Source of the DNA: Malacoraja senta | Taxonomy: Eukaryota | Reading direction: 5' to 3' | NCBI GenBank assembly: GCA_038087875.1 | Contig: CM075990.1 | Location: forward strand, 11,968,001 to 12,028,000 | DNA length: 60,000 nucleotides | Shown: positions 1 through 60,000 of the stretch, piece after piece | How positions within the stretch are numbered: the stretch's first letter is position 1 | How the letters are laid out: each line of letters opens with the position of its first letter | Program-made: the position numbers and the translations under genes | Notes under the pieces: model-generated | Databases searched by the model: none | The model's input: the letters and a program-made list of their open reading frames with translations, nothing else | Told to the model about the DNA's origin: nothing

Positions 1-70
1 GAAATAAGATCAAATCGAACAAGTTGTCCTACAACTTTAGGCTGTGTACGCCATACGCAAGAAGAAGAAG
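1..70 (+). mobile_element. 3' end of a Vingi/Ingi-like short retroposon (same family as 42444-42578), truncated by the window edge
   Basis: Closely matches the reverse complement of ~42444-42505; ends in CGCCATACGCAAGAAGAAGAAG, a (GAA)n tail. Confidence 0.65.
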
Positions 71-999
71 ACCCAAAACATCACCCATTCCTTCTCTCCA
101 GAGATGCAGCATCAGTTTTGGATCAAGACCCTTCTTTTGACTTCAGTCTCAACCCGAAACATCACTCATCCCTTCATTCCAGAGATGCTGCCTGTCCTGC
201 AGAGTTACTCCAGCGTTTTGTGTCTATCTTCGGTTTAAACCGGCATCTGCAGTTCCTTCCTGCATGGTGTGGATTATTTGTGCTTCAGAGTCCAGAATGA
301 GAATTGATACAGACACCAGAGGTGAGAGTGCGAACAAATGTGCCCAGGCTGAAAGTTTTGTATTCAAAAAGCACAGACTGGAAGATTCAAACTGTGTTTA
401 AACGTTATCGATCAGAGCATTGTAATCAATATGTACTTAGTTATTAAAGAAATCAAGGGATGTTGTGTTGCTGCAGGAATGTGGTATTGAGGTAGAGGTC
501 AGGCCCAGACCTTATTGAATGACGGAGTGGAGCCAAAAGAGCCTCTTCATCTTTTTCTTATGTTCCTGTGAGCATCTTCACCAGGAAGATGGTTGCAGTT
601 GAAGAAGATTGTCACTTACTCAAGGGCAACCAGGACAGGACAATTAGGTTGGCCAGCAATGACTACATCGTGAAAAATGAATAGATCCGAACAAAATATT
701 TTATCTCCATCTCCACTGACTACTGCCTCAGTCTGGTACCTACTGAAACCTTCATTCGTGCAAAGATCTGACTATTACTGAGAGTGTTTTCCCCTCAATC
801 ATTAGTACCCTGCTCCAATTCCATGCAAAATCATATTACCCTACACCTCAATCTAGAAGTTTTCAACCAAGGGTATAAATGTATTCATGGACTTCCCTCT
901 TCCTTATCTTCTGACCTCCTCCAACCCAAATGTATGCCCAGGATCACCATCTCTAATCTCTTGTGCAGTCAAAGCCTCCTTTGTCTATTGTTGGTGACT

Positions 1000-1267
1000 G
1001 GGTGGCACTGAGGCACAGCTGCTAGAGCACCAGAGACTCAGGTTCAATCCTGACCTCGGGTGCTGTCTGTGTTGAGTTTGCATGTTTTCCCTGTGATCGC
1101 AAGGGTATCCTCCAAGTGCTCCAGTCTCCTCCCACATCCCAAAGACGTGTAGGTATAAATGTTTATTGTAAAATTGTCTCTAGTGTGTAGGGAGTGGATG
1201 GTTTATGTGGACTCAGTGGGCCAAAGGGCCTGTTTCCATGCGGTATCTCTAAACTGAACTAAACTAG
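1000..1267 (+). mobile_element. HE1-type tRNA-derived V-SINE (diverged)
   Basis: B-box-like GGTTCAATCC, V-domain CTCCTCCCACATCCCAAAGAC, CR1-derived tail ending (AAACT)n. Confidence 0.75.
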
Positions 1268-1269
1268 TA

Positions 1270-1548
1270 GTGTAGGAAAGAACTGCAGATGCTGGTTTAC
1301 ACCAAAGATAGACACAAAATGCTGGAGTAACTCAGCGGGAAAGGTAGCATGTGTAGGAAAAAACTGCAGATGCTGGTTTAAATCGAAGGTAGACACAAAA
1401 TGCTGGAGTAACTCAGCGGGACAGGCAGCATCTCTGGAGAGAAGGAATGGGTGACATTTCGGGTCGAGACTGAAGTCTGAAGAAGAGTCTCGATCCCAAA
1501 CATCACCTGTTCGTTCTCTCCAGAGATGCTGCCTGTCCCGCTGAGTTA
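1270..1548. mobile_element. Penelope-like terminal repeat fragments in tandem and inverted arrangement
   Basis: Two copies of TGTAGGAA..CTGCAGATGCTGG..GGAGTAACTCAGCGGG followed by an inverted copy with a degenerate hammerhead core. Confidence 0.7.
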
Positions 1549-2249
1549 AACTAAACTAGACTGCTTTTTGGCTTTCTGAAATTCCCTGTCTAAATCTTTC
1601 CATCTTTCTTTTTAAGAGACCCTCCTTAAAAGCTGGCTCTTTGACGGAATTTTAATCACACCTCCAACATCTCCTTATTTGGTCTGTTTGCCATCTCTGG
1701 TTCAGGTCCCTTCCAGGATCCTCTGTGTCGAGCTTCTCGTAGAAAGGTACAATACAACGTTAGTTATCCCCGAGCAGCATATTTGCTCATAAAAACAAAC
1801 AAGGTGCCGTTAATTAACTGGTAATTGCTTGCTAACTTATCACAACCATTATGACAACAATCTTGGTTAAAATGAAACTTCATTTCTATGAATAATGAGT
1901 GCAAACATTTTAACATTAGAGACTTTAAACACATTTTTGTTTTTATAAACTGCATCTGATAAATAATTATAAGTTAGCTTCAAAATGATTTGAAATAATT
2001 CATCGCTTCAGAGATTCGTAGACATTATCCAAACCCAAGATTATATTAGAAGATTGAAATCACTGTGGAATTGTCTTTCTGTTTACGTTTAGATTGCTTG
2101 CAAGATTTTATTCCATTTCTAAGTCACGGTTAGCTGTCATTTGATGACATCAGTTGTCACTCAGACCATGTCTGTGATGCATACAGTTTTAAACACCAAA
2201 GAGGATTGGAAAGTTTGACATGTTTGGCTGGTTGAGGAAGGAATATTTT

Positions 2250-2512
2250 CCCTTCACTTTAGTCAGAGGGTGGTGAATTATTTTCATCAGAGGGTGGTGA
2301 ATCTGTGTAATTCTTTCCCACAGAAGGCTGTGGAGGCCAAGTCAGTGGATATTTTAAGGCAGAGATAGAGAGATTCTTGATTAGTATGGGGGTCAGAGAT
2401 TGTGGTGGAGAAGGCAGGAGAATGGGGTGAGGAGGGGGAGATAGATCAGCCATGATTGAAGTAGACTTGATGGGCTGAATGGCCTAATTCTGCTCCTATC
2501 ACCTATGACCTG
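2250..2512 (+). mobile_element. CR1 LINE 3' end fragment
   Basis: AGAGGGTGGTGAATCTGTG (QRVVNLW motif) followed by the CR1 3' UTR. Confidence 0.7.
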
Positions 2513-3223
2513 ACAACGTTACTATAAGATTCCCATCCTTTGCAGATATTATAAGTTGGATTTTTCATTTCTTTAGGTTTCGATTTATTATTGTCACGTG
2601 TGCTGAGGTAAAGTGAAAACCTTTGGTTTGCATCCTAAAGTATCGGATAGAATGTACATAAATAAATCAAGAATAGGTGGAACCTTGAACAAGGGTTCTG
2701 ATCCTAAACGTCACCTATTCTTTTTCTCCAGAGATGTTGCCCGACCAGCATTTTGAGTCTATCTATCTTCGTTATAAATCAACATCTGCAGTTCCTTCCT
2801 GCACATAAATACAAGTCAAACCGCAGTACAATAGGTAAAGCAAAGGGGAGATGCAGAATGCAGAATACAGTTTAGTTTAGTTTAGAGATACAGCATGGAA
2901 ACAGGCCCTTCGGCCCCACGAGGCTGCGCTGACCAGCTATCCCCACACTAGGGATAATTTACATTTTTACCAAGCCAATTAAACCTATACATCTGCCTGC
3001 AGCGCTCAGCATTCTCCAATGTCTGCAATGTTGGATCCTTAATACACTGCCTTGAAAGCAAACACATCCGCCAAGACTGTTCTCAGCCCCCTGGATCCCA
3101 GGTCAAACTCCAATGCAGACACTTAAACACAAAATATAGACTGATGCTTCCGAGCAATATTCCTGCTGCACTCTTTCAGACAAAGCACGCTCCTGACTTG
3201 GTAGACGTCATAAAGTCATACAA

Positions 3224-3523
3224 CACGGTGGCGCAGAGGAAGAGTTGCTGCCTTACAGCGTTTGCAGTGCCAGAGACCCAGGTTTGATCCCGATTATGGG
3301 TGCTGTCTGTTCGGAGTTTATACGCTCTCCCCGTGACCACATGAGGTTTCTCCGAGATCTTCGGTTTCCTCCAGAGACATACAGGTTTGTAGGTTAATTG
3401 GCTTAGTATCAGTGTAAATTGTCCCCGGTGTGTAGGATAGTGTTAATGTGCGGGGGCCGCTGGTCGGCACAGACTCGGTGGGCCGAAGGGCCTGTTTCTG
3501 CACTGTATCTGCAAACTAAACTA
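3224..3523 (+). mobile_element. HE1-type V-SINE
   Basis: A-box GGTGGCGCAG, B-box-like GGTTTGATCC, tail GGGCCGAAGGGCCTGTTTC..AACTAAACT. Confidence 0.85.
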
Positions 3524-3954
3524 CACAACACAGCAGCGGGCCCTTCAGCTCTCCGAGTCCACGGCAATTATCAGACGCCGTTTCCCCTAATGCTCTTTGT
3601 ATTCTCCACATCTTCCCATCATCTATCTCCTGCCCCCTCCCCCAAATAAAATCCCTCAGTGGCCAACTGCCCCACAAATGGGCACGTCGTTTGGATGTGG
3701 GAGGAAAGCAGAGCACTTGAGGAAATGCATGTGTGGACATAGGGTTAACATGCAAACTCCACATAGACAGCACCAGAAGTCAGGATCATACCAGATTGTG
3801 GAAACAGCTACTCAGTCTTGTCCATTCTTTCAGTTGGATGTAAAAGCTCCCATGTCAAGGAATTACCCCACTGGCCAAATATTGATACTTCATCCGATAT
3901 CACAAAAGAATTATGATTTTTTCCATTTTTGGTGTTGGTGTTGAAGATGGCTGC

Positions 3955-4885
3955 ATTATAGACAATAGGTGCAGGAGTAGGCCATTCGGCCCTTCGAGCC
4001 AGCACCACCATTCAATGTGATCATGGCTGATCATCCACAATCAGTACCCCGTTCCTGCCTTCCCCCCATATCTCCTGACTCCGCTATCTTTAAGAGCCCT
4101 ATCTAGCTTTCTCTTGAAAGTATCCAGAGAACTGGCCTCCACCGCCCTCTGAGGCAGAGAATTCCACAGACTCACAACTCTCTGTGTGAAAAAGTGTTTC
4201 CTCATCTCCGTTCTAAATGGCTTACCCCTTATTCTTAAACTGTGGCCCCTGGTTCTGGACTCCCCCAACATCGGGAACATGTTTCCTGCCTCTAGTGCGT
4301 CCAAACCCTTAATAATCTCACATGTTTCAATAAGATCCTTTCTCATCCTTCTAAATTCCAGAGTATACAAGCCCAGCCACTCCATTCTCTCAGCATATGA
4401 CAGTCCCGCCATCCCAGGAATTAACCTTGTGAACCTACGCTGCACTCCTTCAATAGCAAGAATGTCCTTCCTCAAATTAGGGGACCAAAACTGCACACAA
4501 TACTCCAGGTGTGGTCTCACTCGGGCCCTATACAACTGTAGAAGGGTCTCTTTGCTCCTGTACTCAACTACTCTTGTTATGAAGGCCAACATGCCATTCG
4601 CTTTCTTCACTGCCTGTTGTACCTGCATGCTTACTTTCATTGACTGATGAACAAGGAACCCCAGATCCCGTTGTACTTCCCCTTTTCCCTACTTGACACC
4701 ATTTAGATAATAATCTGCCTTCCTGTTTTTGCTACCAAAGTGGATAACCTCACATTTATCCACATTAAACTGCATCTGCCCACTCACCCAACCGGTCCAA
4801 GTCACCCTACATTCTCATAGCATCCCCCTTACAGTTCACACTGCCACCCAGCATTGTGTCATCTGCAAATTTGCTAATGTTACTT
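3955..4885 (-). mobile_element. CR1 (HER1-like) LINE, 5'-truncated; ORF2 C-terminus open at 4041-4640
   Basis: Translation has the CR1 signatures RPHLEYCVQFWSP, GVQRRFTRLIPGM, RTRGHSLRI and FFTQRVVSLWNSLP. Confidence 0.92.
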
Positions 4886-4910
4886 TCCAACAGTTCAGGA
4901 GTAATTCCTT

Positions 4911-5222
4911 GTTTAGTTATAGTTTAGAGACACAGCATGGAAACAAGCCCTATGGCCCACCAAGTCCGCGCCGACCAGCGATCCCCATTCACGTACACTA
5001 GCACTTTCCTACACACCAGGGACAATTTACAATCATTACGAAAGCCAATTAACTTACAAAACTGCACGTCTTTGGAGAATGGGAGGAAACCGGAGCACCC
5101 AGAGTAAATCCATGCAGGTCACAGGGAGAACGTACAAAATCCACACAGACAGCACCCGAGGTCAGGATTGAACCCGGGTCTGTGGCGCTGTGAGGCAGCA
5201 ACTCTACCGCTGCGCCATCGTG
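4911..5222 (-). mobile_element. HE1-type V-SINE
   Basis: Full reverse-complement copy with tRNA-like head, V-domain and tail. Confidence 0.85.
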
Positions 5223-8200
5223 TAGTCCTGTACACACGTGTAGAGTGCGTTGGCAGCATGGGGAGGCAGCTGTAGAAATGCCAGAAGATTCTACCTTTCA
5301 GGAGCGAGCAGCCTTTGGCTCACTGACAATGTGGAGCAGTTCTGACAGCGGACCCATAAATACACCACTGACAGTGCTCCATAAACCCATTGTGTATCTC
5401 ATTTACAACATAGCTGAGTGATTTTATCAGTTTATATAAGTGTTTTTACTTTGAGTTTGAAAAACATATTCTGTGGGCACAGACCATAGCCGAATGATGG
5501 GCTGTTGTAGGTGACAGTGGATAAATTCAGTGTGGAGATGTGTGGGTTGATTAAGTCATTAGGTATTGTAATGAAAAATTATTCCATTCTGAATGCAAGA
5601 ACGCTCGGTCTATGGGCCTTGTACCAACTTCAATAAATGGTCAGTTAATCCGCATGTTAAGCTCCTAATGGCCGTCGAGCCTCTGGGAGAAGCCTTACAA
5701 CATTACAGATAAAGGTAGAAGCAGGTGCTTCAGTTAGCTCCGCCATTCAGAGAGATCAGGTGTGATTCTGTACCTATTCCACTTTTCCATTCCATATCCA
5801 TTTGCCCCGTTCCTCGAGTATTGGAGTCATGCAGAGTGGAAACAGGCCCTTTGGCCCAATTTGTTAAGAGGAATATCTAAACTATGCGTTTATCCGTTTT
5901 GGTATTCACCTGAAAGCCCAGGTGATGGTTTAATCAGCTGCCACTGAGTCAGAGAGTCATCGTTCCAAGACCCTCTCCATGTGATAAGACAAACATCGGG
6001 ACTGGTATTCAATCAAGTGCTGGAATCGTGCTGCACTGTCAGACATTCTGCATTTCCAGTGAGATGTTCCAAGCTGAGATCGCATCTCAGACATAAGCAA
6101 AATATTTCATGTCTCTGCTTGAATCAATGCAAGCCTCCCATAATGTAGAAACAAGGAACTGCAGATATTGGTTCATACACAAAAGGACACAGAGTGCTTG
6201 AGTCGCCAGACTCTGATTCAGTCTGAAGAAGGATCCAAATCCAAAACGTCACCTATCCATGTTCTCCAGAGATGCTGCCTAACCGGCTGAGTTACTGCTG
6301 CTGAGTTACTCCAGCACTTTATGCCCTTTCAAACCACTAAGCACAATAAGATTCCTGTGTGTAAATTGGCTGCTGTGGCTGTCTCTTTACAATATTTTAT
6401 TGGCAATCGTGCTTTGGGCTGTGTTGAAGTCACACAAGGTGCTCTATAAATGCAATTCCTCCCCAAACAAAATGACCAATTTCCCTATTCATCCTTAACT
6501 GCACGAGGCATCGATTACGAGGCATACATTTTCTTTAAAATTCACCTTCTGTCCAAACTGTTTCGTTTCGAAAGAAATCTGTAGTACAAATTAGACCCTG
6601 GACTTTTGTTTCCCCGCTTGTGAGAAATGATTCATTCTGAAAGCACTGATTAGGGAAAGAATGCAAAGCAATCAAATTGCATCGCAAGTGCTTCACACAT
6701 GCAATTAATTATTTTGCGCTTGAGTGACTTTTGCAGATAAATACAACAACTATTTGGTGCAGGTTAGACTTCCAAAATGGCAAATATATTCAGTGACCGG
6801 TGAATCACTGTATGTGTGCGGCAGGGCCAGATGATTGGACAAAACACTGGATGAACTCCACACTCTTGAAGATTGCAAGGGTCCCTTTAATGTTCACGTG
6901 CATTAATGAAGCAAATATTGAACAGAAAAGGGCGACACCTCCGACAGTGCAACAATAACTCAGAATAGAATTGAATACTTTCTTGTCGCATGTGGCAAGT
7001 CACAGCGAAATTCTTTGCTTGCATTCCTGGCTAAGGTATGCAAATAGTCACCCATAAAGGGTGCTTAAAAATGTGCAAATTTTCCAACCCCCCTCTTCCC
7101 ACCACGCTAGTTCCCTCTTTGTTCTTCCCCCTCCCCTCTCCCCCACGCTGGGTCCTGCATTGTTCCTCCCCCTCCCACACCCGGTCCTCCGCTGTTCCTG
7201 CCCTCGGCAGCGGCGTCCACACTTCCACGTGTCCATCCACGTCAGGTGGTGTTCAGTGGTGCAATGTCGGAATTAACCCAGATGGTTTAGTCAACGGTGC
7301 AAATTTCAATATCAGTTACTATCTCTTCATAAAAATGTCGGTAGAGCCTTTGAAAGATTAAAATTGTGCATTGTGCCCCCTGTATTGATTCAATCCCAGG
7401 TGATTGTGAAGCAAAGAGTGATTATACTATGTGGTGGCACAGTGGCGCAGCTGGTAGAGCAGCTACTTCACAGCACCAGGGTCCTGGGTTCAATCCTGAC
7501 CTTGGGTGCTGTATGTGTGGAGTTTGCATGCTCTCCTTGTGAGTGTGTGGATTTACCCTGGGTGCTCTGGTTTCCTCCCACACCCCAAAGATGTTTTTTT
7601 GTACATCGGCCTAGATCTGGGCATCTTGTTGGAAGGTTTGCTGTAAATCACCGAAAATGTGTGGGTGGGGGTAAAATCTGGAGGGAATTGATGGGAAGGT
7701 GGGAAGAATGAAATGGGATAATGTAGAAACAGCAAAGGTGGCTGGTTGATGTTCAATGGGCAGTTGATGGGCTGAAAGGTTTGTTTCTGGGCTGCAGGAC
7801 TCCATGAGAGGTCATTCAAAAGCAGGACCTTGTGGACAGGTCATGAGCCATGACATTATAATGTAGTATTTACAGCACAGAGACAGGCCATTCAGCCCAA
7901 CAGTCCCTGCTTGACGCTCCTCCCTTACTGCTTCATCTCATCCCATTTACAATAAAACCAACTTTTCCTCCATTTTTAACCAGCTGTCCTCGAATGCGGA
8001 CAAACTGAAGACATTAACAACTTCCTGCGGGAATGAGATTTGCATTCTCACCACTCTTCAGTTCCAGACGTTCCTCGTGAATTCCACATTGGATTTATTC
8101 GTGTCGACATTATATTGATGGTCTTTGATTCTGATATTACCTCAGGTGAAAACCCATTTTGTTAACTCTCTCAAATTCTTGGCTAATCTTAATGATGCTC

Positions 8201-8356
8201 AGGAGGATATCTTTTAGCCTTCTAAATCCTACATTTTTATTGCTTCTGAGACGTTCTAAGCAAAGCTGTTTCACATGGCTCAGTGGTTGGCACTTGCATC
8301 TTTGACTAGAATTGTTGTCGATTCAAATTCGTCTCCAGAGACTTGAGTGCCCAGGT

Positions 8357-8947
8357 CTACATAGATACATAGATACATAGAAAATAGGTGCAGGAGTAGG
8401 CCATTCGGCCCTTCGAGCCTGCACTGCCATTCAATATGATCATGGCTGATCATCCAACTCAGTATCCCGTACCTGCCTTCTCTCCATACCCCCTGATCCC
8501 TTTAGCCACAAGGGCCACATCTAACTCCCTCTTAAATATAGCCAATGAACTGGCGTCAACTACCCTCGGTGGCAGAGAATTCCAGAGATTCACCACTCTC
8601 TGTGTGAAAAAGTTTTTCCTCATCTCGGTCCTAAAGGATTTCCCCCTTATCCTTAAGCTGTGACCCCTTGTCCTGGACTTCCCCAACATCGGGAACAATC
8701 TTCCTGCATCTAGCCTGTCCAACCCCATAAGAATTTTGTACGTTTCTATAAGATCTCCTCTCAATCTCCTAAATTCTAGCGAGTATAAACCAAGTCTATC
8801 CAGTCTTTCTTCATATGAAAGTCCTGACATCCCAGGAATCAGTCTGGTGAACCTTCTCTGCACTCCCTCTATGGCTATAATGTCCTTCCTCAGATTTGGA
8901 GACCAAAACTGTACGCAATACTCCAGGTGTGGTCTCACCAAGACCCT
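8357..8947 (-). mobile_element. CR1 LINE 3' end (second subfamily), ORF 8459-8941
   Basis: VRPHLEYCVQFWSPNLRKD...FFTQRVVNLWNSLP; (CTATGTAT)n tail. Confidence 0.92.
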
Positions 8948-9144
8948 GTCTAGGCTGATGTACCAATGTAATGCAGTCTCTCAGGTGAGATGTTGAAACA
9001 AAGCCTCACCTGTTCTCTCAGGTAAGTGCAGAGGGTGCTCTGGCACAATTGCATAGGGGGTATTAGAGTAATCCCTGTGTTTGGCAATACAGAATGAACC
9101 AACGTTTCCTAAACACCTACAGGTTTCCCCTCACCCCCCCCCAG

Positions 9145-9466
9145 TGTGTAGGAATGAACTGCAGATGCTGGTTTAAACCAAAGTTAGACACTGGAGTAAC
9201 TCAGCGGGACAAGCAGCATCTCTGGAGAGAAGGTAGACAAAAATGTTGGAGAAACTCAGCGGGTGAGGCAGCATCTATGGAGCGAAGGAAATAGGCAACG
9301 TTTCGGGCCGAAACCCTTCTTCAGACTCATTCTCGCTGGAGAGAAGGAATGGGTGACTTTTCGGATCTGATGGGGGGGGGTCTCGACCTGAAACGTCTCC
9401 CATTCCTTCTCTCCGGAAGTGCTGCCTGTCCTGCTGAGTTACTCCAGCATTTTGTGTCTATCTTCA
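9145..9466. mobile_element. Composite inverted Penelope-like terminal repeats (two subfamilies)
   Basis: Contains an intact minus-strand hammerhead core at ~9295-9326 and an inverted arm. Confidence 0.7.
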
Positions 9467-9790
9467 GGCCCCCCCTGAGGTTATGAACGCCCGCCTTGCA
9501 CACAGCAGGTGCATTCGAGTGAGTGTTGGGGGTGCTGAGTGCAAGTGAAGCATTGAGCTGGAGACAATGGAGAATACAGTCAGGACAGGTCTGGCAGGTT
9601 GGGTTTGCTCCTGTGGGACCTCAGGCATCTTCTGCAGCGGTTCACGGTCACACTTCCCATTCGCAAACTATTCAGGTGATGATCCAATCTCAGGAACGGG
9701 ACTCTGCTGTAACCGAGGGGTGACCTGTAAAGCAGGATGCTCTGGTTCTGGCTCCTGTCCTGACTGTGTTCTCCACTGTCTCCAGCTTGA

Positions 9791-10180
9791 AGCCCCTGTC
9801 CCACTTAGGAGACCTAAACAGCAACCTCTGGTGACCTTGCCCGCCACCCAAGGTGTCCATGAGGTCACCGGAGGTTTTGGTCACTCTCCCTAATGGTCGA
9901 AAGTGGTTTCCACGTGGTCGAGGCTTCATCTAGGTTGCTGCTATTTTTTCATCATTATTAAATCCGGCCTCGACTAAAAATAGGTTGCCGTTTTAAAAAT
10001 CGATCATTTTTTAGTCGCAGGTCTAGTCGAAGCCTGTTTTCTTCATAGTCGAGGAAGGTTTTCAACATATGCGTGGGAGGTGGTAGGAGGTTGCAGGTCA
10101 CCTCGACCTTGATTTTTTTTTGGGTGGCGGGCAAGGTCACCAGAGGTTGCTGTTTAGGTCTCCTAAGTGGGACAGGGGTT
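9791..10180. mobile_element. MITE, PIF/Harbinger-like
   Basis: ~60-bp near-perfect TIRs CCCCTGTCCCACTTAGGAGACCTAAACAGCAACCTCTGGTGACCTTGCCCGCCACCCA; TWA-like flanks; no credible coding capacity. Confidence 0.8.
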
Positions 10181-10184
10181 TTAA

Positions 10185-10719
10185 AGGCCTGTCTCACGAG
10201 TCTGCGGTCATTGGCGGCGAAACAGGAAGAAGCTACCGCTCCTGGGCCGCCATAGACCGCGCACTCGGTCAAACATACAATTCCGCTAAAATAGAACCAA
10301 CACTGTTCAAAAAACGTTTCCTACCGCACAGCCGCCGCCAGTGTAGCACGAGCGCCGTGCGTCGAACTTGCACCGCCACAGCCTCCGCCAGTGAGGCACG
10401 ACCGCCGCCACAGCCGCCGCCACAGCCTCCGCTAGTGAGGCACGTGTGCGGCACGGCCGCCGTCACAGCGCCGCGATCAGCACGGCCGCCGCCACAGCCC
10501 CGCAGATCCGAAATGACGTCATCGCAGTCGGCCCGCCCTTTTTTTAAACTTACCGCAAGCTCGTGGGACCAGCCGTATTTAAATCACTCGGCCCCCGCGC
10601 AGCATCCGTGTGGCGCTCCCGTGGCATAGGCTCGGCGCTCTCGCCGTTGCCGTGCGGTCCCCTCTACCGGCGACGCTGCGCTTCACCGCCGATGACCGCA
10701 ACACCGTGAGACAGAGCCT
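10185..10719. mobile_element. GC/CpG-rich MITE, PIF/Harbinger-like (second copy at 26467-27070)
   Basis: TIRs AGGCCTGTCTCACG...CGTGAGACAGAGCCT; TAA on both sides; homologous copy in the window. Confidence 0.8.
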
Positions 10720-10949
10720 TAACTCTCCACTTGCACTCTGCACACTCAACCTATATTCCAGTCTGAGGACAGATACAAAGTAACCGCACAGTGGGTGCTG
10801 CCCGACCCGCTGAGTTACACCTTGTGTCTATCTTTGGTATTAACCAATATCTGCTGTTTCTTTCTGCTGTGTATTCCGGACTAATAAGTGTGGCAGATAC
10901 TACTGAACTTTAGGAAATCCGTGCGATCCAATGTTGGATTTTCGGAATG

Positions 10950-11790
<841 letters not shown>

Positions 11791-11973
11791 CTCCTTGTCT
11801 ACTCCACTGCGCAATCCCCTCAAGGTATGCCTACTTTGAAGAAGTTCTCCTCCTCTCTCCGGAGACAGTTTCACAACCTCCTCTCCAACTGCCCCCCCCT
11901 CTGTGATCCCCCCTGCCCTCCAACTCTCCTCCTCCTTTTTCCTTTCTTCTCCCCGACCCCCCACCCCCTATCA

Positions 11974-12005
11974 GTCTGAAGAAGGGTTTCGGCCCGAAAC
12001 GTTGC
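11974..12005 (+). ncRNA. Minimal type I hammerhead ribozyme motif in a Penelope-like repeat
   Basis: GT-CTGAAGA-A-GGGT-TTCG-GCCC-GAAAC-GTT-GC: complete core with a UUCG-capped stem II. Confidence 0.65.
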
Positions 12006-12452
12006 CTATTTCCTTCGCTCCATAGATGCTGCTGCACCCGCTGAGTTTCTCCAGCATTTTTGTGTACTCTTGACTCTCGTTTGGCTCTTGGTTTGAACAT
12101 GCCTAAAGGCACAGCCACCTCTGCCTCCGTTTGCTCAGCTCCAAGTCCCCTCCCAAGTCATCCGACCAGCAGCATTTGTGTGAGGCCCCTCAACACACAG
12201 ACAGGAAGCTGATCTACCCTTCATCTTTTGAGCAACTAGAACAAGCAATTTTTCTAGCTTAAACGTGGGTCTTTAAATATTCATAGAAATGATCCAAAAA
12301 TAATAGGTTAATTGTCCTCGGTACATTTCCCCAGGTGTTGGTGGGTAGAAGGAGAGTCATTGGACTTTGTCTACCGAACTAATGCGCTATAATGCTGAGA
12401 ACTATTTTCTGCTCAATATCCTGTAACTTCCCTTCCGTTCTATCTATTGTAC

Positions 12453-12764
12453 TTAGTTTAGTTTAGAGAAACAGCGCAGAAACAGGCCCTTCAGCCCACC
12501 GGGTCCGCGCCTACCAGCGATTCCTGCATCTTAACACTATCCTACACCCACTAGGGACAATTTTTACCTTTACCAAGCCAATTAACCTACAAACCTGTAG
12601 GTCTTTGGAGTGTGGGAGGAAACCGAAGATCTCGGAGAAAACCCACGCAAGTCGCGGGGAGAACGTGCAAACTCCATACAGACAGCACCCGTAGTCGGGA
12701 TCGAACCCGGGTCTCTGGCGCTGCATTTGCTGTAAGGCAGCAACTCTACCGCTGCGCCACCGTG
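12453..12764 (-). mobile_element. HE1-type V-SINE inserted in a Rex1-type tail
   Basis: Full reverse-complement copy. Confidence 0.85.
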
Positions 12765-12949
12765 ACCTTGAGTTTGACTTGATTGTATTTATGTACGGTA
12801 TAATCTGATCGATTTGCTCAGCATGCAAAACCAAAGTGTTTCACTGTGCCTTGTTATGCATGACAATGATTGACCTAAACCAACATTCCTGGGTTGTAAT
12901 CCTGCTCCAGTGAACACAATAATCTCGGCTGCTGCTCCTCAAGTGGCGG

Positions 12950-13250
12950 CAGGGTGGTGCAGTGGTAGGGTTGCTGCCTTACAGCGCTTACAGCATCGCA
13001 GACCCGGGTTCGATCCTGACCATGGGTGCTGTCTGTACGGAGTTTGTACATTCTCCCTGTGGCCTTTCCCCGAGATCTTCAGTTTCCTCCCATACTCCAG
13101 AGACATAGGTTAATTGGCTCGGTGTAAGTGTGAAATTGTCGCTAGTGTGTGTTGGGTAGCGTTAATGTGCGGGGAACCCTGGCAGGTGCGGACTTGGTGG
13201 GCCGAAGGGCCTGATTCTGTGCTGTATCTCTGAAAACTAAACTAAAGCTA
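12950..13250 (+). mobile_element. HE1-type V-SINE
   Basis: Head with GGGTTCGATCC B-box, V-domain and tail. Confidence 0.8.
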
Positions 13251-16149
13251 AGTCTAGGCAGAGTTATTAAACTGCTGCCACAGCACTATTTCAAGAGCAG
13301 TAGTGTCACTCGAGCCAGCAGTTATTCCTGAATTAACATTGCTAACTTGGTCATTACCGCATTTCCTGTGCATCAACAGGCTGCTGTGTTTCCGACATTA
13401 CAACAATAACTCATTGCAAATTGATTACAAAGTGCTTTGAGCTATTACTAAAGGTGTCACCACCAGCTCCAGATCCAATGGATACCTGAAGGAGGTTTTG
13501 CAGTGTTTAAAAGGCTGCGTCCATCTGTAACATATTCCACAACATTTGGTTCATGACATTTTGAGAGATGTGATCGCATGTGCAAATTTTGTAGATGTCT
13601 ATTGATCCACCACACACACAGAATTGAGATAACCAGAGTTAGAAATGAGGGCTTTTTGGAACGAAAGTTGTTTGTGGGGGGGGGGGGGGGGGGGTTTTCC
13701 CGAGGGACCATAAATTTAAATGAAGAGAAATGCTGTTTAACAATAAGTATAATAATAAAAATGAGGAATATAACAATGCATACGTCAACCAAAGTTCCAA
13801 AAGGTTTGAGAATATAAAAGAGCTTTGGTGCTGTTATTCTTAAAATATTTTTAATGTGGTTCAATTTAAATTATTTTAGATTGTAATGCATTATGCATTG
13901 TATTTGAAGCCTTTACTATGTGTATCAATATCTCATTAGGAGTATGTTAAGATTTTCAATATGCACAATATATCTTTTTTGCATTATGCATATGATATGA
14001 ATGCTAGATTTATGCCTGTTTTTTAATTTTTCTTTTTTCACACAGTATGCATTATATTTTCATATTGTAGGTAATGCAAGCATATTTGTTTGTATTTTAT
14101 TCACAGTGTGAGGAAATCAATGTAGCACATTACATACCTCCAATTAGTAGGCAAGCCATTTACCATTGTAAGGTGCAGTGGCACATTATATGTTATTGGT
14201 ATCAATTTCCAATTACTTTTTGAGAGAGGATTTAAATTCACCAAAGTGAGCATTGTTCATGTTGATTAATTAAGTAGTTTCCTATCTGAATGTTTAATGT
14301 TTTATGTGTCATTCCTAACTGTCACTGTATGTTATGTAGACCAAAATGCTGGAGAAACTCAGCGGGTGAGGCAGCAACTATGGAGCGAAGGAAATAGGCA
14401 ACGTTTCGGCCCGAAATGTCTCCTATTCCTTTGCTCCATAGATTCTGCCTCACCCGCTGAGTTTCTCCAGCAGTTTTGTCTACCTTCAATTTTCCAGCAT
14501 CTGCAGTTCCTTCTGAAACAACTGTGTGTCATGTTGTCACTTGCGGGCGGAGCACCAAGGCAAATTCCTTGTATGTGAATACTTGGCCAATAAACCTATT
14601 CATTCATTCATTCATAATTTAATCAAGCACTCTCAATAAAATAAAAAAGACAAGGTCTCAAGGAGATAAAATGAAAATTATAGATTTTTTTTATTTGGCT
14701 CTTTATGTTTGGTTATTGTTGCTGTTTCGATAGGGGAATGTTGCAAAGCTCCAATCACTTAAGTGAGGAAATATAATTCTTTTTTTTTCCTCTTTTGCAC
14801 CAACAAAGTGTTTTACTTCTTTCAGCATCGTGCATGAAACCTGAATTAAAATGAGAATACGTTCTTTGTATTGCATTCAGTATTGCTGCTGCAGTCAATG
14901 ATCATGGAACTTTGTTCTGCAAATCTTACTGACTAATAGTTAATGTGTTGAACTTCTTTTCCCTCCTGTGCCTATGGAGCAGATGTTTCAAGTTCCTGCT
15001 TGTGGCGAGGTGCCTTGCCTCCAAGGTGCTCAGAGTCGAACACTGTGAACAGAGTAATGATGACTTTCAACTATGCTAACTGGGTGCAAATGTTCTTATT
15101 TGTGGGTATGGACTTGGAAAACCTAACATAACTTGATAAAAGAGTGCACGAAGAATTAACAACCAACAACCAACCATTATTCATGCTGTCATTCCAAAAC
15201 CGGTGGGAATTTTTAATTTCAGTCTCATTTTTTCAATTGGAAACCGTGGAAGTCAGATAACGGCACTGAGCCTGATAACGTTCTACCTGACTATGCTGCA
15301 TTTAACTGATATTACTTCAGTGGAAGTATTAGTTATGTGTATGATTAAGTACAATTAATATAAAATTTGAATGGAAATAGAAGATATTCAACTTGAAGGA
15401 TCGGTGTCTGAAATATTTATCTCAGATTTAGAATGAACCATTTAGTTTAGTTTAGTGCACCTTTTCACTGTACCTTGGTACACGTGACAATAAACTAAAT
15501 TGAACTGAACAGGGAAGTCAGGAATGAACTGGGTTGACTGGAGCTATGGAGCTGGAGCTTTACCTGCCTGCTGAACCATCTCGTCAACAACTGACATTCA
15601 CAAACCAAATCTGACAAGATCGCCTTCTGGCTGTTTGTGAAAGGCGGGTGAGAGTGTCAACTATCACAGTTCCAGACTTCCTATGTTCACACTGTGGCAG
15701 ATTCTGTTCATCAGGCTGCAGAGTGAAATGCATAGCCACATAGTCTGAGGATCAACAATGAGGTAGATAGTAGTTCAGGACTGCTCTCCAGTTGTAGTAG
15801 GATGGTTCAGTTGCCTGACGGCAGCTGGGAAGAAACTGTCCCTGAACTGTCCTTTGGTGCTGTCAGTGTATCCGATGCACATTACTCTGTGATGGTGGTA
15901 CACAAAAATGCTGGAGAAATTTTTGTCCAGCATCCAGGAGTCTGAAGAAGGGTTTCGGCCCAAAACGTTGCCTGTTTCCTTCGCTCCATAGATGCTGCTG
16001 CGCCCGCTGAGTTTCTCCAGCATTTTTGTGTACCTTCGATTTTCCAGCATCTGCAGTTCCTTCTTTAACACTCTGTCATGGTGGGTTTCCTCTGGGTTCT
16101 CTAGTTTACGCCCACATTCTCACTTTTTGAGAAGACTCAGAGGAGCACC

Positions 16150-16242
16150 TTCTGAAGAAGGGTCTCAACCCGAAACGTCACCCATTCCTTCTCTCCAGAG
16201 ATGCTGCCTGTCCCGCTGAGTTACTCCAGCGTTTTGTGTCTG
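16150..16242 (+). mobile_element. Penelope-like repeat with intact hammerhead core
   Basis: CTGAAGA-A-GGGT-CTCA-ACCC-GAAAC-GTC. Confidence 0.7.
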
Positions 16243-16244
16243 TC

Positions 16245-16482
16245 CACAGGAGATCCTTCTTCCCTGTGGCTATCAAGCTTTACAACTTCTCCCCCTTCTG
16301 TCGTAGGGTAGACTGAAATTGACTCTCCCCCCCCCCCCCCCCCCCCCCAAATCTTTGCACATCCCCAAGCCTTTCCACTCGTCACTTTAATTTCATGTTT
16401 CATGTATTTTGCGTTTTTGTGCCTGTTGGCAGATCAATTTCCCTCCTGGGATAAATAAAGTTCTATCGTGTCATGTCGTATC
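16245..16482 (+). mobile_element. Rex1-type LINE 3' tail (second copy inverted at 20425-20655)
   Basis: RRSFFPVAIKLYN motif, then GGGATAAATAAAG and a (TATCG)n-like tail. Confidence 0.65.
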
Positions 16483-18099
16483 GAGACACGCTGATTGATT
16501 GGCCACTGTAAATCACCCTGAGTTTGGATGAGTGGCAGAAGAATCAGGAGGAGCTGTTGAGCAACTGAGGGAAGATGGGTTGGGATGGGAAAAGGACCAG
16601 ATTGATCTGGGGCATAGACCTGTTGGCCCAAATTATTAATATGAGGGGAAAAAAAGACCATGTCTGAGATTGCTGGCGAATTCTGTCCTTATCCATTTGC
16701 TGAGTATCCATGCTGTCTGACAAAGGATCCAGACCCAACACTTTACCCTTTCCATGTTCTTGAGAGACATTCGACACAAAATGCTGGAGTAACTCAGCGG
16801 GACAGGCAGCATAAATTATTGTGACAGGAGCAGAATTAGGCCATTCAGCCCATCAAGTCTACTCCGCCATTAAATCATGGCTGATCTATCTCTCCCTCTT
16901 AAATACATTCTGTGTTGTCTGATCCGATGGCTTACTCCAGCATATTTTCTCGTAAACCAGCATCTGCAGTTCCTTGTGCCAACATTTCCCTGCTTGCATT
17001 CTCATGGTCCTCACCTTTGATCACAGTAAACACACACAGTTGACGAGAGGAATAAACATCTTGCTCCCCGTTTGCTACTCTTCCTTCCATTTGGGCAGTC
17101 ACGTCATTGATATTACTCAGAAATGTTACTCTACCATATATTGTGCATTCTATATTTTCAAGCAAGCATGGTGGTCTGAAGGCTCCCGACCCAAAATGTT
17201 GCTTGTCCATTCCTCTCCACAGATGCTGCCTGACCCTGCTGAGTTCCTCCACCACTTTGTGTTTTGCTCAAGATGGCAGCATCTGCAGTTCCTTGTGCCC
17301 CCAGGGTGCCTACCTTTTGGTCTTCGCATTTCACATTTTAACATTTGATTTTCATAATTTACCTCTGATATTGTTCAGGATTTGTAGAAGTAATTTACAT
17401 AATCAATCCTTGCTTTAAGTGCCCTTGACATCCCTGTGACTGCAGATTAAGGCACGGCCCGCATTTCTAAAAACATTGAACCAATAATCATATCTAATTG
17501 CAATATGTCACTTATTCCCTTCAATTTGTGCTTTTGTTGGCGAATGCTTACATCTTTAATGGCTTGAGGAAATTGAAGGCATGTGCAGGAAGGAACTGCA
17601 GATGCTGGTTTACAACGAAGATAGACACAAAATACTGGAGTAACTCAGCGGGACAGGCAGCATCTCTGGAGAGAAGGAGGGTGTTCCTTCTCTCCAGAGA
17701 TGCTGCCTGTCCCGCGAGTTACTCCAACATTTTTTGTCTAACTTTGGAAATTGAAGGGCGCTCGATATGTTATTATTATGGTCATGGCAATCTGGGGTTA
17801 AAAGCAAAAACAGTTCCCACGTTGAATGATGCATGTGGGGAATAATAAGGAACTTCAACCTCCACTACTATCCCTCACTACCAAGTCTGATATTTCACAA
17901 GACACAATTTCACTAACTCACCAATGCTGCTTCATAAGAATTAACCTATTGTATTGGGTCGGCACCCAATTTGCAATTGCTTTGGTTTATGCTTTATTTC
18001 CACCCCCCTCCTTCTCCAGTTGCAATTTGTGCAACTATTTGCACGGGACCTTGTTCTGCTGCAATTGGCTTTGCAGGAATTCACCTTTCCTGCAACTGG

Positions 18100-18300
18100 G
18101 GGAGTGACTGATCTGTGGTCCCGCCCCCTCCAGCACCAGGGGCCAATCAGCACCGTCCCCGCCCATCGCCGGGTGATTGACGCGGCGACGGACCAATCGC
18201 GCGCTGGGAACTCCTCCCCGGGCCCGCGTTCTGATTGACAGGGGGAGCCCTCCCCGGGGGCGTTGATTGACAGGAGGCGGGTGCTTGCAGGTAGCGCTGC
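18100..18300 (+). promoter_or_regulatory. CpG-rich TATA-less promoter, probably of the CDH23-type gene
   Basis: Unique CpG-rich DNA with CCAAT boxes (18143, 18193), a GC box (18157), TGATTGACAG at 18232 and 18264, and TGATTGACGC at 18174. Confidence 0.75.
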
Positions 18301-18487
18301 TCTTGATCTCGCCTCCCTGTCTCTCTCTCTCCCTGTGCCATCCCCATTCGTGGCGACTGAAGCTCCCTCGGACACTTTGCACCGTGCCTGGCAAGATGCA
18401 CGGAGCAGCAGCTCGTCACTCGGCTCTTGGCGAGGATGGTGGAGGTGTTTGTGCAACAGGTAGTCGGTGCCCAGCTCTGCAAGACCG
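18300..18487 (+). other. CDH23: Probable non-coding exon 1 of the CDH23-type gene (start approximate)
   Basis: Follows the promoter and ends at donor CCG|GTAAGA; recalled mammalian CDH23 structure has a distant non-coding CpG-island exon 1. Confidence 0.55.
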
Positions 18488-20424
18488 GTAAGAAGGGGCT
18501 CAATCGATGGCAGAAGGGACCGGGGAGCAGGGTTGCAGAAATGTATCGTTTACAGTAACACATATCCATTTCCCATTTGCCTGTGAGGTAATTCTATTTG
18601 TAACCAGAGCTGTTACTTTGCATCTTGTCCTAAATTGCCTCTCTTTCTCATCCATCTCTTTGCGTTAATTTTGGTTCCCCATCCAGTATTTTACATCCAT
18701 TTGCTGCCCCCCACATGCACACATTTAACCAGAATGTTTTGGCAAAATAAAAATTCTTCCACAATGTCAATTTTTACTGGACGTTACTGGGTGACGTTTG
18801 TCTTTATCCCATCTCAATTTAAGTCTCGTACAGGTGAAAACCCAAAGGATGATTGAGAGGTAGACTTTTTCTGCTAGTCTGATTCAGAGGGGCCGAAGGG
18901 CATCGTTGTACAGTCCGTAATATCCTGCATGGGAAACTCGGCTTGTGCAACGAGTCCGTAGGTATTTGCAGAGCAGCCGAGCGGTATTTAGAAAGAAAGT
19001 GCCCCGTTTAATTTGCAATTAGAAAAGTCACAATATTTAATTCTGCACCGCGCTGTAATGTAACGAAGGGGGCAGAATACTGGTCTCTCAACTCCTCTTC
19101 ACGGGCGAATATATAAACCGGCCTGAGGTTATTTAATCTCCCATGTAATGAGCGGCGTTTGCGGGTTTATTTGCCCAGAAGGGTTAAACCCCAGAGACAG
19201 CAGGGTCGTTGATAGCAGCGGGGTCCAGAGCAACTGTGCGCTCCATTGCATGCACATTGGATTCTTTCCCATCGCAAGTAACTTCCCGAGCAGTGGATTA
19301 TCCTGTCTGACGGTGTCCAAGGGTCTCGACCCGAAACGTCACCCATTCCTTCTCTCCAGAGACGCTGCCTGTCCCGCTGAGTTACTCCAGCATTTGGTGT
19401 CTACCGGTGGATGAGCTACTGCAGGTTAACGACTGCACCAGGAGGAGGTGGAATGAAGATAGATTTACTTTTTTTTCCCCCCTTCCCTCCTGCTGCTTGC
19501 AATCAGCACGTTACTCGCGCACAACGCTGTGAAAACTAATGTATGACAAAGCCCTGGGTGCCAAGTGTCAAATACGCGTGCAATGGTCGGAGAACCTGCA
19601 CTGGTTCACCAGCCTAATCTGCCAGAACTAAGAAGAAGGGTCTCCAGTCTCGAACCGTCACCTATTCCTTCTCCCAGAGATGCTGTCTGACCAGCTGAGT
19701 GACTCCAGCCTTTTGTGTCCATCTTCGGTTGAAACCAGCATCTGCAGTTCCGTCCTACACAGAACTAATAACACGTTTTATTTTACGCTGTGTGTCTTGG
19801 AGGGAACAGAGGCATTGCATTGTAAATCGTATATATCAGTGTGCATTGCAAAGGAAAACAGTCATTGCAGAATCCATGTGCACACAGACATTTCCAATCT
19901 TCTTGCCTGGTGATGTAGAATTGTAGTTATGGTAGGAAAGTGAAGATATTTAATGGAGTTCGGACAGATACAAGTCTGAAGAAGGGTCTCGACCCGAAAT
20001 GTCACCAATTCATTTTCTCCAGAGATGCTGTTGGACCAGCTGCGTTACCCAGCTTTGTGTGTGTGTGTCTTCAGGATATAAGACCCGCTAGGTATGTCTT
20101 AACTTGTGCAACTAATTTATTTACACGGTCTCCCCTTTTCTGGTTCCGTGTTTAATAGCTATTCAAAGCTGCAGAAATATCAGAGACACGTCTGAACAAA
20201 TTATCCCAGCTGTGAGCTGGGGCTGGGAGAATTGAGTGGGAAATGAGTCCTGGGTTTATTAGACAGGGATACTGAGAAAGCTCCCAATAACTGCTGTCTG
20301 TTGATACTAATCGAGTTGTTCATTGATTGGAATCTCTCTGGGCTATTGTAGTTAATGATGGCTCCTTTATAAATTGCACCCGGCAGAATTGCCTTCCGAA
20401 CTGAATTGGACCATTCACGACCCA

Positions 20425-20655
20425 CAACGATACGATACGATAGAACTTTATTTAACCCAGGAGGGAAATTGATCTGTCAACAGCGATAAAACACAAGATA
20501 CATGAAACATGAAATTAAAGTGATGAGTGGAAAGGATTGGGGATGTGCAAAGATTGGGGAGGGGGGAGAGAGGGTGGGGGAGTCAGTCTACCCCATGACA
20601 GAAGGGGGAGGAGTTGTACAGTTTGATAGCCACAAGGAAGAAGGATCTCCTGTGG
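20425..20655 (-). mobile_element. Rex1-type LINE 3' tail
   Basis: Reverse complement of 16245-16482. Confidence 0.65.
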
Positions 20656-22109
20656 CGTTCTGTACTGCATCTTGGAACACTTTCTGTTGGAGGCACAATG
20701 GTCGCTTGCTTGGCTCCGAGTTAAAGTCCCATTGCAGAACACTTGGAATCTGGCTACTGCGTCTGTTTCCCTTCCAATTGATGTAGCTTTGCATTGCCTC
20801 TTCTCCACATCCCTGACACCGTCCCAAGGTTCTTCAGAGGCAACAAAATTATTTTGAGTTACACCGTGGCACAGCTAGTAGACCTGCTGTCTCATGGCGC
20901 CAGAGACCTGGGTTCAATCCTGACCTTGGATGCTGTCTGCGTGGAGTTTGCACGTTCTCTGGAGTTTGACTGTGGGTTTCCTCCCAGTGCTCAGGTTTCC
21001 TCGCACATACCAAAGGCGCATGGTCTTTTCTGGGTTAATTGGCTTCTGTAAGATTACCGTTAAAGTATAGGGAGTAGATGGGAGGACTCAGTGGGCCAAA
21101 GGGCCTGTTTCCATGCTGTATCTCAAAATTGAATTGAACAATGTCATTATTTGGGAAACACAGTGATCGTTACCAGTTAATGGTCTGGACACCAGAAACA
21201 ATCTCTCTGCTGTTTGCTGTTTGAAATTGTTCCGTTGGATTTTTGATAGAGTAGGGGGTGCCTAATGTTCACATCCCATACACAAGACATCACCTCCTTC
21301 AGAACTGCATTGAAGTCAGCACTGTCTGAAGAAGGGTCTCGACCCAAAACGTCAACCATTCCTTCTCTCTAGAGATGCTGCCTGTCCCGCTGAGTTACTG
21401 CAGCTTTTTTCTGGCTATTTTCCATGTAAACCAGCATCTGCAGTTCCTTCCACCACTAGTTTTTGTACTTGGGTCTCCATATTAAATCACTTCAGATATT
21501 CGCACATTTGGCTGTAATGGACTCTGTAATGTTCGGAGATCATGAAAGATGCTGCATAAAGGAAAGTTTTTTTTTCCATAGTTTTGAGAGACATTGCCTC
21601 TTCTGTCTTTTTTATTCACGCTCTCCATCATATGCAATAAAGATCTGGTCGGCATGCAGAGCTTTATGCCACATTGGAGCCGTGCTGCTGTGCTGGGTTA
21701 TTCTTTGGCAAGGGATTGCTATCTTCCTACAGAGCCTCGATGCCCCTTAACAGCACCATCATTGTAAATAACCTACTAAAGATTATCTCTTCTCGGAAAG
21801 TTTGCAACCAGAGGATATTTATTTGCCAATACCAGGTTTAAGAATTTATAGTTTTTATTTTGTTTCAGTGCAAAAATGAAATATTAAAATAACAATTTTC
21901 AGTTGTTGTTGGGACAACACAAATTTGTCTGATTGGTGCACATTTTTTAAACAATAGAGTCCAATAATGCTTTGTCACATATAAACTGCACAGTGAAATT
22001 CTTTTTGCACATATTACACATGCGGGCAGTGCCATTTTTTGGTGCCATTATTCAAAGTCCAAAGTCCAAAACAATTAACCGATTCTTACAATTAAATTAA
22101 ATTCAAAAT

Positions 22110-22405
22110 GGTGGCAGAGCTACTGCCTTACAGCGCCAGGGACCCGGGTTCAATAGTCACCCCCTGACTACGGGTGTTTGTCTGTTCAGAGTTTGTACAG
22201 TCTTCCCGTGACCTGCGTGGGTTTTCTCTGAGATCTTCGGTTTCCTCCCACACTCAAGACGTACAGGTTTGTCAGTTAATTGGCTTAAATGTTAAAAAAA
22301 ATTGTTCCTTGTGCATGTAGGGTAATGTTAATGTGCGAGGATCGCTGGTCGGTGCGGACTCGGTGGGCCGAAAGGCCTGTTCCTGTGCTGAATTGCTAAA
22401 CTAAT
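22110..22405 (+). mobile_element. HE1-type V-SINE
   Basis: Head, V-domain GGTTTCCTCCCACACTC, tail. Confidence 0.8.
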
Positions 22406-24035
22406 CTAGTAGTTTAATCTAACATTGCACAGAAAGAGGCCATTTGGCCCATTGCATTACTGCTAGCTTTGTGAAGGTTCCATCTATTTTATAGGAGGAG
22501 ATGATATGATCAGCAAATTGTAATGATATCCAGAGAGATTTTTCTAGTTGCTGTGAACCCATTCCTGTTCTGAGTGTGGCCAGACCTGGCAAAAGTCAAG
22601 TAATTGTTGTCTTTGCTCAGGCAGTCCTAAAGGACTGAGGATGATTTGTTATCAGTTTATGGCTGAAGATTGGAAGTAGATGTGTGCATGAATTCTGGAG
22701 AATACGTGTGAAATCCATTGCATGTCCTGATGAAGTGAGATCTTGGTTATTAGAGACCAGATTCTATTGCACAAATGTGTGCATCCATCTTTGTTGTCCC
22801 TGTGTTCACAACACAGCATATCCTAGATATGTGTAGGAAGGAACTGCAGATGCAGGTTTAAACCGAAGATAGACACAAAAAGCTGGAGTAACTCAGCGGG
22901 CCGGGCAGCATCTCTGGAGAAGGTTATGTATCTTATTCCTCAACATTTCCCTCACCCAGTCCACCCCCACCTGTCTCACTCAGCTCCAAATCCCTGGGTG
23001 AATTATTTAAGATGGGAAGCTTCACAAGAATAGAGCAATGGGGACACTTCTTACAACAGTGAATAGAAAGTTATGCTCACAGAATTAATTTGTTGAAGGT
23101 GGTAGACATCGTGGGGGATGAGAGGGATGGTTCATAGAGTCATTCAACACGGAAGCAGGTCCTTCGGCTCAACCTGCCCATGCCGACTAAGCTGCCCATC
23201 TATGCTGGTCCCATTTGCTTGTGTTTAACCCACACCCTTCCAAATCTTTCCCATCCACGTGCCTGTCCAAAGACCCTCAAATGATGTTATTGTAGTTGCC
23301 TCAACTCCTTCCTCTGGCAGCTCATTCCAAATATGTAACAAGGAGTGAAAGTCAATGCATCTCCTGAGAGTTGGCTGTAAAGCTTCAATAAGTGGCGATC
23401 TGAACGCTGAGTGGAGTCTGGACGATTCCAGTGCCAGTGAGTCTGGAGAAGGGTCTCGACCCGAAACATCACCTATTCCTTTTCTCCAGAGATGCTGTCT
23501 GGCCTGCTGGGTTGCTCCAGCATTTTGTGTCTATATCTTCGGTTTCAACCCAGCATCTGCAGTTCCTTCCTACACTGTGCTCCTCCTGTTTGGCCAAGAT
23601 GCAACTGTCTGAAACATCCGTGCGTGGCAGCTCCGTGGGTGGCACTTTAACCAGAGTTGGGATGTGTTGGTGTTCAAGTCCATCCCTGGAGAACTAGTGC
23701 TGCATGGACGATGCTGCGGTTGGGAAGCCACTCGTTGCTTGAGATATTCAGCTGAAGTCTCTTTAGTGAATGTAAAGATACAATGCCATGATTGTTGTTG
23801 AACTGGAGGGGAGTTATCCCAGGTACCCTTCACTTAAAATAATGCATCTGAACCCTGTGATTTGGTTCTGATTAGATTGCATCTTGTTGGGACCTAGCTG
23901 TGTATATATCAGATGCTGTGCTCTCTGCTAATTGAAGGACTTTGGTTTAATAACAAACGGTCATGAAATAGTTGCACGGCATTTTGTGTCTATCTTAGGT
24001 GTAAATTAGCATCGACACTTCCTTCCTGCGCTTGT

Positions 24036-24318
24036 TAAGTTTAGTTTAGAGTACAGGACCTTTGGCCCACCGAGTCTGCGCCGACCAGCAATCCTACTCT
24101 GCACACTAACACTGTCCTACACACACTAGGGACAGTTTACTATTTTACCAAGCCGATTAGCCGACAAACCTGCACATCTTTGGAGCGTGGGAGGAAACCG
24201 GAGCTCCCGGTGAAATCCCACGCAGGTCACGGGGAGAACGTACAAACTCCGTACAGACAAGCATAGTCAGGATCGAACCCGGGTCTCTGGTATTGTAAGG
24301 CAGCAACTCTACCGCTAC
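24036..24318 (-). mobile_element. HE1-type V-SINE
   Basis: Reverse-complement copy. Confidence 0.8.
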
Positions 24319-24911
24319 ATAGTGACATTTTGTGCACTTTATCTAATTATTATTTGCACATTTGTATTTGCTGTGTAAACTGTTTGCCTATGTTATAACA
24401 GCGGCAACACTTGTATTGGCTGCAAAGTGCTGCGTGTAAAATAAATGCAATTTACTTTGCCTCAAATTTTTTGCTGTTTTATAAAGAACTGTTTCGCACC
24501 CCACCTCTCCATTATTGTGAGAGTGAGACCAGCTCCTGTCACTAACCAAGTAGATTAGTGCCACATCCCCGTTGAGGCAGTGATCCCACATAATAAGTCT
24601 TGGTGGATTGTGTGGAGTGTGAAGGGTTTGCAGAAGTGATACAGTTCATCACAATTTTGAGTAACTTAATGACTGGGTTTGTCTCCACAACTGGTATGAG
24701 ATATTACAGCTATCATTGACTGGCCACTCGAGCAGCCCTCAATATAATTGCTCCCACTGTTGGCAGCAGCGCCTCAGTCGAAGCTCGGGAAATCCAACTC
24801 CCCCCCCTCCCCCATTAAACATTTTCTTAAAAACTTATTATCTCGCCGTCATGTCTGTGGGAGATTGTTGTGCATAATATTGCAAACAGTGGCCAATTCG
24901 CAATAACTTTG

Positions 24912-25010
24912 GAGAGTCTGAAGAAGGGTTTCGGCCCGAAACGTTGCCTATTTCCTTCGCTCCATAGATGCTGCTGCACCCGCTGAGTTTCTCCAGCATT
25001 TTTGTCTACC
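24912..25010 (+). mobile_element. 99-nt Penelope-derived insertion with an intact hammerhead core and a 15-bp TSD
   Basis: TTCGCAATAACTTTG at 24897-24911 and 25011-25025; core CTGAAGAAGGGTTTCGGCCCGAAACGTT. Confidence 0.8.
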
Positions 25011-25199
25011 TTCGCAATAACTTTGTTTCTGTGAGTGACCTGTCCATTTTGTTTTATCTTGGGCCTAATTTGTTCACTTGCCCTAATATCTCCTTATGTG
25101 GCTTGATGCCCAAGATAACACCTGTGTTATGCAATGTTTGAGGAATGTTTTCAAGTGTTAAATCCATTGTACAAGTGTTGTTGGCTGAGTGTATAAAAC

Positions 25200-26046
25200 A
25201 GTAAAGTAAGTAAAGTAAGTTTATTTATATAGCACTTTTCAATCAAATCACTGAAGCCAAAGTGCTTTACAGAGAGAATTATCCATATAAATGAAAAATA
25301 AAAAAGGTAGAATAAAAAAAAGACAGGACACAATTAGAGATTCAACACGAACATCCCCCCCACAGCAGAGTCGACACTCTCCACTGTGAGGGAAAGGCAC
25401 CAAAATGTCCAGTCCTCCTCCTAGTCCACCCGAAGTCGGGGCCAGTTTGAGGCCTCCGCAGCCAGTCGCCGCAACGGCAGCCCGATGTTGTAGACCCACC
25501 CGTAGGGAAGCTGGAACACCGGCATCGGGTGGAAAGTCCTCAGCGGATTGGAAGTGTCTGGAGCGGCTGCTCCCTCCCCGGAGACTGCGACGCCCGTAGT
25601 CTTCAGGCCGCGCCGGTTGGAGCTTCGACTCTGACTCTGCGGTGTTTTCGATCCAGCGCCGCCCGCCCACGGCGGGATGCCCTCAGACCGCAGCCCGCGG
25701 CTGCTCGATGTTGGTGGTCGGCGGTCATAGCACTCCGGAGCGGCGACCCGGCAAGGCATCGCCCGCTCTGTGTTGGTGTCCCAGCGCTGTGCCGCCGAAG
25801 CTGTGGTCCCGGCAGGAAACGACGCTCCAGCCCGATGGAAGGCCGCATGGGGAGAGCGAAGATGCGATTTGGAGGAAAACCGCATCTCCGACCAGGTAGG
25901 ACTGGGGTTAAAGCAGTTTCCCACCACCCCCCACATAGAAAGAATAGACCTCCAAATAAAAATTATAGACAATAAAAAGGGTTAGAAGATGGACTGCAGG
26001 CAGGCAGCCCGCACAACCGGCGCCCACTCCTGCACATCCGCCAGAG
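25200..26046 (-). mobile_element. CpG-rich non-autonomous retroposon with an L2-like 3' tail
   Basis: Minus strand ends TGTAAAGCACTTTGG..AAAAGTGCTATATAAATAAA followed by (CTTA/CTTTA)n; GC-rich body with no credible ORF. Confidence 0.5.
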
Positions 26047-26466
26047 CTTGAAGCTAAACTTTGAAGAAGGGTCTTGACCCGAAACGTCACCTATTTCTTT
26101 TCTCCAGATATGCTGCCTGACCTGCTGAGTTACTCCAGTTTTTTGTGTGTCTCTCTTTGGTTTAAACCAGCATCTCCAGTTCCTTCCTACACATGTAAAC
26201 CATAGTGGTATTCAACAACTAGAGAGCAGTCCTGAGTTACTATCTACCTCATTGGAGATCTTTGGTCGGACCTTACTGAACTTTACCTTGCACTAAACGT
26301 TATTCTCTTTATCGTGTATCTGTACATGGTGGATAGCTGAATTGAAACTGGGTATTGTCTTTCCACCGACTGGTTGGCACACAACAAAAGCTTTTCACTG
26401 TACCTCAGCTCAAACTAAACTCAAACTGGCTATGACTTGAAGTTGCCCGAGATGCAAGTAACTTAA

Positions 26467-27070
26467 AGGCCTGTCTCACGGGTCTGCGGTCATTGGCGGC
26501 GAAACGGGAAGAATCTGCCGCCATAGACCGCGCACTCGTGAGAACGTACAATTCCGGGGCCGTGCGGCGGTGTTCCCAACACCGCACGGTGCTAAAATAA
26601 AACCGACAATGTCGAAAACTATATACTCACCGCACAACCTCCACCAGTGATGCACGAGTGCGGCACGGCCGCCCGCACGGGCTGCCGCCAGTGTGGCTCG
26701 AGCGCCGTGCGTCAAACCTCCACTGCCACAGCCTCTGCCAGTGATGCACGTGCCTCCGCCAGTGAAGCACGTGTGCGGCACGGCCGCAGGCACAGCCACC
26801 GCTACAGCGCCGCGATCAGGATGGCCGCCGCCACAGCCGCTGCTAGTGAGTCACGTGCGGCGGGCCGACGTCATCGCAGTCGACCCGCCCTTTTTTTTAC
26901 TTACTGCAAGCACGTGGGACCCACCGTGTTTGAATTAACTCGGCCCCCGCGCAGCATCCGTGCGGCGCTCCGGTGGATAGGCTCGACGTTCTTGCCGTTG
27001 CCGCGCGGTCCCCGCTACCGGCGACGCCGCGCTTCACTGCCGATGACCGCAAACGGGTAAGACAGAGCCT
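26467..27070. mobile_element. GC-rich Harbinger-like MITE (same family as 10185-10719)
   Basis: Colinear homology to 10185-10719; TAA/TTA flanks. Confidence 0.8.
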
Positions 27071-27699
27071 TTAGGCCGATCAATTTTGAGAAATGGTTAC
27101 ATTGTTGGAGGTTGTTTCCCTCTCCCCTGACTCTCACTCAGAAGAAGGGTCTCGACCAGAAACGTCAACCACTCCTTCTATCAAGAGGTGCTGCCTGTCC
27201 CGCTGAGTTACTCCAGCATTTTGTGTCCATCTTCGGTGTAAACCAGCATCTGCAGTTCCTTCCTACACATTGTTGGGGGTCAGTGTGTTGGCTTGTGGGA
27301 GAGGGGGATTTTTTTTTACCGTATTCTCAAATATTTTGCGATCCACTTTATTTATCTACTGATCTTGGTGGGGCATTTATTGTTCATTCCTAACTTATTT
27401 CAATTAATAGTCATCTATGTTGGTTGTTTAGCGACACATTTAGCAGACCAGAAAACTACAGGCTAACTTACTTCCTTGCAGAATATTTGAGAACCATTTT
27501 TGTGTTGGCTGCCAATTCATTTGTTGCCAAGACCAATCTATTTCGGATGCTCGGGCCTCTGGGTATTAGTCAGGTGGCCTAACCACCACTTATTGACACC
27601 CACCATGTGTACACTGTTCCTATTGAAATTGGGTTACAGAGATAATGGATCAAATGATACTTTATTTAATTATAATATAATTATTATGATAATTTAGGA

Positions 27700-28072
27700 T
27701 GAGAGGGAATCTTATAAAAACATGTCAAATTCTTAAAAGATTGGACAGGCCAAATGCGGGAAAAATGTTCCCGATGTTTAGGGAGTCCAGTACCAGGGGT
27801 CACAGTTTAAGAATAAGGGCTAGGCTATTTAGGACTGAGATGAGGGGAAAAAAATATATTCCACCCAGAGAGTTGTGAATCTGTGGAATTCTCTGCCACA
27901 GAAGACAGTGAAGGCCAATTGACGATGTTTTCAAGAGAGAGTTAGATTTAGGGCAAAAGGAATCAAGGGACATGGGGAGAAAGCAGGAACGGGGTTACTG
28001 ATTTTAGATGATCAGCCATGATCATATTGAATGGTGGTGCTGGCTGGAAGGGCTGACTTGCCTACACCTGCA
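27700..28072 (+). mobile_element. CR1 LINE 3' end
   Basis: Degenerate TRGHSLRIR and QRVVNLWNSLPQ motifs plus 3' UTR. Confidence 0.8.
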
Positions 28073-28232
28073 GTGAGATTCTTTGTTTCGCATATACAGG
28101 TATGCCAAGCATCACCGTCAAAGTGACAAAGTATTCCTTTTATTCCCCAATAGTCCCTCTATGATCTCAGCGCCCCCCCCCCCCCCCCAGCGCACCATGT
28201 GTAGAGACATTCTCTTTGACCTTGCTACATGG

Positions 28233-29779
28233 TAGAAATGTTACACCATTTTGAGATTTTAAAAATCAAGTCTGCAATTTATCCCATCAGATAGAGCATA
28301 AATAGAAGTTTAATTTGACACCTAATTCACTTTCATATCTTCAGTATTAAAAACATTATGGCCATTTTCATACTCGGAAATTAGCATCTTGTTCCCTATT
28401 GCTTTTCCATTGACTTAACACAAAAGCTGTGATCGACGACAGTCAAAAGCCCATAACTTTATTAAAAATTAAGAGAACTGAATGAACTTTTCAGTTTATT
28501 ATAGATTGAAGCATTCTGAAACAAATATGAAACATCTTACTTGGATGACCTGAAATTAATGCATATAATTAGTTGTTTACCTAATTGTAGTTAATTACAA
28601 AATTGACCGTTGTGACGGAAATAGTAATAAACACCCAGACTGCCTTGAAAATTCAAAAATGTAATATTCTCAAGATCAGAACTTTAATATTATTGTATTA
28701 TATGCTGTAAGTCCGTTACAGATAGGTAAATAAATTACAATTTCCAGCAATAGACCAAGTCTTTGTGGAGAAGATCAGTTGCTAGCTGGTACATTAGCAT
28801 ATCATAATCAGTAGCATCATCATACTCCTCAGATTGTAACCAATAAGCAACTCTGTACACCTTGTTTTTCCTCAACTTTTCAATTTTGGCATTGTAAACT
28901 ACAGGTTTTTGCTCTTCAAACCACGCATGACATGCCTTTCTGCCCACTACTTTCCCATTAAGAATGTCCTGTAGATTCCATTTCTTAAGGAAAGGATTTA
29001 AAAAAAAATAGCCTAAGTATCCAAATAACAAACTAATCCCATTCACACAAGAATTCACAATATAACATGATTTTTAAATCTCACTGTCATGAATTTATAT
29101 GCCAGATGGAAGGAATTTAATGTTTAATTCCCATAAATTAATCTAGAAACATCCACTCAATATAATAAAAAAATATTTTTTTGCACAATACATGGGACTA
29201 AAACTGATATTTAGTATAAAAATATTGACTATGGATAGACAATAACACAAAATATAGACGATTTAGATGCTCTTATGATATGATTGTCCAAAAAAAAGAG
29301 CATTTAAATCATCTTGCGAGTGGGGTTTTCTGGAACGCGATCGATTGGAACGTTGCATTTGCGGTGAATTTGAACCCCATATATGCAGGAAAAACACTGC
29401 CGGTTCGTATGGGGCCCAAATCACATTTTCGCAATGTAAAATTAGATTAAAGCCATCCCAAGAAACAAGATTATATGTAAAATACACGACTTACCCTTTG
29501 TTTCGCCCCGTTCTTGCGATCCGTCACGTTGTGGGCGTTAGAACTCGCTTTTTATTTAAATCTAATTATTAAATGTCCGGCGATTTGAAAAAAAAATCGG
29601 GAACGGAAGACGGATCGATTTTTCTTCAGCAGCTAGCAGCCCGAGGAAATCCGCCTCCGTCAGGCAGTAGAAAACGGCATTTTAATCCAGCCCCCCCCCC
29701 CCTCAAAGGGACCAAAGTCGCTCACACGGCCAGTGGCAGAACTGCAGCGCCGCTGAAGGTAAGTATTGTAACATCGCTA
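28233..29779 (-). mobile_element. Non-autonomous DNA transposon with TAG...CTA termini and a 7-bp TSD (hATw-like)
   Basis: TIR TAGAAATGTTACA / TGTAACATCGCTA; TSD TACATGG at 28226-28232 and 29780-29786; homologue at 53061-54101. Confidence 0.8.
28735..28983 (-). pseudogene. Retained terminal coding exon inside the 7-bp-TSD element (probable transposase C-terminus)
   Basis: Protein-like KWNLQDILNGKVVGRKACHAWFEEQKPVVYNAKIEKLRKNKVYRVAYWLQSEEYDDATDYDM..LATDLLHKDL, preceded by a pyrimidine tract and AG; absent from the second copy. Confidence 0.55.
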
Positions 29780-29912
29780 TACATGGCACTTCGGTTGGTG
29801 AGAACGATTTCAGGCGTGGTTAATTGTGTGATCTCATGCCTGAAAATAAAGCATTGAAGATCAATGTTCATAGAGGGATAAATATGTCGACTGCAACTTA
29901 AATATTACTGAA

Positions 29913-30050
29913 GAATTAGCCTGATGAAGAGTCCCGACTCGAAACGTCACCTACCCATGTTCTCCAGAGATGCTGCCTGACCTGCTGAGTTACTCCTGTA
30001 CTTTTTGTCTTTTTGTGTAAACCAGCATCTGCAGTTCCTTATTTCTTCCA
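29913..30050 (+). mobile_element. Penelope-derived insertion with hammerhead variant CTGATGA-A-GAGT-CCCG-ACTC-GAAAC-GTC
   Basis: Core at 29921-29948; flanked by the direct repeat AAATATTACTG. Confidence 0.75.
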
Positions 30051-31844
30051 AATATTACTGCTTGGCCCCATCTGAAGATGTTGAACTAATTAGGTGCTTT
30101 AACAGAAATAAAACAGTGGAATATTTTTGTTTGTTTTTGGCAATCTGACAGATATTTATCTGATGCCTATTTCTCTCTCTTTCTAGCACACTCTTTCCTT
30201 TCTCTTGCCCTATTCCTCTGTCTCGCTGACTTATCTGCTCCTCTGCCCCTCTTTGTTTTAGTTCTTCCCCATCTCTCCACTCTTAACACTCTCCAGTTAG
30301 GAGTAATTGATGAGGGGGACCGGCAGGACTGATCTGAACGATCCTCTTGGATGAGGCTCCATGGCAGATAGTGACACTTGAATTGTAAAATTGTCGGAAG
30401 CCGCTAACTCAGAGGATCGGAAAGAGAGCATCAAAGGCGATCGAGAATCCATTGTCGTCCCTGGAGATGCGGATGGCTGTGTCCTAGCAGCGTTGAATAC
30501 TGAGCTTAAAGTTTTTGCTGTTAGTTTTGAATGTGGCAGTGCCAAGTAAAACAGACAAAATGCCTCGGGATGGGTTTTGTATCTCCCTGACGTGCTTCTT
30601 CCACACGGAGCATTGACAAAGGAGAACATGATCGCACTGTAGCAAGCTGTTGCTACTGTAATAATTGCTCTGCTTTCAGTCAGAAATAAAATTGAATAAA
30701 ATTATGCTTCCACAGGAGGTGGCTGGCTCAAGGCTTTGTGTGTGGGGGGGGGGGAGAAATAATAGTTCTCAAATTATTTTTTCTTCTTGCTTCCTGCGTT
30801 CTTCGAACCAGGTCAGGAGAGAGGACAGACATCTTTCTAACCGATATCTTTACACAGAGGGCGGTGAGAATGTGGAGCTTGCTACACAAGTGAGTGGTTG
30901 TCGTGAAAAGCAGAGACTGGGTTAAGAAGATATAATCAAAAGGGAACTGCAGAACTGCTAGTTTATACCCAAAGTGCTGGCGTAACTCCGCGGGACAGGC
31001 AGCATCTCTGCAGAACATGGATGGGTGGCGTTTTGGGTTGTGACCTTTCTTCAGATTTCTTCACCTATTCATTTTCTCCAGACATGGTAACTGACCCGCT
31101 GAGCTACTCCAGCACCTTGTCTTTCTGCCTGAGTTGGGAAAACACTTGTTAGATGCAAGGGAGAAAACTTGGGGGACGAGGCATTAGATAGGGTTCATGA
31201 CCAAAACAAATGTGCATCTCAACCAGGACTAGTATTTTCTTCACCTGGGACATCAACTGACTTTATCCCGCCTTATCTTTCAAAGCTCTCATCCAAGCCT
31301 TATTTACTGGTGAATGAAAGACAGAGTGCTGGCGTAACTCATTGGGTCAGGCAGCATCTTTGGAAAACATGGATAGGCCACATATTGGGTCGGGACCGAT
31401 CTTCATTCTTCCAGCAGCCTTCCTTGATCAATTCTTGATAAATTGGAAATTTTGCAGGAATCTATTGTCCAAGCCCCCAAGTATTGTCACCTCAATATTA
31501 TTTACTGTAATATCTATCAGGCCAAGCACAGATTCCCGTGTGATCTCCCCGAACCTCTCCAATGCTGCTCTTCCAGCTATGAGGAATTCTGATAGACCAG
31601 CCAAGGATAAATCACCCCAATTTCTTGCCCTCCTTTTGTTATTGGTTCATAAATCAGTCTGGATGGGCAAACTTGCCTTCAGTTTTCTAATGCCTTATTA
31701 GGATTTTGCGCAGATCCCAAGCTTGTCCCGTACACAAAGGAAGATAGTCACAAATTGCTGGAGTAACTCGGAGGGTCGGGCAGCATCTCTGGAGAAAAGG
31801 AATACATTGTGTTTCGGGTTGAGATTTTTCTTCAGATACAAAAT

Positions 31845-32150
31845 GTGGCGCGGTGGCGCAACAGTAGAGTTGCTGCCTTAGAGCGCCAGAGACCCGAGAT
31901 CGAATCGGACTACGGGTGCTGCCTGTTTGTGCCTTCTCCCTGTGACCTGTGTCGGTTTTCACCGGGAGCGCCGGTTTTCTGCCCACACCCCAAAGACGTA
32001 CCGGTTTGTAGGCTAATTGTCTTGGTAAAATTGTAAATTGTCCCTAGTGTGTGTTGGGTAGTGTTGGTGTACGGGGATTGCTGGTCGGAGCGGACTCGGT
32101 GGGCCGACAGGCCTGATTCCACGCTGTATCTAAACTAATCTAACCTAAAT
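31845..32150 (+). mobile_element. HE1-type V-SINE
   Basis: Head, V-domain and tail. Confidence 0.8.
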
Positions 32151-33244
32151 TAAAATGACCATATTAAGCATTGGTGTGAATGTGGCAGCTATATCACCAT
32201 TTAGTGGGGTGGTAGACTGTAGTAACTAAGCTGGTGGATCTCAGCAGGAATCCAATCTATCCTTAAATATTCATCAGCATACGGTCCAAGATTCAATTAG
32301 ATTCTGTTCATTCAGGGCCTGGTTTGAGAATGTTTCACGGTTTATATATGAACGCGGTGCCTTAGTATGATGTTCTGCTGATGCACAATTATGTGGTACC
32401 TTATCTTTTGAAACATCTTGTGCATTATAAGTCCATAAGTCATAGGAGCACAATCAGGCCATTTGGCCCATCGAGTCTACTCTGCCATTTAATGGTGGCT
32501 GATCTTTCCCTCTCAACCCCATTCTCCTACCTTCTCCCCATAACCTTTGACACCTGTACTAATCCAAGAATCTGTCACTGTCCACTTGATGCACATTGAA
32601 TTCTGAAATGTGTATATATATATATAAAAAGATTTGACACATTAACCCTGCCAGGAACAATGTTGTTGATGCCCGGTTATTGGTAGCTCAGAGAAGAGTG
32701 TAGATAAAGCATTAGTGACATAATTCATTTATAAACAGCAGCGGGACCTTGAACAGGGCAGCAGGAATTACTGGATAAAAAAGACCAGTGTAAGGCTCGA
32801 GCGACTTCTACTAACTTGACATTTGGTCAATACAGTAATGGATTTGTTGACTAATAGCAATCAATCTCTCTCAATTTAACCTCCATTTAATATCTCATCT
32901 AAAAGGCAATACCTCCAGCAAAGAATGCAAACCCTGTCAATACCAATACCAGAGAGCAGCGCTGCTGGTGTTAATGTTTCGTGAACATTATTTAATTTTC
33001 CTTTCAATATGCTGCTTCCTTTACATTTCCCGCAGGCTTGCCAATGCAAGGCCTCACTGCTTCACGGGCTTCGGTGACGGGAGGATCCAACGACGTTCTA
33101 CTCTGCTCATTTAATAGCAACGTTTTGGCTTTGATGATGAATTTGCCACAGTTGCCAGCACGCTCCACCTCCAATAACCCGGCCCCTCGGGACTTTACTG
33201 CCAGGCTCGCAGAGTTTCTGAGCTATTGGATGTTGCTCAATCTC

Positions 33245-33525
33245 ATAAGGTCATAAGTGATAGGAGTAGAATTAGGCCATTCAGCCCATCAAGTCTACTC
33301 TGGCATTCAATATTGGCTGATCTATCTCTCCCCCTATAACCCCATTCTCCTGCCTTCTCCCCATAACACCCATACTAATCAATAATTTATCTACCTCTGC
33401 CATACCATGGCCTTCTGTGACAAAGAATTCCACAGATTCACCACCCTCTGACTAAAGACATTTCTCCTCATTTCCTTCCTAAAAGAATGCCCTTTAATTC
33501 TTAGGGTTTGACCTCTAGTCCTAGA
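33245..33525 (-). mobile_element. CR1 LINE 3' end
   Basis: Reverse complement of the CR1 terminal region. Confidence 0.75.
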
Positions 33526-34056
33526 GGTTTCAGTTTAGTTTATTGTCACGTGTACCGAGGTAGAGTGAAAAGCTTTTTGTTGCGTGCTATCCAGTCAGCA
33601 GAAAGGCAATACATGATTGCAAACGAACCATTTACAGTGTATAGATTCATGATGAGGGAATAATGTTTAGTGCAAGGTAAAGCCAGCAAAGTCCGAGGGT
33701 CATTAAAGAGGAAGATAGTAGTTCAGCACTGCTCTCTGGTTGTGGTAGGATGATTCCGTTGCTGATAACAGCTGGGAAGAATCTGGTAGTGTGTGTTTTC
33801 ACGCCTATACTTCTTGCTTAATGGGAGAGGGGAGATGAGGGACTCCTATAATCCTATTAATATCACTGCACACTTTGTATTGTGTAACTTGTAAAGTACA
33901 GTGGCATACTAATGTTTAAGAAAGAACTGCAGATGCTGGAAAAATCGAAGGTAGACAAAAAAGCTGGAGAAACTCAGCGGGTGAGGCAGCATCTATGGAG
34001 CGAAGGAATAGGCGACGTTTCAGGTCGAGACCCTTCTTCAGACGTGTAGTAAGCAA

Positions 34057-34525
34057 GGTGCTTTTAGAGGGATCCCATGGAAACAGGACCTGGTGAGTTT
34101 AGACGGAATTCCACGGCAAAGGGAATTCCACGGGTTGCAGGGTGATCCCATGGACATGGGATCCAGTGCTTTTGGAGGGATCCCGTGCTTTTAGAGGGAT
34201 CCCGTGGAAACAGGACCTGCTGAGTTTGGAGAGAGCCCACTGAAATGGGACCTGGTGCTTTTAGAGGAATCCCATAGAGATGGGATGTGGTCAACTTAGG
34301 GGATCCTATGGAAATGGGAACTGATGTTTTCAGAGGGGTCTTGTGGAAACGACCTGGTGCTTTTAGAATGATCCCATGGAAATGGGACCTGTTGAGTTTC
34401 GAGTGTATTCCATGGGAATGGGGTCTAATGCCTTTCGATGGATCCCAGGGCAACGGGTGCTGGTGAGTTTGGAGTAATGATGCTTTTAGCGGGATCGCAA
34501 GGAAGCTGGTCCTGGTGAGTTTCAG
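34057..34525. repeat. Degenerate minisatellite, ~29-30-bp unit
   Basis: Recurring TTTAGAGGGATCCCATGGAAA(C/T)(A/G)GGACCTGGTG. Confidence 0.85.
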
Positions 34526-35029
34526 CGCCAGTCTGGCAACTTGTCAGATCAAACTGAACCCTTGGTCCGGTTCCTGACCCCAATCCTGGCTGCACACTGG
34601 CACCTGACTGAGATTTCCCATCAATTGGATAGTGGATCACAGGTCCATTGTCTGACCTTTGGACTGCCCGTGCATACGAGTGTAGGTTTGGGAGTTTGGT
34701 GGGAAAGATTTGCGGGCATCTTCTCTCATGAGGGAACACCGTTTGTGGCAATATTGATGCATCTTGCAGCAGAATCCAAATGATTCCGTTAAACGCCCTT
34801 GCTCACCCGTGTTATTAAATATATTCTAAAGAAGGGTCTCGACCTGAAATGCCACCCATTCCTTCTCTCCAGTGATGCTGCCTGTCCCGCTGGGTTACTC
34901 CAGCATTTGTGTGTCTATCTTTGGTATAAACCAGCATCTGCAGTTTCTTCCTATACATTATTAAATATTGCATGGCAGCTGCTTTTCCCACCTGCGAACA
35001 GTCGGCGTTACATCCAGATCGGAGTAGCT

Positions 35030-35430
35030 TAACCTATGATGAGTGTTTGTCGGCACTGGGCCTGTACTCACTGGAGTTTAGAAGAACGTGGGGGGGATCT
35101 CGTTGAAATGTACAGAATAGTGAAAGGCTTGGATGGGGTGGATGTGGAGAGCAGTGGGAGAGTCTAGGCCTAGTCATAGCCTCAGAATTAAAGGACGTTC
35201 TTTTAGGAAGGAGATGAGGAGAAATGTATTTAGTCAGAGATCGGTGAATCTGTGGAATTCATTGCCACAGAAGGCAGTGGATATTTTTAAGGTTGAGATG
35301 GATAAATTCTTGATTAGTACAGAGGGTTATGGGGAGAAGGCAGGAGGGAGAAATAGATCAGCCATGATTGTATGGCGGTAGACTTGACAGGCCGAATGGC
35401 TTAATTCTACTCCTATCACTTATGACCTTC
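35030..35430 (+). mobile_element. CR1 LINE 3' end (degenerate)
   Basis: LGLYSLEFRR and FSQRSVNLWNSLPQ motifs plus 3' UTR. Confidence 0.8.
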
Positions 35431-35799
35431 TCGGGACCAGAACCTGTCTTAATCCGGCGAGGACCTGGGTTGGAGTTTTGCTTTATTATGCTCAGAGAAT
35501 CGGCAACACAAAACACACCGAGCTGCTATCCTGACCTGCATTTTGATTCCTTCCAATATTGTGAATAGGATTATGTATTAAGCACCTTGTTATAGTTTGT
35601 AAAGAATGCTTGCATTTCCAATGCACTGTTCACAAAGTCCGAGCAATCCAACTGCTTTGTGACCAATTATGTGCCTTCTCAAGTGAACTGATTTAGTGTA
35701 CAACAGAGTAACTACGCACATTGTGAGCTCTCTCTCGTAGTGATGTCATAGTTACCCGCTGCAGTGTTGAGGAATAAATAATTTGCTGAACATGGGAGG

Positions 35800-35910
35800 A
35801 GTGGCACATTGGTACAGCGATAGAGTTGTTGCATTACAGCACCTACACCCGGGTTCGATCCTGACTACGGGTGCTGTCTGTATGGAGTTTGTACGTTCTC
35901 CCTTTGACCA
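35800..35910 (+). mobile_element. 5' half of an HE1-type V-SINE (3' half at 38401-38560)
   Basis: CCCGGGTTCGATCCTGACTACGGGTGCTGTCTG head stops just before the Tc1. Confidence 0.7.
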
Positions 35911-35930
35911 TTTAAAAAAATATATAGATA

Positions 35931-37535
35931 CAGTGGCTTGCAAAAGTTTTCATACCCCTTGAACTTTTCCACATTTTGCCGCGTTACAACCACAAACGTA
36001 AATGTATTTTATTGGGATTTTATGTGATAGACCAACACAAAGTGGTGTATAATTGTGAAGTGGAAGGAAAATGATACATGGTTTTCAAATTTTTTTAACA
36101 AATAAAAACTGAAAAGTGTTGTGTGCAAACGTATTCAGCCCCCTGAGTCAATACTTTGTAGAACCACCTTTCGCTGCAATTACAGCTGCAAGTCTTTAGC
36201 TGGGGTATGTCTCTACCAGCTTTGCACATCTAGAGACTGAAATTTTTGCCCATTCTTTGCAAAATAGCTCAAGCTCAGTCAGATTGGATGGAGAGTGTCT
36301 GTGAACAGCAATTTTCAAGTCTTGCCAGAGATTCTCAATTGGATTTAGGTCTGGACGTTGACTGGGCCATTCTAACACATGAATATGCTTTGATCTAAAC
36401 CATTCCATATAGCTCTGGCTGTATGTTTAGGGTCGTTGTCCTGCTGGAAGGTGAACCTCCGCCCCAGTCTCAAGTCTTTTGCAGACTCTAACGGGTTTTC
36501 TTCCAAGATTGCCCTGTATTTGGCTCCATCCATCTTCCCATCAACTCTGACCAGCTTCCCTGTCCCTGCTGAAGAAAAGCATCCCCACAGCATGATGCTG
36601 CCACCACCATGTTTCACAGTGGGGATGGTGTGTTCAGGGTGATGTGCAGTGTTAGGTTTCCATCACACATAGCGTTTTGCATTTAGGCCAAAAACTTCAA
36701 TTTTGGTCTCATCTGACCAGAGCACCTTCCTCCACATGTTTGCTGTGTCACCCACATGGCTTGTGGCAAACTGCAAACGGGACTTCTTATGACTTTTTTT
36801 CAACAATGGCTTTCTTCTTGCCACTCTTTCATAAAGGCCCGATTTGTGGAGTGCACGACTAATAGTTGTCCTGTGGACAGATTCTCCCACCTGAGCTGTG
36901 GATCTCTGCAGCTCCTCCAGAGTTACCATAGGCCTCTTGGCTGCTTCTCTGATCAATGCTCTCCTTGCCCGGCCTGTCAGTTTAGGTGGACGGCCATGTC
37001 TTGGTAGGTTTGCAGTTGTGCCATACTCTTTCCATTTTCAGATGATGGATTGAACAGTGCTCCGTGAGATGTGCAAATTTGTTTATAACCTAACCCTGCT
37101 TTAAACTTCTCCACAACTTTATCCCTGACCTGTCTGGTGTGTTCCTTGGGCTTCATGATGCTGTTTGTTCACTAATGTTCTCTAACAAACCTCTGAGGCC
37201 TTCACAGAACAGCTGTATTTATACTGAGATTAGATTACACACAAGTGGACTCTATTTACTAATTGGGTGACTTCTGAAGGTAATTGGTTGCACTGGATTT
37301 TATTTAGGGGTATCAGAGTAAAGGGGACTGAATACTTTTGCACGCGACACTTTTCAGTTTTTTATTTGTAAAAAAATCTGAAAACCATGTATCATTTTCC
37401 TTCCACTTCACAATTATGCGCCACTTTGTGTTGGACTATCACATAAAATCCCAATAAAAAACATTTACGTTTGTGGTTGTAACATGACAAAATGTGGAAA
37501 AGTTCAAGGGGTATGAATACTTTTGCAAGCCACTG
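35931..37535 (-). mobile_element. Full-length Tc1 transposon (IR-DR type, ~210-bp TIRs, TA TSD)
   Basis: TA-CAGTGGCTTGCAAAAG...CTTTTGCAAGCCACTG-TA; inner direct repeats near 36125-36142 and 37324-37345. Confidence 0.95.
36148..37156 (-). pseudogene. Tc1 DD34E-type transposase, disrupted by frameshifts and stops
   Basis: MKPKEHTRQVRDKVV start; ARRKPLL, WSDETK, QQDNDPKH and PDLNPIENLW motifs are split across ORFs. Confidence 0.93.
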
Positions 37536-38400
37536 TATGCATGCGCGCGCGCTCTCACGCACACGCGCACGCACACGCGCACACCACCCCCCCACACACG
37601 CACACCACCCCCCACACACGCACACCACCCCCCACACACGCACACCACCCCCCCACACACGCACACCACCCCCCCACACACGCACACCACCCCCCCACAC
37701 ACGCACACCACCCCCCCACACACGCACACCACCCCCCCACACACGCACACCACCCCCCCACACACGCACACCACCCCCCCACACACGCACACCACCCCCC
37801 CACACACGCACACCACCCCCCCACACACGCACACCACCCCCCCACACACGCACACCACCCCCCCACACACGCACACCACCCCCCCACACACGCACACCAC
37901 CCCCCCCACACACGCACACCACCCCCCCCCACACACGCACACCACCCCCCCCCACACACGCACACCACCCCCCCCCACACACGCACACCACCCCCCCCCA
38001 CACACGCACACCACCCCCCCCCCACACACGCACACCACCCCCCCCACACACGCACACCACCCCCCCCACACACGCACACCACCCCCCCCACACACGCACA
38101 CCACCCCCCCCACACACGCACACCACCCCCCCACACACGCACACCACCCCCCCCACACGCACACCACCCCCCCCACACACGCACACCACCCCCCCACACA
38201 CGCACACCACCCCCCCCACACACGCACACCACCCCCCCCACACACGCACACCACCCCCCCCACACACGCACCCCACCCCCCCCCACACACGCACACCCCC
38301 CCCACCCACCCCCCACACACCCACACCACGCACACCCCACCCCCCACACACGCACACGCACACCCCACCCACCCACCCCCACACACGCACACACACACAC
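37536..38400. repeat. C-rich minisatellite, ~21-bp unit CACACACGCACACCACCCCCC
   Basis: Tandem array with variable C-run length. Confidence 0.97.
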
Positions 38401-38560
38401 CCTCTCCCACATTCTTCCAAAAACATCAGTTTTGTAGGTTAATTGGCTTCTGTAAATTGCCCCTATTGTGTAGGATAAAACTAGTGTATGGATGACCGTA
38501 GGTCGGCGTAGATTTGGTGTGCGGAAGGGCTTGTTTTTGCACTGTATCTCTAAACGAAAC
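38401..38560 (+). mobile_element. 3' half of the split V-SINE
   Basis: CTCCCACA..CCAAAAAC..TTTGTAGGTTAATTGGC..CTGTATCTCTAAAC. Confidence 0.7.
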
Positions 38561-41500
38561 TACTGTATGTGTGCCAAAAAAATATTGGGTTTTGATTTGC
38601 CGCTCCTTGGTGCTGCACAGCATCCTCCTGGTGCTGACATTCCTGCGAGGTTGTGAAATTGTGGTAAACACAATGACAGCTTTTCGGGCTGCGGGTCAGG
38701 AGGCATCTCTGGAGATGCTGAAGAAGGGTCCCGACCCGAAATGCCACCTGTCTTTTTTTTCCTCCAGAAATGCTGCTTGACCCGCCGAGTTACTCCAGCA
38801 CTTTGTGTCTATCACTGGTATGTACCAGCATCTGCAGTTCCATTCGATGCATGTGCAGAATCTAAATCGGGTACCAAGAAAACCTAGATTTAAATCAGGT
38901 AGAGAAAGCAACAGAAAGGAAGTGAAACCAAGTCTGTATAAAAAAAGAAAAAAGTGTGTATTTAAAGGAGGAGCAGTGGTGTGGATCTTGGGTTCTGCAT
39001 AGTTGTGGTGAGGTTTCATCTCTGCAACTGAGCAACATATTGTAGAAATGCAGGTTGGAGACCGCTTGGAAACAGGCCACTTTGGCCCACTGAGTCCAAG
39101 CCAACCATACATAGATCACCCATTCAAACCAGTTCTATGTTATCCCACTTTCTCACCCACTCTCTACACACGAGGGCCAATTCTACAGAGGCCAATTAGC
39201 CCACAAACCCGCACACCTTTAGAATGTGAAGCCCACGCAATCACGGGGAGAACCTGCAAACTCCACACCGATAGCACCCGAGGTCATGATTGAACCAGGG
39301 TCTCTGGCACCAAGGCAATAGCTTAACGAGGTGTGCAAGTCTCCACTCTCAAATATCTGGGATCAAACTAGTTTTGCCATCATTTTTGACATTCTTTCTT
39401 CGCATAAATTGTGGGGCAGCACAGTGGTCCACCTGGTGGAGCTGCTGCCTCCCTCATCCCAAAGACGTGCAGATTTACGGGTCAATTGTAGGCGGCACGT
39501 TGGCGCAACGGAAGAGACTCTCTGCCTTACAGCGACAAAGACCCGGGTTCAATACTGACTACGGGTCTGTACGGAGTTTGTACATTCTCCCTGTGTCCGG
39601 CTTGGTTTTTTTTCCAGGTGTTCCGGTTTCCTCCCAAGGTCCAAAGACGGATAAATTTGTAGGCTAATTGCTTTGGTAGATTTTTTAATTGTCCCTAGTG
39701 TGTGTAGGATAGTCTTAGTGTGTGGGGATCGCTGGTCGCGGTGGGATGTAATAATAATAATAATAAAAGTTTATTGGTCACATACTCAATTATACAGGTA
39801 TAACCAGTAGTGAAATGCTTAAGTGCCTGTCCAGTTTTGCATGGTTCCCCACTTACACATAACCCACATAAAACAATACCTACATATAACACATACCCCA
39901 TAAATATACCACATAACAAGTAGTGCTGTTACAAGCAAAGTGACAAGTGTAGGGCTTGTTTTCTCACTGCGTCTCTAAACTACACCAGACTAAACTCTGT
40001 AGATTGCTCCTCGTCTGTAGGGAGTGGATGAGAAAGTGGGATAGCATAGAATTAGTGTGAATGGCCAGCATGGAATCGATGGGGGAATTCATCTTTCAGG
40101 CAAGTTACCATACTGTATCTCTCAACGAAACTAAACCAACTGTAAACTCTGGGTGGTAATATTCATTGGTTCCTTCAGAAAGTAATGGGATGTTGGAAAA
40201 TGTTACAGGTCACATTTTAATCGTGAAGTAAATTACGGAGTCTTCAAACATTTCATCTGGTTCACTAAACAGCAATGGCAAGCTGTTCAATGCAGATTAA
40301 AATAAATAACGAGACCTTGCTCCTGACAAATGAGTCTTCTGTTTAAAGATTTGTTGCCAGAGTGTTCAATAAATCTGTGCTTCCACGAGATGCTTCCAAT
40401 GCACAGCACCAGGAGTTGTACACGAGAACGGACAAGGAAGATGGACTCTGAGTCGCTTCCAAGATGGCGCCCAATGCAGGCGACTATTTGCGTAGTGGCC
40501 ACTGAAGCAGATCTACAATTACATATTACAGTTGCTTCACACTCTTAAATCTCTATACACTATACATTAAATGGCTCGATCGCAATCATGTATAGTCTCT
40601 GCTGACTGGATAGCACACGAGAAAAGCTTTTCACTTCACCTCAGTACATGTGACAATAAACTAAACTGAACTGCCAAAGATGGAGGGGGAGTGTATTTTG
40701 GGATTGATTTCTGGATCTGCATCTCTGTAATACATCAGCATTCTCGTGTGAAGAGATCATGTTAAGCGGAAAGAGTTGGCTTGAAATTATTGGCGTTCAA
40801 AAGAAATATGGTGTTGTTCCTCATGAAGATGTAAGATTCTGAGGGGTCTTGATGTGATAGCTGCCAAGACAATGTACTCTAAGTGGATGGATGGACGTTG
40901 AAATCTAGAACTCTAGCTGACTCTTTCAGAATAAGGGGTGTCCGATGTTGGCGTATGTAGAAGAAGTTGTTCTGGAGGTCATGGACCTTATGGATTTTCT
41001 TTCTCGGGCAGGTGAGGAGTCTGCAGCATTGAATGTGTTCAATGGCTCAGTTGTTTTTAGTCTACAGTGGATTTGAGAGCAACAGTGAATGTTGAGGAAG
41101 GGGAAGCTGAGAACATGATCATAAAGAATTATGTTGTAGCTGCATCACTGTGCTGACTTAACACCGATTTGGAATTATGGTGTTGAAGATGGAGCTATAG
41201 TCGATGACATGGAGTCTCGAGGGTGTTCATGCATTCCAGATGTTATCCAGATGTTCCAGGAAAACACGCACCTCCAGATTCGGAGACAGTTTCTTCCCAG
41301 CTGTTATCAGGCACTGAACCATCCTATCAACAAGACCAGGATGATGCTATCTGCCTTGGAGCTGTAGCAGCTGTAGGCAAAGTAGTGGATCAAGGCTGCA
41401 TTGGAGGCTAGAGCTGATGAGAGCCGTGACCTATCGTTCATAGCATTTCACGATGGTGGCTGTCGGAGGCCCCTGAGGCGTGCTAACTAGCTGTTATTTA

Positions 41501-41732
41501 GCAGCAGAGCACCAGTGGTCATCTTAACGACTCAAAATGCTCGAACATCTCAGCGGGTCAGGCAGCATCTCTGGAGAAAAGGAGTAGGTGACGTCTTGGG
41601 TCGAGATCAGATTGGACCCGAAACGTCACCTCGTCCTTTTCGCCAGAGGTGCTGCCTGACAGGCCGAGTCACTCCAGCATTTTGCGTATACCTTTGGTGT
41701 AAACCAGCATCTGCAGTTCCTTCCTACACGCC

Positions 41733-41880
41733 GTGGTCATCTTAAAGCAGGTTGGAATCTCAGAATAGCACAGGGAGAGGTTAAAGACGTCCACGAATAC
41801 CATTGCCAGCTGATCCGTGCAACTTCTGAGGATATGGCCAGTGACTCCATCCACCCAGACCTGGTGCTTTCTGAGGGTTG
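41733..41880 (-). mobile_element. Degraded Rex1-type reverse transcriptase fragment
   Basis: ILRSCTDQLAMVFVDVFNLSL...PTCFK; interrupted by a Penelope palindrome with the 13-bp TSD GTGGTCATCTTAA. Confidence 0.65.
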
Positions 41881-42089
41881 ACTTCAGAAAGGCCAATCTG
41901 TGATGGTGACCATAGATGGAGGTGCACTCGTTGAAGTGGGTGACATCAATCCATTGCCCTCTGTTCATAGTCGTAGTCATAGAGTGATAATGTGGAAACA
42001 GGCCCTTCCGCCCAACTTGCCCACACCGGCCAACATGTCCCAGCTACACTGGTCCCACCTTCCAGCATTTGGTCCATATCCCTCCAAAG

Positions 42090-42443
42090 ATTGTTAAGGG
42101 TTTGGACACGCTAGAGGCAGGAAACATGTTCCCGATGTTGGGGGAGTCCAGAACCAGGGGCCACAGTTCAAGAATAAGGGGTAAGCCATTTAGGACGGAG
42201 ACGAGGAAACACTTTTTCTCACAGAGAGTGGTGAGTCTGTGGAATTCTCTGCCTCAGAGGGTGGTGGAGGCAGGTTCTCTGGATGCTTTCAAGAGAGAGC
42301 TAGATAGGGCTCTTAAAAATAGTGGAGTCGGGATATGGGGAGAAGGCAAGAACGGGGTACTGATTGGGGATGATCAGCCATGATCACATTGAATGGCGGT
42401 GCTGGCTCGAAGGGCCGAATGGCCTACTCCTGCACCTATTGTC
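42090..42443 (+). mobile_element. CR1 LINE 3' end nested in an opposite-strand CR1 tail (41975-42088, 42590-42710)
   Basis: KGLDTLEAGNMFPMLGESRTRGH...FFSQRVVSLWNSLP. Confidence 0.88.
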
Positions 42444-42578
42444 TTCTTCTTTCGTGTGGCGTGCACAGCCTAAAGTTGTTGGACAACTTGTTCTATTTGA
42501 TCTTCCGTTTGTGCTCGTCGAGTTGATTGCATTAGTCGAAACAGGGCAGACCACGTGAAGTTTGCAATCTTCCACCCC
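42444..42578 (-). mobile_element. ~135-nt Vingi/Ingi-like non-autonomous retroposon
   Basis: Begins GGGGTGG and ends CGCCACACGAAAGAAGAAG; partial second copy at 1-70. Confidence 0.7.
42525..42578 (-). ncRNA. Minimal HDV-like self-cleaving ribozyme motif
   Basis: P1 GGGGUGG/CUGCCCU with G1-U; P2 GAUUGCA/UGCAAUC; P3 AAC/GGU with one mismatch; L3 UUCACGU; UUCG mini-P4; J4/2 CUAA. Confidence 0.72.
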
Positions 42579-43200
42579 GTCTATTGTCAAACCCGCCCTA
42601 TCCATGTACCTGTCCAAATGCTTCTGAGACATTGGGTTAGTCCCTGCCTCAACTACCCCCTCGTGCAGCTTGTTCCATACATCCACCCTCTTTTGTGTGA
42701 AAAAATGATGTCCCACTTAGCACTATTGTTTTAAGTATGGATTTATTCTTAGAAACCATAAGAATGTATAATTTATTTCAATTCAATCTAATTAAAGCGA
42801 AGAGATTAATGAACACCATGAGCAGAAGGATTGCCGTGCAATTTTCTGTTTAAATTGGAAGATCAGTATGTTTTAATACCAATTAGAGCTAAGTACGACC
42901 CCACTAAATCAAATAAGGTTGTTCATGGGTTTTTTGGGGGGGGCTAATGCAGGAAGATGAACAAGGTTTTAGATGAGATGGGTCTTCATCACATAACTTG
43001 CATGGCCCCATTTGTATTGTATTGTATATCCATATTGTATTATGTATTTTTTGTCTGCTTTCGTTCTGAATGTGTGGGTTTGTTGGTTGTTGGCTCCTGG
43101 ACATCTGAATTTCCCTGAGGGGATCAATAAAGTATTTATTATTATTATTTATATGATGAGGCAAGAAACAGCTGGAATCTCGAGCAAAACATAAAGTGCT

Positions 43201-43393
43201 TCTTCTTCTTTTCGTGTCCATCTTGTTACAAATGTTGACCTCGCTGTCATCGTCCGTCCTGAAAAGGACGCAAGCTTCCGGCGACAATCAGTGGAAACCA
43301 GCACTTGTCTCAATAGATGATGGTGGTAGCAGAATTAGCTCAGGATACTTCCAGTTTCCAGCCCCGCGACGTGGACGCTTCTGCTATGGGGCC
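43201..43393 (-). mobile_element. 193-nt Vingi/Ingi-like non-autonomous retroposon with a 12-bp TSD
   Basis: TSD ACATAAAGTGCT at 43189-43200 and 43394-43405; tail CACGAAAAGAAGAAGAA. Confidence 0.8.
43327..43393 (-). ncRNA. HDV-like self-cleaving ribozyme motif
   Basis: P1 GGCCCC/GGGGCU with G1-U; P2 UAGCAGAA/UUCUGCUA; P3 GCG/CGC; L3 UCCACGU; P1.1 CC/GG; imperfect P4; J4/2 CUAA. Confidence 0.82.
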
Positions 43394-43619
43394 ACATAAA
43401 GTGCTGACGAAACTCAACAGGTCAGGCAGCATCTGTGGAGGGAATGGACAGATGACATTGTAGGAGCTGCCTGACCTGCTGAAATCCCCCAGCACCTTGT
43501 GGTAAGCTGCATTTATGAACCTGCCTCGTGGGCTTGGCTTCATATCCCTGCAGTTGGCCCACTCCCCATGGCTAATATTTAATAATGAATATTTATTGAA
43601 TACATCTTGCCTGATGGGT

Positions 43620-43945
43620 GTCCTCTTTCTCCCTTCAGGCAAGAGGGACGCAATTGTGAAAACGCACACCTCCAGATTCAGAGACAGTTTCTTCCCAGCT
43701 GTTATCAGGCAACTGAACCATCCTATCAACAACTAGAGAGCAGTCCTGAGCTACCATCCCCCTCATTAGAGATCCTCAGACTATCGTCATTCAGACTTTC
43801 CTGGACTTTATCTTGCAGTAAATATTATTTCCTTGATCATGTATCTGTACACTGTGGACGGCCTGATTGTGATAGTCGATAGTCTTTCCGTTGACTGGTT
43901 AGCACTGTGACTCGGTACACGTGACAATAAAATAAATGAAACTAA
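43620..43945 (+). mobile_element. Rex1-type LINE 3' end
   Basis: TSRFRDSFFPAVIRQLN, then the tail GGTACACGTGACAATAAA. Confidence 0.7.
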
Positions 43946-44005
43946 GTTGAGTTTTAATCCTTTTTATTCTGTCTGTCCACCAGGTAATGGCAACAGCAGT
44001 CCAAG

Positions 44006-44069
44006 ATGAAGACTGGACCACTTCCTTGCGTGTTAGGCTTGTTGCTGTTCCTGCAGTCTTTATCACTGG
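44006..44069 (+). CDS. CDH23: Cadherin-23-type gene, first coding exon (exon 43984-44069): signal peptide MKTGPLPCVLGLLLFLQSLSL(G)
   Basis: Pyrimidine tract and CAG acceptor at 43983; aagATG; hydrophobic core; phase-1 donor G|GTAAGT that joins in frame to 48058. Confidence 0.8.
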
Positions 44070-47000
44070 GTAAGTATTGTCACGGAGCGTGTTTGTGTCA
44101 TCGGAATCTTGAGGATAAGGTTGAGCAAGTAATTTCCAGCCAAATCATCCGAAACCTTTTACATTGTGTGTTGCTGTCAGGTTGTTTCATTGAGGTTTAA
44201 TGCTGCAAAGTCAACCGGGAATAACTGTTGAATGAAAAGCAATGGATGTACACTGTAGATCGTGAGTGACCAGATCTTTGTGTTAGTTGCCGTTCAGTGT
44301 TATTCGGTGCTGATGTCGCTAGCAACGGCAATATTTATTCCCTATCTTCCTCAATGGTTCTGAACCGCGGAGGCAGATAGTCAAACACGTTGTTGGGCCC
44401 GGTGTCGATCCGTGAAAGCTGGTGACGATTGCAGATGTCTAATGGAGGATGACTCGGCTACTATGTCAGCTCCTCTGTCCAAGCCTGACCGACACCTGAA
44501 TCTGAGTCTTCCACGTTGCTGCAGGCCAGCCTCCCCCGATCAACTCTTTGTAAAGTGGAGATCCCGCAAAGATCTCCTGTCCCTGCCGAAGTTGTACCAA
44601 TTATTATTTCTGTCGCTGTTTACTAAAAAATAAAATGCTGAAAGCACTCAGTGGGTCCGGCAGCGCCTGTAGAAAGAGAAATAGGGATTACGTTTAGAAT
44701 TGTGCATCTCTTTCTGTAGATGCTGCCTAACATGCTGAGTGTTTCCACCAGTTTTTGATTTGTATGGAGACCTGTTGAGGCTCCTGGTTAAGCGATGCTT
44801 CGAACCTAAAATTGACTCCACTGTGTTCATATCCTTCCAGGGTTACTCTTCCTTCAATCACCTGTCTGTATAATCTCATCTTGTCACACTGTGATCTCCA
44901 TGTTCTCTCTTTACAGCATCTTGTCCAACCCCAAATTCAGTTGCTCCACTACCTGATGAAGTGATTTCTGCTGGCAAAATACAAAGATCTCTAGTTCCCC
45001 CCCCCCCCCCCCCCCCCCCCCACCCGGCCTGTCCATTGCCTCCTTTAAGCTGAACCGTATAAACCCATGGTGTAGGAAGGAACTGCAGATGCTAGTTTAT
45101 ACTGAAGATAGACACAACATACTGGAGTAACTCGGAGGGTCGGGCAGCATCTTTGGAGAAATAGAATAAGTGACGTTTTGGGCCGGTATGTCTGAAGTAG
45201 GGTTCTGACACCTATTCATTTTCTCCAGAGATGCTGCCTGCAGGGTTGAGTCACTCCAACATCTTGTGTCCGTCTTTAGTGTAAACCAGCATCTGCAGTT
45301 CCTTCCTCTGCCAGATGAATTAATCACCCATGGTTTTGATGAGTGACAACCAAAAACTGCCAAGGTGGGAATGCTCAGCAAATCGCTCGGCAGGAAAGAG
45401 AAAGAGCGAGCAATTCAGGTTGAAGATCCATCGTCCTTTGACGAAGGAATTGATCATCTGGCTGAGCATCCCCTTGCGTGACTTGGATGAAATTTGTTTG
45501 ATGAAAGCTCCAGTGAGCAGGTTGGGACCAATTAAAATATCTGTGGAACTGAAAGTTCAGCAGAATTATGGAACCGATACAACAGTGATCACACTCAACA
45601 GGGCCCAGTTTTGCTGTAGAATTGGGTATTCCCTAGAGCTTTAATTACTTGGTTCTCCACAACTTCCCAATTTGTAATTTATTTTGAAATGTTATTGATC
45701 TATTCTTAAGAGACATCAGTTTCTGTTTAATATCTTCTTATCTCCATTTGAAAATTTCTCCTTTCATTTCAGAGTTTGTGACCAAATTCTGAAGTGAAGA
45801 CTATGCTCTGAAGTATCCCTCGCCCTTTTTACGAAGTGTGTGTGCGTGTGTGTGTTAAGCTGGAGTGGGTAGGGGGTCAGGCATGGATGATGGGGGCTGG
45901 AGGATCCAGGGAGTGGCATGGGCAAGTGGGTGGAAAACTGGGAGGATGGGGGAAACACACGGAGGGGAGATGACCTAAAATTGGAAAATCTGCCGTTCTT
46001 GTCTTTGGGTTGTAGACTACACGTGGAATATGACGTGTCGTTCCTTTAGTTTGTGTTGACCTTCACCTTGACATTGGAGAAGGTCAAGGATGGACCGGTT
46101 GGCATGGGAATAGGAGAGCGGGTTTTCTCTGGGTGCTCCGGTTTCCTCCCACACTCCAAAGACGTACAGGTTTGTAGGTTAATTGGCTTGGTATAATTGT
46201 AAATTGTCCCTAGTGTGTATGTAGGATAGTGTTAGTGTGTGCAGCGATCGGTGGGCTGAAGGGCACTGTATCTCTAAACTAAACTTTAGATATCTGCAAA
46301 TTGCCAAGTGGGACTCCCAAGGGTAAAGCTCAGGAGATGCGTTTTCCGGGATTCCAATGTGAGTGAATGTTCTCCACCTCCTATGATCTGATCACACTGA
46401 TCAAAGCGAGCCAATAGCTAGCAGACTTGTGCTAAACAGGTCTCTGTTCTCGCGGTCTTGGCGTGAGAAATGCTCTCTCCCATTGTTGCAAAAGCTGAGA
46501 AGTTGCCCCATACGTGTGGCCACACAGTGAGTGTATCTTAAAACGCATGCCGGCACTCTGCTCCTTGCTCACTGTTGAACACTTTAAGGGCTGATGGCTG
46601 ATAGCTTGAAAAAATCATTAGTATTCAATCAAGTGAAAAGAAGTGTAATTATATAGTGATGGTTCGGTGAACTGAGTTGTATTGAGTGGCAGGGGTCAAA
46701 AGTTATTTTCTACATTACTGATCCCTTAACAGTTTTTTTTATATGGGAAGCTGTAGACTGCATAATATAGTATCAAAATATAAGTACATTTTTGCATTCG
46801 ATTGTGATGTTGATATTCAATTGTGCTGGTATATTTTATATTTCCGTGGTCTTTTATTTTGTTTTGAATTTAAATGGGGTTACCCAGTCCCAAAATTGTT
46901 CGGTGTGGTGTTGAGAACATTTGGCAGATTTAACATATTGAAGAGTCGTCCTGAAATGGGCCCTTCAAGCTCAGTGAGTTGATGCCATCCATCATGCATC

Positions 47001-48057
47001 AATCTTGATTGATTAATCAGCGGGACAGGTAGCATCTCTGGAGAGAAGGAATAGGCGACGTTTCGGGTCTTCAGACTGAAGAAGGGTCTCGACCCGAAAC
47101 GTCACCCATTCCTTCCCTCCAGAGATGCTGCCTGTGAGTTGCTCCAGCTTTTTGTGTCCACCTTCGGTTTAAACCAGCATCTGCAGTTCCTTCCTACACA
47201 TTAATGGGTGTAGAGTTGCGTATTGGCCAAAGTGAGTCAGGAGATCGGGCCATCTTCCCTGGACGATGTTGTAGCAACAACCCATCAAGTTCACCAGTCT
47301 TGTAGTGTTGTGGCAATGGAGACGAACTTTATTTGGGGGTTCCAGATTAATTTGAGCTTTGAATTCAGCAGCTGCTGTGGTTGAATTTGAACTCATCCCT
47401 GGATCAATGGTCCAGAACTTTAGCTGACAGTCCAGTACCTTAACCACAATATGCACTGTAAGGTTCTTTGTGATTTTAAGAGATTATGAAAGACACAACA
47501 TGAATACAGACCCCCCCCCCCCCCCCCCCCACCCTCGTTGTCCGACTAGTTCCACGGTCTCCTGGTTCATTTTACTGATTGCACGCCTCGTTGGCACCTC
47601 GGCCAACAATGAAGCATTCCATACTTCCTTGATCATCGTCTGCATTGCATTGATCATCCTGACCTCGGGTGCTGACTGTACGGAGGTGGTGCGTTCTCCC
47701 TGGGACCTTCTTGGGTTTTCTCCGGGTGCTCCAGTCTCCTCCCACACTCCAAAGACCAACAGGTTTGCAGGTTAATTGGCTTGGGTTAAATTGTCCCCAG
47801 AGTTCTGACACGATACACCTACGTGACACCACTGGGCCACATGCTGAGCTCTTTGGTCAGCACCAGTTGGTTTGTTATAAAGGGTGTGCTGAAATAAGGA
47901 GTTGCGCAGACAGTCTACCTTCCTAATAACCAAGTGAGGCTTGAGTTGTGATCGATTAGCTGCAATCAATCTTACAAACTAATTGTGTTTCCAAAACAAG
48001 GCTCTGCAGAAGATCCACGCCAGTTGATAATGAATGTTCTTGTTTGTTTGTTTACAG

Positions 48058-48138
48058 GTCTGGCTTACAACCAACTACCTTATTTCCTGAATTACTACTT
48101 TGATCAATATTTTTTAGTCTATGAAAATGTCTCTGTTG
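48058..48138 (+). CDS. CDH23: Cadherin-23-type gene, exon for the EC1 N-terminus: (G)LAYNQLPYFLNYYFDQYFLVYENVSV(G)
   Basis: TTTACAG acceptor and G|GTGAGT donor; 81 nt, phase 1-1; aligns without gaps to recalled human QVNRLPFFTNHFFDTYLLISEDTPVG (12/26 identical). Confidence 0.85.
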
Positions 48139-49254
48139 GTGAGTATTTGGTGCCTTTTTAAAGATTTTTTTGTTAAACCAACGTTGTGATGTTGAGGCAA
48201 TGTGGTTTGAAAATGTCGCGCGGAGGATGTGTTGTCCGCTTGCTGGGACTGTTCTCCAGGTGTTTGTGGAGGTGAACAGAAAAACCTTCATATCCTGAAT
48301 GCAAAATTCAGCTGAGCATTTCCCACTTAACGTAGACCCGGGCCGTCAGTGCAAACTGAACGAGCAGATTGTGGAAGTTATTTATTGGTCTGCCTGCCCT
48401 GTTGGCTTGATGTTTGGACTTTAATGCCCATTTTTGTAGTCAATGGAGAGGCACAGTGGCCAGTGGAAGCTGAGGAACAGATTGAAGGGAGGCAGTGAGA
48501 ATTATAACTCGAGTAACTCTGATTAGAGCAGTAATGAGATTGAATCGAGGCATGGGGAACAATACTGATTGGAACTGTGCAAAATCCAAGGGAATGCAAA
48601 GAAGCAAAAACAGAAAAGCAATTTGTTTCCACGGCCAATATATAATTCAGGTTGGATGGTTTTTTTTTTCCTTAATCGATTTAATAAGCTATTGATCATT
48701 ACAAGCAAATAAATAAAAGAAGAAAATGCTGGAAATGTTCGTCAGATCATGCAAGAGAAATGGAGTTAATGACCTTTCATCAAAGCCGCCTGACACGAGT
48801 ATTCTAATCATTTAGACAGACACAGAATGCTGGAGTAACTCAGCAGGACAGGCAGCATCTCTGGAGAGAATGAATGGGTGACGTTTTGGGTCGAGACCCT
48901 TCTTCAGAAGCGTAACGTCACCCACTCCTTCTCTCCAGAGATGCTGCCTGTTCAGCCGAGTTACTCCAGAATTTTGTCTCTCTTTGGATCCTTCCTGCAC
49001 ATTATTCTCAGCATTTTCTGTTTTTACTTCAACTTTCCACCACCTGCTTTGTCTTTTGATTGCAACCAATGAATTTGGCTCGGATTCTGCAAAGCAAACT
49101 GATTCTGCTGTAACTTGCTAGTGGGTACTGGGTTTGTTGAAGTCTCCATTGGGTTACAAGTGTAATTTAGCACTAGTCCGAATGGTGAAATGTGGATGGT
49201 CCAAAGGGCTTGTTTCCTTATCAAATGCCTTGTTGGCAGAGACTGAATCATGAT

Positions 49255-49425
49255 ATGTCCTCACTAGCACAGTATCCCAGTGTGATACAGTGACAGACCT
49301 GTCCCCACTGGTACCACACACCAGCGTTACAGTGACTGACATGTCCCCACCAGTACTGAACCCCAGTGTTATGCAGTGACAAGACCTATCCCCACAAGTA
49401 CTGTACACCAGTTACACAGTGACAG
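49255..49425. repeat. Short degenerate tandem repeat, ~40-45-bp unit
   Basis: Recurring CCAGTGTTATACAGTGACAGACCTGTCCCCACCAGTACTG-like unit. Confidence 0.8.
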
Positions 49426-49876
49426 ATGGTTGGAGACACTGCAGAGTTCTGGTTTTCAGTGATTTTTTCCACATACATCTACTGTTTTTGTGGGGTGAAA
49501 TACATGAACGTGGGTTAATATTCCAACAAGAAATGTATTGGTAAACTACTTGGAACCTGAATTGTGATAATTGTGATGAAGCGCTTAAGAGAATCATTGG
49601 TCAATCTTGGGTAATGATCTTGTCAGATTCACAAACCTCTGAAGTGTGTAACTAGCAGAGATAAACGTCAGGCTAGAGAAATCCCACTGCAGGTAGGTTG
49701 AATGAATATTCAATGTTTATTTAATAATGTATTGCACAAGAACATTGTACCGGGGAACTATGCATGGAATTTTTATCTGCGTTAACAGTTCCAGAGGAGA
49801 AGGCGAGGTGCTGGGTGTGGTGTTAGACATTCTCTCATGCTTCATGCTGGGGACATACATGGCTTCTCTTTAATTA

Positions 49877-50178
49877 TGGTGGAGCAGCGGTAGAGTTGCT
49901 GCCTTACAGCGCCAGAGTCCCGAGTTCAATCCTGACTCTGGCCGCTGTCTGTACAGAGTTTGGACGTTCTCCATGTGACCTGTGTGGGTTTTCTCCGGGC
50001 GCTCCGGTTTCCTCCCACACTCCAAAGATGTACAGGTTTGTAGGCTAATTGGCTTGGTATGAATATAAATTGCCCCTAGTGTGTGTAGGATAGTGCAAGT
50101 GTGTGCGGATCGCTGGTCGGTGCGGACTCGGTGGGCCGAAGGGCCTGTTTCCGCACCATATCTCTAAAGTAAAGTAAG
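49877..50178 (+). mobile_element. HE1-type V-SINE
   Basis: Complete head, V-domain and tail. Confidence 0.85.
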
Positions 50179-51978
50179 AATCTGATCTGGGGGAACGAAT
50201 TAAGAGAACAACAGATTAGAATTTCTGGTTGATAATCCAGGAAAGGCTTGGATAGGGAGTTGCCTGGGTGAAAGGCACACTTTAAACAATGGGAATTATG
50301 TAGCATGAATAATATGTATTTTGTAAGTATAGAGAAAGCTGTCGAGACTTTTAGTGGAAGATATTTAATGGTATAGGCGCTGGAGGGCAGATACTTGTCT
50401 CATTAAGGATAGATGTTTAAAAAGGCAAATACAAGCTGAAAGATGGCACATTGAAAGAATATTAAATTTGATTTGGTAGGATGTGTTGGGATGTGTTTGG
50501 AATATTTTTTTGAGTAGATTATTATAAAAACAGTGAATGTTGGTTTTTTGGGGTATTTGCAGTTGAGGGAATTAACTTATAAAAATAATCTTGAGAATTT
50601 GAAACCGAGATTAAAGCCAAATAACGAAGGTCTCTGTGTTCTTCCAGCACCTGATAGGATGAGAGGGCAAAGGATAATTGTCAAGAATTAAAAAGAAAAG
50701 GAATTTATTTTTTGTGTAAGATGTGTGGAATGTGGAATTCCAAAAAAAATTGAGATTATATCTTCCAGGCAAACTTGGAAATGTGATTGGACCCTATCTT
50801 TGGCTCCAGTCTGTCACTTCCCATCTCATAATAACTCAGCTGGAAATGATGCATCTTATTCATTCTGTTTTCTGGCTATTTTTTCCTTTATCAGTATTCC
50901 GCCTGCCTTTATTTTAATTTTAAGTGATGCGTTTGAGCAATTTCTTGACCCAGCGAGATCATCTATGCAAGGCAAGAGATAGTTGCAAGACTGAAGAAGG
51001 GTCTCGAGCCAAAACGTCACCCATTCCTTCTCTCCAGAGATGCTGCTCAGAGACACTGAGTTACTCCAGCTTTTTGTGCCAAAGAGCTTGCTCAAGTCTG
51101 AAGAAGGGTTTCGGCCCGAAACATTGCCTATTTCCTTCGCTCCATAGATGCTGCTGCACCCGCTGAGTTTCTCCAGCATTTTTGTGTACCTGCTCAATAC
51201 CACTCTTGCTTCCAATCTGATGGTAGTGGAATGGCAACCCATTCAGGAGACCTGAACACCGCGCTTGAGGTGGTTGTAGCAGGAATACAGAAATGCGAAG
51301 GAAACACTCACCAGCACCGACGGGAAAATAGATGGTTGTTGTGGAGGGAGGAACTGTTGATGCGGGTTTAAACTGAAGATAGACACAAGCTGGAGTAACT
51401 CAACGAGTCAGACGGCATCCTTGGAGAAATGGAATAGGTGATGTTTTGGGTTGAGACCCTAATTCAGACTGAGAGTCAGGGGAAAGGGAAACTAAAGATT
51501 TGGATGTTGATGTCGAGAGATGTACAGTAGAACAAATGATATGACAGATATGCAAAAAATCAACAATGATAAAGGAAACAGGCCATTGTTAGCTGTGGGC
51601 TAGGTGAAAATGAGTAGCACATTGCAAGAAATAGTTCTTGTTTTGAGTTTGCATATTGTTGATGTGTGGTACCTTGCAAGCTGGAGGAACAAGAATTCAA
51701 CCTTGGAACGTTGTAGTTTGAGGACTAAGTATTGACTTCTCAACTTTGGGTAACTTGTTCTGTCCATCTACATCAGAGCTGGCCATTTCTACCCATCTTT
51801 GTTTGGGGCTATTTTTTCCCCTCCCTCTCTCTCTCTCTTACTATTGCCTGGTCTACTGGGCATGTCCTGACACTACGCTGTTTGCTGAAAGAGTTTAGTC
51901 TCACTGTAGCTACCTGGCTACATAATTCTACCCGCATAGAATCACGTGGCGCAGGAAGAAACCGGAGATGGTGGTTTA

Positions 51979-52202
51979 TGGGCCTGTCCCATTTGGGCGT
52001 CATTTGTGTGTCATTTACGCGACATCATTTAGGCGTCACGACGCATGATGCGCGCGTCGTAGTGCGCATTCCGCGCGCATGGTGCGTGGTGACGTAGGCA
52101 GTGACGTGCGGTTGCGCGCGGCGCCCCAGGATTTTGGGATGTACAAAATCACCGCGCGCCATCTGCGTGACGCGCAAAAGACACCCAAGTGGGACAGGCC
52201 CT
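51979..52202. mobile_element. CpG-rich MITE, Harbinger-like
   Basis: TTA-TGGGCCTGTCCCATTTGGG...CCCAAGTGGGACAGGCCCT-TTA. Confidence 0.8.
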
Positions 52203-53060
52203 TTACACAAGTAGTTAGTTTACAGATAGACTCAAAATGGCGGATTAAATCAGCGGGTCAGGCAGCATCTCTGGAGAAAAGGAATAGGTATGTATTCCTT
52301 TATGATATACAATAAAAATGTATTTATTTTCTCTAGAGATGCTGCCTGACCCACTGAGTTACCCCTGCAATTTGTGTCTTCATTCAATGAGCCTCTCCCT
52401 ACCTGAGACATTTCCTTTGTACTACCTGTCCCACCCCATCTTCTCTGTGACTGAAATTAACGTTTTTTTCTCTCCCTTTCCCATTTCTGATGAAAGATCT
52501 CGGACCTAAAATGTTAACTCAGTTTCTCTTTGCATCTATGCTACCTGAACTGCTGAATTTTTCCAGCATTTTCAGTTTTTTTTTTAAATTTCAGATTACC
52601 AGCATCTGCATTAAAAAATTTTTTTTTTTTTTTTTTAAATCAATTTACGATCAGAGTGCTGTCATGTTATAGAGATACAAGATGAAGCAATAAACTGAGC
52701 CATTGGGTCCTCTGTGGGTGAGCACGCAAGAATATCATTGCACTGATTCAAAGACATCCCCATATCAGAGCCAATCATTCATCTTTCAATTGACACTATC
52801 AAGAGATCTGCCCGATAAATCGTCTCTCGTTTGAAGGGTGGATGAATGACTGAATGGTAAAGTTGATGGGAGATTGCTGTGTCTCCTATCCTGCAGCAAT
52901 GATTACACTTGAGAAATATATTTTGCCTGTCTCATGTTCAGAGACTGAGCTGTAGTGAATAACACAAGGGTTCTTTTATATCCAGACGAGATTGCTTCCA
53001 TGTGAAAGCGAGAGTGAATGAGGAGATGATTCATGCAAGATAGTAAACATTTACTGGGTC

Positions 53061-54101
53061 TAGCAATGTTACAAAATTTTGAGATTTAAAAAATAAAGTC
53101 TGCAATTTATCCCATCAGATAAAGCATAAAAAGAAGTTTAATTTGACACTTAATTCACTTTCATATCTTCAGTATTAAAAAAGTTATGGCCATTATCATA
53201 CTCAGAAATTAGCATCTAGTTCCCTATTGCTTTTCCATTGACTTAACACAAAAGCTGTGATCGAGGACAGTTAAAAGCCCATAACTTTCTTAAAAATTAT
53301 GGTAACTGAAAGAAATTTTCAGGTATTATAGATTGAAGCATTCTGAAACAAATATGAAACAATCTTACTTCGAAGACATGAAAGTAAAGCATATAATTAG
53401 TTAGTTACCTAATTGTAGCTAATTACAAAATTCAATTACTAGATCTAAACATCTATCAATTTCTTAAGAATAGATTAACATTTTTAAATAGCCTAAGTGT
53501 CCAAATAACATTCACACAATAATTCACAATATAACATAATTTTTAAATCTAATTTTCATGAATTTACAGGCCAAATGGAAGGAATTGAATGTTTAATACC
53601 TGTAAATTAATGGGCATTTAATTCATCTTGCGAGTGAGAATTTCTGGAACGCGATCTTTTGGAACGTTCATTTGCGGTGAATTTAACCCCGTATTGGCAT
53701 GAAAAATACTGCCGTTAATTCGGGGAATAAAATCACCGTGTCGCATGACAAAATGTGAATTAAAGGCTTCTTAAGAAGCACTTTTATACATTTAAAGAAA
53801 GCACTTTCGTTTACCTGTCCATTGTGTGAAATCCGTCCCCGTTATCGGCGTTGACGCTTCAGGAGCTGCTTTTAAAATGACTGTAGCGCTGACATTGACG
53901 ATTTAATAAAAATAAAAAATTCACAAATCGCCGGTAGGAACGATTTTGTCAGCGAAGTTTTGTACTCCAACAAAATATTTCCAGGACAAGGGAGGAGAAA
54001 CCGCGTTTTAACCCCGCCCCCCCCTTAAAGGCGCCAAAATCGCGCACACGGCCAGTGGCAGAATTACAGCGCGACTGAAGGTAAGTTTTGTAACATACCT
54101 A
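53061..54101 (-). mobile_element. Non-autonomous TAG...CTA DNA transposon with a 7-bp TSD (hATw-like), internally deleted relative to 28233-29779
   Basis: TIR TAGCAATGTTACAAAA / TTTTGTAACATACCTA; TSD CTGGGTC at 53054-53060 and 54102-54108. Confidence 0.82.
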
Positions 54102-54300
54102 CTGGGTCCATGGTCTGTAGTACATAAATTTTATGAAGAACAGATTAAATACTTAGTTGGGGTTGTCTTTAATGTGGTACACAATGCTTTTGTACCATTT
54201 GTAATTAATTTGTCTTGGAGAATATGTATTAAATGACATTAGTGTTTGGCCATAAAGCCATAATTGATTTTTAGGCTTCAAGTGGCTACATATTGACTTA

Positions 54301-54578
54301 GGGCAGCACGGTGGCGCAGCGTTAGAGTTGCTGCCTTACAGTGCCAGAGACCCGGGATCGATCCTGACTACGGGTGCTGTCTGTGTGGAGTTTGAGGGAC
54401 CTGCGTGGGTTTTCTCCGGGATCTCCAGTTTCCTCCCACATTCCAAAGACATACAGGTGGGCTAATTGGCTTGGTGAATTGTCCCCAGTGTGTGTAGGAT
54501 AGTGTGAGTGTGTGGGAATCACTGGTCGGTGGACCGAAGGGACTGTTATCTTGCTGTATCTCTAAACTAAACTAAACT
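54301..54578 (+). mobile_element. HE1-type V-SINE
   Basis: GGGCAGCACGGTGGCGCAGC head through (TAAAC)n tail. Confidence 0.85.
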
Positions 54579-54717
54579 TGATGTTCGATGGAATCTTTTG
54601 TTAATCAGCAATGTACAAATATTTCTGGAAAGAGTTGCGAATCCCTGGCACTGATCTCTGGGCTAGTGCAGTAGATGCATTTCCAGATTGTCCACATGGC
54701 CACATTACCAAGTCTTT

Positions 54718-55008
54718 TCGTTTAGTTTAGAGATACAGCGCGGAAACGGGCTCTTCGGCCCTCCGAGTCTGCATCGACCGGCGATCTCCGCACATTAACA
54801 ACAACCCTACATGTACTAGGGACAATTTACATTTATAGAAAGCCAATTAACCTCCAAACCTGTACGTCTTTGGAGCGTGGGAGGAAACTGAAGATCTCGG
54901 AGAAAACCCACGCGGTACAAACTCCGTACAGACAGCACCCGTAGTCGGGATCGAACCCGGGTCTCTGGCGCTGCAAGCGCAGTAAGGCAGCAACTCTACC
55001 GCTGCGCA
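54718..55008 (-). mobile_element. HE1-type V-SINE (inverted partner of 54301-54578)
   Basis: Reverse-complement copy. Confidence 0.85.
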
Positions 55009-55817
55009 TCTCCAATTATTAGAAAGATAAAACATCGTCTTGTGTTTCATTGGCCCCTAATGAAAGGGCATCAGTGAGTTTTCCTGAACCATGTTGTGGT
55101 CTGTATGTTTGATCATGCTCCTATATCCACTGTCTCCATGGTTACCTGTGTCTCCACGATAACTAATGATCAGATCTGTACTCCAGAAGATGCAATGATA
55201 TAAGGTCATAAGTGATGGGACCAGAATTGGGCCATTTAGCCCATCAAGTCTACTCTGCCATTCATTAAAGGCTGATCTATCTCTCCCTCCTAACCCCATA
55301 CTCCTGCCCTCTCCCCATAATCCCTGACACCCGTACTAATCAAGAATCTACCTCTGCCGTAAAAATTTGTGAGTCTCAAGCTGGTAAATATGCCATGTTG
55401 GCCTTGATTGTAGGACTGGTGGCTCGGACTTGGCAGCATCACTGCACATCACATTTATGCTGACAGATTTCTGAAACCTCGGTTAATAGAGTGTGCAAGA
55501 CGCGAGATAATGAAGCTTTTACTGTATTGCATTCCAATATGTTGGTCACTGCCGCAGGATATGCTACCCAGTTTTGCTCTCACTACATGCCTTGGCAAAT
55601 TAGGTGTAAAAGGTGTCTCGTTTCAAACCCGATTCTATCAGCGCATTGGAAGGTTTGTTGATTTTATCTTAATCTTGGGTTTAAAGAGATCGATTATGAG
55701 GACGTGTTTTGAGCTCTTGAAGTTGGGTAAAAGCTATCGGCACAGATGCTGGGCATGAGCACAGGTGTGGGCACTGGTGTTGTCGATGCCATGTTACTCA
55801 TGCTTATACAGTCCATC

Positions 55818-56548
55818 AAGACAATAGACAATAGTGCAGGAGTAGGCTGTTCGGCCCTTCGAGCCAGCACCGCCATTCAATGTGACCATGGCTGATCGTC
55901 CCCAATCAGTACCCCGTTCCTGCCTTCTCCCATATCCCCTGACTCCGCTATCTTTAAGAGGCCTATCTAGCTCTCTCTTGAAAGCATCCAGAGAACCGGC
56001 CTCCACCGCCCTCTGAGGCAGAGAATTCCACAGACTCACAACTCTCTGTGAGAAAAAGTGTTTCCTCATCTCCGTTCTAAATGGCTTACCCCTTATTCTT
56101 AAACTGTGGCCCCTGGTTCTGGACTCCCCCAACATCGGGAACATGTTTCCTGCCTCTAGCGTGTCCAAGCCCTTAACAAATCTTATGTTTCAATGAGATG
56201 CCCTCTCATCCTTCTAAACTCGAGAGTCTGCAAGCCCAGCTGCTCCATTCTCTCAGCATATGACAGTCCCGCCATCCCGGGAATTAACCATGTAAACCTA
56301 CGCTGCACTCCCTCAATAGCAAGAATGTCCTTCCTCAAATTAGGGGACCAAAACTGCACACAATACTCCAGGTGTGGTATCATTAGGGATCTGTACAACT
56401 GCAGAAGGATCTCTTTGCTCCTATACACGATTCTTCTTGTTAAAGGCCAACATGCCATTGGCTTTCTTCACTGCCTGCTGTACCTGCTGCACCTGCTGCA
56501 CCTGCTGCACCTGCTGTACCTGCTGCTTACTTTCATAGACTGATGAAT
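55818..56548 (-). mobile_element. CR1 LINE 3' end with an internal (CACCTGCTG)n expansion at 56471-56527
   Basis: IPHLEYCVQFWSPNLRKD and FFSQRVVSLWNSLP, frameshifted. Confidence 0.9.
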
Positions 56549-56719
56549 GTAAAATGTAAATCATTTTTAAATCTGCCTTTTCTTCACCTTTTCTATAAAC
56601 CCATTTGATCCCTGGAATGATTTCAACGCTGTTTCGATTTCCTTGCTATTGATAGTCAAGTTCAAGTTCACGTGTATTGCCAAATGCACCAATTGAGGTA
56701 CAGTGGAAATTCATTTACC

Positions 56720-57215
56720 ATGCAGTGTGGAAACAGGCCCTTTGGCCCAACTTGCCCACACCGGCCAACATGTCCCATCCACACCAGCCAACATGTCCCA
56801 CCTTCCCGCGTTTAGCCCATATCCCTCCAAACCAATCCTATCCATGTACCTGTCTAACTGTTTCTTAAATGTTGGGATAACTATCTCAACTTGCCTCAAC
56901 TATCTCCTCTGGCAGCTTGTTCCATACACCCACCATTTATTATCTGTGTGAAAAAGTTACCCCTCAGATTCCTATTAAATCTTTTCCTCTGCACATAAAC
57001 CTGTTTCCTCTGATCCTTGATTCCCCTACTCTGGGCAAGGGACTCTTTGCATCTACCCGATCTATGCCTCTCGTGATTTTATGCACCACTATAAGATAAC
57101 CCCTCATCCTCCTGTGCCCCAATGAGTAGAGACCCAGCCTACTCTACCTCTCCCTAGACCTCAGACCCTCGAGTCCTGGCAACATCAAGTTAATCTTTTC
57201 TGTACCCTTTCTGTA
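56720..57215 (-). mobile_element. CR1/HER1 LINE 3' end sharing the V-SINE tail
   Basis: FKKQLDRYMDRIGLEGYG; tail GGGCCAAAGGGCCTGTTTCCAC. Confidence 0.8.
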
Positions 57216-57429
57216 TTGCTCGAAGCCTGGGTATCGCTGACAGTGCAGCTCTTGTACATCCCCCATTGTCCTTGGGAGGGAGGATGTACGCTACCACCAC
57301 ATGCAGTCCACCTGGCGCAGGCATTCCCTAGGCACCTCCTATAGTCATACCATGTGGACAGTGGAGGAGACAAAGTTGTAAATTACGGAGGGAGCGGTCT
57401 TTGCGGAAAGCAGACGGGGGGGGGGGGGG

Positions 57430-57548
57430 AGATGGGAAGATGTGGCGAGTGGTGGGGTCACATTGGAGGTGGCGAAAATGACGGAGGACTATTTGTTGTA
57501 TGTGACGGCTAGTGGGGTGAAAGGTGAGGACTAGGGGGACTCTGCCCT
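57430..57548 (-). mobile_element. Penelope ORF fragment (RT-endonuclease linker)
   Basis: Translates RVPLVLTFHPTSRHIQQIVLRHFRHLQCDPTTRHIFP; abuts an inverted terminal repeat. Confidence 0.65.
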
Positions 57549-57920
57549 AGGGGGACTCTGCCCGAAACGTTGCCTATTTCCTTCGCTCCATAGATGCTGC
57601 TGCACCAGCTGAGTTTCTCCAGCACTTTTGTCTACCTTGGACAGTGGAGGAACTGTGACATACCAGCAGGTCTGGATGGTGAGCTGCTTGAAAGGGAATC
57701 TAAAGGAGCTGGCTCTCCTTACTTACCATTCTCAATGGCAGGGGTTACCAGTAGCTACCGAGCAGCCTCGGTGAGGTACTACAGTGTTTATTACAAATTC
57801 ATTATAGATACGGTGCACTCTGTAGCTGCTGTAGAGGTGGTGGAAGCCATGCATGTTTATGGTAGTAAATTGGGTGCTAATCGGGTAGACTTTATCCTGA
57901 TGGTCTGCAACTTCCTGAGT

Positions 57921-58228
57921 GTTTAGTTTAGAGATACAGCACAGAAGCAGGCCCTTCGGCCCACCGAGTCTGCGCTGACCAGCCATCCCCGCCCACTAAC
58001 ACTATCCTACACACACGAGGGACAATTTACAATTTTACCAAGCCAATTAGCCTGCAAATCTGCACATCTTTGGAGTGTGGGAGAAAACCGGAGCACCTGG
58101 AGAAAACTCTCGCAGGTCACGGGGAAAACGTACAAACTACATACAGACAGCAAACCCATCGTCAGGATCGAACCCGGGTGTCTGGCGCTGTAAGGCAGCA
58201 ACTCTACCGCTGCGCCACCGTGCTGCCC
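57921..58228 (-). mobile_element. HE1-type V-SINE
   Basis: Full reverse-complement copy. Confidence 0.87.
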
Positions 58229-58290
58229 TGTGGTGATGTTGGAATTGAACTCCTCCAAATTCCTAAGGTCATGTGATGGGAGCAGCATAA

Positions 58291-58506
58291 AGGGTCTGTC
58301 CCACTTTCACGACCTAATTCACGACCTCTGCCGAGTTTGCCCTTGACATACTCGCAGATTGGTCGTCACGAGGTCGTAGGTAGGTCGTGATGCCAGTCGT
58401 AGGTACTCGTGGCATCAAGTAGGTCGGGGCGTTTTTTCAACATGATGAAAAATGTCCACGAGTAAAAAAAGGTCGTGAATTAGGTCGTGAAAGTGGGACA
58501 GGCCCT
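58291..58506. mobile_element. MITE, Harbinger-like, inserted in a CR1 tail
   Basis: TIR AGGGTCTGTCCCACTTTCACGACCTAATTCACGACCT / AGGTCGTGAATTAGGTCGTGAAAGTGGGACAGGCCCT; TAA/TTA flanks. Confidence 0.82.
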
Positions 58507-59004
58507 TTAGGCCATCAAGCCACGTGATGGGGAGGTTCTGAAGTGTAAGGAGTGGGCCCTTTGCTACCGGAAATCTAGCTCCTGATGAGTCCTTCTCGTT
58601 ACAGTATTTACGTGAATGGACCAGTTAAGGAGTTTTCCTGAAGTATTTGACTCCTTCAGGCAAAACTAATGCTTTAAAAAAAAAATTAAAAAAAGATTTC
58701 CCTGACTGCTTTGGTTACATTTTCTTTTCCTGAGGTTTATTTCACTAATCCATTTAGCATCATTTTTATACTTGTGTTTGATGTGTTATCCATTTGTCAG
58801 AAACCTCCTCCAGCTCTACAGTGCATCTGCTGGATCTAAGCACTTCTTAATCTAATCGGTCACCCTCTACTATCCCGAGCTTTGTTTCTTGGGATCTCTC
58901 ACATATCTTGCCACCCTCTGGAAAATGCTCCATCAAATAAGCTTCTCACCTGCGTGGATACTGCAGTAAGACGAAGGTTGAGATAGCTGTACATCACAAC
59001 CTTG

Positions 59005-59617
59005 TGTGTAGGAAGGAACTGCAGATGCTGGTTTAAACCAAAGATAGACGCAAAATGCTGGAGTAACTCGGCAGGACAGGCAGCATCTCTGGACAGAAGG
59101 AATGGATGACGTTTCAGGTCGAGACCCTTCTTCAGACTGATTTTCAGGGGAGAGGGAGATACATAGATAAGGACATTTAAGGTGTGAAAGCAGGACAAAG
59201 GGAATGGAGATCAATGAAAATGTAGAATAGATCATTGTTTGCTGGGAGAAGGTAACAAAGCAAACATAACATGTAGTCGGTGACTGGTCGGAGAACTGAG
59301 AAGGGGAAGGGATGTTGAGAGAGGGAAAGCAAGGGTTACTTGAAATTGGAGAAGTCAATGTTCATACTGCTGGGGTGTCAGCTACCCAAGCGAAATATGA
59401 GGTGCTCTTCCTCCAATTTGCGCTGGGCCTCACTCTGGCCATGGAGGAGGCCCAGGACAGAAAGGTCAGATTGGGAATGGGAGGGGAGGTTAAAACGTTG
59501 AGCAACCGGAAGATCAGGTAGGTTTAGGTGGACTGAGTGGAGTGGCTCAGCGAAACGATCGCCGAGCCTGCGCTTGGTCTCGCCGATGTACAGGAGTCCA
59601 CAGCTGGAACAGCGGAT
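59005..59617 (-). mobile_element. Penelope-like element 3' end: GIY-YIG endonuclease remnant, 3' region and hammerhead-containing terminal repeat
   Basis: IRCSSCGLLYIGETKRRLGDRFAE...RKLEEEHLIFRLG; hammerhead core at ~59106-59138. Confidence 0.88.
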
Positions 59618-60000
59618 ATTTAGGCATTTATTGACGCACACCTATGTTCCTGATGGGTGTTCCTTGATGTATACATCAGGGTTTTTGATAGTCATCCTTA
59701 CTGAAAATGAAATCAAGGATTAAATAGCACATAGTTTTACTAGTATTAGTGTTATTGCATTGGTATATGAATGTTTTGAGAACGTATTGTTATTGATGAT
59801 AAGAAATTAGAAAGTGCGCACAATTTCAAGGGTTAAAATCTATATAAAAGGTTGACCGTTCTGAGTGGAGTCTTAGAGTGGGAATAGGCTGCTCTTCCTA
59901 AGTAAATAAAGTGTGTTTGGAAAATGAATGCAGAGTCCAGTTTGATTGGTGACGACACTTGTTCCAACATCGGTCGAGAATCCATGTTGGTTTTAACGTG

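Follow-up and report, generated by a model that had tools for sequence, protein, structure and literature searches.

A short retroposon with a predicted HDV-like ribozyme head in the skate Malacoraja senta derives from a Vingi-like LINE

Results

The window analysed here is a stretch of 60,000 nucleotides from the genome of Malacoraja senta (assembly GCA_038087875.1, contig CM075990.1, positions 11,968,001 to 12,028,000), and on its minus strand it carries a short retroposon of 193 nt (window positions 43201 to 43393), which we numbered along that strand, with element nt 1 at 43393. Read from this end, the element consists of a predicted HDV-like ribozyme (nt 1-67, 43327 to 43393), a remnant of the 5' UTR of a parent LINE that, in alignment to parent copies, is shortened by a deletion of ~45-55 nt (43302 to 43326), the start of the parent ORF (22 codons, up to a point shortly before the endonuclease motif; 43237 to 43301), and the 3'-terminal ~36 nt of this LINE, including its (AAG)n tail (43201 to 43236). 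The insertion target was an older, abundant repeat, and a target-site duplication (TSD) of 12 bp encloses the element. Its upstream copy (43394 to 43405) abuts G1 and matches the downstream copy (43189 to 43200) exactly, just as an earlier note made from the letters alone had described it, with the fold starting at the first base inside a perfect duplication. The 12-mer occurs just twice in the window, and since it begins with AG, the border between tail and TSD is ambiguous.

Elsewhere in the window, a Pfam scan of 140 of its 171 long open frames matched only a fragment of a Tc1/mariner-type transposase (HTH_Tnp_Tc3_2, 36666 to 37037, minus strand). A second ribozyme-headed short element, of a family that we termed J, lies 620 bp away (42444 to 42578, minus strand); it is ~135 nt long, has no P4, ends in an (AAG)n tail and is flanked by an 8-bp TSD. 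P3 is broken in this copy, and one 28-mer from the family matches the genome exactly at 1371 sites. The sequence of the 193-nt element, or part of it, was present in 20 runs from 11 studies and seven organisms; contigs of four of the runs (three organisms) covered the element family, and none of these bridged the window locus.

A structural descriptor of the HDV-like fold matched the window once, at the head of the element. In this match, the 5' strand of P1 (43388 to 43393) pairs with 43360-43365 over 6 bp (GGCCCC/GGGGCU) and opens with a G1-U34 wobble at the predicted cleavage site (G1, 43393). A single A forms J1/2 and leads into P2 (UAGCAGAA/UUCUGCUA; 43379 to 43386 paired with 43327-43334), a helix of 8 bp with no mismatch that was also recovered in the covariation alignment described below. 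P3 (GCG/CGC) closes the 7-nt L3, UCCACGU (43366 to 43378), P1.1 comprises two C-G pairs (C20 and C21 with G36 and G35, at 43358-43359), and J4/2 (CUAA, 43335 to 43338) opens with the predicted catalytic C56 at 43338, which equals C57 of the CPEB3 ribozyme in the Rfam alignment. The head combines the nested double pseudoknot of HDV-like ribozymes (P1, P1.1, P2 and P3) with a G-U wobble at position 1 and a C at the start of J4/2. When the descriptor was run on 3460 dinucleotide shuffles (415 Mb, both strands), it returned 128 matches, of which one equalled the real match. The Rfam model of the CPEB3 ribozyme (RF00622) also recognised the head, at 39.8 bits (E 3.4e-07) and above its gathering threshold of 35, and this was the sole Rfam match within the window.

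Both the sequence and the coordinates that the earlier note had given for this minus-strand fold are as it described them; the descriptor found every part that it had named (the G1-U wobble, the 8-bp P2, P3, P1.1 and the catalytic C), and the scan with HDV models that it had proposed came out positive with RF00622 and with the descriptor, which matched the head only. Its word 'canonical', however, was too strong, P1 being 6 bp rather than 7, and of its P4 (43339 to 43357) the region is present but folds only into a weak 3-bp hairpin (-1.6 kcal/mol, ViennaRNA). P1 length is reported to matter in HDV, whose P1 is one pair longer than that of the element (PMC4615214), and the P1 of R2 ribozymes is described as typically 6 or 7 bp (PMC3774820). 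Activity of the CPEB3 ribozyme is reported to benefit from a G-C pair in the second position of P1.1 (PMC9901934), and some well-folded HDV-like examples from trypanosomes and the horseshoe crab were reported as inactive (PMC4035085, PMC3774820). ViennaRNA further predicted that the upstream flank of the window copy pairs with G1-C3; this program cannot form a pseudoknot, and its folds therefore neither support nor oppose the ribozyme.

A first look at the 1.94-Gb genome yielded 2079 candidate copies of the element, the best 40 of them at 96-100% identity. The first 36 nt of the element have 173 exact matches and a subfamily-specific 18-mer near the 3' end has 571, and so there are at least 571 copies. 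Among 30 loci from the first-look list, which favours full-length copies, all 30 start at position 1, and the flanking repeat stops exactly before G1 in 17, with 6 more showing a chance extension. We also assembled an unbiased sample from the first 30 of the 571 exact 18-mer matches, that is, copies picked by their 3' part. Here 22 align from G1 and 2 more begin at G1 with an internal deletion (24/30 overall), two start at nt 2, one at nt 4 and one at nt 8, and two are truncated (nt 76 and nt 128). Three duplicate pairs are included in this sample, which leaves 27 distinct loci, 21 of them with a start at G1; copy number and 5'-end uniformity, which the earlier note had listed as checks of its reading, both held. 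Four copies (L182, L183, L201 and L202) start at G1 but lack part of the ribozyme core; each belongs to a duplicated pair, and these pairs are probably segmental duplications. All helices are intact in 25 of the 30 best copies vs 13 of the 30 unbiased ones, 27 of 28 unbiased copies spanning position 56 have a C there, and the ribozyme decays at about the same pace as the rest of the element (3.8% vs 4.5% divergence). With its TSDs and simple-repeat tail, the element was amplified as a unit, and neutral decay is now under way in most copies.

A T precedes G1 in 14 of 22 unbiased full-length copies and in 21 of 30 head-selected ones, against a background of 27%. Such a bias is what one would see if the cut lay one base upstream, in which case the target base would pair with G35, lengthening P1 to 7 bp and leaving one pair in P1.1, and MAFFT can align the head in this 7-bp register. 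The T, however, sits inside the TSD, and it is also common before the heads of LINE family D (5/7), which have a full 7-bp P1; in LINE family B it is found in only 3/8, so the bias is not general. Moreover, P1 is followed by GG in the families whose L3 carries UCC (A, D and E) and by GU in those with UUC, a pattern consistent with the 6-bp register. We judge a shifted cut site to be very unlikely, and read the enrichment as a junction preference.

An autonomous type of element with the same ends, which the earlier note had proposed to look for, is present in the same genome: a decayed, Vingi-like LINE of 3.1 kb, whose family was found among the relatives brought up by a search with the endonuclease region of family B. 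This parent family comprises 467 candidates, mostly 5'-truncated, and five of its loci keep the element head, at 83-95% identity where it was scored separately. Parent copy L077 matches element nt 2-83 (83%) and 86-157 (85%) at its 5' end and nt 158-190 (79%) at its 3' end, 3.1 kb away. L077 and L098 contain about nt 1-83, 86-157 and 158-191 of the element, in this order and inside TSDs, and L098 starts at the same G1 inside its TSD; no intact ORF was found in L098, the single full-length parent copy scanned. The 22-codon segment, assigned with the help of translations, is 85-89% identical to L077, L114 and L106 (81% to L115, over a shorter stretch), its start codon is mutated in the window copy, and the last ~36 nt are 79-82% identical to parent 3' ends. 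In a second short subfamily, the junction is still closer to the parent than it is in the window element.

Both ends of the element come from one autonomous LINE whose interior has been deleted, and the element is, almost certainly, a bipartite internal-deletion derivative of its own parent. No tRNA was detected in it, nor any match to A/B-box patterns; there was no other Rfam match, and its head comes from a LINE and not from a Pol III RNA such as tRNA, 7SL or 5S. The description of the element in the earlier note as ribozyme-headed and non-tRNA accordingly stands. Its proposal that the element borrows a Vingi-type RT is supported as to the dependence on such an RT, but the lender would be the element's own parent, present in the genome, rather than an unrelated LINE.

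Divergence from the majority sequence is 4.4% (non-CpG 3.3%, n=30) for the short element and 4.0% (non-CpG 3.3%, n=15) for the parent, which makes the parent a contemporary partner, and the amplification burst happened while the parent was active; the corresponding values are 1.0% for family B (n=6) and 1.2% for family D (n=11). The window element's subfamily might instead have been mobilised by the younger family B, which still has open ORFs (1008 and 1014 residues) and whose ends are identical to the last 18 nt of the element, including four A's where most parent tails have three. This appears rather unlikely, as the divergence of the element is near that of its parent and far from that of family B, with which it has nothing in common beyond the 18-nt tail and the ribozyme core.

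Family B is 3.13 kb long and has one ORF of 1002 aa with an APE, an RT and a C-terminal CCHC-type motif; Pfam matched RVT_1 and Exo_endo_phos in it and no RNase H. This ORF has the make-up of Vingi elements, namely a single frame with APE and RT and without RNase H. Over its length, the family B protein shares 49% identity with a multi-copy Anolis ORF of 982 aa, which we take to be Vingi-1_Acar, and the decayed parent is collinear with residues 7 to 978 of the same ORF; the RT region of family B is 59% identical to an Anolis cluster titled 'Reverse transcriptase domain-containing protein'. The placement of the parent as Vingi-like is based on domain make-up and likeness to the Anolis ORF, and RTE elements are likewise described with one ORF, no RNase H, bipartite derivatives and predicted ribozymes. 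If the parent belonged to RTE, there would be nothing new about its clade. We consider this highly improbable, in view of the 49% identity and of the C-terminal CxC...H...C motif of the family, which RTE elements are not known to carry. As a separate observation, the family B protein (L095, 631-3639) is 84-90% identical to a cluster (P0003, P0135 and P0137) that includes a protein of the bony fish Aldrovandia affinis, a likeness that may hint at horizontal transfer.

The RF00622 search of the genome also brought up other families of heads, scoring up to 64 bits. LINE families A (the parent), B, C and D begin with an HDV-like fold, family E does so more weakly (26 bits), and the heads of family G are joined to Vingi-like LINE ORF bodies, giving five LINE families with a clear HDV-like head and a weaker sixth; several short families, including I and J, also open with this fold. 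At least six Vingi-like LINE families coexist in the genome (L077-L094), of which B and D are young, at ~1% from the majority. The two family B copies with open ORFs of more than 1000 residues carry, at their 5' ends, several 26-nt tandem repeats of the front half of the ribozyme (L095 180-290 and L096 185-345, in element orientation). Members of family I (L125, L127 and L131-L136) are ~140-175 nt long and have a minimal head without P4; several of them have a 7-nt P1 3' strand vs 6 element-encoded 5' bases, and their first P1 pair may come from the target.

Copies within the element family are too alike to covary, and covariation was assessed on 16 heads from 7 families, whose rows are related and were chosen for matching the fold, so that it counts as support and not as a probability. 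Here 89% of cells pair and 12 of 19 pairs change on both sides, a covariation score reached by 0/500 shuffles, while slid-partner controls pair at 37-49%. The P1.1 C-G pair is kept in 16/16 rows; one head alignment leaves out families D and E, whose long P4 misaligned, and two further rows. The helices covary across the seven families, which answers the covariation check put forward by the earlier note.

Uniform 5' ends would equally follow from an internal promoter, and Pr77 of L1Tc is described as both promoter and ribozyme (PMC8256844, PMC3185411). The head could accordingly be mainly a Pr77-like internal Pol II promoter, with G1 as the transcription start and the ribozyme slow or dead, a reading that the 6-bp P1, the weak P4 and the lack of selection on the fold after insertion would suit. 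However, covariation between families extends to P1, P2 and P3, conservation of the catalytic C reaches at least 90% across the aligned families, and a promoter alone would not preserve pairing by compensatory changes; we find it unlikely that the head is mainly a promoter. A self-cleaving head is our preferred reading, and a promoter function within the same head, as in Pr77, is possible.

RF00622 stands for a single conserved copy in intron 2 of CPEB3, whereas the window element that scores above its threshold is a dispersed repeat. The link to CPEB3 is absent from the earlier note. The closest heads to CPEB3 belong to family G, which is old and rare. By hand counts against the Rfam CPEB3 consensus, L118 matches at 54/67 positions, L120 at 52/67 and L122 at 52/61 covered positions; the P4 stem agrees at 12-13/14 positions in each of L118, L120, L122 and L126, and P1, J1/2 and P2 together at 23/29 positions in L118 and L120. 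Most G copies differ from CPEB3 by C9U, a compensatory change of one P2 pair, one base of L3, a wobble in P1 and the L4 loop, about seven shared positions altogether, and C9U and changes in L4 are among those reported in highly active CPEB3 variants (PMC8233481). L137 and L138 are 5'-inverted G insertions in which the head lies together with an ORF body of 37-59% identity to family B within one TSD pair, and L140, a bipartite G copy, has a TSD and the same 3' terminus. Four of the five G loci with a retained head show it in the opposite orientation to the 3' body, as happens in twin-priming insertions (L137 1504-2327, L138 1501-2999, L139 and L122), and TSDs could be recognised in L137 and L138.

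Between sister families, only 10-26 of about 30 P1/P2 positions agree, so that CPEB3 falls inside their diversity, nearest to G. On this likeness in sequence, we think it fairly likely that the mammalian CPEB3 ribozyme arose by domestication of the 5' end of a Vingi-type retrotransposon, with HDV-like heads being the rule in Vingi-like LINEs and their mini-derivatives. The G-type heads would then be the missing non-mammalian outgroups of a ribozyme that, according to a 2021 paper, has none outside mammals (PMC8233481); domestication from mobile elements has been suggested in general terms only (PMC7761336). Convergence on a constrained fold could also produce such a likeness: the core of the Drosophila R2 ribozyme is reported to match HDV at 21/27 nt (PMC8256844), and it was the CPEB3 model that brought family G to light. 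Yet the match with G reaches beyond the core, into the P4 stem and into P1/J1-2/P2, where the sister families show only the limited agreement given above, and R2 ribozymes are described as keeping little primary sequence beyond five positions (PMC3774820). We hold convergence to be a real but doubtful possibility, and common descent of the G-type heads and CPEB3 to be the better reading.

Two of three expected CPEB paralogs were found in this genome, on C15 and C2128, and the one on C15 was scanned. The C15 gene is putatively CPEB3-like, a paralog call made from motifs. In 150 kb over this CPEB2/3/4-type gene there was no Rfam match at gathering, in the 50 kb holding most of it there was no RF00622 match at E<=1, and around it the descriptor matched only at least 80 kb upstream and nowhere inside the gene. 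If the paralog call holds, the lack of such a ribozyme in the C15 gene would fit a later insertion. A copy of the element family lies at G000:C15:8286714-8286784, ~90 kb upstream of the first detected coding exon of this gene.

Discussion

We consider it very probable that the element is a non-autonomous internal-deletion derivative whose head cleaves itself before G1. To the three-part make-up, TSDs, copy number, 5' starts and covariation that were observed, this model adds transposition steps taken over from L1Tc/NARTc and R2. A copy would be transcribed, either as part of a host Pol II transcript or from a promoter within the head, and the ribozyme would cut at G1 and give the RNA a defined 5' end, the element thus being predicted to release itself from read-through transcripts. 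The endonuclease/RT protein of the parent would bind the retained 3' tail, and the RNA would be inserted by target-primed reverse transcription, producing TSDs of ~9-13 bp. Because cleavage would occur 5' of the catalytic core, each full-length daughter would keep the ribozyme. The ribozymes of NARTc/NARTco and SIDER are reported to cleave in vitro at +1 (PMC4035085, PMC3185411).

As a type, ribozyme-headed short LINE derivatives are already known (NARTc, RIME and R2 SIDE), and HDV-like ribozymes on some SINEs are noted in a review (PMC6765202). The earlier note had given a 5' HDV-like ribozyme in Vingi as known, but our literature searches found no report of one, no account of the element and no named source of the CPEB3 ribozyme; all three appear to be new relative to this literature, and Repbase, Dfam, patents and supplements, which lay outside its scope, may pre-empt them. 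In the parts of Kojima 2018 that bear on this question, the restriction of bipartite non-coding derivatives to RTE, Ingi, Vingi and R2 is raised as a puzzle, with the ribozyme suggested as the answer, and Vingi is not listed there among the ribozyme carriers. Our results would add Vingi, by prediction, to the LINE clades with 5' self-cleaving ribozymes and fill this gap. They would also provide, in family G, a named candidate source for CPEB3, with which the ancestral states and origin of that ribozyme become testable. The human genome itself contains a Vingi fossil, X12_LINE. Vingi-1_Acar has been used for gene insertion, and one of the driver RNAs described unusually retains the native 5' UTR; should this 5' UTR also be a ribozyme, it would bear on the design of templates.

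Among known systems, the element resembles the trypanosome NARTc, RIME and NARTco, derivatives of L1Tc and ingi, which are described as bipartite, with 5' and 3' ends from an Ingi-group LINE, an HDV-like ribozyme in the first ~70 nt, a start at ribozyme +1 and TSDs. Unlike them, it resides in an animal genome, its parent has no RNase H, its tail is (AAG)n and its P1 has 6 bp, and it is known here from sequence. With the derivatives of Vingi-1_EE and with Vingi-1_Acar it shares a compact, single-ORF APE and RT parent without RNase H and the occurrence of internal-deletion copies, and it differs from these Vingi elements, as described, in its predicted ribozyme head, none having been assigned to Vingi in the literature searched. 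R2 SIDEs are likewise reported as internal-deletion derivatives of a LINE with a 5' HDV-like ribozyme, and R2 ribozymes have a P1 of 6 or 7 bp; R2, however, is rDNA-specific and uses a restriction-like endonuclease, whereas the element is dispersed and of APE type. The mammalian CPEB3 ribozyme (RF00622) has the same fold, the same P3 and nearly the same P2 and J4/2, and its L3 differs from that of the element at one base. CPEB3, however, is conserved as a single copy in an intron, its P1 has 7 bp and its P1.1 contains a U-U pair, whereas the element is mobile and has inverted P1 pairs, 6 bp in number, two C-G pairs in P1.1 and an unrelated P4.
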